A stretch of 64,000 bases of DNA, taken from Lama guanicoe (lineage: Eukaryota). The notes beneath the pieces are model-generated. The model made no database searches. It was not told where the DNA came from and saw only the letters and a program-made list of their open reading frames with translations. Where the stretch lies: positions 4,868,071-4,932,070 of the forward strand of contig MU053810.1 in NCBI GenBank assembly GCA_013239625.1, in the 5' to 3' direction. Both the position numbers and the translations under genes were made by a program. Positions within the stretch are counted from its first letter, which is position 1, and every line of letters begins with the position of its first letter. Positions 1 to 64,000 of this stretch are shown here, piece after piece.

Positions 1-319
1 CCATAGGCTAAGTAAATGCAGGGGGGATGTCAAAAACATTAGCTGATTTAATACACACTAAGACAAGCAGGCAGGCAGGCAGCACATTTCTCTATTGTCA
101 TAAAAATCTTAGACCAGCTGGAACTACTATATTGAAGCCTTGAAAAGTAAAGTAAAAATTTAGGCTAAAAGATTTCCTAAGTTCCCTTTAAAATTTGATG
201 ATTCTGTGAGTACATATCTGTTGAAGCTTATACTTACAACTAAAAAAATTATTACAAAAGAATTATATCATTTGGGTATCCATTATATATTACAGGCATG
301 ATACAGGCACCACCATAAT

Positions 320-818
320 TAAGATGAAGTGACTGCTATAACCAAAGATTAAAAAATATGGGAAGGAGGGAACGTCAAACAGGCAAGAAATCTAAAATCT
401 TATATTCTGGCAAAAAAGGATGGGCAACTGCTGAGACGTGACAACATAATGCAAGGAGTGATCCTTGACTGCATCCCTGTCCAGGGAGATAGAAAACAAC
501 ACTGTTGGGACAATTCGGGAAATCTGCATAAAGGCTATACATTAGAAATAATAATGTATCATGTTAATTCCCTGAGTACAATAATTATACTGTGATTATA
601 AAGGAGAATGTCCTTGTTCTTAGGGAAGCACAATGAAGCATTTAGGGGTAAAGTCTTACCATGTCTATAAGTAATTCTCAAATGATTTAGAAAAAAACAT
701 ATATAGACCTAAATATATATCAAGATTCACTAACTGATAAATCTAGGGCAAAAGGTTTGTGTCCTATTACACCAGGGACTTTTCTGTAGTTTTAAAATTT
801 TTCAAAATAAAAAGTTGG
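320..818 (+). mobile_element. Old L1 (L1M-type) 3' UTR fragment
   Basis: Typical ancient L1 3' end (aatgtccttgttcttagg...tttttcaaaataaaaagttg). Confidence 0.65.
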
Positions 819-940
819 GGTGGAGGGAGGGTATAGCTCAGTGCAAGACCTCCTGGATGAGGTCTTGGGTTCAATCTCCAGTACCTCTATTAAAAAAAAA
901 ATAACCTAATTACTTCCACCTGCCAAAAACAAAAAGGTAA
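819..940 (+). mobile_element. tRNA-derived SINE (vic-1-like), internally deleted
   Basis: gggtatagctcagtg...gggttcaatctccagtacctc + A tract + aacctaattac tail. Confidence 0.8.
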
Positions 941-1726
941 AAATCACAATGTAAGTGATAGTGAATGATTTATCATTAAAATACTTTATAAAATTTTCTG
1001 CAAGAAATTAAATTATAATTTAGTCACATGTGACCCCATTATATTTAGAAATGATATGTAAAGTTCAGGTCTCATTTCTAAATAGGACAGCGTTTTTAGA
1101 AATTTATTGACCATTCTACTTGTTACTGTCTCAGCAGACCAAAATTTGGACCAACTGATAAAAACTGTCTAAGAACTATAGGAATTTCTTATAAACAAAA
1201 AGTTGTATAATTTAGTGGAGGTGTCAACAGAACACAAATTATGTTTAAAAACTGATTATAAAAACAAAGTTAGTGATCTTGCTAAAAGGAAGGCACCCAT
1301 TTTCCATAAACAGTGTATAATAATAACAAAGTCTATCCTACTGCTGAAATATTTACAGATGAAACTGGATGTTTGGGATCTGCTTCAAAATAGTCCGAGG
1401 AGGAGGAAGTGGGTGGGTGCAGATGAGACATCTTGGCCGTGTGTTGAGGATGGATAATGAAGACTCACGATACTAATATTCTCTTTACTTTTGTATATGC
1501 TGGAAAATGCCTACTTCTTAAACTATGCTACCCAACATCCCAACTCACAATCTAGTATTCCTTTATCGTATTCTATTTTTAAGCATTAATTTTTCCCTTT
1601 ATAAGACTTTGTTGGTTTCTGTCACCTGACACGGACCGGGGTACGTCTGCATCTGAATCATAACAGTTGGCCACAGAGCCATTCCCCCACCACTGAAATA
1701 TTTCCAAAGTGTACGAAACAATTTAC

Positions 1727-1758
1727 CTTAGATTTGGTTGAGTCACTAGTGGCTGAAT
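1727..1758 (-). CDS. ARHGAP21: ARHGAP21 exon ~25 (32 nt), (D)SATSDSTKSK
   Basis: cacag acceptor, AAG|gtaaat donor; phase 1->0. Confidence 0.93.
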
Positions 1759-2647
1759 CTGTGAGAAGTTAAATAGAACACGGTCAGTATTAGTCAGATT
1801 CGTCACCGCTTTCAACAAACAATGCCAAACTCATGGAAAAGACAGGCACAGAACAAAATGTGAAAGCCAAACTCAAAAACAATAGAACACAGTGGATAGT
1901 CAGAGCTCACAGAGATGCAAGCTGCACCACAGAAAGCCACCGCCATGAAAGGATGCTGTGAATTGTAGGCAGAATCAGCTCAATGATAGGGATGGCAAAG
2001 GAGCCCTGTACTAAACGAAACAGAGACACTAGGGTTGATAAAATTAGCCAAGTGTTATGTCTAGCAATAAAGCAGCTCCAAGACCTTTTGAAGAATTGCA
2101 CCATGTACCACATCCTGTATCTGAAACTGATACACAATGTAGAACTTTTAAGATTATTGGCTGCCCTTGCTACAAATTTGAGACACTTATACTTGGTGTA
2201 ATGAGGTTGATTTTTGTCAGACTGTCAATCTTGAATTTTAGAAGCATCTACTTATGCGTAGATAACCCTGCTGCCGGGTCACTTTGGTTTTATGTTGAAT
2301 GATGCTGACCTCTGTGCTTTGGAGCCCCGTTTCACGTCTGTGCAGCCAGGGATCCTTTTGACTAGTTAGAATTGCTACCAGTTTGGCCATTATCTACTAA
2401 CAAAGGCTATTATGGAAATGGAAAAATGGAGAGCATAATTTCACTGTCTGGCAAAAACTCAGGGTATACAAGTATAAAAGAGGGTAGGAAGGGGCTAGCA
2501 CTCTTCAGAACAACACCAATTTTGAAATTTTCTCCTTTGAACTTCAGGGAAATGGATTTTCAAAATTAAATGAGCTGAGCCCCATGCCACGCCCCTTTCA
2601 ACACATGGCTCAATGCTTTTATGACTTTAAGAACTGGTAGACCATAC

Positions 2648-2668
2648 CATGCTATTTCTCCTCACGGT
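2648..2668 (-). other. ARHGAP21: Candidate alternative 21-nt stop microexon (DREEK*)
   Basis: ttctgctgtttcttgttatttctgaagcag|ACCGTGAGGAGAAATAGCATG|gtatgg. Confidence 0.5.
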
Positions 2669-3348
2669 CTGCTTCAGAAATAACAAGAAACAGCAGAAAA
2701 ACTTTTAAGAAAGTAGCAGTGATCTGTTGACAAGCATCTTGAGAGAAAATGGACACCACAGATCAACTTGGCTGGCATTTACAAGAAGCGGGGGTTTCTG
2801 CAGACAAGGCAGCTGCAGTGGGGACAGCAGCCCTCCTTCTTCCTACAGTTCCAGCTGTCCATCAGGGACACCACGGAATCCACTAGCGACATTACCGTGT
2901 GATAGACTCCTCCCATCTCACCTGGGCAACATCAGTACAGATTTGCCTGTGTCAGTAATGCTGAAAAAAACCCTTTAGGACTAAAGCAAGAACTAGAGGG
3001 AACCAAGGGAGAACACGGTGTCAGACGACATGCTAGGTTAGTGCAACAGGCTGGCAGGAGACAATCTGCATCGGAAGAGCCTACAAAACCTAATACTTTA
3101 ACCGAAACATTAGGGCGGCAATTAGAAAACAGAAGACTGTCAAAGAAGATCGACTTGTGCGATGACACCTGTGGTGACAAGTAATACACTGTATATTATG
3201 GAAACGGTGCCCGGGAGCATTTCGCGTATTCCACTTGCTGCTGCTTTAACAGAACGTCCAGCTTGAGCATCAGAACTACTCATACAGCCTAGACCACACT
3301 TTCTGCCATCACAGCAACCACATACTCAGTAGCGTTCATCTGTTTTAC

Positions 3349-3372
3349 CTTGTGATGACTATTACATGGAAA
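3349..3372 (-). other. ARHGAP21: Candidate alternative 24-nt stop microexon (VSM**)
   Basis: Long pyrimidine tract ending ttcacag|TTTCCATGTAATAGTCATCACAAG|gtaaaa. Confidence 0.55.
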
Positions 3373-3647
3373 CTGTGAATTTAAAGGAAAAAAAAGAAAG
3401 AAAGAACGAAACAGTGGTTTGCATGCTCATTTCCCCGCGTATTTCCTTTCTGACAAGCATTACAACTCCATGCATTGCCAATGGCTTTTAGTCACTGGAA
3501 GATGATTAAGATCCATCAGAAAAGGGAGATTAAGTTCTTTATCAGTGGAAAGGAAGAAAAAGGAGGGGGGAAAAATCACAGTGAATTGTTAACTTAGGAC
3601 TGAGTTTTGCTCTTTCACGTTATAAGAATTTAGCTTTTAAAAACCTA

Positions 3648-3782
<135 letters not shown>

Positions 3783-4110
3783 CTATGGTTAATAAACAAA
3801 GATCTCTCCATCATTTCTTCAAAGATACTTTCTTTAAAATTCAAACAACATTTTAGTAAAAGACACATTTCTGAGTGGAGGACATGGGCTTCATTTTTTT
3901 AAACTGTTTGCGTATAATTAATTAGAAAAAAAGGCATCATACATGTATTTTCATTAGATCAGAAACTGAGGAGCTATAGTGACCTGCTTCCGGGATGCAA
4001 AGCAGACAATATAGCATACAAAGCAGGAAGCTGACACTGCTGCAGGGCCAGGATCTTGTGGCGTCCCAAAAGAAAATGACAGAGCCCGAGCGCTGATGAA
4101 CAATACTTAC

Positions 4111-4152
4111 AAGAGGTTCTTCCGCACCCTCTTCTGTGAAAAACCAGTCATG
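4111..4152 (-). CDS. ARHGAP21: ARHGAP21 exon ~23 (42 nt), HDWFFTEEGAEEPL (end of RhoGAP)
   Basis: tttag acceptor, gtaagt donor; phase 0->0. Confidence 0.95.
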
Positions 4153-4293
4153 CTAAAATTTAAAATAAAGAAGGTGAAAAGGAGAAATTAAATAACCCCC
4201 GAAATCGATCTAATTTTGGAGGACAGTATAGAACAAAAGGTAATTTTCTTAGGACAGAATTTGGTAATAATTTTATTTTTCTACCAAATATCA

Positions 4294-4515
<222 letters not shown>

Positions 4516-5071
4516 TTAAATTCTCTCTTTGCATGTTTGGCATTTTATTTCTGAAAGGCTCTTCTGATGAAAAAGAATGCAAAGAACGGTTGACTGATGT
4601 GTGTTAAAAAAAATAATACATCCTAGTTAGAATGTTCATACAGATTGGTTTATGGAAGTCCTTTTTCTTGCTTTAATGACAATGTATAATGCTTAAATGG
4701 CATTCATTTTTCCCCCAGGAAGTCTGTGATTGAAAGCAGTTGATTTGGTTCAAAACTAGTATTACCAGAGCTGGATTAACTGACAAAAATATTAAAATCA
4801 AAGGGAATAAACTCTCAAAAGAACAGGGAAACCCTCCCCTCAAAAACTGAAATAAAAATTTCCAAATTTACCCCTGTAGTAACATCAAGATCACTAATAT
4901 GTTAAAACCTAATGTTTGAAAATATTTTTTTGACCAAATTTTTACTTCAACCAAAACTTCCAAAGCTTTTTCCTTATCTGTACGCCGACACGAGCACCTC
5001 AGTATCACATGCCTGTATGTCTGTGTGTTCATTTCCATGGTATTCTGTATTCCTGGTTAATTATCAAAGGT

Positions 5072-5407
5072 GCAAATCTTTTGTTTTCCTTTGTTACAGT
5101 GTTTGGTGAAAGTTTTTGAACTTAGGATTTGATTAAATGTTAAATAACCAACCCCCAAAACATACCAGAAGGTAAAAGAAAAGTATGGACATATACACAC
5201 TCATTGTCACTTTTTCTCTGTGATTTATCATAACATTTTGTGTATATTTCCCTGTGCTATACAGTGTAATCTTGTTTATCTGTTCTACGATTTTTCGCAA
5301 ATCTTTTGTTTTCCTTTGTTACAGTGTTTGGTGAAAGTTTTTGAACTTAGGATTTGATTAAATGTTAAATAACCAACCCCCAAAACATACCAGAAGGTAA
5401 AAGAAAA
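5072..5407. repeat. Perfect 111-bp direct repeat (5072-5182, 5297-5407) flanking a 114-bp L1 3'UTR fragment (minus)
   Basis: Copies identical on manual alignment; reverse complement of the insert matches the L1 tail at 44344-44500. Confidence 0.9.
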
Positions 5408-5978
5408 ATCACTGCAGAACTCAAAAAAAAAATTCAAACTGGTCTGGGAACCCACACCAAAAATTTAGTTTCCATTCATCACCATATAATCAACCTCCCT
5501 TTACCCTTTTGTCCTCTCAACCCCACCCCGACCCCTTCCACTCTGATAACCACTACTCTGTTGTCTGTATCTATGTGCTCTTTTTGTGTTTGATAAAGGT
5601 AATGTGGTGGTGGTAAAACAAAACAAAAGTCTTATCTTCTTAAGTCTAAACAAAAGTAAACAAGAAAACAGCTGTTATTTTTCACTGTATACTATTTGGC
5701 ACATTTTTGAATTGTATTGTAAATACTGCCCATTTAAATTGTTATTATACAGTTGAAAAATAAAAAGTAAAATTTCTGACTTTTTCACTTTTCTTGATGG
5801 ATAAATGTAGAAGAAAATGTCTTTAAAAAATAACAATGGATATTTTGGGGATCTTTTGCTTTAACAGTGATCTTTAGAGGGAACTGATCACCAATATGAT
5901 GTATTTTAGAGCTTTTGTTTAATTATAACCTATTTTTGACTATTTGGCATGAAGCACTGAACCATGTCTTTTCGACTA

Positions 5979-6137
<159 letters not shown>

Positions 6138-6190
6138 TTAAATGCTGGTCTTTTTGTTGTTATCTCCAAAAAATACAAAATAATACCTAC

Positions 6191-6264
6191 TAGTCTTTTT
6201 AATGTTTTCAGACGATCTAGAGGATCCTCCTTACGATTGGCTTCAATAAAGTCGGCATATTTAT
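6191..6264 (-). CDS. ARHGAP21: ARHGAP21 exon ~20 (74 nt), (D)[24 protein letters not shown]
   Basis: gtcag acceptor, gtaggt donor; phase 1->0. Confidence 0.96.
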
Positions 6265-6878
6265 CTGACAACAACATCAAGAACAGAAAAGCGAATTTAT
6301 CTTAAATTGTTCAGGTGAACTATAACCTAGTTTTCCTTTCAATTTCAAACCATAATTAAAAAGAAAAAAAAAAAAAGTAGGGACCCCCCCCCCCACAAAT
6401 AGCGTTTGAAATATTAACTCTCTAAAACTGCTGTAAGTTTTTAATGATCATGATGATAATTATCATCAAATACAGGAAATTCCCTAAAATGTGAGTTCTC
6501 TGACGGTACATTCTATATTTATAAAATCTGCCACTCTCTGTCCCTTGACCACAACCTCTACCACACAGTCTTGTGTAAGTCAAATAGTTGGCTTGACTGA
6601 AAAAATGTTTTTTTTACTAACTGTACCTTATTATATATCAAGACTTTTGACAGAATAATATATTTTTAACTTGATTGTAAACATGAACGAACAGCATAAT
6701 CTATATTTTACTGAACTTAAACAATTTTTTATCAATTCTTATTTTTCATTGAGATGTATCAGGAGAAAAAACATCCAGATGGCAAAAAGTAGCACATAAC
6801 CATGCCTTGTATATAAATAAGAACTGAACAAAATCTTCTGTTCCCTTTGACAGAAATGTTTTCTCCCAGTTCGATTTA

Positions 6879-7309
<431 letters not shown>

Positions 7310-7979
7310 TTAATGTAGCATGAATGTTTATCTTTCATGGATAGATGTGTATCATAGGTAAGAGACCCTTTCATCCAGGAGGAACCAGTGTATAAACTGC
7401 TGTTCTTTGACAGAGAGAAAATAGAGAATACAGACGTTGCAGAACAGGGAATAGATAACAACCAGCAAGAGATACTTGAGTCAGTGGAAGGAGAACCATT
7501 AGGTCAAGACAGAAAGAGGAGGATTCATGGAGAGAGAACGTCCCAAGAGGAAAGGCGAGCAGGTGGGAGCAGCTGAGTTGAGTAAAAGAAGGGGGAGAAG
7601 GAATAACATCCATCCACTCATGATATGGATCCTAACACAGGTGTTCTAAAGACACACAAATGCACATTTACATTTATCATACTTTCTTAATCAAGTCCTT
7701 GTTCCCATCCTTCTAAGATGCTAAAAGCAGAAATACACATGATTTGAAAATGAATTCTTACCAACCCTTCCAGATACATTCCTAATAGTTGAATACTTAC
7801 TCTATTTCAAAGTCAATGCATCAGGAAAAAAGCACTGTAGATAAAATTACTCAACACACTCATATAGGTCAGAAATGCTTAGAGAAACTAAGACCTGATA
7901 AGAAGAGGAAAACACCGAACAGACCAACAGACACCCCCTGGGGTCTGCACGGCCGTGTGCTCAGGTTCTGTTATGACTA

Positions 7980-8177
<198 letters not shown>

Positions 8178-8589
8178 TCATTATTCAAAAGAAAATGACA
8201 TAAGAAAATAGAAACAAGAGTGTTTAAATCATGACTTTAAAGATCCTTTATCAATATTTATGTAAGTCAGAGTCCTATACTGTAAGTACCATATCCTTTA
8301 CTTATCAAAAATATTCTATTGTCTTCCTAATATAGCACGCCTTTCAACCTTCCATACAATATATGTTTCTTCACCCTTTGACAATCTGTACCATGAAGGA
8401 TTTTCTTTAAAACAGTCAGGAAAAAAGAATCACTGTGAGATCTTAATTGTGAGATTCTGGCCCAAGGAAATAGAATGGTTTTATTTCAAAATGAAAGCAC
8501 CTGTATCCTCTGCATTACTCCAATCTATAGGTTTTTTTTTATGCAGATGTATGTGCTGAATTTTCCTTCACTTGGTCTTTGTTGCGAGG

Positions 8590-9013
<424 letters not shown>

Positions 9014-9699
9014 TTAGAAAGTCGATTCTGAACTTAAATAGGAATTCTCATTTGGGGGGAGGGGCTCTATATTGCGCTACTTCGTTTATTCCATACGGAC
9101 ACTATGGAGCTGTGTTTAAAACCTATATTCAAATCACAACTATGGGACAAGTGTTCTAAGTGCCTCCCCCACTGCCAAGAGTTCTCCGTTTAGGTTCTGT
9201 GCTCCGCCAACACCTAGACTAGCACCAGCAAGTCACTGGTGTTGAAACTCCTTGACCTGACATTTTAAATAAATGGCTGGGAAGCAGGGAGCCAGTTTTT
9301 TCTCTCATACCGGAAGGAATGATTGGAGTTTCAAAATAATCCAATTGGACAAAAGGTGGAATCCTACCAAAATCTGTTAATGGTTAATTTGGAGAAGCAG
9401 TGAGATCGAGAATCAGTTTGGATCAGAAGTAGCAATTAGATTATCAGAAGAAAAAAGCTCAACTGTTCTTAACCTCAACAGGCTAACTTAGAAAACACGC
9501 TAAATGGAGAACTCAGAGTTGACCGTTAGATGGTGACTTTTTTTCCCACTACTGATTCCAATTATATGTTGATACATGTCCTCACTTATTTTTTTTTTGA
9601 CTTGTCTCATTTTGATCTCAATGAACATTATAACTTACAATGAATACAGGCTTTGGAGTTGAACAGTCTTGAATTCAAATCGATTCTTCTCATTTTCCA

Positions 9700-9930
9700 A
9701 CTGAAAGAGGATGTGGTTAAGATCTAGAATAAGATTGCCTGGGTGTAAATCCTAGCCCTGACACTTCTCAGCTAGGTGACCTTGGAGAAATCACTTAACC
9801 TCTCTTTGCCACACAGTTGCCTTCTTTGTAACATGGTTATGATCATAATATGACCGCTGAGATTGCTGGGCTTAACTAATGTAAATGCTTCTGACTGCCT
9901 GCCATATGGTGTATGCTCAGTGACCGATCA
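9700..9930 (+). mobile_element. MIR SINE
   Basis: MIR core (ggtgaccttggagaaatcacttaacctctct). Confidence 0.65.
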
Positions 9931-10160
9931 CTTTCTTATCTACAAGGCTGGGGGAGCTCCCTGTGTCTTAACACTGGATGATGCTGCTGCTCTAAAGGCT
10001 GACATGAAGTCAGTGTTCATGATCTACCAGGCACCACGCTGCATACTTCCTAAGCATTATCTCATTCAATCCTTAAAACAGCCCTGTGTTTCAAAGATGA
10101 GGTTATCTATCGGATTCTTTCAGTCTTCTTTAAAAAAATGTCATGAAGGTGCCTGTTTTA

Positions 10161-10562
<402 letters not shown>

Positions 10563-11528
10563 TCAGTGTGCACCCAAGGCAGCAGGCATCCACTTTATGT
10601 CAATTTTGTCTGCCAGGGGAGGAAAGACAAAAATTGTGGCGCGTAAACCAAGTTGGGCCACGTGTTCATTTCAAAGTCAAGGATAGTGAAAACTCACTTT
10701 CATTTGGTGGAGAAAATGAACAAAGAAATTAGGATAAAGCAGGTGTAGCAAACTGAATTTAAAAAAAAAGCTAAGGGAACAGAAAATAAGGAAAAAGGTC
10801 GGTCAGGAAAATCTTGAGTAAAAGCAAGGCTTAAGGCAAGTCTTAAATCACACAAATGACAAACACTGCGTAAGGAGAACCCAAAGCCATGTATGTACGA
10901 GTAATGAACTTAGTTATTAACAAAACTGATCAACTTTACACGATCAAGCAACAGTATCTACATCCAAGGTGGGTTTTCTTAAAAAAATTTTTAATACTCT
11001 TTTGACAGTGTTAAGGCTTTCTTGTAAATAAGCTGTCCAAATATTGTAGGAAACTTTCTGGCAAAGTTTTACTATATTGTTACCTACTAAACGAGGCACA
11101 TATTGATATTGTGATATTCACTGATGCGACTCAATACTTATAAATGGAAACAATAAACTTATAAAGGCAACTTAAAAGAATCAACTGGGAAACACTGAAT
11201 AAAAGTTTTTAAATGATTAATATGGAGAACTGCCACTCCCTAAAGGACTACCCTGTCATAATCTATGGGCAATAAACTGTTTAATAAGGAAAGCAGAATT
11301 CCTTCTTCAACACTCTGATGTCTCTTTTACATTGCCAAGATACAGGGCAACACATTCCACATGTAACCAATACAAAGGATGAAATGGTGTAAAAATGAAA
11401 TCACTGATTAGAATTTTTAAAAATAATTTTTCCTTTACATAGAAAAAGATGCTGCCAATGATGTTTTCCACTCTTTATTCTGGATATTTTGCCATTTTAT
11501 GTACACAGGCTTAATGCTTTATTTTTCA

Positions 11529-11699
<171 letters not shown>

Positions 11700-11999
11700 C
11701 TACAGAAAAGGCCGAAGAAAACACAGCAAATTGTCAGCATTTTCCTTTATAAATATATTTGCAATGTGAAACTGCTTTGCTGAAAAAGTCTTTTATTTAA
11801 TCTTCCAATTGAAGAGCTATTTTTGAACCATCTTAACTTTATCAGTTACATCAGAAAAATTTCGGGTTTTTTTTTTTTTAAAAAAAAGGGAATCGACCAC
11901 TTATCATTTTTAAAAGTCACCTGAAGGAAGTTCTTAACCGCTAAACAGTAACAGAAACCATTTAATTTTCCTGCTCTCAAAAGCTCCCATTTTACTGGG

Positions 12000-13460
12000 A
12001 AAAGACAAAGAAGAATAAAAAATAAACAAGAAAATGATCGGACTGTGATCAGTGCCGTTTGGAGAAGGGAACTGAGGAGCAGCTATAAGTCGGTGATGCT
12101 GACAGGAAGCCTCTGTGCAGAAAGAACACGTAGGATGAAATTCAGGGAAAAAATTTAAAGGAAGAGCCAACCATGAGAGGTCAGGGGAAAGAGTTGAGAG
12201 AGAAGGTACAGCTAATGAAGGTGCACTCATTGCTATCACTTTAAACGGTCCGTGTTCGATGGGAGTAAGAGAAACAGCTAATTGTAGACCGTTGAGGGTC
12301 TCCCAGGCTGTGGCAGGGCGTGAACTGATGAAGCCGGGGAGGATCGTCATCGGATGACACAGCTGAGAGGTTGCGCTGCTTGCTACCTGGAGGGGGGGAG
12401 GTTCTAAAGGGACAACCAGGAAAGGAGGTGTTCCTGCAGGAGCCCAGGTGCTGGGTGATGGCAGCTGGGACTTGACCAAAGTGAAGGCAGAGAGGAATGT
12501 AAAGATTCAGGCTATGTTTTGGAGGCAGAGTGGACGGCACTTGAAACAGAAAAGAAGAAACAAGGCAAATTCCTAGATCTGGAGCTTGAACAACTGGGTC
12601 GACAGAAGGGGACCTAGTGAGATGGGGAGACGGGAGGGACAGACGCGTCTGGGCGTCATGCAGGTCCACTTGCCCCGGAAACCTTGAACTGCTCATTAAA
12701 CATCCACATGCAGACGGTGTACAGGCAGGAGCCTCTGTGAGCTGCAGTCTGGGGAAGAGGTCAAGTCTGGAGATGTATCCTTGGGGAGATCTCTGGATAA
12801 GAGCGCCGAGGAAATGAGGGCCGATGGAGAGGAGAGAAGGGTCAGAAGCAGCTCTAGGCCTTCCAACACTAAATATCAGGCAGAGGCAAAAATGGAAACC
12901 AGCAGAGGACAGCGTTTCAGGAAGCGACTGGGAAATTGTGTTGCCCACTTACTGAAAGGTCAAATAAAAAATCCAAGCAACTGTTCGTTTTGGAACCTGA
13001 GAGTCTCTGGTAACCTTGGCCTGAACCACGTCATTGTCAAGTGTGTGGGCTGAGAAAGACATGATGTGAGGAAGTGGAACCTGCGGATGTTTTTTTTTTT
13101 TTTTTTCCCAACGAGTGTTACTGTGAAAAGCAGAAGAGTAAAGCGGAGCAGTAAGTAGAGGGGGATGTGGAATCGAGGAAGATTTTTCTTTTAAACACAG
13201 GAAATAGTAGAATACTTCTATATGATCGTGACTGAGCCGCTGGAAAGAGTGATTTTACAGAAGAGACAGGGGTCTTGAGAAAGTGAAAAGTGATGGAACC
13301 CAAAGAAGAAATGTGGGTGTTGGTGTTCAATAGCATAATGTCCCAAGTAAGAAGATATTTATTAAGATAAGAGTAAGGAAGCCTGAAAGCGCAGGTGTAC
13401 AGAAGGTCCTGATATTTTTGGAGAAGGTAAAATGAGGAAATTCCTGTCTAACTTCCAGGA
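12000..13460 (-). mobile_element. Degenerate L2 LINE remnants
   Basis: Purine-rich L2-like tracts on the plus strand; boundaries approximate. Confidence 0.55.
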
Positions 13461-13610
13461 GGGAAAAGCAGACAGGAGGAGAATGGTTGCTTGGATTCCT
13501 GCCTGATATCTACAGTGTTGGAAGGTCTAGAGCTGGTTCTGACCCCTCTTTCCTCTCCATCGGCCCTCATTTCCTCGATGATCCTATCCAGAGATCTCCC
13601 CGAAGATACA
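12774..13610. repeat. Inverted repeat, arms 12774-12883 and 13499-13610 (~88-90% identical)
   Basis: Manual alignment gives about 11 mismatches and one 2-nt indel. Confidence 0.9.
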
Positions 13611-13965
13611 CAGAGGATTGTGCTAGGTGAGGGGTGGAGAGGAGGAATGAAATAATAATTTTCAGGACAGAAAAACAGACAAATTGCCAGGTGGTCAGAA
13701 TTTTTGGCCATAAACTTACAAAGTGAGAAAAATCAGCACAATTGTATGTTAAAGAAATTACACATGTGACGAGTATGTTTAGAAACCACAATTTACAGTG
13801 ATATTTTCCAAATGCACTCGAAACTTACAGAACAAAAGGTTATGACATTTAAATATGAAATACCTAATGGATAAAAGAAAGAATTCTCTATGGAGAACTA
13901 AAGTAAATTAAGGTAAACAGAAACATTTCCCATTTGCTGATGTTTTAAAAATATTGAACACCTAC

Positions 13966-14002
13966 CTTGATTCCCTTCAGGCTAGATACATGCTTAAAGG
14001 AC
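13966..14002 (-). CDS. ARHGAP21: ARHGAP21 exon ~12 (37 nt), (L)SFKHVSSLKGIK
   Basis: aacag acceptor, AAG|gtaggt donor; phase 2->0 bridges its neighbours. Confidence 0.93.
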
Positions 14003-15229
14003 CTGTTGGAGAAGAAGTATATCAGTATTTGCAGTAAGTGCGTAAAACACCTTAAAGATGTAAAAATAATCTGATTATGACAACTAGCCTTTCATGAATA
14101 AGTGGATATTTCATTGTTACCATGTTCATTTCAGTGTTCGATGCAAGTGAGGAATAACAGCTAATTTTATAAAACTTCCGATTCAGTGATTGAAGATTTC
14201 TAGATTGGAAATTAAAACTGTCTCTGCGTAAAAGGTGACTTTTTCTCATCCTTTTTTTTTAAGCTCAAAGAAAAAGCTACTCAGACTTAAACGCTGGGCT
14301 TTATATCATTAGTACCCATAGCTGTCATGCTCTATTAAGAGCTTCCACATGGTCAGTGATGATGGGTAAGTGGTCACCATTGGCCGTGAGTTACAGAGAG
14401 GACAGCTCATCTGCACTGGTCCAGCCTGGACGCCGCGGCAGGAATGCACCGTGCAGGCTGAGCACGACCACTGCTCCTCCCTCCAACCACGTTCTGGATG
14501 TTTCAGTACAGAGGACAACGGCTGCCACTGAAGAGGCTCAGGGCTTCGAGAAGGGGTTCACATTAATTATTCAAAACAGCTTAAATTTAGGGGACAAAGT
14601 TGTCTTGTTGCTGCTGTTAATTTGAAATTCACTGAAGGAACTTAGAAAGGTGTGACTGAGATGGCATGTCCTCTCTTCTCAGAATCTGCCTCCCGCTTTC
14701 CCTCCAAACAACAAGATCACCAGAAACACCTATGAAGACTCAGTCTCCAGTGTCAGGGGACCCCTGGAGCTCTGCACTAGGAAATACGCATAAGGGTGGT
14801 GAAGTGCCGTGAAGTAAAAAGTGGATTCGGGGAAAGAGGTCACCAGTGGTTGCACGTCTCAAACAAAACTGCAGAGCACTGTTCTCTGAGTAAAACCAAG
14901 CTCCCCCTGTTTGGAACAATGGGAACTGGGATGCTGGTGCTGGGGACCGGAGCCTCCTGTATCACCACGGAGTGTCAGGGGAGGTGAGGAGGAAGGAGAA
15001 ACACGCAGTCCTGCCATCTTTGCAGAAAGAGGTAAGTGAAGCCGACTCTGAAAGGAGGCCATTACTGCTGTCTTCCAGAGGGGAAGAGTAAAGGCTGCAA
15101 CAGTTCACAAAGCCACCCCGGCACCATTAGAAAGACCCCTGCTAGTCACCACTGCCATCGCCACCACCACTGCCCTGGCCACACTGCACATCCACTCCCC
15201 CCCAAGTAGCTGGCCCAGGAAGAACAAAT

Positions 15230-16870
15230 TGTATTAGAATATAAATAATAATCAAACGGAAGTTTCAGAGTATCTGTACAAAAATTCTACAATAAAAAAG
15301 ACAAATCATTCTTTGACAGAATAAGGATCAGTATGAGAAAGATGTCAATATTTCCTCAATTAATCTGTAAATTAAACACTGTGCCAAGGAAAATATCCAG
15401 AAGAACTTAAGAAATAGAAACTGATTTTAATGTTCAAATAGTAAAATAAAAACAGCCAGAATTCTGCAAGAACATTATGAGGGAGAAAAGCCCCACCAGA
15501 TGATAAAAACACTACAAAACCACTGTAATTAATAGAATCTGGTAGACATGATAGACAAATAAACTGAATAGAGTCCAAAAATAAAACCAAAGACATGTAA
15601 CAAATTCATTTATAATAAAGATGACATATCAGTGGGAAAAGTATGACATTTAATAGATGATCTTGGGACAACTGAGACACACTGGAAAATATACAGTTGG
15701 CTCTTTATCTCACTAATTAGAATAAATTCCAGATGAGTCAAAGTTGTAAATGTACAAAAAGGAAAAAGATGAAGAAAAACACACAAATTTGAGAAGTAAA
15801 CATGAAAGAATCTGTTATAATTCTGGAAGAAAGAAAGGCTTTTTCAGTATGATTCAAAATCAAAAGGCCTTAAAAAAAATTCCTTAAAAAAATTCCTAAA
15901 TTTGACCACACACACAAAAAAATGTTTAACATTTTACAGGGTTTAAACAAACAAAAAACTTCAGAAAACCAAATGAAAAATATTGAGGAAAGACTTGCAA
16001 CACTTATCTCAGAAAAGAGCTAGTTTCTTTTGTTTAAAAAGCCCCAGAAGTTACCCAGAAAAACCAGGAGGAAAATGGCTAGGAGACAGGAAAAAGCAGT
16101 TTGCAGAAAAAGAACCATAAACATCCTTAAATATATATGAAAGAATGTGCAATTAATAAGAAATTTTCAAATTGAAACTGTAATATGATACCATTAGAGT
16201 TGTTAAAAAAATAAAAATAACAAGAACCACCCACCAAAGTTAATTAACATGCTGTGTTGGTGAGGGGAGCAGCAAAGACTTCTGTACCCTGTTGGTGGCT
16301 GTGATTTGGTTTAGTCTTTATGGAGAGCAGCTGACAATGGATATTGAAATAAAAAATATACAGACCCCTTGATGTAACAATCCTTTTTCCAACCGTGCTC
16401 ACTCCTGTATATGCTAAATGAGCTATGTACTGAAGTACACGGTATAAAGTCACTGAAGTATTATTTGTTGTAGCATGAGATTTGATCAATCTAAATGTCT
16501 CTTAACAGAATATAAAATACCAGTTAAATATATTATGGTATAACTACTCAATGGAAAATTAAACAATCATGAAAATGAATGTGCCAGGAATACATGCACT
16601 GAATACTCTTCAAGATCCAGTGTGTAGGGCACCTATCATTTGTTTATAAAAATAATTAGAATACACACACATATGTAAGCATATGTAAATGTGAGTATGA
16701 CTTTATGCAAAGAATAGCTCTGGAATTATATTAAAAAAATGATAACATAGTTATGTGTGAGAGCAGGACTGGGTGGCCGGAGCCCTAGAGCGGGAGTGAT
16801 TATTTAATATACATAGTTTTACATGTATTTTTGTATTATGTTTGTGTATCACTGACTTTGAAATATTAAT
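15230..16870 (+). mobile_element. Ancient L1 (L1ME-like) ORF2 3' part and 3' UTR, highly degenerate
   Basis: A-rich sequence with decayed ORF2 motifs (aagatgtcaatatttcctcaattaatct...; gggacaactg). Confidence 0.65.
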
Positions 16871-16997
16871 TTTTTTTTAAAAAAATCAACCGAATATATT
16901 ACCACGTAACAACTTTGATTTTTCATTTGCATGTCTAATGTCATAAAGTTAGAAAATATAAAAGGCATCATTAATTCAGCATTTATATGTCAAAGAG

Positions 16998-17040
16998 ATG
17001 CTTAACACCCCTAACAAGTATGCTTAACACCCCTAACAAG
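16998..17040. repeat. Tandem duplication, period 22 (atgcttaacacccctaacaag x2)
   Basis: Directly visible. Confidence 0.9.
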
Positions 17041-17045
17041 ACTTA

Positions 17046-17225
<180 letters not shown>

Positions 17226-17294
17226 TCATTATAGTTTTCTACGTGGAAAACTGAGAATGCAAGACAGTTCGTATAACCACTCACTGAAACATAC

Positions 17295-17453
17295 CCTGGT
17301 CGTGGGACAGCTGACGTCGGATTAAAGGAGCTGACGTTGTGAGGCCGGGAGGGATGGTTGCTATGGAGGGGACCTGGGAGGTAGAGGCCGAGATGACAGC
17401 AGAAGCAGGGATGTGCGAAATATCATGATCGATGCTGGGGCTAGTTGGTTCAT
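17295..17453 (-). CDS. ARHGAP21: ARHGAP21 exon ~10 (159 nt), (D)[21 protein letters not shown]...[10 protein letters not shown]
   Basis: gacag acceptor, gtatgt donor; symmetric phase 1->1. Confidence 0.95.
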
Positions 17454-17964
17454 CTGTCAGATAAAATGAAAATAAATATTCAGATATTAAATGGCCTAAT
17501 TACTATTAACAATAACAGCAGAATCAATATTCAGTATTCATTACTGTAAAAACCAGATAAAGATAACACATCCACAGACATAACAATAAATGACATAGTT
17601 GGTCTGTTAAAAATCTCCTTATACAGTAATTCCAAATAATTCCAAGAATGTGATCTAAGAAATTAAATGAGTTGCTGCTTCTACCAAACAATTAATACCT
17701 TCACTAAACTGATAATCAAGACACCAAAGTTCACAGATATTCAGAACCTAGACCTATAAAAGCAGAATAAACACACACCACGGTAAAAGAATTACTTCCC
17801 CAATTTTAAGTGTATCACACATTATCATCTCAGGAAGCAAGCAAGGCTGAACTTTCAAGGCATCAGTTCCTAAAACCTACACCTCCCACCTCCCACCACA
17901 CAAGTAGCTCTTGTCCAAAAAGCTATAGCGTCTTCCAAAAGAACTTATTCATCATCAAGGCCAC

Positions 17965-18170
17965 TGGTACAGAGGGAATGTTTGTGTCCTCCCTAAATTC
18001 ATATGTTGAGAATTAATCCTCACTGTGATGCTATTAGGAGGCGAAGCCTTTGAGAGGTGATTAGGTCACAAGGATGGAGTCCTCATGAATGGGATTAGTG
18101 CCCTCACAAAAGAGGCCCCAGAGAGCTCCCCTGCCCCTTCTACTATGTCAGGACACAATGTGAGCCAGGA
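17965..18170 (+). mobile_element. MaLR LTR (MLT1A-like) 5' part
   Basis: aatgtttgtgtcctccctaaattcatatgttg...cctcatgaatgggattagtgccct. Confidence 0.75.
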
Positions 18171-19378
18171 GGCTGAGAATCATCTTCCACAACTCAGTGA
18201 AATTATCAGAATTTTGGGCATAGACTGTGGCCAAGTCATTTTGCTTTTCATTTCACATCTGTTAGGGAAGAGATTATTCTCCCCTTTCCCCAAATCACAG
18301 CATCATAATGAGGCATGTTAATGCTATAATATTCAATGATGGAGTAAATCACACATCACAAGGGGAGGAGTAAGTCTGTGTAAGTTGGAAGAAATGGTGA
18401 CTAATATGAAAGTATATATAAAAATACATAGTGCCCCAAAAGCATGTACAGATAAATCTCTTTTACTAGAAATAAGGAAACTGAACACACTGTTTCTGGT
18501 CCAGTCCTAGGAGAAGGGACATTCACTGCAAATGACCTAAAATCCAATCTATACCTCAAAGTACAGTTTATAAAAGGAGAATAAATAAATACTGTTAATG
18601 GAGTCTTCATCTTAAGAAGAAATTCAATTGGGACAAACATTTCTTTTCATTTGCCTTCTGAGATGCATACATTCAGTTAAAGCAGTTACATGAGGCTGAA
18701 TTTTATCTTCAATAAGCAAACAGAAGCCCTTCATAAGTAACAACTTAGTAATCTTTTGGCAACACCAGAGGTGGTATTATTTTTTTAAATCTAACTTAAA
18801 CCCAGTGAAATAAGGTCATCTTAAAAAACTGATCTCCCTAGGAAAATTTTATTTCACCTCATTAGTACTAGTTAGTAACCATGAGGTGAAAAGTTTTGAG
18901 GTTCATAAAAGTGGCATGCTCAAGAAAGTCCACTTTCATTAAAGAGGTATGGTTAGGAAAGAATGCTTAAAAAAAAATCAAGCTACTAATAAATTAACAT
19001 GTGCTTCTGATCTCCAAAACTGACCATCAAGTGACAGATCTCTAGACACTCACTGAAGCTTTTTCATTAATTATAAACAGAGCTTACGAGGTGATACACC
19101 TGTTAACAACTGGTAAGGGGGTGCCGTCACCTAGTTCAATGGTCCCAAAGTGTCATAGTAATAACCCAACTCATGATTGTAGTGAAAATTAGTGTTTTAA
19201 TTAAGACCAAGCTTCTTTCATAGGTCAGTAAACACGCATTTATATGAACGTCTGGCTATCTGAAAGGCATTTTGAGACTGCGTTATTTTGATAATCAAAA
19301 ATGCAGTGCTGTAACTTCCTAATAGATACAAAAGGTTAAGAAGTGGTAGAACTTTGAATAGAGACTTTTTCACCCTAC

Positions 19379-19520
19379 CATGCCCACATGGCCGCAAGTA
19401 CAGCGAGTGGCGCTGTAAACCTACTGCTGCTGTTGGAGGAGGTATTTGAAAGGCAGGTGGCGAAATTAGAGCAGGAGCAGGAATGTGCGACTGTGGTCCG
19501 GACTGGGACTGCAGGCTCGC
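19379..19520 (-). other. ARHGAP21: Candidate alternative coding exon (142 nt), paralogous to exon 10
   Basis: tttgctgcctgtag acceptor, ATG|gtaggg donor; open in phase 0->1: ASLQSQSGPQSHIPAPALISPPAFQIPPPTAAVGLQRHSLYLRPCGH. Confidence 0.65.
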
Positions 19521-19728
19521 CTACAGGCAGCAAACATCACAGCAGCACAAAGCTCTGTGTTTTAAAAAGGCAGGTGGAAGTATTGCTTTCCGACCTGCCG
19601 CAGGTCACAGTTACTTGGCTGAATTTCTGCAGCCTCTGTGGGTCAGACAAGTTAACGAGTGGTGATAAGATTTCGAGGGTTTGCGTGTATGTGAGAGACA
19701 CGTGTGTATGAAAGATGACCCCGCTTAC

Positions 19729-19776
19729 CAGCTGACAAATATTGGAAGTATTAATTTCAAGGAACCTAGCATTTAT
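19729..19776 (-). other. ARHGAP21: Candidate alternative exon (48 nt), INARFLEINTSNICQL
   Basis: ttctttgaag acceptor, CTG|gtaagc donor; open, phase 0->0. Confidence 0.4.
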
Positions 19777-20158
19777 CTTCAAAGAATTTAATAAATATTA
19801 GGCACTAATTTCACAAGTCTATCTTTGGAATGATTAATTTCAGCACACAGAAAAAGCCAGCTACTAGGAATGGAGAAGACTGAGCTCCAGGGGAGGGTCA
19901 AGAGACTTGGATCCTGTCTTGTTGGAATTCCTCTGGATATTAAATTTGTCCCTGTAAAGAAACTGGACTGGGATTATCAAAAGGGTCATTTCTAGCTCAA
20001 GAGGACTACAACAATAAAGCCACTAAAGGGGTAAAATTATCCGTTTATGTAAGAATATAAAATACTTCTGGATTTTTATAAGCCAGGGAGTTTTTAGGGG
20101 GCTTTTGAGGTTTGAATTTATTTTAAAAACTGACAAATCTGGCTGAGAGTGTACTTAC

Positions 20159-20190
20159 TACTGGCTTTATTTTCAACTTAAAGGAACTCG
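20159..20190 (-). other. ARHGAP21: Candidate alternative exon (32 nt), (A)SSFKLKIKPV
   Basis: attttcag acceptor, GTA|gtaagt donor; open, phase 1->0. Confidence 0.45.
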
Positions 20191-21096
20191 CTGAAAATCT
20201 AGTAAGTCTGCTTTAGGGAAGCAATTCTATAATTTTTATAAGTGTGAAGTTAAAAAAAAATTATTCCCCAAAGTAAGTAAGCACAGTATTCTACAAGGTG
20301 TGCTACAGATAAATTTGAAATACTGTAGGATAAAAGCCATGCTACTACCAAAAGGAAGATAAATGAACACCTAAAATTATTCTGTGGGGAGCAGTTTTCT
20401 TAAACTTGGAACACATAAATTTATCTAGTAAGAAGATGCCAATTCAAACCTGGGAAATCTGAGCTAAGAAGAGTGAATATTAATTCAGAACTATCCTTTA
20501 GCCTAAGATTTAAAAGAGTAAAAGGCCAGGATTTAAATTTTAGCACATTTTTAGGGCACTGTTGAAAGAACATGATATTTGGAGCAGGCAGTCAGCTCCG
20601 TCAGTTACCTGCCGACAGACCTTAGTCAAGGACTTAACTTTCCTTATCCATAAAGTGGGTATTTATTCCTGACCAAAATTCCCTACATGATTATCCTAAG
20701 GACTGGTACATGAAATACTTGGTAGGTTAAAGTACTGCGTAATTTGGGGTTTTTTTTTGGGGGGGGGTTGTCATTATATTAAAGATTACCTCACATCATC
20801 ACTCAAATAATAGAAGCAAAATTATCTCTAAGCTTAAGAACCAACAGAATCAAATTTTAGGGGAAAGCTGATACACAAAAAGGATTATAAGATGATACAG
20901 TGTAATTTTTCTTTTCATGGATTATAAGCTTTGCAGAAAGACTCAGTCCATATTTGTGTAAAAGACGGGCTGGGGTCCTGGCTGCAGCCTCCCCGCTGGA
21001 GTGAGAGATTAGAGCTCCCCGAGGAGGAGGCTGGGTTTAAGGTGACAGTTACCCAGTTCTATCGCTTTTGGGTGGATTTCAGAGGGCTAAGCTCAC

Positions 21097-21340
21097 CTGT
21101 AGAGATGCTGTAATCCAGCTATAGCCTGTAAGCTTTAAAACTTCTAAATCGGTTTAAAATGGCAGTGCCAGCAAGGCTGCAAAGTCAGTTTCAGTTAGGC
21201 CAGTGCTAACTAAGTACACGCAAGCTGGCCAACCTTGCGGCGGGGAGGACAGAGAGGAGTACTAAAAACACGGCAAAAAACAGAGGAGAATGGATGTGAG
21301 AAGAACTCGATGTGAGTCATACGGCTGGTTTCTTTATATT
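21097..21340 (-). promoter_or_regulatory. Candidate internal promoter/first exon
   Basis: TATAAAG (21332-21338, minus), AP-1 site TGACTCA (21313-21319), locally raised GC/CpG, strong donor CAG|gtgagc at 21097/21096. Confidence 0.35.
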
Positions 21341-23709
21341 AATAGTTATGAGTGGTATGAATCAAAGGTAGAAAGTCAGGATTGGAGAAAACACCTGAAA
21401 ACCTGCTACTCAACAACAAATGACTTACGAATTCATTATTCATGTTGTGTTTTGTGTTTACTTGTAAAAGAAGTTGAAATTTATTTTCAGGACTTATTTT
21501 GAAGATTTATGAGTAGACGTAAACAAAATACTGTTAATGACTAATATTCCTACTTTAAAAACAAATAAAGGGGTTTATTTTCTTCATTTTTCTAAGTCTT
21601 TGTGACCCAAAAGGAGTATCAGATATTAAATGTGTAGCAAAATTTTGGAAAACTGTCTTTCTGTTAAGATGTTTCATTAGCTCTGTAGTATACAGATAAC
21701 TGAATAAATGAATTGGCTCAATTCTCTGATATTTTGGGAATAAAGCCAAGATATTTATTTATTTCTGTCTTTGCATTGGTTATAATGTTTTCAAGTAACA
21801 AAAATAATTACTAAAAATCAGACTGTAAGATTCTGGAGTGTGACAATACAAAAGCAAGCCTTAACTCTTTTCCTTTCATCCTTTTAATTTAAATGTTCCA
21901 TAAAATAGCACAGATTTTAGACCAACATTTTCCAAAGTGTATTTTATGGTGTACTAAAACTGAAATACTCTAAATAAAAACAGAAAGGATTCATGATCAA
22001 ATACTTCTGAGACAAACTGTATTATATCCTGCCTAGAAAATTCACAATACATAGGAACATGTTAATGATTCTGAGAGTTCTACGGTGAAGACAGACAAAA
22101 CTTTTAAAACTCAGCATTTCTCAATTTATTTGATCATTAATCTTATTTTCCCCCCTTAATCAAATGGAATTAAGTGTTCCTAGAAAATACTTTGGGAAAC
22201 ACTGCAAATTGTCTCTTATACTCCATTTCATTGTTGGTGTCTATCCCAGTAAAACATACATTTTTAGAAATAGCTAGATTGGAAAGACACACATCCATTG
22301 GTCAGCTAAAACTCTGAAGCTCAATAATACACAGATTTCAATATTAAATTCTGGAACTTAAGAACGCTTACATCCACGGACAGCATTCACAGTCAAAACA
22401 GTGAAATCGATTGTTCTTCACCCTGTTCCACTGGTGCTGCTCAGCTGATACACCAGAGCAATTGTGTGCTATATATTAAGGTCCTGGGAGACGTACAGGA
22501 AATAAATGGATTATAAAGACATTTCTATGCTGGGTGATTTTTAAGTAATGATTCATAAAACCAAAAATATCATTCACTAGGAACTATAAAGGAGAGTCTA
22601 AACAGCACTTAAAGTAGAACCTGATCAGAACCAAATAGTGAGCATTTTCATTTTTAATGAATAAACAAAATGGTCTAATCATTTTTCTAAATCTTTATGT
22701 ATACAGAATTAGATTTTTGTTTTATATTTTAGCCAAAGTTCTCTCTTCAATAACGTAATTGATCTTCTTATTCCTGTACTTAGTGGTAACGAGGAAGAAA
22801 TATTAACAGATATAACTAGGAAACTTTTTATTACTCTAATATAATTTGATTATATTATTCTTATTACGTAGGAAAAAAATATAATACTATTACTCTGCTG
22901 AGATCTCATAGGCCTGTGAAATACAGCCGTGGGTTGTAAATGTTTAAAAAAAATGTTTAAAAAGTATTTGTAAATGTTTAAAAAAAAGTTGTGAAACAAT
23001 CATTTATATGATATAAAATATAATATAAAATATAATATAAAACATCTATAAGGTTCTATCTACAATAAAATTCTACTATTCTTTGAGGTTGGACTTAAGG
23101 GTACAGATATAGTACAATTTAGGTTGAGATTCCCCATGATGTTTAAAACTTGAATATGTCATATTTATAAAAAGCATGTTATGTGGAACTTTTTTTTTAA
23201 AAAAGCTGATTCTGATAATGTCACTTGACATTCCAATAGTGCAACAGCTTTAGAAAGTTTTTCCAGAAAAGAAAAAGTCTGAAATATTACTCAAAGGGAA
23301 ACACATTACATTATAAAATGATGGAGAACTAACTCTTCATGAACCTATGGGGTAAGAGGTTGAGGAAGGGTATGGCCTTGGCCTCAAAGCAAGGCCTTGC
23401 ATCACACAACTCCAGAGGGCGCTCTGCACAACGCATTCTGTATAAATGGTGCCCTCTAGAGTTGTCCTCTGCGATGAGACTGAAATCAGTGAAGTCGAGT
23501 TCCAGTCTCTACTGTTTATTAACTGTGTGACTTTGGGGAAGTTAATTAACCTCTCGATAGCTTAAATTTCTCATTTACTAAATAAAAATAGCACTAAGGA
23601 CATGTATGATAGTTCTGTTGGCAGATGATGTCCTAAGGGTCCGTAGTAATTACGAGAACTTTTTTTAAAAATTTTGCTACACATTTAACCATCATCTCAA
23701 AATTATCAT

Positions 23710-24320
23710 TCACCTTATCATTTCAACAAATACTTATTCAGTGCCATCTATATGCCAGGTAGTGGTCCCAGGCGTTAAGGACACAGAAATGAACAAAAGA
23801 TCTAAAATCCTGGCTTTCATGGAGCTTCTGTTTTAGCTCTACAGAGAAGCATGTAATAAACAAAAAACACAAATGTCAAGTGGAAACAAGTGGTACAAAG
23901 ATAAATCAAGTAGCTTAAGGGGACAGAAGATATCAGGTTCTGTGTATGTGTGGAGGGTACCTATTTCAGACAGGCTGTTCTGGAAAGGCTGCTTTGATAA
24001 GGTAATATCTGAACAGACGCCCAAATGTACTGAGAGACAGAGTCTTGTGAGTATCTGTGGAATGCACTCCAGGGCTGGGAACTGGTGCCAGGGCCCTGAG
24101 CTCAGCGCCTTCCAGGACTGCAGGGGACCAGCGTGGGCAAGGACGGGATGCGTGGGCGAGGACGGGGTGCGTGGGGAGACAGGAGATGGGGGCGGAGAGA
24201 TGGGAGTGGCGTTGGGGGGTGGTCACAGAAGGCTTTGCCTGCCACAGTAAGGAATTTTGGATTCTATTCTGAGTAACATGGGAAGTAAAAGAAGGTTCTG
24301 ATCAGAGCAGTGATATGATC
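23710..24320 (-). mobile_element. L2 3' end
   Basis: cattcaccttatcatttcaacaaatacttattcagtgcc...atgccagg L2 terminus pattern. Confidence 0.65.
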
Positions 24321-24324
24321 TTGG

Positions 24325-24478
24325 TGGGGTTTTTTTGTTTGTGTGTTTGTTTTGTTTTGGTAGGGGGAGGTAATTAAGTTTATTTATTAATCTATTTTTT
24401 GATGGAGGTACCAGGGATTGAACCCAGGACCTCATGCATGCTACGCATGTGCTCTACCACTGAGCTATATCTGCCCCC
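24325..24478 (-). mobile_element. tRNA-derived SINE (vic-1-like)
   Basis: gggattgaacccaggacctcatgcatgctacgcatgtgctctaccactgagctata. Confidence 0.85.
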
Positions 24479-25110
24479 TCAAGAAGTAACATGATCTGAT
24501 TTACATTTTTAAAACATCACACTGGCTGCCTTGTGGGCAGTACACCTTGGGGGGGGGCGGTGTGGGAGCAGACTAAAGCCTCAGTAAACATGATAGTTGT
24601 CCCAAATCAGGGCGCATACTTGTCATTTAAATAATTTCCACCCATCTACTCCAGGATTTATTCTAAGACAAAGTAATTTGACAATGAAGAGGTCTTTCCA
24701 TTGGGCCCAAGTTAAATTTACAAAGAACTAAGCTTTAGAAAGTAAAAAAGCACTAGTTAAACGAAAGTTGATTACTAGTGATTAAAACTGTTCAACCTGG
24801 CTTTTGATTCAGCTGAATCAACAACTAAGTATAATTTCGTTTGCCGAGTCTCTTGGCCCCAGAAGGTGGGAATTTGTTTCATCAAAATCAAAATTAAGAA
24901 TGGGTATCGAGTACATAAAATTAAAAAAAAATTAATATTAGAAATAATTTTTGAGAGTAAAAGCTTATGGCTCTGGTTTTAGCACAGGGTAGAAAATGCA
25001 CAAGTATTTTAAAATCACAGTGTAAAATTCCTGTGCCTGTTGAAATACTTTGCTGAAAAAGTTTTGTTCAATGTTCGACACATTAGCCAACGACTATGAA
25101 ATAAGCTCAC

Positions 25111-27004
25111 CTATAAATGGGATAGAAGCCAAGGAGTCACCGGGTGGGCTGGTACTCGAGGCCTTCCTTTCCTCCATCCTTTTTATGTGGACCTCACGGC
25201 GTGCATCATTGGGCAGCCAGCAAGTGGTGTCTGACCCCGTCTCCTGGTCGTTCACTGCCAAGATGTAGGACTGATGCCTCAAAGGCTGTGGTGTCTGGCG
25301 ACCAGATGGAGGCTTTTCTCTTAGGATGACAGTTTCTTTATTTTCTACAGCACTGGACTGCTGAACTTCAGCCTCCTGTAAATTTAAATCTTGATTCCTT
25401 TGAGTGATGGGTAACTCTGAATCTGGTGTGCCAGAACTCTCATTCATCAGAGGTGTGAGCTTAACAGAAGCTTCAGATAGAGAAGGGGGTTTCCCGGTGT
25501 CCACCTGGTGACCAGGAGCACTTTCAGCCCCTAACCATGTCTGCTGATTCAGTAGGCTGTTTTGATGCAAATGATTTACTGGTCTTTGGTCTTTAATAGA
25601 AATAAATGAGTTCTGGCTGGAGGGGGGTTTTGTGACATGCGTAGAAGGCGCTTTCAGAGAATTACTTCGGACTTTCACAAGAGGTGACCTGTCCTGTGAA
25701 ATACCTCGAGGCTGGGACATCCCACAAGTAGTCTGAAAATTTCGGTTTGCCTGCAGTGTCTTTAGATCTGGCGGAATTTTTTTAAACTGAGACACCGATC
25801 CCGCCCCTCGGCCACTCACCCGACGGTTGTCAGAATTCACAAGGCTTGGAGCCACCGTAAAATTGGAACCCCGAAAAGATTTGTGAATTTCTGGCTGCCT
25901 GGGTCTCTCATAAATACCTCGCCGATCGTCCTGTTCGGTAAACCCGCTCCACGTGTAAGTCTGCTTTCGGTCTCCATTTGAATCAGGGGGCGGACGTTCA
26001 GAATGGACGTTTTCTAAAGTTTCACCCTGTCCCTCGATATAATCCCACGAGCGAGTTCTGTGATTACTAAAACTAACAGATGGAGACGTCAGCGTTCCTT
26101 GAGATGCACTTCTCGGGCAATACTTCATTAACACGGAGTCCTCCAGCCTCTCCTGGGACACGCTGCGTTGCCGGATCTGAACGGACTGGGGCACTCGGTC
26201 CTGAGAGGTGCTCCGACGTCGTACCTGCAGAGCGGCGCGGTTCAGTACCACCTGGTTGTAGTCTGCTGTGCTCTGAGAGGCTGCTCTCAAACTGTCTAAC
26301 CTTTCCTGAATTGTCCGACAACCTATGTGCAACCGCCTGTTATCAATGTACTCTTTGTAAGTTTTATAGTTTTTCCAGTCTATGTGCTGATGGGAATTTG
26401 GAGAATAGTGATTGACAGATACAGAAGGCGAATCCACAGCTGGAGATCTATTGCTTGATGGTCCCTCTGCGTGTCCGCTGTAATTGCCAGATTTCAGTAA
26501 AATCCCAGAAGGTTCCAATGACCTGGAGCCGGCTGGATGAATTAGATGGGCAGTGGGAACTGACGACGGTGGTGATGTGGTTCTTGACGCCGTTTTTAAA
26601 GAGGTCTGCTCATTTCTGCCATACCTCACCTCTTCAGTTCTGTGCGAGGGAACCGTGTGGGTGTTCCTATTAGGTAACAAATCTACAACCTTCTCAGAAG
26701 GTACAATGACAGTCCTTACGCTTTCATTGCAGACACACACTGCTGTGTTTGACTTGGCCACATCTGGGGGTGATGGAGGCACTTGGATTTCCATCCGGTA
26801 GGCCCTGCTGGGCTGCGTCAGTACTGGTGGACTGGTTTGCTGTTTGCTGGAGGAGGAGTCTGGAGGAGCTGTTTCAGCGGGCTGCGCCATGGCTGAAGGG
26901 GCGGACGGAAGCCAGGGGTAGCAGATCGGTGGGGGCTCGGGTATGTTGCGGGCATTGCCGCTGTAGGCTTCATTGCCTTTCAGGTAGGCATCTTGAGAAT
27001 ACGC
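25111..27004 (-). CDS. ARHGAP21: ARHGAP21 exon ~9 (1894 nt), [10 protein letters not shown]...DSLASIPFI
   Basis: Overlaps the 598-aa ORF 25094-26890; cgtag acceptor, gtgagc donor; phase 0->1. Confidence 0.97.
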
Positions 27005-28338
27005 CTACGTGGAGACGAGAGAAAGGGGTCACTTAAAATTCATCAAAGGAACACTCACTTCCACTCTTGCGATGCACTACTTTACTTTACGGTGCCCGGC
27101 CTCGTGCCTGAATGGCATTCACTAAAGCATGCGTGCAAACGTAACAACATAAGGGTAACTCCACAAATGCAGAAAGGGGCTAGTCTCTCAGAAATCAAAT
27201 AAATTGTAGAATTTGCAAAAAATATAAATTGTAATGGCCTGTTTCCCCAAAAGGTCTGAAACACACCAAATTCCCCACCACCACCATCAATCAGATATAG
27301 ATGTCTTGCTCCTAAAAATTTCCCCTTTCAAGTTTTACAGTTTTTCTTTTTCTTTCTCCAGCAGTTGGCAGGTTAAACGGCTGCTAATACATCTCAGCAA
27401 AAGAAGAACCTGGTCTTTTGCCAGAGTGAAGGTGAAAATATGAAAAATCTTCACCAAATACAACCTTTATTTGAGGCACTACTGTTATCATAAATTAAAT
27501 AATATACTGAAGGCTGTCTTGCCAATGAATGATTACTGAGTCACTAAAAATAATCCATTGTGATAAATTAAGTCCTCCAGCAGCCATGCTAAATACTTAT
27601 TTAAAATAGAGAATATGTACATTTAAGAAATTAAAGTTATTAAAGGCATAAGATATGAAAAAAGGTGATTCATCTTCCTGTATATAATCTATAATTTTTA
27701 TTTCACATGAATGTAAGATTACATTGTACAAATTTATTTGGTCTCTTTCACCTGTTATAAGGAGACATTGCTCTATTACTATCAGGCAGGCATGCAGCTC
27801 AAATTATTTTTTATCAATTATTTATGAAATTATCTAGAAATATTTTTTAAAACTTAAATCTAACAAAGTAAATACAGAAGACTCTACAGAACAGCTAATC
27901 GATGCAGTTCAGGACTGTGTACAGCAGCTGAGACAGTTAGGTGTGGTGTCATATTACATATTCTCCCCTAATCAAAACAAGCTTAAATTCAAGACCATCA
28001 TCACATCCTGTCTTTGCAAACAGCCTGCAAAGCTCAAGTGCAGCCACAAACATAACGTAACAGCAAAGTACTAGAAGAGAGAGGGTGAGATGCTTAAAGA
28101 AATACAGATGCAGATACATGTTATGTTTTAATGCCAGTTATGTACAGGATACAAAAGAAAACCAAAATAAACAGGAAAAATAAAACAATACATCACAAAC
28201 ACATTCTGCAAATTAGTAAGATTAACACCACGGAGAGATTCCTGTAAGCAAACTTACAGTTTTAATAGACTGGCTTATTACAAATCTCTACAAAACATGA
28301 CTTAAAAAGCAAGGAAATGGCTTCTGTGCATTTCTTAC

Positions 28339-28368
28339 CAGAGCTGTGACATCCTTTGTAAATTGTAG
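28339..28368 (-). CDS. ARHGAP21: ARHGAP21 30-nt microexon ~8, LQFTKDVTAL
   Basis: ttttctgctag acceptor, CTG|gtaaga donor; symmetric phase 0; peptide matches my recollection of human DILQVLQFTKDVTALAYSQ. Confidence 0.88.
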
Positions 28369-31300
28369 CTAGCAGAAAATAGGAAAACATAGTAGAAGCT
28401 GCTTACTGATATACAGACAGAATCATGTTGTCACACTGATGCTGGAAAACAGCAAGCTAAAAATACATCTACACTGATTCCTCTGGAAGGTACCAAGAGA
28501 AGTAAAGGGCAGTGAGGCATAAAGAATAACTTCAGTATCCTTCTGAGCATCTTTTTCTCAAGCTTTTATCTGGTCCTTATTTACTTTGTCTACCATTCTT
28601 GAAAGCAAAACACATCTGGTGACATGCATTTGCGACAGATAATTCCTTCAGTGTGTACGGCTGTCTGACAATGTGCTGCAAACCTTCCCTTCCATGAGAG
28701 CAACATTGATGCCTCTCATTTCCCCTGAGCTTCTTCCATCTCTGCTTCTAGATGACGAAACGAACGCTCTGTTATGCTTTTACAATAGTACAACGTCCAC
28801 CTCCCCCTGTAACTCAGAGCACAGCCACAAGCTGTCAGCTGACTACAGCTGCCTTCACACTGTGATTTAGAAGAAAAGAATGACTGTTTTATTAAATGGG
28901 TTCCCCTCCAAAATTAAGGCCTTTCAACACTGTACCTTTTGTCTTGTTTTATTAGCTTATGAAAATAACCACTGAATGGAACACAAAAGTATGAGTTCCA
29001 GAATAATTCTTTTTAACTTAGAATGATTATTACGGAACCTAAACCAGGATGCAGTGAGAAATTCAAGCCAAGTAGATAAAAGAAAACAGGCATGCCATAA
29101 TATTTTTAAGGTACGAATACAGTCAATCAAAATATGTATTTTGGGGTAGGTGCCAGTGACACACAGGCCTGCCTTTTTAATGCTGATTACAGTCACACCG
29201 ATACCGACAGGAAAACCAAGTGTGGATGAGTGGAGTCAGACAGTATTTTCTGCAGCGTGTTTGTGCGATTTTATTAAGCATCGCCTAAAAGGGGGGGGGG
29301 GGAAGTGGAGAGGATATCCACTATGCTCAGTCATGTAGGAAAGGTTGGCTGGTCAGCTTCCTGACTTCTCAAAATCTCTCCTACATTAATGTACAGTGTA
29401 AAACTCGACATGGAATTAGAAACTTATTCAACCATGGTACCCATTTTTTCCCCCAGGGGTTTTAACACATGATTAGAATTTCTGCTGGGAAATGCGGTTC
29501 TAGAACCAGTAATTTAGAGATAATTTCTTTATTCAAATTCGGGGAGAAAGATTATCTTTTAATAATAAAAGTATATGACCAGAACTACGAAATACTTGAA
29601 AAAGTATTTGATATACTTCAGATAGCTCTAAGATTTCTACACAGCCAGCTCTAAATACTGAATAGTCTATATTCATGGGTCCCCACTTCTGGGTAAAGTT
29701 ATGGCAAAGGGGCCCTTAAATACAGACACACGAAACCCTGCGTTAACACTGGGCTGACTAAACAATATTCTACACATACAGTACTACTGTCTCATGTAAG
29801 AAGATACAGTTGAGATAAATAAAATGTGAATTCACTGAGTAGTATTACTCAATTTCCTCACATAGTCTTTCAGTTCATGGACACTAAAAAAGCTTATTTA
29901 TTTACCTAGCTGTCTATGTAAAAGTTGCTCATTCCCGTGAGGTTTGGGAACCAATACCATTCAATGAACATCCGTGGGGAAATGAGCAGTGCTCTGAGGC
30001 TGCTTAGTGTGTTCCAGGTAGGTCATGGGAATAAGCTCAATGGCTCTTCTGAGAGGTGTGGTACAGACACAGATGAGCCCCGGGGTAAGTTTAGGGAAGT
30101 AAATTAGGAGTAGACAATGTGCATTTTAAGGCGTCCTCTTCCCTCATGATGCCTTTAAGTATTGCTCTAGAAAACAAACTGCCGACTAAGGAAAGCTTTG
30201 GACGGGGCTTGCGTTCACACTAGGAGGGATTACAACATTTGTTTGCCTGTTTGAGGTGAACATGGAACCCACCGGATAAGGTTTTACATTGTGAACACCG
30301 AATTAAAAACTCTGTAGCTTGCTCACAGCTGTGACTGTGGATGCTTTCTCTTGAGTGCTTGGTCAGAAAGTCCCAAATCTTTCACTGAGACATCATAGTC
30401 AGACATTACAATGTTTTAATTACCCACTGGGAATTTTTGAACTGTCAATGGGCACCAATTAAACAACACAAACTATCAAAGTAATTTTTATATAATGATG
30501 TCAATTTATAATCTTTTATAATGACATCAAAATCATCCCAAATTAATAAGTTTGTCTGAAATGATATGGCCTAGAAGTTTTGAAACCAATGTCATAAGAA
30601 TTACATATTTGGCTCAGAATAATTTTTACTTTTATGTTTGTTTTAAGCCCAAATAGATACTTCATAGTATGTATCCGAAGTTTTGATATAATTAGACAAC
30701 AACTCAAATTTTTTCTGACTGGCGCTTGAGAATTCAATAACATATGACAAAAAAAAATTTAGCCAATTTTTTTCCTTAGTCCTTTTATCTATCACTTGAC
30801 ATTTTTTTCTTGAATTTCCTTTACCTTTGTACTTAGATTTATATCTGAAAATAATTTAGCAGTTCAAAAGTTTGTATTTTAAAATTCAAACCATACCTAA
30901 TAAAAATAGAACAGCAGCCCTATCATGCCTACAGATCCAAAAGGTTTTTAAAAGGGGGGGCTGGGGGTGAGTAAGGAAAGATGACTCACAGAATTCTTCA
31001 TTTGGAATCAGAATTGTAAAGAGCATTTAAATAAAATTTAATATTAACAGTCTGGATCTTGATTATACGTACAATGCCTAACAGTAACTAAAAAAATCCT
31101 AAAATAATCTTTCAGTTCAGTTTTAATAGAGTTGCATCAAAGTCACTATTACCATACCTGTGACTACTGCTGTACCATATTCACTGTCTAGTAAATAGTA
31201 AAAACAAAACAAAAAAAGTGCAGAATAAGCTGATAAGATTAAAATTCCTGCCTACCAGTTCACTGTTAACAGGCTGACCTGTTAATTTAATACCATTACC

Positions 31301-32594
31301 TATGATAAAAGCAAAAATAACTACATATCTGTTTGTATTATTTAATTTAATTTAATTTTTCACACCAAGTACACACTCTACCACTGAGTTGATACTCCTT
31401 CCCCTATATAATTTTAAAGTACACGCCAGACAGGCCGCAGTGGGGCATGGGAGAAGGGGATGATGAGGTTATTTTATACCTTTCTCAATTATTTGAAACT
31501 TTTCTAACAAACATATACTGCTCTTATAATTATTTAAAATTTTTTTTAAAAAAAGAACAAAGTAACTGCTTCAAACTTGCAAAATACAAAAGAACCCTCT
31601 AGAATTACTACTCTTGCTTCCCCACTCTAGGCAGGACCATCTGCCTAGATCAAGGTGGTCCTTGATCTCCACATGACAAATACCTAATTTTAAATAGAAT
31701 AGTATACTGACTGTGGAACATAGTAAATAATTATTCTGAAAGTAATTCTGTTAAATCTGAAGAGAAACTTGGGTTAAATGTAAGTTTTCAATTTCCATCA
31801 CACATTCATGGAGTGCGACATAGAGCAACGGATGCAGAGTCCAGAGGTGAGTTAGGGCAGCAGCTCTGCCACTGACTGGTAGTGGGGCTGGGGCAGCCCC
31901 TGGACTCTTCGTCTGCACCCAAGGGCGGCATGGGACTGTGCTTGAGCTGGAAGTACAGCCTGCACATGGTCTCCCACCTGCCTGGGTTCAAGTCCCAGCG
32001 CCATCACTTTCTTCCCTGTTCTACTTGCAAAGTTGTTGAACCAGAGCAGCACTAAGCAGCTCCAAACGCCTCGGTCAAACATCAGACACCCAAGAATCTC
32101 CACAGCCATCTGACTTAAGATTGAATTTTGAGTCCACTGAACCAAAGGCTTAACGAAGCATCCTGAGACGTGCACGGAAACATAGCACTCCCACCACAGG
32201 CCCATCTGAGGACGCGTTTTTTTCAGTCAACAGCACTGTTTAGGTGACTTGATGGGTGGTGGCGATTTCATGAACAGTGTCTGAGAGGGTAACAAAATCA
32301 TTTCGTCTTTCTGAAAATGCAACAGGAAGTGCCTTTTATTTTGTAATGCTACTTCATCAAATGACTGACATGAATACAGTACTATGCATATCGTTAATCT
32401 AAAAAATGTATGTTAGTTTAAAAAATGGGACTGTCGAGTACAGGAGTACTCTTACCAGCACGAATTTAATAACATAGTAACTCTTAATTTTACTTCATGT
32501 TTGTCAAAAACATTACATCACTGCCTTCTATAAATTATTAAGTTTATTATTATATAATCTGTCCTTACATGGGGCAAGTTTCAAACTAAGTTCA

Positions 32595-32773
32595 ATTTTC
32601 TTTTTTTTTAATAATTCTTTACTTATTTTCATTAAAATTTTTTTCTTTTCTTTTTTTTTTTAGGGGGGAGGTAATTAGGTTTATTTATTAATTTTAAAGG
32701 AGGTACTGAGGATTGAATCCAGGACCTTGTGCACGCTAAGCATGCACTCTACCACTTGAGCTATGCATCTCCC
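32595..32773 (-). mobile_element. tRNA-derived SINE (vic-1-like)
   Basis: gggggaggtaattaggt...gattgaatccaggacc...ctctaccacttgagcta. Confidence 0.85.
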
Positions 32774-33197
32774 ACTACCACCAAATTCAATCTTCTGCGC
32801 CACCTCTCAGAGAGCTGAGCACCTCCAGGACATTCAACTTGGTCCATGCATCACTTGAGGAAACAAACTTTCACGCATACCCAGTCCTGGGTTTGTCACC
32901 CAGGCAAACATACACAAACTGTGACAGGCTTTCTCCTGGGTAAATAATGTTTATGGCGGCTGTAAAAATGGTCATGCTTGTGTTGTTTTTTACAATGAAT
33001 ATTCAACCTCACAGGGACAAATACATCTTTTTTAAAGATGTATATATTTCGGATAACAGATTTAAGACCAACATAAATACTTCTGAGGCCCCTGATAGAA
33101 CATTTTAGCTCTAGAATCTGTTTAAGAGGTATTTCCACATACAGTTTTTTAAGTAATAGATTATCTGTGTTTTATAATAGCTTTGAAAATGACATGT

Positions 33198-33462
33198 ATA
33201 CAGTCTTATGGTTACTGGGGAAAGGGGGTGGGAAGGGATAAATCTGGGAGTTCGAGATTTACAAATGTTAGCCACTATATATAAAAATAGATTTTAAAAA
33301 GTTTCTTCTGTATAGCACGGGGAACTACGTTCAATATCTTGTAATAAACTTTAATGGAGAAAAATACGAAAACGAATACATGTATGTATATGCATGACTG
33401 GGACATTGTGCTGTACACCACAGATTGACACATTGTAATTGACTGTATTTCAATTAAAAAAA
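33198..33462 (+). mobile_element. 5'-truncated young L1 3' end with TSD
   Basis: ctgtatagcacggggaact...caattaaaaaaaa; TSD aaaatgacatgt. Confidence 0.85.
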
Positions 33463-35474
33463 ATGACATGTGTAGATATCCCAGCTAAAAACATTTATTC
33501 AAAACAGAAGGTGCCCCATTTTCCTTCAGGGAACAATGCATGGTCTGCATTAATGACATATTCTCCTTTGATTTCCTAACAAGTTATAGTACATTCAAAT
33601 GTGAAAGGAGATTAGGTTTAAAAGTGAGGTTTTCTTTTATTGTTAAGGGTCTGAGCTTTTAATTTCTTATGATTAAAATAACTCTAATAACATGTTTGAA
33701 GAATGAATTTTCTGTTACAATACGTGTATCAGGATCCTTTCCTGATGGACCCTTGAAAACCTGTGTGCTCAGGTCACTTTAGTGAACCAGCTTTCCCCTG
33801 GGTTTGCAACACTTTGTATTTTTCCTTTATTTTAAATGTGTTTATCTTAAGTACAATATAAGGAGACTAATTAACCTGATTTCTCACTGATCACATCATC
33901 AGAAAATTATTCCTGGCACTGCTGCTACCTCCAACCATTGCTTCTCTGCATCCACCACACAGCAGGCTGGGGTGGTAATTCTGTGCTTGATTCCTTCCCT
34001 GGGAATTGAGTACAAAGCCAGCTGTTCTGTGAAATGAGCTGTTCGCTTCACTGTTCTAAACAGCGCCCCACCGGTGCCTTCCCTTTGCCAAGGAAAGAGT
34101 CTACTGAAGATGAGAAATCAGTTCTGTTGGGAAGAGCAGTCTGAGTCATGAGGTTGCATGAGGATTCAGTCTCCCCTACCATGTGCGCATCACCCCCGAG
34201 TCCTCTGCATACGTGGCGCATCAGAGGAGGGGCCCCTATTTATTTTCAGTCTTGTGACTTCCAAGGCCTTCCCTGGTTATGTGTGTCACCCTCGCTGTGC
34301 CGAACTATCAGGGAAAGGACTCTGCAACTAGTTCTGCCTGACAAAGAAAACCACCGTGGATGGTTACACCTCCTTCCTTGTTCAGGCACCAGCCCCAACA
34401 GAACTGTCTGCTTAAGGGTAATCAGTTATCAGTAAATATCTGAAATAGAATCAGCATGCCTTGAAAACAAGGTCCTTGGATTTCAGTTAATTATATTTTG
34501 TGTGTCCGTGAATAAACTGAATCATTAGGATCAGGTTTTAGGGGTTTTTTGTTAAAAAGAAAGTTTACAGAAGATAACTGAATGAAGTTCAAACTAATGC
34601 GTGACAAATGAAAAGCATTACCATTTCCTGTCTCACCACAAAGAATCCCTGAATTCTGGGTAAGAAAACAGAAAGCAACAACTATTTGCTAAAAGGAACT
34701 TTTTTAAAACCACAAACGTCAGTAGCCACTGCTACTTCCTACACTTAATAATTACTGTATTCCACTGAACTACAAAGTCAGTCTAAGAAAGATACTATTT
34801 TCTTGGATGAACTTTATTTTATCATCTTTTTACCTTCAGCAATATCTAAGCTCAATGAGAGAGTTCAGTGTTTGATTCAATTAATTTTCTTTCTAAAGAT
34901 GAGAAAAGTATTCTAAGCCAAATGCTGAAGTTTTCAACTATACAGTTTCATTCTCTAAGACACAACATATTTTTCCCTTAAGAGACTCTTTTCATTGTGA
35001 ACATCACTTCTAACATAATGGGTTGATACTGTTAAAGAAATCTGCTAGGTAAGTTAATTTACAAAGTTAATTTTAATACTTATTGGAAAATTTTTAAATG
35101 GCTTTCATACAATTTCTGTGCTTGTATTTAAAAAAAAAAATCTAACTTCTGGGAACAAGTACTTATACCAGGAGCTTTGGCTTTTGTCAAAGCACTACCT
35201 AGAATGCAATTTTGGAGCAAAAAAACTCTTTAGGAATCTCATTCCAAATGACAATAATATGAGTTTACTGTGGAATCAATAAAAAGTTCTCATGTTGCTT
35301 AATTGTAAAAAAAATTGACAATAGTCTCTCTCTTTTTTTAAATACTGAGAAAAATAGAGGGTTTGGGTTTTTTCCCTAGAATCTTTTGTAAAATTTAATA
35401 ACCTCCATCTTTAAAGAATTTTTATTAACAGTCATGATTATAAAACAACTCATATTTGAATCAATAAAACTTAC

Positions 35475-35529
35475 CACTTGGAGAATGTCTTCATCTTTTG
35501 GCATAACACTAAGTTCCAATGTTGTATCA
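35475..35529 (-). CDS. ARHGAP21: ARHGAP21 exon ~7 (55 nt), (S)DTTLELSVMPKDEDILQV (PDZ end)
   Basis: ttcag acceptor, gtaagt donor; phase 2->0. Confidence 0.95.
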
Positions 35530-38022
35530 CTGAAATTGAATACACATACACTATTTTAGAGAAGGCAGAAGTATGTAAGAGTGACATAAAGGAAAAAGAG
35601 TTAACTCAGAAGTAATTCTTAAATGGTTTATGAGTTTAATTTGGGTTTTTTTTTAATCTTTACTTTTCAAATCCAACTCATTAAAATGAAAAGAAGTCAT
35701 TTATATACATAAAAGCTAATTATGTAAAAAGAGGGCACCCCGCCATATGTCTGGCTATTCATAATTGGTCAAGTGTTCTTTATAGCATGTTTCTAATTTA
35801 GAAACATGAAGTATATTACGTCTATTGAATACTCCTGGAACAGAACTCATTAATATATAATTATGTTTTATTTTATTTCCAGTCACAGAACAAATTACAA
35901 ATTTTTACCACATATTCTCGCTGTCTATCAAGTTAAAAATACATTAACATAAAAATAACCAGAGAACCCTCATTTAACATTTTAAACAACCTTAAACATC
36001 CTAATTTTGAATTAAAATTCCCTCTTGGCCTCAGAGGGGAAAGAAATCAGAGTTCACCATCACAACCATCAAGATGACTCCTTATTTTTAAAAACCTTGT
36101 GGCATCTCAACTATGTGCTTTCTTGTCTGTGATTTAGTTTGAGAGCATTTACAGGAGCAGCTCAAAGTCTCGTTTTATTTTGGTACTCTAAATGTCCTGT
36201 TAAAAATAACAGAGGCGTTTCGCTAGGTTTAAAAGAGTCCTGTGATCTGGAATTACATTTAGGAAAGGCAAGGACAGTGGTGCTAGCGCCATCAAGTCCT
36301 TCAATATCTAACCTAAAAAGATCAGATAGATTTCCCCCCAATACAATCAAGAGATTAAGAAACAAACAACAACAAAAAACCCAAAAATCTAATAATTTAC
36401 TGGTGTCTCTATTTGAACCCTTATTTTCAGGTCATAAATGCTGAGACAATAGTAAACCAGTAAGAACCACAGGTTCAAAGAGATTATATTAAGAAAATAT
36501 GTAGATACTTGTATTTCAATATTTAGAGTTGGTAGAAAATACATACTGATGCTTAGATAAATTCTTCTGCAAGGATACATTTTTACATTAATACACTGCA
36601 GAATCTCAATGGCTTTGTGCTGCATTAATCCATTTGCTACCAACTGCAGACAAAAGGAACACAATTTTGTAAAAGAAAAATAAGATCATGAAAAAACAGT
36701 ATTTATTTTTCAAATTGCTTTATTGGTTGAAAAATTAAGACTGTCATTCCCAAGTGTTATTATTCTGAAAGATAAACTGCACCAGTAACAAAAATAAAAA
36801 TAAACAAACAAAAAAACCAACAATGTGGATTTTGAGGAGAACAAAGATTCGGTTATCACTGTTTGGAAAAGTAGTATTTTAAAAGAAGAGATGTTAATAA
36901 ATACACTAAAACTCCTTAAATTACAGGTTGACAAAACATATTGGTGTACTTATTACGATCTAAATTGTTTTTGGTAAAACAAAATTTGGGTGGATCTCCC
37001 CAGTGCCTCTGGAGAAGCTTTCAATTCTCCACCAGTCCCCAGGTCTCCTAAATACTTAAGATCAAACATGCATCACCATCAGCAATACCTAGAACCCAAG
37101 AGTACGGACAAAACTGATCAATAAATCATGATCACATCACCTGACTGTAAAAGTGGCAACGTATTAGGACATTAGTGTAAATAACTTAGATTATTGCATA
37201 AACTGCTTTAGACATGGTTAGAGGAGCTTGACAGGCGTCTTCAAAAAATCATGAACTTCAATTTAATTACAGACAGGTGAGTATGGCTAATAGCAAGCAA
37301 CAGATAATCCCTAAAGTTACTGTATTTGAATCTGGCAAGAATCTCTTACAAGAGTGATGACCTGGAAATCAGACCCTAGAGTCATGGTCTACTCTTGATA
37401 GAAATTCAATATGGTAACCTCTTTGGCTTTATTTGTAATTAAAAAAAAATTTTTATGTGTTTGACACAGAGAAAGAGAGCAGGACTAAATTATCTTTAAG
37501 TCAGCCACTCTATAAATATTTACCTTTAGAACTCTAAATCCTATTTTGTAGAATGTAGGTGGACAGATGAATTAAAAGGGAATTTCTTGCTTTGTTAAAA
37601 CAAATGAATATGAGCCAAGAATATTATTCAGTAAGCTATTTAAAGATAAGTTTTCTTAGTAGGAGGGTTTAAAATAAATTATGCATTTATTTATATACTT
37701 ACTATAAATAAATTCTAAATCTGATTGTCACTTTAAGTAAAAGCAGGAAACTTAACAGTAAATCTAAAATATATGCCTCTCAGGCTCTAAAGGATTTTAA
37801 TTACAAATCAATAAATTTACCAAAACAAAGGTACCAAATAAGCCATCCTCAGGTAGTTCATTCCTGGCAACTTTCAAATGCGTTTTCCACTTTCAGGAAA
37901 GTTCCATTATCTCCATATTGTATCAATTCCTTACAGGAATACAATACTGCTTTAAATCTACTTGCTTCATTTATTTATAAAACCCATCTTTGGCCAAAAT
38001 TAATCATATTTCAAGAATCTTA

Positions 38023-38163
<141 letters not shown>

Positions 38164-39631
38164 TCAATTCTGAGTACCTCTGAAATATTTCTTGAATAAT
38201 ATACTTATGTTTGATATATCCTTGCTTGTTGCTTTTTCAAGTACCTCTTACAAAAATAAATCTAAATTTTAATATATCCAGCTTCTTATGAAATATAACT
38301 GTGTTTTAAATAAGAGCCCAGGCATTGATGAATTTGGAAACTCCAGAAAGTATAATCACCAAGTGACCACAGGTACACTAGTTACATTTAAATCCTTATC
38401 CTTTGTCTTCAGAGTTGTAGAACCAGTTATTCTTCTGTTTACCCTGTCATTTCTAATAGAGAAACATTCTTTAACCGGTTTAAACAACTGATTGATTGTG
38501 ATCTCAGGGTCCTCTAATTTCAGTCCAGCTGATTTCCTTGTGGCATTCTCCCCAGCTATTTAGTTCATTGATTGGTGCTACATTACAGAACTAAACATGG
38601 TTATACACATAGCTTTGACTTTATATATATTAACTCGTTCTTCATTTTAATGGGGAAAAGGATATTTGGATTACTCAGAAAAACTGAGCAGAGCAGAAAG
38701 GAAAATCATAAGAGACAGGGAAAAAAGGAAAATATTTAAAATGTACTTTTTGTGCACACACAGCCCCTCTCCACTTCATCTTCCCAACCTTGTGAGGCTT
38801 AGAACATGACAGATGATTCTAGGTAATGGAATCCTGTATGTTCACTGATATGCAGATTATATATACTAATGATACTGAAATAAGACTTCCTTTAACTATG
38901 ACAAAAAAGATAATTAATAAATTAACGGTGTATCCCTAATAAATCTTGGCAATGACACTTCCAACCTATATTTGTAGCTGAAAAGATGACATTCTATTCA
39001 AAAGGCAGTAAAAAATATTTTTCACTAATTCCCATTTTAAATGATTTTATGTTTAAAGGCAAGAAAAAAGCATTTTAGTGTATGCATTAATCTAAACTAA
39101 ATCTTATATAGTTTTAATTAAAATCCCAAATCACAAGATACTTTAGAATATACAGCTGCCAGACCACATCCACATTCATCTACAGATGAAGCCAGGCCTG
39201 TGTTGCACTGGAGACTTTAACTGCTTTTTGTCTTGCAGTGATTAACTCACCTCTGGCAGGTCAGGCACTTCCAGGACTCAGAGATTCAAGAAGACTATTT
39301 CAATTATATCAATAAACACCCTCATCATTTTGCTATTTGGTAAACCTTTGTCAAAACTAAATGTATGCAAAATAGGCTGTTTAAAAGGGCCTCCAAGAGT
39401 CCGTTATCTGACTGGTAACTCAAAGCTTTCACAATTTATCAATTCATATCACGTTCTTTCTGTCCAGACCCATCCATTTGGGTATCAAAGAACATCTAAC
39501 TTAGTAGGTCTGGAAAATAGTAGTAACTGATGTGAAGAAAAAGGAAGAAAGACACAGGAGGGAGAAGGAAGAATAATGGAAAATGAAATGTGGAAGCAAC
39601 AAAATAAAAAAGAAATGAAAAGGCAAGTTTA

Positions 39632-39772
<141 letters not shown>

Positions 39773-40578
39773 TTACCTCCCCATGTTTTCTTAAAAAAGC
39801 AACATAAAATGATGCTTAACTGCAACAAGTAAGCCAAGATTCTTTCAATGAAGTGGTAAACACATATCCTGACTCTGGATGCTAAAGTCATCATTAAGGG
39901 GGGGGTTGATGAACTCAAACACATTTTGCTTATTCCATAACACAACCACCACCACAGTCGTGGTTTCCACTTACTAGCAATGTTCTGTACGTAAATTACG
40001 ACGCTAAATACTATACATACCTGAAGCTAATTTCCTCAGCAAGTATTACTACCACCAGTGAATAAAAGAGGACGCTGAGGCTCAGAGAGATTACATAAAT
40101 CCTCCAAGGTCACACAGCTAGATTACACCGGTGGTACCCCTTCTGCTGCTTTTTAACACTGCGTGGTGTTAAGCATTAAGTCATGATGCTAAACGAAACA
40201 TACTTCTTTCCCTTTAGGGACTCTGGAGGGAGACAGACACTTGAACAAACAGTAACACTGCAGTATAAAAAGCAGAGACAGATGCAACACACAATCATGG
40301 TGATGCGGAGCACGTGATCAGATCTGAAAGTCAGTATTTCACACATTGCTATCCACGGATCATCGGCGTTAACAGCTAAGGTGCTTGCTAAAGATCAACG
40401 ATTTGGGATTCAGTCAGGAATCTGCCTTGCAAACAAGTTGCCAGATGGTCCTTCTATACTAACATTTGGGAACAACTGACAGTTTGAATACACAGAAGTC
40501 CAAGAATGAGTCACAGATGAGAGGACATTTAAACTTAAGTGCTAAGCACCAAGTACTGAGAGGGGACAAACAAGTAGA

Positions 40579-40726
40579 CAGTGGTTCTCAAAGTGTGGTC
40601 CCCAGACCAGCAGCACTGATATAACCAGGGAGTGTGCTGGAAGTGCAGATCTGTGCACTCCACCCTAGATCTACTGAATCAGAGACTGATGTGACCGTGA
40701 TGCACACTCAAGTCTGAGAATCGCTG
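40579..40726 (+). mobile_element. MER5A-like hAT MITE
   Basis: Termini cagtggttctcaaagtgtggtcccc...tgagaatcgctg. Confidence 0.75.
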
Positions 40727-43700
40727 AAACAGAAGACACAGCCCTCATTCTTAAAGAAGAAGATAACCGAGAAAATAAGGCATGTATCTGTATGAAGTAA
40801 TTTACTCACACTTGTTAAACTGCCAAGTTTGGCAGAATGTAAGAATATGACTGAATGTCAAATATAAAGAATCCATAATTACTGCCATATAAAACCAAAG
40901 TTTTATCCAGGTGTATTACAAAGGCGGCTCAACAGAAGTAGAAACTAATGAAGGAACATCTATCAGCAACTCTCTCACATATTTAGCTATTTACTCTGAA
41001 AAGAAAGCCTCTAAATGTAGTAAAATGGCCAACTCTACTCAAAACGCGGAAACTGACTGCATTTTAGAAGCCAGGAGACACGGATCCAAAGCCTTGCTTT
41101 GCCACTTGATAGTCCAACTGCAATTAAATAAAACTTTTTGCTTAAGTGAATTTTTACCTTTATAGTACAGAGATAATTATTCTATGCTTTTGCATTCCTG
41201 AAGTTTCTATGAAGACTCAATAACACGAGAAAGCGCTCAGCACAGCAGTAACTGGAGCAGTTCCTCAGTAAATGTGTATTTCCACTCTCCGTGGTGCTTC
41301 CATGAAGACTAGGGTCATGTTTTTGTTTTCAAAAATTGAAAACTTGAAAGAAAATAAAAACACATCTGCAAAGTACCTATTATATGACTTTAAAAACGAT
41401 AAATGTATCTATCAGATATCTTCCCAAGGAAATTCTACATGGTTTTCTATGTTGAGATGACATGAAAGTATAATAAATCCTTTTGTCTCTCTAAGTAGCT
41501 TGACAGACAGCCCCGACTGCTTTCTCCATGAGGCCTGGAGGAGAAAGAGAACTAATACTAGTTAAATCCCTAACACAAGGAAGGATACCCTGATTCTTAA
41601 GACATGCTTGCTGAAGTACTCAGGGACTAATTGTAATCATTACATTATCATAGTTCAGTATTATATTAGTACATTTCTACTATTATAATGATGATGATAT
41701 CTGAACCTTAATTTTCAGATGGTTTTGGGGAAAAAATAAACCAAGATACCCACACACCCAGACACACATATGGATGGTCAGATAAAGCAAATATATATTC
41801 AATGTGTTATTTGTTGAATCCAGGTGGACCAAACTATTTGTGATACTTTGAAAATCGTAATAAAACGCTCTGTATGTTCCAGGCTTTATTTTTCTTCACA
41901 GAACTTGTCATCCACTACTTAAAATGACATGTTGGTTGCTTGTCTTTTATACTAAAATGAAGAGAAGAGATTTTTGTCTTGTTCACTGATACTCAAAGCA
42001 CCCAGAACAACGCTTGGCACAGAACAGGCATTCGTTAAGTCATTATTCAGTAAACGAGCAAATTTATTATTTGATTATTACATCAATCCTTCAAGAGAGG
42101 CATTATGATCCTAATACTACCATTGCACAAGGAAGAAACAGACCAAGTAACTTACGAAGAGGCAGAGCAGGGATTTGAACCCGGGTCCGCATCCAAGCAT
42201 GGTGTTCCCTGACACTTCCAAAGTGACTGAACTACTCATTCAGTTGTCAAGCTTTACTGAATGCAAGCAGACAGTCCACTCACAGCTAATTTAAAAGGGA
42301 AGTTTCTTTTCAATGTGAGTCACTTAAAAGGCAAATACTTAATTCCAATCAAGTTGGTAATCAGGCTAGGTCCTTAAGTAGCCAGCTCAACATTTACAAC
42401 AGCTGGTGTTTGAGAAAAACCATCTTATTTTTTCCTGGCTGGAGATTTGAAGGTTGAATAAGCTTTGTTGTGCCAAGTCATTGCTTTCATGGAAAGATTT
42501 ATATAATAAAGGGGGAGAGCACTTTCTTTTATTAATGTCTTTTAGATCACTATATCCCAAAGGTGATTATACCATACTTATATTTAAAAATACAAAGTAT
42601 AAATAAATGAGCATTAATGAATTCTACCAAATAATAAAAAGCTGGCTGGGTAGCAAATGTAGTGACTTGTAAAAATTCTGATAAGACATGTCACTTATGC
42701 AGAACAAATGTAGTCCAAAATAATTCTGTTTTAATTTCCATGAAGGAAATACTAATTTTTGCAATGACCACCATTATAAAATCGAAGAGACTTTGTCACT
42801 GACAAATCTTTCAGTACATTGTGCCTGAAAACACACGAAAATGAAATAGACTAAAAGAAGGGCCAATCTGACAGCAAGCACTCTTACACCTGCTGAGAAG
42901 CTGTTCTCTGATTCTTCTTGTTCACACTCCTTCCGGGACTTTTTTCTAAAATTCTGACTTGCTGTTAATACTACCTAGATGTTAACCAATTCCTTCTGGA
43001 CAACAGAAAATTTTCCCATAGGTATCTTTTAATTACAGGCAGGTTTAACTAAGAAATACCCCTCCTCTTCAATTTCCATATTTCTTGACACTTAAAAGTC
43101 TTGTGTTAAACTCGCGGTTCATTAACTGTAAGAGTGTCTTCTTTTTAATATATGCTGTCTGCAAAGCCACTGGAACTGGAAATCATAAGTAACAGATTTA
43201 AAGTGTGTGTTATTCAATCTCTTATGCCTCTAGTTTTTTAAAGTCAATTTCTAGATATGCAGAACTAAAATTCCGATCATGAATTGTGGCAATTCTTCAG
43301 GAAAAAACTGATTCCTTACTTCCTTCCCTGTAGGATCTTTCGGCAGAGACAAATGGCTTCCCTGGCAGTTCTTAGTAAAAAGCTTCTTTCAGTTAGCTCT
43401 ACATCTGTATGGTATAATTTCTCAATTTCTTGAGAACACTTTAGGACAGGTTTCAAAGAACTGCCAAATAACTTGAATATTCAAGTGTCATTTCCTTCAC
43501 TTTATCAAAGGAAAAGGGAAATGTGTCTTGTTAGCACACACACATGTAATTAAATCTTTCTGTACTTGAGAAAAGGAAGTCAAAAGACAAGGATCTTACA
43601 TGGATGAGAATGGCTAAAATGACCAGGTACCCACTTTATGCCATTTAGCATACAATCAGTAAAGACTTTAAACAAGAAAATATAAAAAGCATATATGAGT

Positions 43701-43889
43701 TTACTTGAAACTGAATGTTACCCTTTGAAATCAGAAAGAATACACATACTTTTCATTCTAGTAAATACAATCAGTTGGGGAAAAAATAATTCAACCAAAA
43801 GAAATAATAATAATATGTAGGTAGCAGCTGCCATCCAAATGCTGGATGAACATCCAGGTGATGTGGTATCTAGTCTCCATATCCTGTGT

Positions 43890-44220
43890 AAATGCAGTAG
43901 GTAACAGCCTGAGCCCCCAAACCAGATTATATGGTTTAAAATCCCAGTTCTACCACTTACTTTCCAAGTAGGGTAACTGGATTTTGCAAAAAATTATTAT
44001 CTACCAGAAATTCAAATTTAATTGGGCATCCTGTATTTTATCTGGCAACCTCATCCTCAAGTGATTTTAGACAAATGATTTACTTGTGCCCCAGTTAACG
44101 CAGCTGAAAAATGAGGATGGTGATCATTTACTTTTACTGGCTGGTCTGTTGTGACGATTAGAAGAGAGAATCCATTAAAATACTTATATAACGCCTGGTA
44201 CCAGAGAGTATTTAGTAACT
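43890..44220 (+). mobile_element. MIR interrupted by a MER53-like MITE (~43969-44053)
   Basis: MIR core split by tagggtaactggatttt...gggcatcctgtattttatctggcaacc. Confidence 0.6.
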
Positions 44221-44343
44221 GCTAGTCTGATGACAAACCTTCAGAAGGTTTACATCTAGATCAGGGGTGACTGAGGCCAGGGGACACAGCGCTTGCCCCT
44301 TTGCCAGTGCTGGATTAGGTACTGCTTCAAAGAGTAACTACAC

Positions 44344-44501
44344 TGTATAGCACAGGGAAACATACACAAGATCTTATGGTAGCTCACAGAGAAAAAATGT
44401 CACAATGAATATATATGTCCATGTATAACTGAAAAATTGTGCTCTACACTGGAATTTGACACATTGTAAAATGATTATAAATCAATAAAAAATGTAAAAA
44501 A
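44344..44501 (+). mobile_element. 5'-truncated young L1 3' end with 15-bp TSD
   Basis: TSD aaagagtaactacac at 44329-44343 and 44502-44516; AATAAA and A tail. Confidence 0.9.
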
Positions 44502-45055
44502 AAAGAGTAACTACACAAACTTAACTGGCATACAGTAGGGGGAGCCAGAGAGCAGAAATCAAAGCCCAAAGAACACTGAAGGAAAGAAGGTAGAAAAAGA
44601 AAGACTGTGCTAAAAAATGTCCCTCAGCTCTGACAGGTACTGCACATCTGTCTTCAGAGAGGCTGGGGTCTAAGAGCCAGAGTGCTCTAGTGACCTTTTT
44701 CTTTGGAGAATGCTAAAAAAATTTGAAATATTAAGTCTACAAAGCAAGCAGGACTAAAAAGCAAACAGATTATTTTCAGAAACAACATATTCTGAATGCT
44801 ACCAGTTACAAAAAAGACCCTGTAATGAAGATACACAGAGAAATAAACAGGTATAGATCAGGGAATCCTATAATTCTAGGGACGAGAGAAATGTATTTTT
44901 TAATAGTTAAAAAAAATTTGAAATAAACAAACAAAAATACCATCTTACATTTTAACCAAAATCAAAGCAGCAGAAAATAGTTATCACAGAGACTGAAGGT
45001 TTTTTTAAAAAAATTTTCCTTCTCTTTGAGTTTTCATAGATACTACTGAACAACT

Positions 45056-45316
45056 TTTTTTTAATTGAAGTAGTCAGTTTACAGTGTTGTCAATTTCTGG
45101 TGTACAGCATAATGTTTCAGTCATACATATACATATATATTCATTTTCATATTTTCATTATAAGTTACTAGAAGATATTGAATACAGTTCCCTGTGCTGT
45201 ACAGTATAAACTTGTTGTTTATCTGTTTTATATATAGCAGTTAGTATCTGCAAATCTCGAACTCCCAATTCTTCCCTTCCCACTCCTTTTACCCCCTGGT
45301 ACCCCCTAAGTTTGTT
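45056..45316 (-). mobile_element. L1 3' end
   Basis: tttttttaattgaagtagtcagtttacagtg...ttccctgtgctgtacag. Confidence 0.85.
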
Positions 45317-45683
45317 AACAATTTCTTTAATGGAACCAAATCTTCTCTGTTTTTATAATGATAGTTATTATTTTTAAGTATTTTAAATTGGTTTCTTTGC
45401 TGTAAAAACAAACAAAAAACCCCAAACAACCCCTCTACCTCTACAATAGAAAAGACTGTTGAAATTAATCTGTGCTTCATATGAACGTTAGATAAGCCTT
45501 GCAAGGCACGTGCTCTGAACAAAAGCAGGAAGCTAAAGAGGTCATACAATGTAGCACTAAAGCTCCAGGCATTATTTAAAGAAACTCAATTAAATAGCTT
45601 ATTGAAATTAATATCTATTTTTCAGACCAAAAATAATTGAAACCAAATATAGAATGAGACACATAGATATCAAAGTTAAATCT

Positions 45684-45831
45684 GTAGCACAGGGAACTAT
45701 GTTCAATATCTTGCAGTAACCTTTAACAAAAGAATAGGAAAGCGAATATATGTATGTATATGCGTGACTGGGACATTGTGCTGTGCACCAGAAATTGATA
45801 CACTGTAACTGACTGCACTTCAATGAAAAGA
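45684..45831 (+). mobile_element. L1 3' end with near-TSD
   Basis: gtagcacagggaactatgttcaatatc...; flanks aaagttaaatct and aaagttatatct. Confidence 0.8.
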
Positions 45832-48254
45832 AAAGTTATATCTAAAAAATGAAAAATGATCTTTCTTTCTCTTTAAGGGGTCATAGACTGCCACAGAAAA
45901 ACAGGGCATGGAGAAGCATTTATTGAGCAAAAGGCAAAAAACAAACAGAAGGAGTAATAAGCACCAAATCCAGACTAGTGGTGACCTCTGGGGGAAGAGA
46001 ACAGGGAACGAGTGGTAGAGAAGGGCTTCAACCATATTTATAATCATCTATGTTGGGGGGTTCAGAGCGGGGAGGGAAAGAGGGAGAGATGGGGATGTAA
46101 AAATGTTAAGATGACAAAGAGAGGTGGCAAGCAGTTGGAAATTACATTTTTCCCCTTTATGTTTGCCTGAAATATTTCATAGAGGTTCTTTATTGCTGAA
46201 AACAGGCTTCTAATTTTTATTGAGGGGTTTGGTTTGCTAGTGGCATACAAAACTATCTGAAGAGCCCAACAGAGATACATCATCAAACATCAAAAATCTA
46301 GATGTATCATATGATAAATACATCCTATATGGTAATTAAGTAGACTCCAATATAGGAAGACTGGCAACGGCAGAGTACTGGGCAGAAGCACACACACACA
46401 AAAAAACCCCAAAGCAAAAAACAAAAAACCAACCAAACAAACAAACAAAAAACCCACAGCTTTTTAAACCTAGGTGTCGCCAAATTTCCACTTAAGATGC
46501 TCTCATCTCCAAAGTCACAGACAGCACTTTAAAATTCTATCTCCCAAGCCTCCAATCTTTGACCTTCAAACTCAAAATTCCAATAACCTCTAGACAATGT
46601 CAGTAGAAAGTCACCTGTCAGGCCTCAATCACATTTCAACTGTTATAAGCAAACACATACTTGCTACTCAACCTCATCTTCAAGTAGTATCAGATAGAAC
46701 AAAGTGAAGTAAGGAAATCTGCTAAATACTAAAAAGCAGATCACATTCTAACTTAATCATGACAAACTTTCTTCCAGCCCAAACCCATCTATTGTGGGGG
46801 GTTTACTTTTTGGTGTGGAAAATGTCCAGCATAAACAAAAGTGGAGAAAAACAGCAAAATAAATCCCCAAGAACATAATTTAAATAATTATTAAAAATCT
46901 GTCATCTTGTTTCATTTATACTCACATTTTTTTCCAAGTATTTTTAAAGCAAATCCCAGGTATCATGTCCATTCACTCATAAATTCTTTAAATACTTCAG
47001 TATGCATCACTAACAAAGAAGAACTTTTACTTCTTCTTAAAGAGAACAAAATCCTGTTCACAGTTTTCCATATTATGTGGTGTCCTGCACAATGTGGATC
47101 ATATAAACTGACAACAAAGGCAAGCTTTCCTTCTCTTTTCATCTTCCTAAAAGCATACCTGGCACTAATGAAAAGCAGTATTTCATGACATAGAAATGGT
47201 AGCACCAAAAGCTGTGAAACAAATTTAGAAAGGTCTCATATGTGTAATCACAATAGAAGCCCAAAATTAAGTTCTGGAACAAGTTTCCTGCTCTTGATGG
47301 AATGCTCTGCCTACGTATTCAAATTCAGTGAGGTCATACATGCAAGAGAACACGCGCTGTATGAAAATCTAGGGCACACAGAATAGTGTCTGACATTTAG
47401 TGGGTGCTCAATGAATATTTACTGCTAGTAAATTAAAGTCCTGGTAAATGCCAATAGCAAGGCTGCTCAAAACCAACTCGGAGACTTGTTTCAGGACCTC
47501 AAATAGAAGGAAAATGCTGCCACTTAATTGTAATTGGAGTACAATACCACTAGGTGTCAGACGTGAACCAGAACTTTTCCGGCACCATCAACTATGTAGG
47601 CAAGGAAGACTCCGGAGGGTGTTATTCATTCAACAAATATTTACTGGGCTCCTACGAAGTGCCAGGAGCTGATTACCCTACAACGGACAAAACAGTCCTG
47701 GGATCTGTCTTCTGGAGTACCTGAAGTTTATGCAGCACCGTTTTTTCTCTCTCTAAACCTCCAGGAATTTCACAAAGTATGTATCACGTGTGGATTCACA
47801 GCCCTGCTATTCCAGTTGTGCTAGATTTTAAGTTCTATGCAAACCCAGAAAAATTTGTTGCAGGGCTCTAACCAGGGGCAACTATCTTTCCATCTCTGAC
47901 CTCACCACTGCCCGACCCTTTAACTGATTAAACCTGCCACTCATCTTTCTCGAGACCTTCCAATCAATCCCTTTAGTCCTCTCTGCTCTTCAAGACTATA
48001 GGTCTCCCAGAAATCACTTTCTCACTAAGGTTGCCCACAGATCAGTATTATAGCCACATTCACAAACAACCTCAACTTCTCTTCCCCCTTGAACTTTCAA
48101 AGCATTCCACTTGCCCACGTCCAACCATGGAGAATTCCAACCAGACCCCCTCCTCTGAGATTTCAGCAGGGTAAAACTCCATAACCCCGATTTAGAGTTT
48201 CCAAGCTCAGCAAAGTGCTTGACACTACTCACTCAAGCCTGCTGCTTGTATTTT

Positions 48255-48998
48255 TTTTAATTGAAGTATAGTCAGTTATAATGTGTCGATTTCTGATTGT
48301 ACAGCATAATGTCCCAGTCATGCATATACATATATATATTCATTTTCATATTCCTTTTCATTAAAGGTTATTGCAAGATATTGAATATAGTTCCCTGTGC
48401 TATAAAGAATTTTTTAAACCTATTTTTATATATAGTGGCTAACATTTGTAAATCTCAAACTCCCTAATTTATCCTTTTCCACCTCCTTTCCCTCAGTAAC
48501 CATACGATTGTTTACTATGTCTGAGTCTGTTTCTGTTTTGTAGATGAGTTCATTAGTGTCCTCTTTTTTTCTTTTTTTAGATTCCACATATGAGTGATAT
48601 CATATGGTATTTTTCTTTCTTTTTCTGGCTTACTTCCCTTAGTATGACAAGCTCCAGGTTCATCCATGTTGCTGCAAATGGCGTTTTCTTTTTTATGGCT
48701 GCGTAGTATTCCATTGTATAAATATACCACACCTTCTTTACCCAGTCATCTGTTGATGGACATTTAGGTTGTTTCCATGTCTTGGTTATTGTATATAGTG
48801 CTGCTATGAACACTGGGGTGCATGTGTCTTTTCAAATTAGCGTTCCCTCCAGATATATGCCCAGGAGTAGGATTGCTGGATCCTATGGTAAGTCTATTTT
48901 TAGTTTTTAAGGAATCTCCATACTGTTTTCCATAATGGCTGCACCAAAGTACACTCCCACCAGCAGCGTAGGAGGGTTCCCTTTTCTCCACACCCTTT
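48255..48998 (-). mobile_element. 5'-truncated L1 (ORF2 C-terminus + 3'UTR) with 17-bp TSD
   Basis: ORF2 remnant MFIAALYTITKTWKQPKCPSTDDW; TSD cctgctgcttgtatttt at 48238-48254 and 48999-49015; TT/AAAA site. Confidence 0.92.
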
Positions 48999-49280
48999 CC
49001 TGCTGCTTGTATTTTAATTTCCATTCCCTCACGGATGCTGTTTCCAGCTTCTAATAACCTTCTTGGACTTGCTATTCCATCTGGATTTTCTATTTGGATG
49101 ACTTTGTCTTTTACTTTCACTGTATCTCAACTGCTGTATCCTCAATTTTTTTTCCTCAAACCTTTGCCTATCCTTACTTCCCTCAGTTCTATCTCAAGTG
49201 AGGACTAGTTACCAGCCTTCCTCAGGGCCTTGCTCCCCAAATGGTCTCTGAGTATAAAATTTCAGTGAGGGGGGTGGAGT

Positions 49281-49372
49281 GTGGAAGGGTATAGCTCAGT
49301 GGTAGAGCACATGCTTAGCATGCACAAGGTCCTGGGTTCAATCTCCAGTACCTCTATTAAAAACAAACAAAC
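49281..49372 (+). mobile_element. tRNA-derived SINE (vic-1-like)
   Basis: gggtatagctcagtggtagagcacatgcttagcatgcacaaggtcctgggttcaatc. Confidence 0.88.
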
Positions 49373-49639
49373 TTTAGCCAAACTCTCTTCTCTCCAGATC
49401 TCACAACATACGAAAAGCTTCCCCACCTTAAGAGAACAACAAATCTTTTCCCTACCGTTCCCCACAGGTATCATCTCTCATGCTTCATCCCTTCATTTTC
49501 ATACTCCTTGAAGAACAGTCTAAGCTCACCCTCATTTCTGTGCTTCTAATTCAGGGTTTCTCAGACATTGACAAGTATCCCCTGGGGGCAGAACTGCCTG
49601 CCCATCCACCCAACTCCCAGCCATTCCTCACTCTAATTT

Positions 49640-50760
49640 ATGTTGCAAGCCACCGATACTGGGTTTCCTGATCCCCTCTGCCCACTGTACTGAAACTGTT
49701 CCTGGTAACTTTACCAATTTGCTACTTATCAGCTCATGTCCAATCGTGTCTTTTTAGTCCCCATTCTAAGGACAAATGACAAGTCATCCACCTCTTAATT
49801 AGCAAGTCATTGACTCCGCCTGGTTGTCCTCATAAATCTTCCAAGTCTTACTCTCAGATCCCCTTTCTGAGCCTTCTTTCTCTGACTGACAGATGTTGTC
49901 TTCCCTACGGTTCTATCTACGCATATGTTTTCATGCTCTGTGTGTATGTATGTTTCATTTATGCCTAGGACTTAATTATAGCATTTATAATGGTGACTTC
50001 CAAATCTATTTTCAACCCCCATCTCTCTCTGTGACCTCCACATTCCAGTGTTTAACCAGGTTCTGAACATTCTACCAGCATCAGAAATGTAAACCATTCC
50101 AAACTAGACTCATTTCCCCAGAAGGAGGTAGCTGTGTTTTCCTTCCAGTAACCCTCAGGTAATGCTACCTCCACTTATCCACTCTTCATGCCAGAAAATC
50201 CATGCAGAATCCTCCTCAAGTCATTTTTAACTGGTGACACATTATCTACCCGCAAGTCCTACCACCAAATCTGGACAAATACAACTTCTAAGTATCTCAG
50301 AAATCTGTTCTGGAATGCTGTTTCTCCTTTGTCCTGATGAAACCCTATTCAGCACAAGGCACATTCCGTCTGAGAAGCCTTCCCCGGTGGTAAGATGATT
50401 CACTGTGCTGTGACCCTGCCACAATTGTAGTTGTCTCTGTTTCTCCACTATGTCATTCTTTTACACCTTCACCTTCCACTGTCCTATATAAATGTTCACT
50501 ATATATGCCAGAAGCTATTCTGAGTTTAAAGAAAAGAAGTAAAAAACAAAGAAAACTTCCCACTCTCTTATCCAACTGAGGTAGAAAAATGTTCAACAAG
50601 AAGTAAGTAGTATGAGAGCTGGTGAAAAGTGTTACGGAGAGTAATAAACATCGTGAGAAGGGGAGGGAGGGTGAGAGGCAGGGCTGGGATACTGTTTTTA
50701 GGAAATGGTCAGGGAAGTCATCTCGAGCAGGTGACATCTGAACCACTACCTAAAGGAAGT
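49640..50760. mobile_element. L2 remnants (both orientations)
   Basis: gacttccaaatctatt...; ggtcagggaagtcatctc...aggtgacatctgaac; boundaries approximate. Confidence 0.5.
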
Positions 50761-50959
50761 GAGATTAAGGGTCACACTGCTCCCTTCCCAGCAGTTAGTT
50801 CAGTGACTGGCTCACAGCAGTGACTCAACAAATGCTCACTGAACAACAGGAAATAGATTTCTAGACTTCATGCATTTAGCATTCGCATGCAAATATTTCT
50901 CTTGTGGTTCTATACCAAAGATGAAAAGTTATCTGCTAAACTTCAAGAGCAGGTCTAAA

Positions 50960-52546
50960 TAGGGAAAGTAGAAGTAAAACTGTCACTGTTTACAAAAGAC
51001 ATGATACGATACATAGAAAACCCTAAAGAATCAACCAGAAACTACTAGAACTCATCAATGAATTTGGTAAAGTTGCAGGATACAAAATTAATATACAGAA
51101 ATCAGTCACATTTCTATACACTAACAACGAAATTGCAGAAAAAGAAATTAGGGAAACAATCTCATTTACCATCATACCAAAAAAGAATAAAATATCCAGG
51201 AATAAACCTACCCACGGAGGGCAAAGGACCTGAAAACTGAAAACTACAGGACACTGATGAAAGAAACTGAAGATGACATAAACAGATGGAAAGATATACC
51301 ATATTCTTGGATTGGAAGAATCAATATTGTTGAAGTGGCCAGGCTACCCAAGGCAATCTACAAATTCAATGCAATTCCCATCAAATTACCATTGACATTT
51401 TTTACAGAGCTGGAACAAAAAAATGTTAAAATTTGTATAAGACCCTGAATAGCCAAAACAGTCTTAAAAAAGGAGAACAGATCTAGGGCAATCAGGCGCC
51501 CTGACTTCGATTATACTGCAAAGCTACAGTTATCAAAACAGTATGGTACTGGCACAAAAACAGACACATATATCAATGGAACAGGATAAAAAGTTCAGAA
51601 ACAAACCCACACACTTATGGTCAATTAATCTACAACAAATGAGGTAAAAATATACAGTGGAGAAAAAGACAGTATCTCTTCAACAAGTGATGCTGGGAAA
51701 ACTGGACAGCTACCTGTAAAAGACTGAAACTAGAACATTCTCTAACACCACATACAAAAATAAACTCAAAATGGATTAAAGACCTAAATATAAGACCAGG
51801 TACTATAAAACTCCTAGAGACATAGGCAGAACACTCTTTGAAATAAATGACAGCAATATTTTTTTCAAACCAGCTCCTAGAGTAATGGAAATAAAAGCAA
51901 AAATAAACAAATGGGATCTATTTAAACTTAAAAGCTTTTGTACAGCTAAGGATACCATCAAAAAGGTGAAAAGGCAACACACAGAATGGGAGAAAATATT
52001 TGCAAATGATGCGACCAACAAGCGACTAATTGCCAAAATATACAAACCGGTCATATAGGTTAGTATTAAAAAAAAAACAAGCAACCCAATCAAAAAATAA
52101 GCAGAATACTTAAACAGACATCTTTCCAAAGACATCCAGATGGCCAACAAGCATGAAAAGATGCTCAACATCACTAATTGTTAGAGAAATGCAAAACAAA
52201 ACTACAATGAGGTATCGCCTCACACCAGTCAGAATGGTCATCATTAAAAAGTCCACAAATGACAAATGCTGGAGAGGCTGTGGAGAAAAGGGAACCCTCC
52301 TACACTGCTGGTGGGAATGTAATTTGGTGCAACCACTATGGAGGACAGTATGGGGGTTTCTTAAAAAACTAAAAATAGACTTACCATAGGATCCAGCAAT
52401 CCCACTCCTGGGCATATACCTGGAGGAAACTATAATCCGAAAAGACATATGGACTCCAATGTTCACAGCAGCACTATTTACAACAGCCAAGACATGGATA
52501 CAACCCAAATGTCCATTGACAGATGACTGGACAAAGAGCTTGTGGT

Positions 52547-52584
<38 letters not shown>

Positions 52585-52985
52585 GAATACTATTCTGCCA
52601 CAAAAAAGAATAAAATAATGCCACTGGCATCAACATGCTTGGACCTGGAGATCGTCATTCTAAGTGAAGTAAGTCAGAAAGAGAAAGAAAAACACTATAT
52701 GATATCGCATACATGTGGAATCTAAAAAAATTTTAAAAAGGCACAAATGAACTTATCTACAAAACAGAAACAGACTCACAGACATAGAGAACAAACGTAC
52801 AGTGTCTAGGGAGGAAAAAGGATAAACTGGGAATTCAAAAATTGCACCTTTTGGGGAGGGATGGAAATGTTAGCTATCTTGATTGTGGTGGTGGCTTCAC
52901 TGGTGTATACATCTATCAAAATTCATCTAACTATACATCTAAAATGTGTGTAGTTTACTGTACAGGAATCATACCACAATAAAAG
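50960..52985 (+). mobile_element. L1 ORF2 3' half and 3'UTR, frameshifted and inactive
   Basis: ORF2 peptides [58 protein letters not shown]. Confidence 0.95.
52549..52581. repeat. (CA)n microsatellite inside L1
   Basis: Uninterrupted acacac... run of ~16 units. Confidence 0.95.
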
Positions 52986-53019
52986 CGTGTTTTTTTTTTA
53001 AGTGTACAAACTACCAAAA

Positions 53020-53560
53020 AAATCAATTGGTCACAGATGTTTGAGTTTCTATCTGGACTTTCAATTCTGTCACATGGGTCTATGTGCCTACCTAGTGCCA
53101 GTTTCACACTGTTTTGGTTACTGTAGCTTTGTGGTAAGTTTTGAAATTGGAAAATCTGTATACTTCAACTTTAGTCTTCTTTTCAATATTGTTTTGGCTA
53201 TTTGGGATTTCTTACAGTTATATATTAATTTGACGATTAGCTTTTCCATTTCTGCAAAAAGATGCCATTGAAAATTTGATGGGGATTGCACTGAATCTGT
53301 AGCTTGCTTTGAAAGGGAGTACTGCCATCTTAACAACATTGGGTCTTCTAATCAATGAACACTAAATATTTTTCCTTTTACTTAGGTCTTCTTTAATTTC
53401 TTTCAACAGTGCTCTCTAGTTTCTAGTGTACAAGTCTTACATCTTGTTAACTTTATTCCTAGGTATTTTATTTTTGGATGCTACTGTAAATGGAGCTGTT
53501 TCTTATTTTTGGTTTGTTCATTATCAGTGTAAAGAAATAAAACTAATTTTTGTGTGTTGG
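53020..53560 (-). mobile_element. Older L1 ORF2 fragment
   Basis: Minus-strand peptide FAEMEKLIVKLIYNCKKSQIAKTILKRR...PISKLTTKLQ. Confidence 0.85.
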
Positions 53561-54877
53561 AAAATGAACAAACAAACAAAAACTTCAAGAACAGGGACCA
53601 TAGCTAGCAGAATTCACTTTTTATTAACTGGATCTATGAATCACATATTTTGAGTGTAGACTAACCAAGAGCAATCAGGGGAAAAATGGGCCCATCCAGT
53701 TAAGTGTCTTCGATCAAGGTCTTAAGTTATGGAGCAGCTAGGAAAAGACAGCTCAAAAACCACTGAATTACAGGTCATCTCTGGAACAAACACTTTCTAT
53801 AGAGAAGTGATTTCCAGAACAGTCTAGGACTGGAAAATAGGAAGGAAGAAGAGAGAGGTAATTTTCTTCCTCAACAGCTGAGGTCAGACACTAACTTGTT
53901 CAACTTTGCAGCTTTAGAAACAGTGATTTTTAAATTGTGCCCGGTGAAGGTGGTGGTACCACCCTGTATTCAATACATTTATCCAACACATGTTTGTGCT
54001 CCAACAACATACCATGTACTTACTGGGCACTGAAAGTTCAACAATGAAAGGCAGTTTCCACCCTTAGTGACCTTTGTTCTTAAAGTAACATATGAAAACA
54101 TTAAAAAAAAAAAAGGATAGTCTGGGTATGCAGGAAAATTTTACTTCAAACACTCTAAAGAACAATTCTTGATAAAGCGTATCATCACCCTTCTTATTTT
54201 TCTATTTTCCTGTATCAGATCTATGTTACTGCTGTCACCTCCCTGGAACAGGTACAGTAGGAAGCAGAAAGTCTTTCCTTGTTTACCACAATCACTCAGA
54301 TTAACTGTCTCCAAAACATGAGTCGGGATTGAAACTGGGGAAGGAGCCTCTCTCCGTCTTTCATAAATTGTAAAACATCAGCCTAAACCTAAGCCACCTT
54401 ATACAAAATATCCTTTCAAACATTTGAAAGCTACTGAATGTACTAAAAGCTATCACTTTCTCTCCCTAAGCGTAAGTTTCAAGTTCCTTCCATCTTTCCA
54501 AAAAATACATAAATATCACCACACACACACCCTATCACTGTCCTTTACATCTGGGGCTCCCTAGTGTTTCGTTTTGTCCTGTTTACTCAGAATTCCCTGG
54601 AGCCCTCCTTTCCCATGGTTCCCACCTGTCAAATGGAGAGGAACAAATCAAAAATACCAAGCTAACCTGTTACTAGCAACACACAGAATCACTTATTATT
54701 ATCTGTGTGTAAGTGCATACATGTGGGTGTACGTTTTTACATTAGGAAGCACTGCCCGTAATAGCAAAGTACAAATACCTTAGTGATTTTATCATAACTA
54801 TTGACAGAATAGTTATTTTAACAGGACAAAGACATGGGCAGCAAACCATCCAATGAAGTACTCATGTACTAGCAAAC

Positions 54878-55040
54878 TGAGAATTTTCTGTAAAGGGCCA
54901 GATGGTAAATATTTTAACCTTTGCAGGACTCACATGGGCTCTGTCGCATATTCTTCTTTTTTTAAACAACCCTTTAAAAATAGAGAACTATTCTTAGTTT
55001 GGAAGCTGTGCAGAAATGAGGCACAGGCCAACCCCTGGAA
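54878..55040 (+). mobile_element. MER58-like hAT MITE
   Basis: ttttctgtaaagggccagatggtaaatattttaacctttgcagg. Confidence 0.65.
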
Positions 55041-55069
55041 TAAACTCCAGAAACAGAGCCACACATATA

Positions 55070-57630
55070 CAGGCACTGTATGATCAAGGTGGTATTAGAG
55101 AGCCGTAGAAGAAGTACAGTCTTTTCACTAAATCGTGCTGGGCCAAATGCATATCCGTATGGGGAAAAAATTAACCTTGATCCCATACTACATGTAAAAA
55201 TAATCAATTACAAGTGAATTGCAAGTTTAATTGTTAAGTAACAAAACAATAAAGCACCTTGGAAGATAACACAGGAAAAATATCTTCATGACCACCAAGT
55301 AGAAAAAAAAATGTCTTCAATAGCACTCAAAGTATTAGCCATAAAAGGAAAGACTGATAATTTGGACTACATTAAAATTAAGAGCTTTCCTTTATCAGAA
55401 TTACTAATAAGAAAATGAAAGGCAAGCCATAGCTGAGTATCTAGTATATCTCTATCTATATATATTATATATACATAAAACTAACCAAATCTTCATCAAG
55501 AATATTTAGACTCCTACAAATTAATTATTTAAAAGAGATTGATAGCTAATAACCAAATAAAAGGTAATCAATTTCATCAATTTCAAGAAATTTTATTTTT
55601 TTAATGGAGGTACTGGGGATAGAACCCAGGACCTCTTCCACACTGAACATGCACTCTATCACTGAGCTACTTCCCTCTCCATCAAGAAATGTTAAATTAA
55701 TCCAAATTCCACACCACTATACACCCACTAGTATGAATAAAATTAAAAAGACTGACAAATGCCAAGTGTTAGTGAAGATATGGAGCAACCGGAATTCCCA
55801 TACCTTGTTGGTGGGTGTGAAAAACTGTACACTCATTTTGGAAAACTTTTTAGCAGATCTACTAAATGTGACTGTATGCTTACCTATGACTCAGTAATGC
55901 CATTCCTAGATGTATATACCGACTAGAAATGTGCATATATGTGCACATCAGTGCATGTAATAACAAGGCTTATAGTTGCAGTAATTGAAATAGCTAAGCA
56001 TTGGGAAAAACCTAATGTCCATCAACATTAAATTGAATAACTAAACTGTATAGGTTCTTTTCTGATTTAAACCAACTTTATTATATTATAGCTTACCTAA
56101 GACAAGATGTATCTATTAAGTACAGTTTGTAAGTTTTGACAAATGTATATACACCCATGCAACCATCACCACAATCACGATACAGAACATTTTTCTATCA
56201 TGCCAAAAGCTTCCCTTGTGCCCCTGCCCAGTCAACTCAGGCAACCACAGATTTTGTTTAGATTTGTCTTTCCTAGAGTTTCATATAAATGGAATTAGAT
56301 ACACACTCTTTTGTACTTGGCTTCTTCACTAATCAAAATGAGTTTGACAGGAAAGGTATGAGCAACAAAAGTAGATTAGAGTTCATCAAATTTATTCTGA
56401 TTTTTGAAAACTCTGAAAATTTTGATCTTTGAAATTAAGACTTCATCAAAATTTAAAATTCTGTGCATCAAAGGACATTACCAAGAAAATAAAAAGACAA
56501 CCTACAGAATGAGAGAAGATACATGCAAATCATGTATCTGATAAGGGCCTAGTATCTAGAATTTATAAAGAACACATATAACTCAAAAACACAAGGACAG
56601 CCAGCCCAATTAAAAAATGGGCAGTGGACTTTGAATAGACATTTCTCCGAAGACATAAAAATGGCCAAAAAACCCATGAAAAGATGCTCAACATCATTAG
56701 TTATTAAGGAAATACAAAGCAAACCAAAATGAGATCCCACTTCATACACAATAGGTTGACTATAATACAAAAATGGAAGACATGTTAGTGAGTGAGGATG
56801 TGGAGAAACTAGGGTCCTCATATATCACGGAGGGGAATGTGAAAATGGTACAGTTGCTATGGGAAACAGTTTAGCAGTTCCTCAAACTCTTAAACATAGC
56901 ATTTTACCATATGACCCAGCAATTCCACTTCTAGGTATATACTTCAAAAAATTAAAAGTAGGGATACAAACAAATACTTTACATGCATGTTTAATAGCAG
57001 CGCTAACCACAATAGTCAAAGCCCAAATGTCCATCAATGGATGAATGGATAAACAAACTGTGGTCTATGCATACAATGTAGTATCATTCAGCCATAAAAT
57101 GGAGTGAAATACTGATACATGCGACACACAGACAAACCTCAGAAACACTACACTAAGTGGAAGAAGCCATATGACAAGATTACATATTGTATGATTCCAC
57201 TTATATGAAATATCTGGAATAGGTTAAGTAAGTTCATGGGGACAGAGAACAGACTGGCGGCTGCCAGGGACGTAGGGGAGGAGAGAACCGTGAGTGACCG
57301 CCTACTGGACATGGGTTTCCGTTAGGGATGATGAAATATTTTGGAACTAGACAGAGATGCAAATTGCATATGCATCCTTTAATTCTGTACTAAATGTCAT
57401 TGCATTGTTCACTTTAAAATGCTGAATTTTATGTCAGGTGAATTCCACCTCAATGAAATAAATGTTTTTGAGATTGACCAGCGATGCCATGTGTAGTCCA
57501 GTATATGAACATACCACAATTTTGTCATCAATTCATATGCTGATGAATATTTAGGTCAAATCCAGTGTTTACTTAATATGAATAAGCAGCTATAAACAGC
57601 TCTGTACAAATATTTTTGCAAGCATGTTTC
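55070..57630. mobile_element. Nested old L1 fragments (plus L1 55070-56050, minus L1 3' pieces, plus L1 56340-57450) and a minus SINE at ~55592-55680
   Basis: ORF2-end motifs (atgacccagcaattccacttctaggtatata; aaatgtccatcaatggatgaatggataaac); SINE gggatagaacccaggacc. Confidence 0.75.
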
Positions 57631-57858
57631 ATAAACTGTAAGTGTTATCATTTCACAAAAATCAGTAAAAAAAAAAAGAAAAGAAAGTATTATCAGTCAT
57701 AATATAACTGAATCAAAGATGAAAACCAGTTGCAGACATTAAAGCAACAATGCTTTATCCTTAAGCTCAGCAGATGTAAGCCAATAGTCCATGTTCAGTT
57801 ATGAAGAAGAAACTAAAGAACAAGCATGATATGCTTATACTATGTTAGCAAACTTACA

Positions 57859-58015
57859 GGCGGAAGGGTATAGCTCAGTGGTAGAGTGCATACCTAGCAT
57901 GCACAAGGTCCTGGGTTCAATCCCCAGCACTGCCATCTAAATAAATAAATGAATGAATAAACAAACAAACAAACAAACAGGCCTAATTACCTCCTCCTTG
58001 TCCCTAGAAAAAAAT
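57859..58015 (+). mobile_element. tRNA-derived SINE (vic-1-like)
   Basis: gggtatagctcagtggtagagtgc...gggttcaatccccagcac + (AAAT/AAAC)n + cctaattacctcc. Confidence 0.88.
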
Positions 58016-58159
58016 TTTAAAAAACTATATATGAAAGTTGAATAAGCAATCTTTTAATACTGCTTGAATTTCAAAGGACCAGAACCCCCTTTCTTACACA
58101 TTTTCAAGAATGACTTACGTGGGAGTAAAGATCTTTCTGAGAAGCCGGGGTGGGAATTG

Positions 58160-58360
58160 AGAGGAAACTCTAGAATCAAACCGCCTGAGTTTGTAGCCCA
58201 GCTCGGCCACTTCCTAGTGACTTAGACACTTGCTGCACCAGTTTCCTCATCTTAAAAATGGAGGTGACGATAATGTCCACCCCTAAAAGTTGCTGTGATG
58301 ATCGAATGAGTTAACCCACGCAGAATGTTACAACAGAGCCTGGCACGTTGTAAACTAGCA
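58160..58360 (+). mobile_element. MIR SINE
   Basis: cagtttcctcatcttaaaaatggagg...cctggcacgttgtaa. Confidence 0.65.
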
Positions 58361-59251
58361 ACTGCCGCAGCCACCACCCTGCCACCAGCACCACGGTCAT
58401 TTCATCATCATCATCAGTTCTACTTTCTAAAATATCTTCAAGACCAGTTAAGACATCTGTGATCTGTCAACTGAACGGCACTAAAAGTTAAGAAAAATAT
58501 GCAGCTCATTAGTATATCTACCTAACTCCCAGAGAAACTCAAAACTCAAATAACTTAACTGTCAAAAGAGAGTTAAAAATGGATCTTAAGGGGCTCAGTT
58601 AATGCTCCTTTTCAAAGATGTCATGAGCTCCATGGTGCCCACCCAGTCAGGTTAGGACCACTATGCTTCAAAAGTAACATGAGCACAATTCTGACATCCA
58701 TAGGTCTACCCAAAATAAGCATTTTTTCTTACAACTAATGTTCAGGTCCATATTTTAGTGTTACGTTATTCTGAGGAAATAGGTTTTCAACCTATTGATG
58801 GAATTCAATGGCGTAAAATACACTCAATTCTCTCAGCTTTACAGGATTTAGCTCTTCATTAAACTGAAGAACATTTGATCTCTAGTCACAGTGAGTGCTG
58901 TTCATCAAGTGATGAACTAGGTCAATCAGATTTCCCTCTGCAGGGATTTGGAATGACAACGATGAGAGAGGAACGAAGGAAGAAGATAGCGAGGGCTGTA
59001 CGTCTACAGAGTCAGCACACGAGACAGTCACGTATAATCACAATGAACTGTGAAACTCATTTAAATCATCCTGTAAATAACAGCATTTGGGCCTTTAGAA
59101 GATCAGATGCCAAGATTTTGTTGTTGTTACTCTTTGCATTGGGTGGCTTTCTCGGGTCCTAATCTGGTGTCTGTGGCACCCTGGATATCTTACAGTGCTT
59201 GACTTTGAATTTGGATATGTCCTTTTGGTTTTTTTTTTTAGAATTAACACA

Positions 59252-59970
59252 GCATGTAGTTTGGTAGCCATTATGGGAAACAGTACGGAGATTCCTCAAA
59301 AAACTAAAAATAGACTTATGATCCCAACAACCCCACTCTTGGGCATATATCCAGAAGCAACCTTAATTCAAAAAGATACATGCACCCCAATGTTCATAAC
59401 AGCACTGTATACAACAGCCAAGACATGGAAATAACCTAAAATGGCCATCGACAAATTTTTGGATAAAGAAGTTGTGGTATATTTATAAAATGGAATACTA
59501 CCCAGCCATAAAAAATGATAAAGTAATGCCATCTGCAGCAACGTGGATGGACCTGGAGATCACTGTTCTAAGTGAAGTAAGCCAGAAAGAGAAAGAAAAA
59601 TATTGTATGATATCACTTACATGTGGAATCTAAAAAAAACAAAAACAAAAAAAGAGGATACTAATGAACTCATCTATGAAACAGAAACAGACTTGCAGAC
59701 AATTTTATGGTTATTGGGGAGGATGGGGTGGCAAGAGATAGATTTGGGAGTCTGAGACTTGCAAAGGTTAACCACTTTATATAAAAATAGATTAAAAAAC
59801 AGATTTCTTCTGTATAGCACAGGGAATTATATTCAATATCTTACAACAACCTTTAATGAAAAAGAATATGAAAACAAATATATGTATGTATATGCATGAC
59901 TAAGACATTAATGCTGTACACCAGAAGTTGACATACTATAACTGACTATACTTCAATTTAAAAAAAAAAA
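59252..59970 (+). mobile_element. 5'-truncated L1 with 12-bp TSD
   Basis: ORF2-end peptide PLLGIYPEATLIQKDTCTPMFITALYTTAKTWK; poly(A); TSD agaattaacaca at 59240-59251 and 59971-59982. Confidence 0.92.
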
Positions 59971-61419
59971 AGAATTAACACATCTTTCCTGAGGTGGCTT
60001 GAGGAAGGTTTATAATTATTATCCTGCATTAGAAGATTTGAACATAGACTAAAGAGCTGTTTAGTTAGAAGTGACTGCAACCACAAAATACAAACTTTCA
60101 CTACTGAAAAAGTTTATCGAATTCTTAGACACTTCTTTCCTACTATTAATGTGTTTGAATATACATGTTAATGCCAAAGTAGAAACCTACCAGTTATTGA
60201 AGCACATTTTACAACATTGAAAATGTCCCTACAACTACACCGAGGTAGAATTTTTACTCACAGAGTAAGTAAAAAAGAAATAATGGTAATTACAAACCTT
60301 CAATTATTTTTATTTTGAATTTATGATTTCAGGGAAAACAGGACATCCACAGACAGCAGTTATCCACCAGCATTATTATCACCATAAAACATTTTACTGC
60401 GTTCTTGTAAACACTATTTGCACTATAATGCAGAAAACTAACCAACAAGAAAGAAAAATAACTTTTAAAACACAAGTGAGTACACATATACAAGATATAT
60501 ATGAGAAATAATATAACAGAGTGGAAAAGTTGGATAAAGGAGCATAATCAGAAAATTAAGTGGCAAAAAGAGACTCCACTAATTTGCCAAAAAGAAAGAA
60601 CACAAAAACAAAACCTTTCAACTGTTTCACAGAATTTTGGCAACAGAGCAGGATCTCCTAGGAGCTCGAATAAAATTCTGGCAATTATTTTCTCTCCAGT
60701 GATTCTAGACTCTGACTCAGATCATTATACCGGAGGCTGGGATTCTATTTCATTAAAACCAAATTCACATACAAGGATTTCATAATCTCAATACACTTGA
60801 AAGTAAGTCTGAAAAGGAAATGAGACTATAAAATAAATATTGAAACATTCCGTTGAATCAAAATGATAGATTACATGTAGTCTTTCTCTAAATAGGTGGT
60901 ATTCTAAATAACTGTTCACGAATCAGAAGAACTTTTCTCACGCAGAGTATGTTCTGATGGATGATCTGATCAGCTCGGTTGAAATGGTGTTATGAGGACT
61001 GAACTTAAGATAAGGAGGTCTCTGAAGAGCAGCCTGTGACCCCCACTGCCAACTGGGATGATGAAAGCAAGCCGGGCCCTGGGAGGCAAAAGGAGACAGA
61101 CCCCTGGGAACTCTTTAAACTCATTCAGCTTCCCAGGTCCACTGCCAGCCAGGTATTCAGTGATGGGTGCTCCTCAGAGATGCTCGAGGCCTCTAAACAT
61201 GGAGCTTCCCTGACCTTCTTGTGAATTCTCTGTCCTAAAGTATTCACAAATATGCAACAAGTTTCCTTGTTTTTAACTTTCTCAATGCAGAGACATTTCA
61301 CAGAGTTAATTTCCTAACATAGGAAATATACCCAGTGTTAATTTACTAATTCTAGACCCCACATAAGTCAAACTTTTTTTCTTTCTTTTTTTTTTTTTAA
61401 ACTCAACAGAAGTAAGATG

Positions 61420-61620
61420 GCAGAGTTTAAAGAAGGTGAACTTCAGAGTCCCACATGCCTGACTTGGAAGTCCAGCTCTGTCACGTGGCTGTGCGATCTT
61501 GGGCAGGTTACTTTACATCTTTCTCAGCCTCAGTTTCCTCACCTACAAAGTGGGGATATTGTCTCATACCTCACAGCATGATAATGAGGATTAAACAGGA
61601 TAGTAACATGTAAGTCCTCA
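61420..61620 (+). mobile_element. MIR SINE
   Basis: gctgtgcgatcttgggcaggttacttt...cctcagtttcctcacctacaaagtggg. Confidence 0.7.
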
Positions 61621-62301
61621 ATCATATATTAATTTCTACCACCCTCCAAAAAAAAAAAGCAGTTCTCCTTTTAAGTATCTTACAAGCAAATCATAAAATA
61701 ATTTCTTTAGGTATTCTCACATCTTTTCATATTCTTCTTAGCAAGAAAACACACAGTTCTGGACTTTATCTTAGATGGGCTTGCTTTGTAGGAAGTTAAG
61801 GTGCTTGACCTTCATTATTTCTCTTATTTTAAAACCTTAGTTATGTTGTGTTTATTTCAATTCTTCTATTAGTCTTTTAAATTAAATCGTGTGTTAACCT
61901 AGCTTATTATAATTATTTTCTCCCTCAATCTGTTCGATTCCTGATGTTAAGTTTATTACATTTCAATTATTTACATTCTTTGATTTTTTCTTTTAGCTAT
62001 TTTATCTTGTAGTTTTTAATATATTGATTATTTATTTTCTTGAACTATAATGTTTTTCTTATGATTATTCCTTCACTGACAACATGCAATGCCAGTAGAA
62101 TGATAATTTAACCTCAAACTATAGCAGTAGCTCAATTCAGATCAAAACTCAGTTGTGAGGGATAATGATCATTAAACATCACTGGATATGCAGTCTTGAA
62201 TACTTATTCTTCTAAATGATCTGATTATTGTCACCAGATCAAGCCACACTTTTGGGGACCTGTATGGTTGGGCCATTGTTTTGGTGTCCACCCCGATAAT
62301 C

Positions 62302-62530
62302 CAAGGTTTCTCAACACTCGCACTATAACATCTTGGGCCAGGTAATTGTTTGGGGAGAGGGTGGGAGCGCTGCCCTGTGCAATGCAGGATTCTCACCCAC
62401 ATCTCTGGCCTCTACCTGCTTGCTGCCAGCAACACAACCCCAAACCCCCAATTGTGACAATCAAAAATGTCCACAATGTTGCCATGTGTTTCCTGGGGAG
62501 CAAAACTGTCCCCAGTTAAGAAGCCCTCTA
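62302..62530 (+). mobile_element. MER20-like hAT DNA transposon
   Basis: atctctggcctctacc...ttgtgacaatcaaaaatgtcc...cctggggagcaaaac. Confidence 0.75.
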
Positions 62531-63619
62531 CACTAAGTTGGACCATGGGGTTTTGAAATCAGCTTACATTGAGGGCTGTTTATAAACAGTCATATAAACG
62601 GTATTGAGGATACTGCCTACTGTAGTAGCCTTTGTCTTCCATTATGAGGAGCCATAGGAGAAATCTGTCTCAGACTTTGAGTGCAAACCAGATTTTGTTT
62701 TTTTATGCATAATGTGAATCCTTAACTAATTCTTCCTTCCTTCCTCTTTTTTTTTTCTTTTCTTTTCTTTTCCTTTCTTTTTTGCCACTGGAAAAGCTCA
62801 AAAGCAAATTTATAGCCCATTTTTGACAACAGTGTAAGATTCTACATATTACATGTATTTCATATGTTTTAAATCTCCTGAATGTCAGTTCATTTCCCCC
62901 TCACCATGAACTTTTTAATTTTATTTTTATCTTACTATAAATACATGTATTTTTGCATATGGACACAAACTCTCCTTTTAATGAGGTTAAATATAAATTA
63001 ATAAATAAAATAGTACTTAAACTGTAATTTTCCCCAGCAGATCACAGCCTTTAGTCCTATTCTATTGTGCCTCCCCCCATCTCCTGTTAGATGTAGATCA
63101 AGTCTTCCCTTACAAATATTTAAGTCTGTTCTCTCCAGTCAAAGCATATAACTAAATCCATTCATTTCCGTGAGCTAAGTCAGATATATAATCATCTGCA
63201 TAGTAAAGTTTTATAACTATGTCCTTCTATATTTATTAGAAGAATATTTCTCCCAATAAAAACTAGAACATGACAGGCACGAAATTCTAGGTGCTGTATG
63301 TCTGGTAGGTCACCCAGGCATCAGCACATCATTCCATAGGGTGACGGGGAAACAGAAGACCCATGTCCTCTTCTGCTATGCTGGTTTTGTCCGTTTTTCC
63401 TTTCCCCACCATGGCCAAGTAATATTTGGAATTCATCCTGAGCCCTGGTGTATGACAGATGGTGACACAGGAGTGGCCCATCTTGCACAATGGTGACAAC
63501 TAGGGAGGGTCTTACCTCGCCCTATACTCTCCAATTACTTTGACAGTGCTGAAAGAAACCATTTTCCTCTCATTTTAACACTTAACGTAACCATACCAAG
63601 ACCTCAGATCAGATAGGGT

Positions 63620-64000
63620 ATTACAAAGGTTCATCGACAGGTGAGTGGATAAACAATTTATGGTTTATTATTAAAGGGAAAACCACTAAGCAAAAAAAAA
63701 AAAAAAGGTAGTACTATTAGTACCTACACGTACAATACGGTGAATTGTAAAAAATATTATGCCAAGTCAAAGACACAAAAGAGTACATATTGTGTTATTC
63801 GTTTGTAAGAGATTCTAGAAGAGGCAAACGTCATCAATAGTGACAGAAAGCAGATCAGTGTTGGTCTGGGGCCAGCAGAGTGTTGACAGCAAAGTGATAC
63901 AAGGGGACTTCGTGGAATGATGAAAAGGTTCTTTCTGACATCACATCTTGATTGGAATGGTGGCTTCCCAAGTTACATACTTATCAAAACAAAACCTTAA
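63620..64000 (+). mobile_element. Old L1 3' UTR (runs off the window end)
   Basis: gagtggataaacaatttatgg...agacacaaaagagtacatattgtgttattc. Confidence 0.7.

What the first reader, a model, noticed from the sequence alone, without database searches (positions are those of the whole stretch)
19379..21340. Hidden frame-compatible exon module in intron 9: a possible second ARHGAP21 isoform system
Seen: three candidate exons chain with matching phases, 32 nt (1->0), 48 nt (0->0, optional) and 142 nt (0->1). The module accepts exon 9 (phase 1) and rejoins exon 10 or exon 11 (both phase 1) without a stop: ...PFI-ASSFKLKIKPV-[INARFLEINTSNICQL]-ASLQSQSGPQSHIPAPALIS...PCGH-(E)SVGPP. A further strong donor at 21097 follows a TATA/AP-1 region, and the area is largely TE-free. 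Inference: either an alternative to exon 10, or the 5' end of an internally initiated PDZ-less PH-RhoGAP isoform. I cannot tell whether it is already annotated.
Basis: partly seen in the sequence, partly recalled or inferred. Interest (0 to 1): 0.72.

Follow-up and report, generated by a model that had tools for sequence, protein, structure and literature searches.

The report
Decayed duplicate of ARHGAP21 exon 10
The proposed hidden exon module in an alpaca-type ARHGAP21 gene is mostly chance, but its main piece is a broken fossil copy of the next exon, a copy that several marsupials still carry intact as an extra optional exon.

Summary
The three candidate exons exist on the minus strand of a Vicugna-type ARHGAP21 gene and chain without a stop. 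That is weak evidence: intron 9 holds 47 such chains, and five control stretches hold 3-658. The real feature is the 142-nt piece (19520-19379): a tandem copy of exon 10 with both splice sites in register. RefSeq models of five marsupial genera keep an intact 53-residue copy ('10a') in front of exon 10. The camelid piece fits 10a better than exon 10, needs 3-6 frameshifts to align, and groups with 10a at support 100/99. Best reading: one duplication before the marsupial-placental split, now decayed in camelids. Spliced straight to exon 9 it gives a premature stop. An internal PH-RhoGAP isoform lacks a usable start: the first in-frame AUG lies inside the PH domain. Splicing in RNA is untested.

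The parts
19379..19520 (-). Decayed tandem duplicate of exon 10 (ortholog of marsupial exon '10a'); AG and GT kept, ancestral frame broken by several indels; 142 nt against 159 nt
   Evidence: Best non-self match to exon 10 in the window (59 against a maximum of 46.5 in 1258 windows; 1 of 2000 shuffles reached it); splice sites in register; fits 10a better than exon 10; tree 100/99
17295..17453 (-). ARHGAP21 exon 10, 159 nt, phase 1 to 1; parent of the duplicate
   Evidence: Exact junction mapping of alpaca protein P0129
25111..27004 (-). ARHGAP21 exon 9 (large exon), phase 1 donor at 25111
   Evidence: 628 of 630 residues identical to Vicugna pacos records
17047..17149 (-). ARHGAP21 exon 11, phase 1 acceptor
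20159..20190 (-).
   Evidence: Acceptor rank 138 of 458, donor 15 of 402; peptide in 0 of 406 proteins
19729..19776 (-).
   Evidence: Donor rank 2 of 402, acceptor 190 of 458; its AUG opens a 32-codon dead-end frame; peptide in 0 of 406 proteins
21097..21338 (-). Possible non-coding first exon or enhancer: TATAAAG 21338-21332, AP-1 site 21319, strong donor 21097; no AUG in 21310-21097; use untested

Best explanation
Exon 10 of ARHGAP21 (159 nt, phase 1-1, a Ser/Pro-rich linker upstream of the PH domain) was tandemly duplicated once, on the mammalian line before marsupials and placentals split. The upstream copy (10a) kept both splice sites and, being symmetric, could be included as an extra 53-residue cassette. 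Gene models of five Australian marsupial genera still show this: exon 9-10a-10-11. In the camelid line the copy took several indels and no longer encodes the ancestral peptide. It is most likely skipped and drifting. If spliced directly to exon 9 it forms a stop at its 3' junction, which should trigger nonsense-mediated decay. The 32- and 48-nt pieces are ordinary intronic pseudo-exons that happen to fit the phase. SHOWN: homology, register of splice sites, closer fit to 10a, frameshifts, intact marsupial models, the stop on direct splicing. INFERRED: single origin and date, neutrality in camelids, skipping, decay of any included transcript.
For: Homology to exon 10. Ten marsupial records from Petaurus, Antechinus, Trichosurus, Vombatus and Notamacropus carry an intact 53-aa copy, with no gap in 10 pairwise alignments. 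Global frameshift-aware scores of the window piece: 68-92 against the five marsupial 10a, 73 and 103 against unnamed P0417 and P0418, 55-66 against 13 exon-10 sequences including alpaca's own; shuffles reached at most 29. Shared derived residues: ALIS against AVIS, PC[GD]H against SHD[HQ]; AFQIP is shared with P0417 and P0418. For P0418 the best hit in 64 kb is this piece, ahead of exon 10; 0 of 300 shuffles reached it. Tree: 8 duplicate rows against 23 exon-10 rows, 100/99; the window row sits with P0417 and P0418 (90/98). Direct exon 9-142 splicing stops at the junction.
Against: No orthologous DNA and no RNA were examined, so neither neutrality nor skipping is measured. Both splice sites survive and score like exon 10's own (acceptor 3.3 vs 3.3, donor 3.2 vs 3.5). 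19379-19776 keeps 14 CpG in 398 nt, matched by 1 of 534 non-coding windows (bounds chosen after the fact), which may mean a regulatory role. The tree has only 53 columns, 40% filled for the window row, with long branches for P0417 and P0418. Marsupial records are predicted models: 31 of 41 lack 10a, and 10a is less conserved there (83%) than exon 9 (92%), the last exon (89%) or exon 10 (97%). Protein sampling was partial: 120 of 861 hits were listed, and at most 15 members per cluster.
Confidence: 0.75

Rival explanations
1. Poison exon: the placental copy lost its coding role but is kept as a regulated cassette whose inclusion makes a premature stop and lowers ARHGAP21 through nonsense-mediated decay.
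For: AG and GT intact and as strong as exon 10's; direct inclusion stops exactly at the 3' junction with either exon 10 or exon 11; CpG retention; recognisable orthologs persist in two unnamed records.
Against: Four invariant bases survive by drift fairly often (inference). P0417 and P0418 are only 57% identical, below exon 9 among placentals (68-91%), which looks like drift. P0418 ends differently at the donor position. No such exon is among the 2 ARHGAP21 events in a human/mouse neuron exon table (the table holds only 1:1 orthologous exons and was cut when stored).
Confidence: 0.1
2. Internal promoter: a TATA/AP-1 promoter near 21.3 kb makes a transcript spliced from the 21097 donor through the 48- and/or 142-nt pieces to exon 10. 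It would be non-coding or poorly translated, not a PH-RhoGAP protein.
For: Donors ranked 1, 2, 3 and 6 of 402 in intron 9 all fall in 19379-21097; CpG retention at 19.4-19.8 and 21.0-21.5 kb; rat Arhgap21 has two unannotated CAGE-supported start sites (PMC9892061, passages; positions not given in the text I saw).
Against: No AUG in the candidate first exon; the first in-frame AUG is Met965, inside the PH domain that starts near 935, after 7-10 upstream AUGs. No fetched protein starts with sequence from this region. TATAAAG is not the full TATAWAWR consensus.
Confidence: 0.08
3. The reader's module is real: a newly exonised 32-nt exon restores the frame of the decayed duplicate, giving a camelid coding isoform with 58 or 74 new residues.
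For: All four chains are stop-free; the 142-nt piece has real splice sites; only 2 open phase 1-to-0 pseudo-exons lie upstream of it at this threshold, and the 32-mer is one of them.
Against: Chance chains are plentiful and the 32-nt acceptor is weak. 15 of 15 camelid cluster members are canonical. The direct peptide search gave 0 hits among 13 candidates (weak, representatives only). About half of the peptide is out of the ancestral frame.
Confidence: 0.04
4. The camelid piece and the marsupial 10a are independent duplications that look alike by convergence.
For: Short, low-complexity sequence; long branches can attract; bird and reptile exon 10 also score fairly well (64-66).
Against: Shared multi-residue changes at the C-terminal end and in the middle; same side of exon 10; support 100/99.
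Confidence: 0.03

Closest known systems
Tandem exon duplications, including unannotated intronic copies of annotated exons (Ivanov and Pervouchine 2022, PMC9013439; first of four parts read)
   Same: A homolog of a neighbouring annotated exon lies in the adjacent intron of the same gene, same strand, with splice sites in register.
   Different: Here the copy is frameshifted in one lineage and intact in another. Whether ARHGAP21 is in their tables could not be seen (supplement unavailable).
Homologous mutually exclusive exons / tandem exon duplication-derived substitutions (PMC8373072, PMC5740500; listings and supplement searches only)
   Same: Origin by tandem duplication; in marsupials same length and phase as the parent exon.
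   Different: Marsupial models include both copies together (10 of 10) rather than one or the other; the camelid copy differs in length and frame; ARHGAP21 is not named in the held supplements (1 and 10 files).
Known ARHGAP21 alternative exons (30-nt exon 8 and a 274-nt exon regulated by neuronal activity, PMC11390650; C-terminally truncated isoforms, PMC10249030 passages)
   Same: Same gene, cassette-type splicing.
   Different: Those events are conserved between human and mouse and lie elsewhere (window 28368-28339 and from about 2922); none is in intron 9.

Membership tests
Tandem exon duplicate | Sequence homology to a neighbouring exon of the same gene beyond chance | tested here: met
Tandem exon duplicate | Same strand, adjacent intron, splice sites at homologous positions | tested here: met
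   AG and GT columns align; the copy lies 1.9 kb upstream of exon 10
Mutually exclusive homologous exon | Same reading frame and phase as the partner exon | tested here: not met
   142 vs 159 nt; direct use gives a stop. Met for the marsupial copy (53 aa)
Mutually exclusive homologous exon | One or the other copy in a transcript, never both | tested here: not met
   All 10 marsupial records with 10a also carry exon 10; these are predicted models
Conserved alternative coding exon | Peptide present in orthologous proteins, frame conserved | tested here: not met
   0 of 406 proteins for 13 motifs; 3-6 frameshifts against homologs
Conserved alternative coding exon | Junction reads or long reads support inclusion | not tested
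   No reads were laid on the region
Poison (NMD) cassette exon | Inclusion creates a premature stop upstream of later junctions | tested here: met
   Stop at the 3' junction with exon 10 or exon 11
Poison (NMD) cassette exon | Inclusion rises on NMD inhibition; nucleotide-level conservation | not testable with these tools
   Needs NMD-blocked RNA-seq and mammalian genome alignments
Internal-promoter PH-RhoGAP isoform | In-frame start codon upstream of an intact PH domain | tested here: not met
   First in-frame AUG is Met965; PH starts near 935. Non-AUG starts were not examined

The most novel reading that the evidence does not exclude
An exon duplicated in early mammals took two fates: marsupials kept it as a coding spacer that lacks the parent's basic-residue serine site (RRQLS became RRQLP), while placentals let the frame go but kept the splice sites, turning it into a regulatory poison exon, or in camelids into a frame-rescued exon fed by a new 32-nt microexon or an internal promoter.
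Probability: 0.15. Interest if true: 0.6.

Novelty: new member of a known kind. Interest (0 to 1): 0.3.

Why it matters
It removes a proposed second ARHGAP21 isoform system and replaces it with a datable case of exon birth by tandem duplication, kept in marsupials and decaying in a placental. It gives a natural comparison for how long a duplicated exon's splice sites outlast its frame, and predicts a cryptic exon in ARHGAP21 intron 9 of other placentals. It also shows why phase-compatible chains found by eye are weak evidence. I found no paper on this duplicate, but the marsupial exon is already in automated RefSeq models. The class itself is well known.

Tried and rejected
Own-genome search: none held. 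Direct homolog search with the 142-nt peptide: 0 of 13 candidates, weak evidence. Sequencing-run search: no RNA holder listed; this says nothing about expression, and no reads were laid, so splicing is open. The primate 34-residue cassette between exons 9 and 10 (5 records) looked like a weak match to 21338-21285 (E 0.02), but 81 of 300 shuffles did as well: rejected. The naked mole-rat 35-residue insert also has no match in intron 9 among its five best hits in the window. A second copy outside therians: none of 25 profile hits had two exon-10-like stretches (P0407 and P0416 are unrelated chance hits); representatives hide isoforms, so this is weak. Hidden copies of other exons: none among 13 other exons scanned; the extra peaks beside the PH exon are tails of its own hit. 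In one search the P0207 rows were mis-sliced and are ignored; they were redone. Literature: 'ARHGAP21 + exon duplication' 0 papers; 'ARHGAP21 + marsupial' 1 irrelevant listing; not in held supplements of PMC8373072 and PMC5740500; PMC10705168 passages uninformative. Supplements of PMC9013439 and PMC9892061 could not be seen and may list this copy or the rat start sites. Earlier scan notes: nothing by place or sequence, and the 8 word hits shown were unrelated.

Full report
Setting. The window holds ARHGAP21 on the minus strand. Exon 9 matches Vicugna pacos records at 628 of 630 residues and Camelus at 620-621, so this is an alpaca-type camelid. Mapping alpaca protein P0129 gave 20 junctions: exon 9 is 27004-25111 (phase 1 donor), exon 10 is 17453-17295 and exon 11 is 17149-17047.

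The observation. This is not beyond chance. Using recalled approximate splice weights and the weakest candidate site as threshold, intron 9 has 17 open pseudo-exons and 47 stop-free phase 1-to-1 chains; five control stretches of about the same length have 3 to 658. The 32- and 48-nt acceptors rank 138 and 190 of 458.

Do the peptides exist? A direct search with the 47-residue peptide found nothing (0 of 13 candidates). I then collected ARHGAP21 proteins: 120 of 861 hits to the PH exon, one more, and members of 30 clusters, at most 15 each, 406 records in all. Of these 379 had the exon 11 anchor: 341 were canonical, 17 skip exon 10, 16 carry an insert, 3 lack exon 9 sequence and 2 were irregular or mis-anchored. 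The camelid cluster was listed completely (15 of 15) and is canonical here.

What the 142-nt piece is. It is the best non-self match to exon 10 in the window (59 against at most 46.5 in 1258 windows; 1 of 2000 shuffles reached it), and its AG and GT fall in the same columns as exon 10's. Ten of the 16 inserts explain why: RefSeq models of Petaurus, Antechinus, Trichosurus, Vombatus and Notamacropus carry an intact 53-residue second copy of exon 10 ('10a') between exon 9 and exon 10, always together with exon 10. A profile of these found two further unnamed short records, P0417 and P0418, of the same type. They share words with the camelid piece that marsupials lack, so they are probably placental (inference). 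With frameshifts allowed, the camelid piece scores 68-92 against the five marsupial copies, 73 and 103 against P0417 and P0418, and 55-66 against 13 exon-10 sequences; shuffles reach at most 29. It needs 3-6 frameshifts. A tree of 31 rows puts the 8 duplicate rows on one side of a branch with support 100/99, attached between non-mammalian and therian exon 10 (forks 93/87 and 91/79). That suggests one duplication after the split from reptiles and before the marsupial-placental split; with 53 columns and long branches the dating is tentative.

How it most likely works. A phase 1-1 exon can be duplicated and included without harm, so the copy began as an extra linker cassette. In marsupials the frame is intact (no gaps in 10 pairs), but it is the least conserved coding part compared (83% against 89-97%), only in-frame copies can appear as proteins, and 31 of 41 marsupial records lack it. 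It has lost the serine of exon 10's RRQLS motif (a basophilic kinase-type site, from recall). In camelids the frame is gone. Direct splicing from exon 9 produces a stop at the 3' junction with either exon 10 or exon 11, so any leak should be degraded (inference).

The internal-isoform idea. The 21097 donor is the strongest in the intron, with TATAAAG at 21338 and an AP-1 site at 21319. But the candidate first exon has no AUG, and in the four transcript layouts tried, 7-10 out-of-frame AUGs come before Met965, 30 residues into the PH domain. A non-coding start or an enhancer remains possible: 19379-19776 keeps 14 CpG in 398 nt, matched by 1 of 534 non-coding windows (bounds chosen after the fact), and rat Arhgap21 has two unannotated CAGE-supported starts at positions not given in the passages I saw (PMC9892061).

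Against my reading. No RNA and no orthologous DNA were examined. The copy's splice sites score as well as exon 10's, which fits a retained poison exon as well as slow decay. Large clusters were only sampled, and clustering hides rare isoforms.

Known context. Tandem exon duplicates hidden in introns are a described class (PMC9013439, first of four parts read). ARHGAP21 is not named in the held supplements of PMC8373072 and PMC5740500 (main texts seen as listings only). A human/mouse neuron exon table lists two other ARHGAP21 exons (PMC11390650, passages and supplement rows). PMC10249030 (passages) names only C-terminally truncated isoforms. Searches found no description of this duplicate; subscription journals are mostly not covered, and two supplements could not be seen.

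Verdict. Observation confirmed, interpretation partly supported. Decayed therian exon-10 duplicate 0.75; poison exon 0.10; internal non-coding start 0.08; real frame-rescued module 0.04; independent duplications 0.03. A new member of a known kind; interest 0.3.

Noticed in passing
window 2922-2779, minus strand: Conserved alternative exon giving a short Cys-rich C-terminus and a stop; 94% identical over 47 residues to tuatara. Its position fits the 274-nt activity-regulated exon in the PMC11390650 table.
   Followed up: partly
window 28368-28339, minus strand: 30-nt exon 8; matches the activity-regulated microexon in the same table.
   Followed up: partly
window 17453-17295 (exon 10): Exon 10 is skipped in 17 fetched protein models, named ones from bats, sloth and armadillo.
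   Followed up: no
P0140, P0141, P0143, P0145, P0147: Human and macaque models carry an unrelated 34-residue cassette between exons 9 and 10; no significant counterpart in this window.
   Followed up: yes
window 19379-19776 and 20960-21340: CpG-retaining patches (observed/expected 0.59 and 0.49 against 0.30 for intron 9), possibly regulatory.
   Followed up: partly
window 5072-5182 and 5297-5407: 111-base direct repeat, 100% identical, in an intron.
   Followed up: no
window 12774-12883 and 13499-13610: Inverted pair of about 110 bases, 88% identical, in the intron after exon 12, beside long low-complexity open frames.
   Followed up: no
   Followed up: no

What the first reader, a model, noticed from the sequence alone, without database searches (positions are those of the whole stretch)
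19379..19520. Diverged tandem duplicate of exon 10
Seen: the 142-nt candidate exon encodes SHIPAPALISPPAFQIP, aligning without gaps to [17 protein letters not shown] in exon 10 (17295-17453). Both exons end in phase 1 with a His near the junction. Similarity is clearest at the protein level, suggesting an old exon duplication kept under coding constraint. Established: tandem exon duplication is the usual origin of mutually exclusive exons.
Basis: partly seen in the sequence, partly recalled or inferred. Interest (0 to 1): 0.75.

Follow-up and report, generated by a model that had tools for sequence, protein, structure and literature searches.

The report
Decayed exon copy, intact in marsupials
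An intron of the signalling gene ARHGAP21 in a llama-like mammal holds a frame-broken copy of the neighbouring exon; a likely equivalent copy is intact and predicted to be an optional coding exon in Australian marsupials, so this is likely an ordinary fossil of an old exon duplication, not a working either-or exon pair.

Summary
The duplication is real; the proposed coding, mutually exclusive role is not supported. The gene is ARHGAP21 of a Vicugna/Lama-like camelid. The 142-nt segment is homologous to exon 10 end to end (91 of 138 aligned bases; 0 of 5000 shuffles reach the DNA score), with AG and GT at the matching places. It has lost 17 nt in several frameshifting indels. The upstream exon ends in phase 1, so the SHIP frame is never entered, and inclusion meets a stop one codon past the exon. 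An intact 53-residue duplicate sits at the same position in automated models of six Australian marsupial genera (14 of 48 marsupial proteins, always together with exon 10) and in 0 of 278 placental or unnamed proteins. Shared residues and a tree (support 91/92) group the camelid copy with it. Best reading: one pre-therian-split duplication, kept as an additive cassette in marsupials, decayed in camelids. A regulated poison exon is not excluded; no spliced read was seen, but the RNA test was weak.

The parts
25111..27004 (-).
   Evidence: 628 of 630 residues identical to Vicugna pacos ARHGAP21, 620-621 to Camelus; junction 25111->17453 reproduces the protein
19379..19520 (-). Decayed duplicate of exon 10, 142 nt, net loss 17 nt, several frameshifts
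   Evidence: stop one codon past it when included after the large exon
19440..19490 (-).
   Evidence: 36 of 51 bases identical to exon 10; 16 of 17 second positions
19521..19540 (-). Acceptor at the position homologous to exon 10's; middling strength
   Evidence: rank 44 of 458 AG sites in the intron with a matrix made from 19 real sites of the window
19373..19378 (-). Donor GTAGGG at the position homologous to exon 10's; fair strength
   Evidence: rank 7 of 402 GT sites in the intron
17295..17453 (-). Exon 10, 159 nt, phase 1-1, parent of the duplicate; encodes part of the domain-free linker before the PH domain
   Evidence: Pfam finds PDZ at 98-161, PH at 938-1042, RhoGAP at 1166-1314 and nothing at 812-864
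17047..17149 (-). Next exon (exon 11), phase-1 start
21097..21125 (-). 29-nt stretch ending in a strong donor; would restore the frame if spliced in front of the duplicate (arithmetic only, untested)
   Evidence: donor rank 2 of 402, acceptor rank 283 of 458; joined form has no stop

Best explanation
This is a frame-broken copy of ARHGAP21 exon 10, likely the remnant of one tandem exon duplication older than the marsupial-placental split, and it is likely skipped in camelids. Shown: end-to-end homology with matching splice dinucleotides; frameshifting indels; a premature stop on inclusion; an ORF broken between close relatives; an intact counterpart in marsupial gene models. Inferred: because exon 10 is symmetric (phase 1-1, 159 nt), the new copy could be added without disturbing the frame; marsupials kept it as an optional cassette that lengthens the linker before the PH domain by 53 residues, with the RRQLS serine replaced by proline; the placental line kept it under coding constraint for a while (codon-position bias) and then lost it, before the split between this camelid and the relative seen. 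Any residual inclusion would be removed by nonsense-mediated decay.
For: Homology and indels. Stop at the first codon past the segment whether exon 10 or exon 11 follows. Intact duplicate in 14 of 48 marsupial proteins from six genera, 0 of 278 placental or unnamed, 0 of 10 sauropsid. Camelid copy shares Leu19, Pro49, Cys50 with the marsupial duplicate; 270 exon-10 sequences have Val19 throughout and Ser49/His50 in 269; neutral decay of an independent copy gave all three in 12-39 of 100000 simulations; tree support 90.9/92. All six marsupial duplicates outscore exon 10 of the same species against the camelid DNA (66-93 vs 54-57).
Against: No raw RNA reads of the species covered the segment (0 reads in X15), and contigs drop rare forms, so skipping is not shown. 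Both splice dinucleotides survive and the donor ranks 7 of 402. The segment keeps CpGs (8 in 300 nt, obs/exp 0.45; many intron tiles 0-0.3, though several others reach 0.45-0.65). Exon 10 of alpaca and alligator score 71 against the camelid DNA, above three of the six marsupial duplicates; Pro2 and Ile14 match exon 10, not the marsupial copy; the tree used 29 residues and both branches are long. Marsupial isoforms are automated models whose read support was not seen. No placental DNA outside camelids was available.
Confidence: 0.7

Rival explanations
1. The duplicate was turned into a regulated poison exon in placentals: included at some level, it shifts the frame and sends ARHGAP21 mRNA to decay.
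For: AG and GT kept at homologous positions; donor rank 7 of 402; stop on inclusion at 142 nt; the relative's 143-nt form is also not a multiple of three.
Confidence: 0.13
2. The segment is a non-coding exon of a shorter transcript from an internal promoter, whose first exon ends at the strong donor at 21097.
For: Donor at 21097 ranks 2 of 402 with no good acceptor before it; mild CpG retention near 21100 and 19300.
Against: No protein among those fetched starts with a new N-terminus spliced to exon 10; neither ATG near the segment's end is in frame with exon 10; no RNA evidence.
Confidence: 0.06
3. The camelid copy and the marsupial cassette arose from two independent duplications of exon 10.
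For: Pro2 and Ile14 of the camelid copy match exon 10; no duplicate is annotated in the listed opossum or Dromiciops isoforms; symmetric exons can duplicate repeatedly (established).
Against: Shared Leu19, Pro49, Cys50 (simulation 12-39 of 100000; 4 of 8 diagnostic sites in 355-1115 of 100000); tree groups them apart from all therian exon 10 sequences; same side of exon 10.
Confidence: 0.06
4. The segment still codes in this species, either behind a 29-nt upstream microexon or as a 42-51-nt exon from an internal acceptor.
For: Both arrangements are open and in frame by arithmetic; the 42-nt form stays open in the relative (read by hand).
Against: The relative has a stop and frameshift in the long frame and its insertion breaks the 45-51-nt forms; the needed acceptors rank 283 and 136 of 458; no such peptide in 15 camelid cluster members or two database searches; part of the 3' frame is not the ancestral one.
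Confidence: 0.03
5. One reading: a coding exon spliced mutually exclusively with exon 10.
For: Homology and adjacency; exon 10 is skipped in 7 placental isoforms, so it is not strictly constitutive.
Against: Wrong entry phase, stop on substitution; those 7 isoforms put nothing in its place; marsupial models join both exons in 14 of 14 cases; 1925-nt intron, both GT-AG.
Confidence: 0.02

Closest known systems
Automated RefSeq ARHGAP21 isoforms of Australian marsupials with a 53-residue insert (e.g. XP_068942421.1 Petaurus, XP_072507836.1 Notamacropus, XP_051817138.1 Antechinus, XP_036614808.1 Trichosurus, XP_074049113.1 Macrotis, XP_027697373.1 Vombatus)
   Same: Duplicate of exon 10 between the large exon and exon 10, same terminal Pro-Cys-x-His, shared Leu19.
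   Different: Marsupial copy is full length and in frame (83% mean identity among six, against 95% for their exon 10s); the camelid copy is 17 nt shorter with frameshifts.
Tandem exon duplication with unannotated intronic copies (Ivanov and Pervouchine 2022, PMC9013439; first quarter read)
   Same: An annotated exon with a homologous copy in the adjacent intron of the same gene, found by DNA likeness.
   Different: Here the copy is frame-broken in one mammal lineage and additive in another; their pair tables were not seen.
Mutually exclusive homologous exons (Hatje et al. 2017, PMC5740500; Martinez Gomez et al. 2021, PMC8373072)
   Same: Origin by tandem duplication, neighbouring position, sequence likeness.
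   Different: Frame and length criteria fail; both exons are joined in marsupial models; no ARHGAP gene in the supplements searched.
Duplicate-derived stop-containing exons such as SCN8A exon 18N (mentioned in PMC5740500 passage; duplicate origin recalled; PMC3401437 is retracted, listing only)
   Same: A homologous neighbour exon whose inclusion ends translation.
   Different: 18N is demonstrably spliced and regulated; neither inclusion nor conservation is shown here.

Membership tests
Tandem exon duplication | Significant homology to an exon of the same gene, same strand, adjacent intron | tested here: met
Tandem exon duplication | Copy boundaries match the parent exon's splice sites | tested here: met
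   global alignment begins and ends at AG and GT in both
Mutually exclusive exons (criteria of PMC5740500) | Sequence similarity to the neighbouring exon | tested here: met
Mutually exclusive exons (criteria of PMC5740500) | Same reading frame; length differs by a multiple of three | tested here: not met
   142 vs 159 nt; stop on substitution; criteria
Mutually exclusive exons (criteria of PMC5740500) | No transcripts joining the two exons | tested here: not met
   14 of 14 marsupial models with the duplicate also hold exon 10; automated models, reads not seen; not tested in camelids
Mutually exclusive exons (criteria of PMC5740500) | Bridging junction reads for each exon | tested here: inconclusive
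   no joints or spliced loose ends in three contig sets; 0 raw reads in the fourth run
Mutually exclusive exons (criteria of PMC5740500) | A mechanism of exclusion (donor-branch point under 50 nt, U2/U12 mismatch, competing RNA structure) | tested here: inconclusive
   1925-nt GT-AG intron; branch point not mapped; none of the 25 longest of 53 inverted repeats covers the segment or its splice sites
Poison (NMD-coupled) exon | Inclusion creates a premature stop well upstream of later junctions | tested here: met
Poison (NMD-coupled) exon | Included in RNA | tested here: inconclusive
Poison (NMD-coupled) exon | Exon and flanks conserved above neutral rate | tested here: inconclusive
   one close comparison, no sign of constraint (6 of 142 vs 6 of 259); no distant placental DNA available
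Poison (NMD-coupled) exon | Inclusion rises when NMD is blocked | not testable with these tools
   needs an experiment or matched RNA-seq

The most novel reading that the evidence does not exclude
One ancestral exon duplicate took two working fates: a protein-lengthening cassette in marsupials and, after losing its frame, a regulated poison exon that tunes ARHGAP21 dosage in placentals, giving a dated natural example of a coding duplicate converted into an NMD switch.
Probability: 0.12. Interest if true: 0.55.

Novelty: new member of a known kind. Interest (0 to 1): 0.25.

Why it matters
Modestly. It is a clean, datable case of an exon duplicate kept in one mammal lineage and decayed in another, in a conserved RhoGAP. 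It also shows that a duplicated symmetric exon can become an additive cassette instead of an either-or pair. The marsupial exon is already in automated annotation; its link to a placental relic was not found in the searches made. It would matter more only if placentals still splice the relic to control gene dosage.

Tried and rejected
Search with the marsupial duplicate: 2 hits among 4 candidates, both marsupial. RNA: 4 of 20 listed runs were laid, on 19300-19700 only; the lay that would have spanned the neighbouring exons returned nothing, so direct junction counts 25111->19520, 19379->17453 and 19379->17149 remain open. Repeat search: no docker/selector-like pairing among the pairs shown. 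The primate 34-residue cassette from the same intron has no significant match in the window (best in-intron E 0.79). Joined translations used an exon end two bases off and were redone; the last translation was out of frame and is not used. Fourteen of 350 proteins lacked an anchor and were left out of the counts. Earlier-findings look-ups by place and sequence returned nothing. Literature: and supplement searches found no description of this duplicate; subscription journals, the full online MXE atlas and the Zenodo tables of PMC9013439 were not seen.

Full report
Setting. The window holds the middle of ARHGAP21 on the minus strand. The exon-10 peptide is 100% identical to camel ARHGAP21 entries, and the large upstream exon matches Vicugna pacos at 628 of 630 residues against 620-621 for Camelus and 551 for cattle and human. 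Nineteen junctions were rebuilt from the alpaca protein; the large exon ends at 25111 in phase 1, exon 10 is 17453-17295 (159 nt, phase 1-1) and the next exon starts at 17149. Exon 10 lies in the stretch without Pfam domains between PDZ and PH.

Observation. The 142-nt segment, its AG and GT, and the 17-residue gap-free match are as described. The match is not chance: 12 and 13 of 20000 protein shuffles and 0 of 5000 DNA shuffles (two schemes) reach it. DNA is the stronger signal. A global alignment covers both exons from acceptor to donor with 91 identities in 138 aligned bases and 25 gap positions. The flanking introns show no clear likeness. In the core, second codon positions match 16 of 17 against 20 of 34 for the other two (p 0.01), a trace of past coding constraint.

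Frame. Included after the large exon, the segment gives 46 unrelated residues and then a stop, whether exon 10 or exon 11 follows. By the established junction rule such a transcript would be a decay substrate, and its protein would lack the PH and RhoGAP domains.

A close relative. Contigs of three runs (X1, X5, X7) lie on 19300-19700 at 95-99% identity; from that level across intronic flanks I infer another camelid, but the call does not name it. X7 spans the stretch in one piece with 12 substitutions and 1 gap. Six substitutions and the 1-nt insertion fall in the 142 nt, six in the 259 flanking nt (p 0.36). The other indels are shared, so decay predates this split. No joint or spliced loose end was seen, but contigs drop rare forms, may be DNA, and the one raw-read run of the species gave 0 reads, which is no test.

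The marsupial counterpart. A sugar glider isoform scored far above all others with the exon-10 query because it holds two copies. Across 336 of 350 fetched proteins with both anchors, an intact 53-residue duplicate sits between the large exon and exon 10 in 14 of 48 marsupial proteins (Petaurus, Notamacropus, Antechinus, Trichosurus, Macrotis, Vombatus), in 0 of 278 placental or unnamed and 0 of 10 sauropsid proteins (sources). All 14 also hold exon 10, and the same species have isoforms without the duplicate, the pattern of an additive cassette. It is absent from the listed isoforms of Monodelphis, Gracilinanus, Dromiciops, Sarcophilus and Sminthopsis. These are automated models; large clusters were only sampled (15 listed each), and one search excluded proteins over 2000 residues, a gap partly closed. 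The six duplicates are 83% identical to each other on average against 95% for their exon 10s, without gaps: constrained, but more loosely, and only intact copies get annotated.

Orthology. At gap-free or end-anchored positions the camelid copy has Leu19, Ala24, Pro49 and Cys50 like the marsupial duplicate, and Pro2 and Ile14 like exon 10. Among 270 exon-10 sequences position 19 is always Val and 49/50 are Ser/His in 269. Simulated neutral decay of an independent copy produced Leu19+Pro49+Cys50 in 12-39 of 100000 runs and 4 of 8 diagnostic states in 355-1115 of 100000. A tree with X at breaks places the camelid copy with the marsupial duplicates (90.9/92), apart from a clade of therian exon 10s (89.6/91), rooted on three sauropsids. 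Only 29 residues of the copy were used and long branches can attract; frameshift-aware scores overlap (duplicates 66-93, exon 10s 54-71). One duplication before the therian split is the simplest reading. No monotreme was sampled.

Mechanism. Inferred: a symmetric exon in a flexible linker duplicated; inclusion cost nothing in frame; marsupials kept it as an optional 53-residue extension in which the basic motif RRQLS became RRQLP (that this serine is a phosphosite is recalled, not tested); placentals lost the constraint. Splice sites, scored with a matrix from the window's own 19 junctions, are fair (donor 7 of 402) and middling (acceptor 44 of 458), so low-level inclusion is possible.

Known work. 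PMC5740500: passages read; 10 supplement files hold no ARHGAP gene while the control CACNA1C is in 6. PMC8373072: supplement search only, no ARHGAP, control found 16 times. PMC9013439: first of four parts read. PMC11390650: passages and supplement rows; its two ARHGAP21 events are a 30-nt exon before the large exon and a 274-nt exon after the GAP domain, neither in this intron; the file was cut when stored. PMC11593658 and PMC10048575: passages, nothing on this intron. PMC12772994: abstract and outline only. Four searches listed no paper describing this duplicate. The earlier-findings index had no note on it.

Verdict. A real, old tandem exon duplicate; not coding and not mutually exclusive in this genome on present evidence; a new member of a known kind, interest 0.25.

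Noticed in passing
window 2921-2648, minus strand: A 274-nt AG-GT segment after the GAP domain whose first 47 codons read as a Cys-rich tail ending in a stop. Its length and spacing match the 274-nt human/mouse ARHGAP21 exon listed as a skipped exon in PMC11390650's table, where inclusion falls on KCl depolarisation (human 0.22 to 0.055, mouse hippocampus 0.40 to 0.17).
   Followed up: partly
window 28368-28339, minus strand: 30-nt in-frame cassette exon before the large exon; the human/mouse orthologue is activity-regulated in neurons.
   Followed up: partly
proteins P0194, P0195, P0197, P0199, P0201: Human and macaque models carry a different, unrelated 34-residue in-frame cassette in the same intron; no significant match in this window.
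   Followed up: partly
proteins P0267, P0268, P0278, P0281, P0291, P0299, P0334: Exon 10 itself is skipped in frame in armadillo, tamandua, sloth and bat models.
   Followed up: no
window 21097-21300, minus strand: Strong donor (rank 2 of 402) whose first nine intron bases equal those of the large exon's donor, with no good acceptor before it and mild CpG retention: possible internal first exon.
   Followed up: partly
window 24380-24480: Short tRNA-like SINE with an A-rich tail in the intron (seen; class recalled).
   Followed up: no
window 17960-18170: Stretch resembling an old MaLR-type LTR fragment between the duplicate and exon 10 (seen; resemblance recalled, not tested).
   Followed up: no
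window 17000-17040: Exact 19-nt tandem repeat, spacing 22, just inside the intron after exon 11.
   Followed up: no
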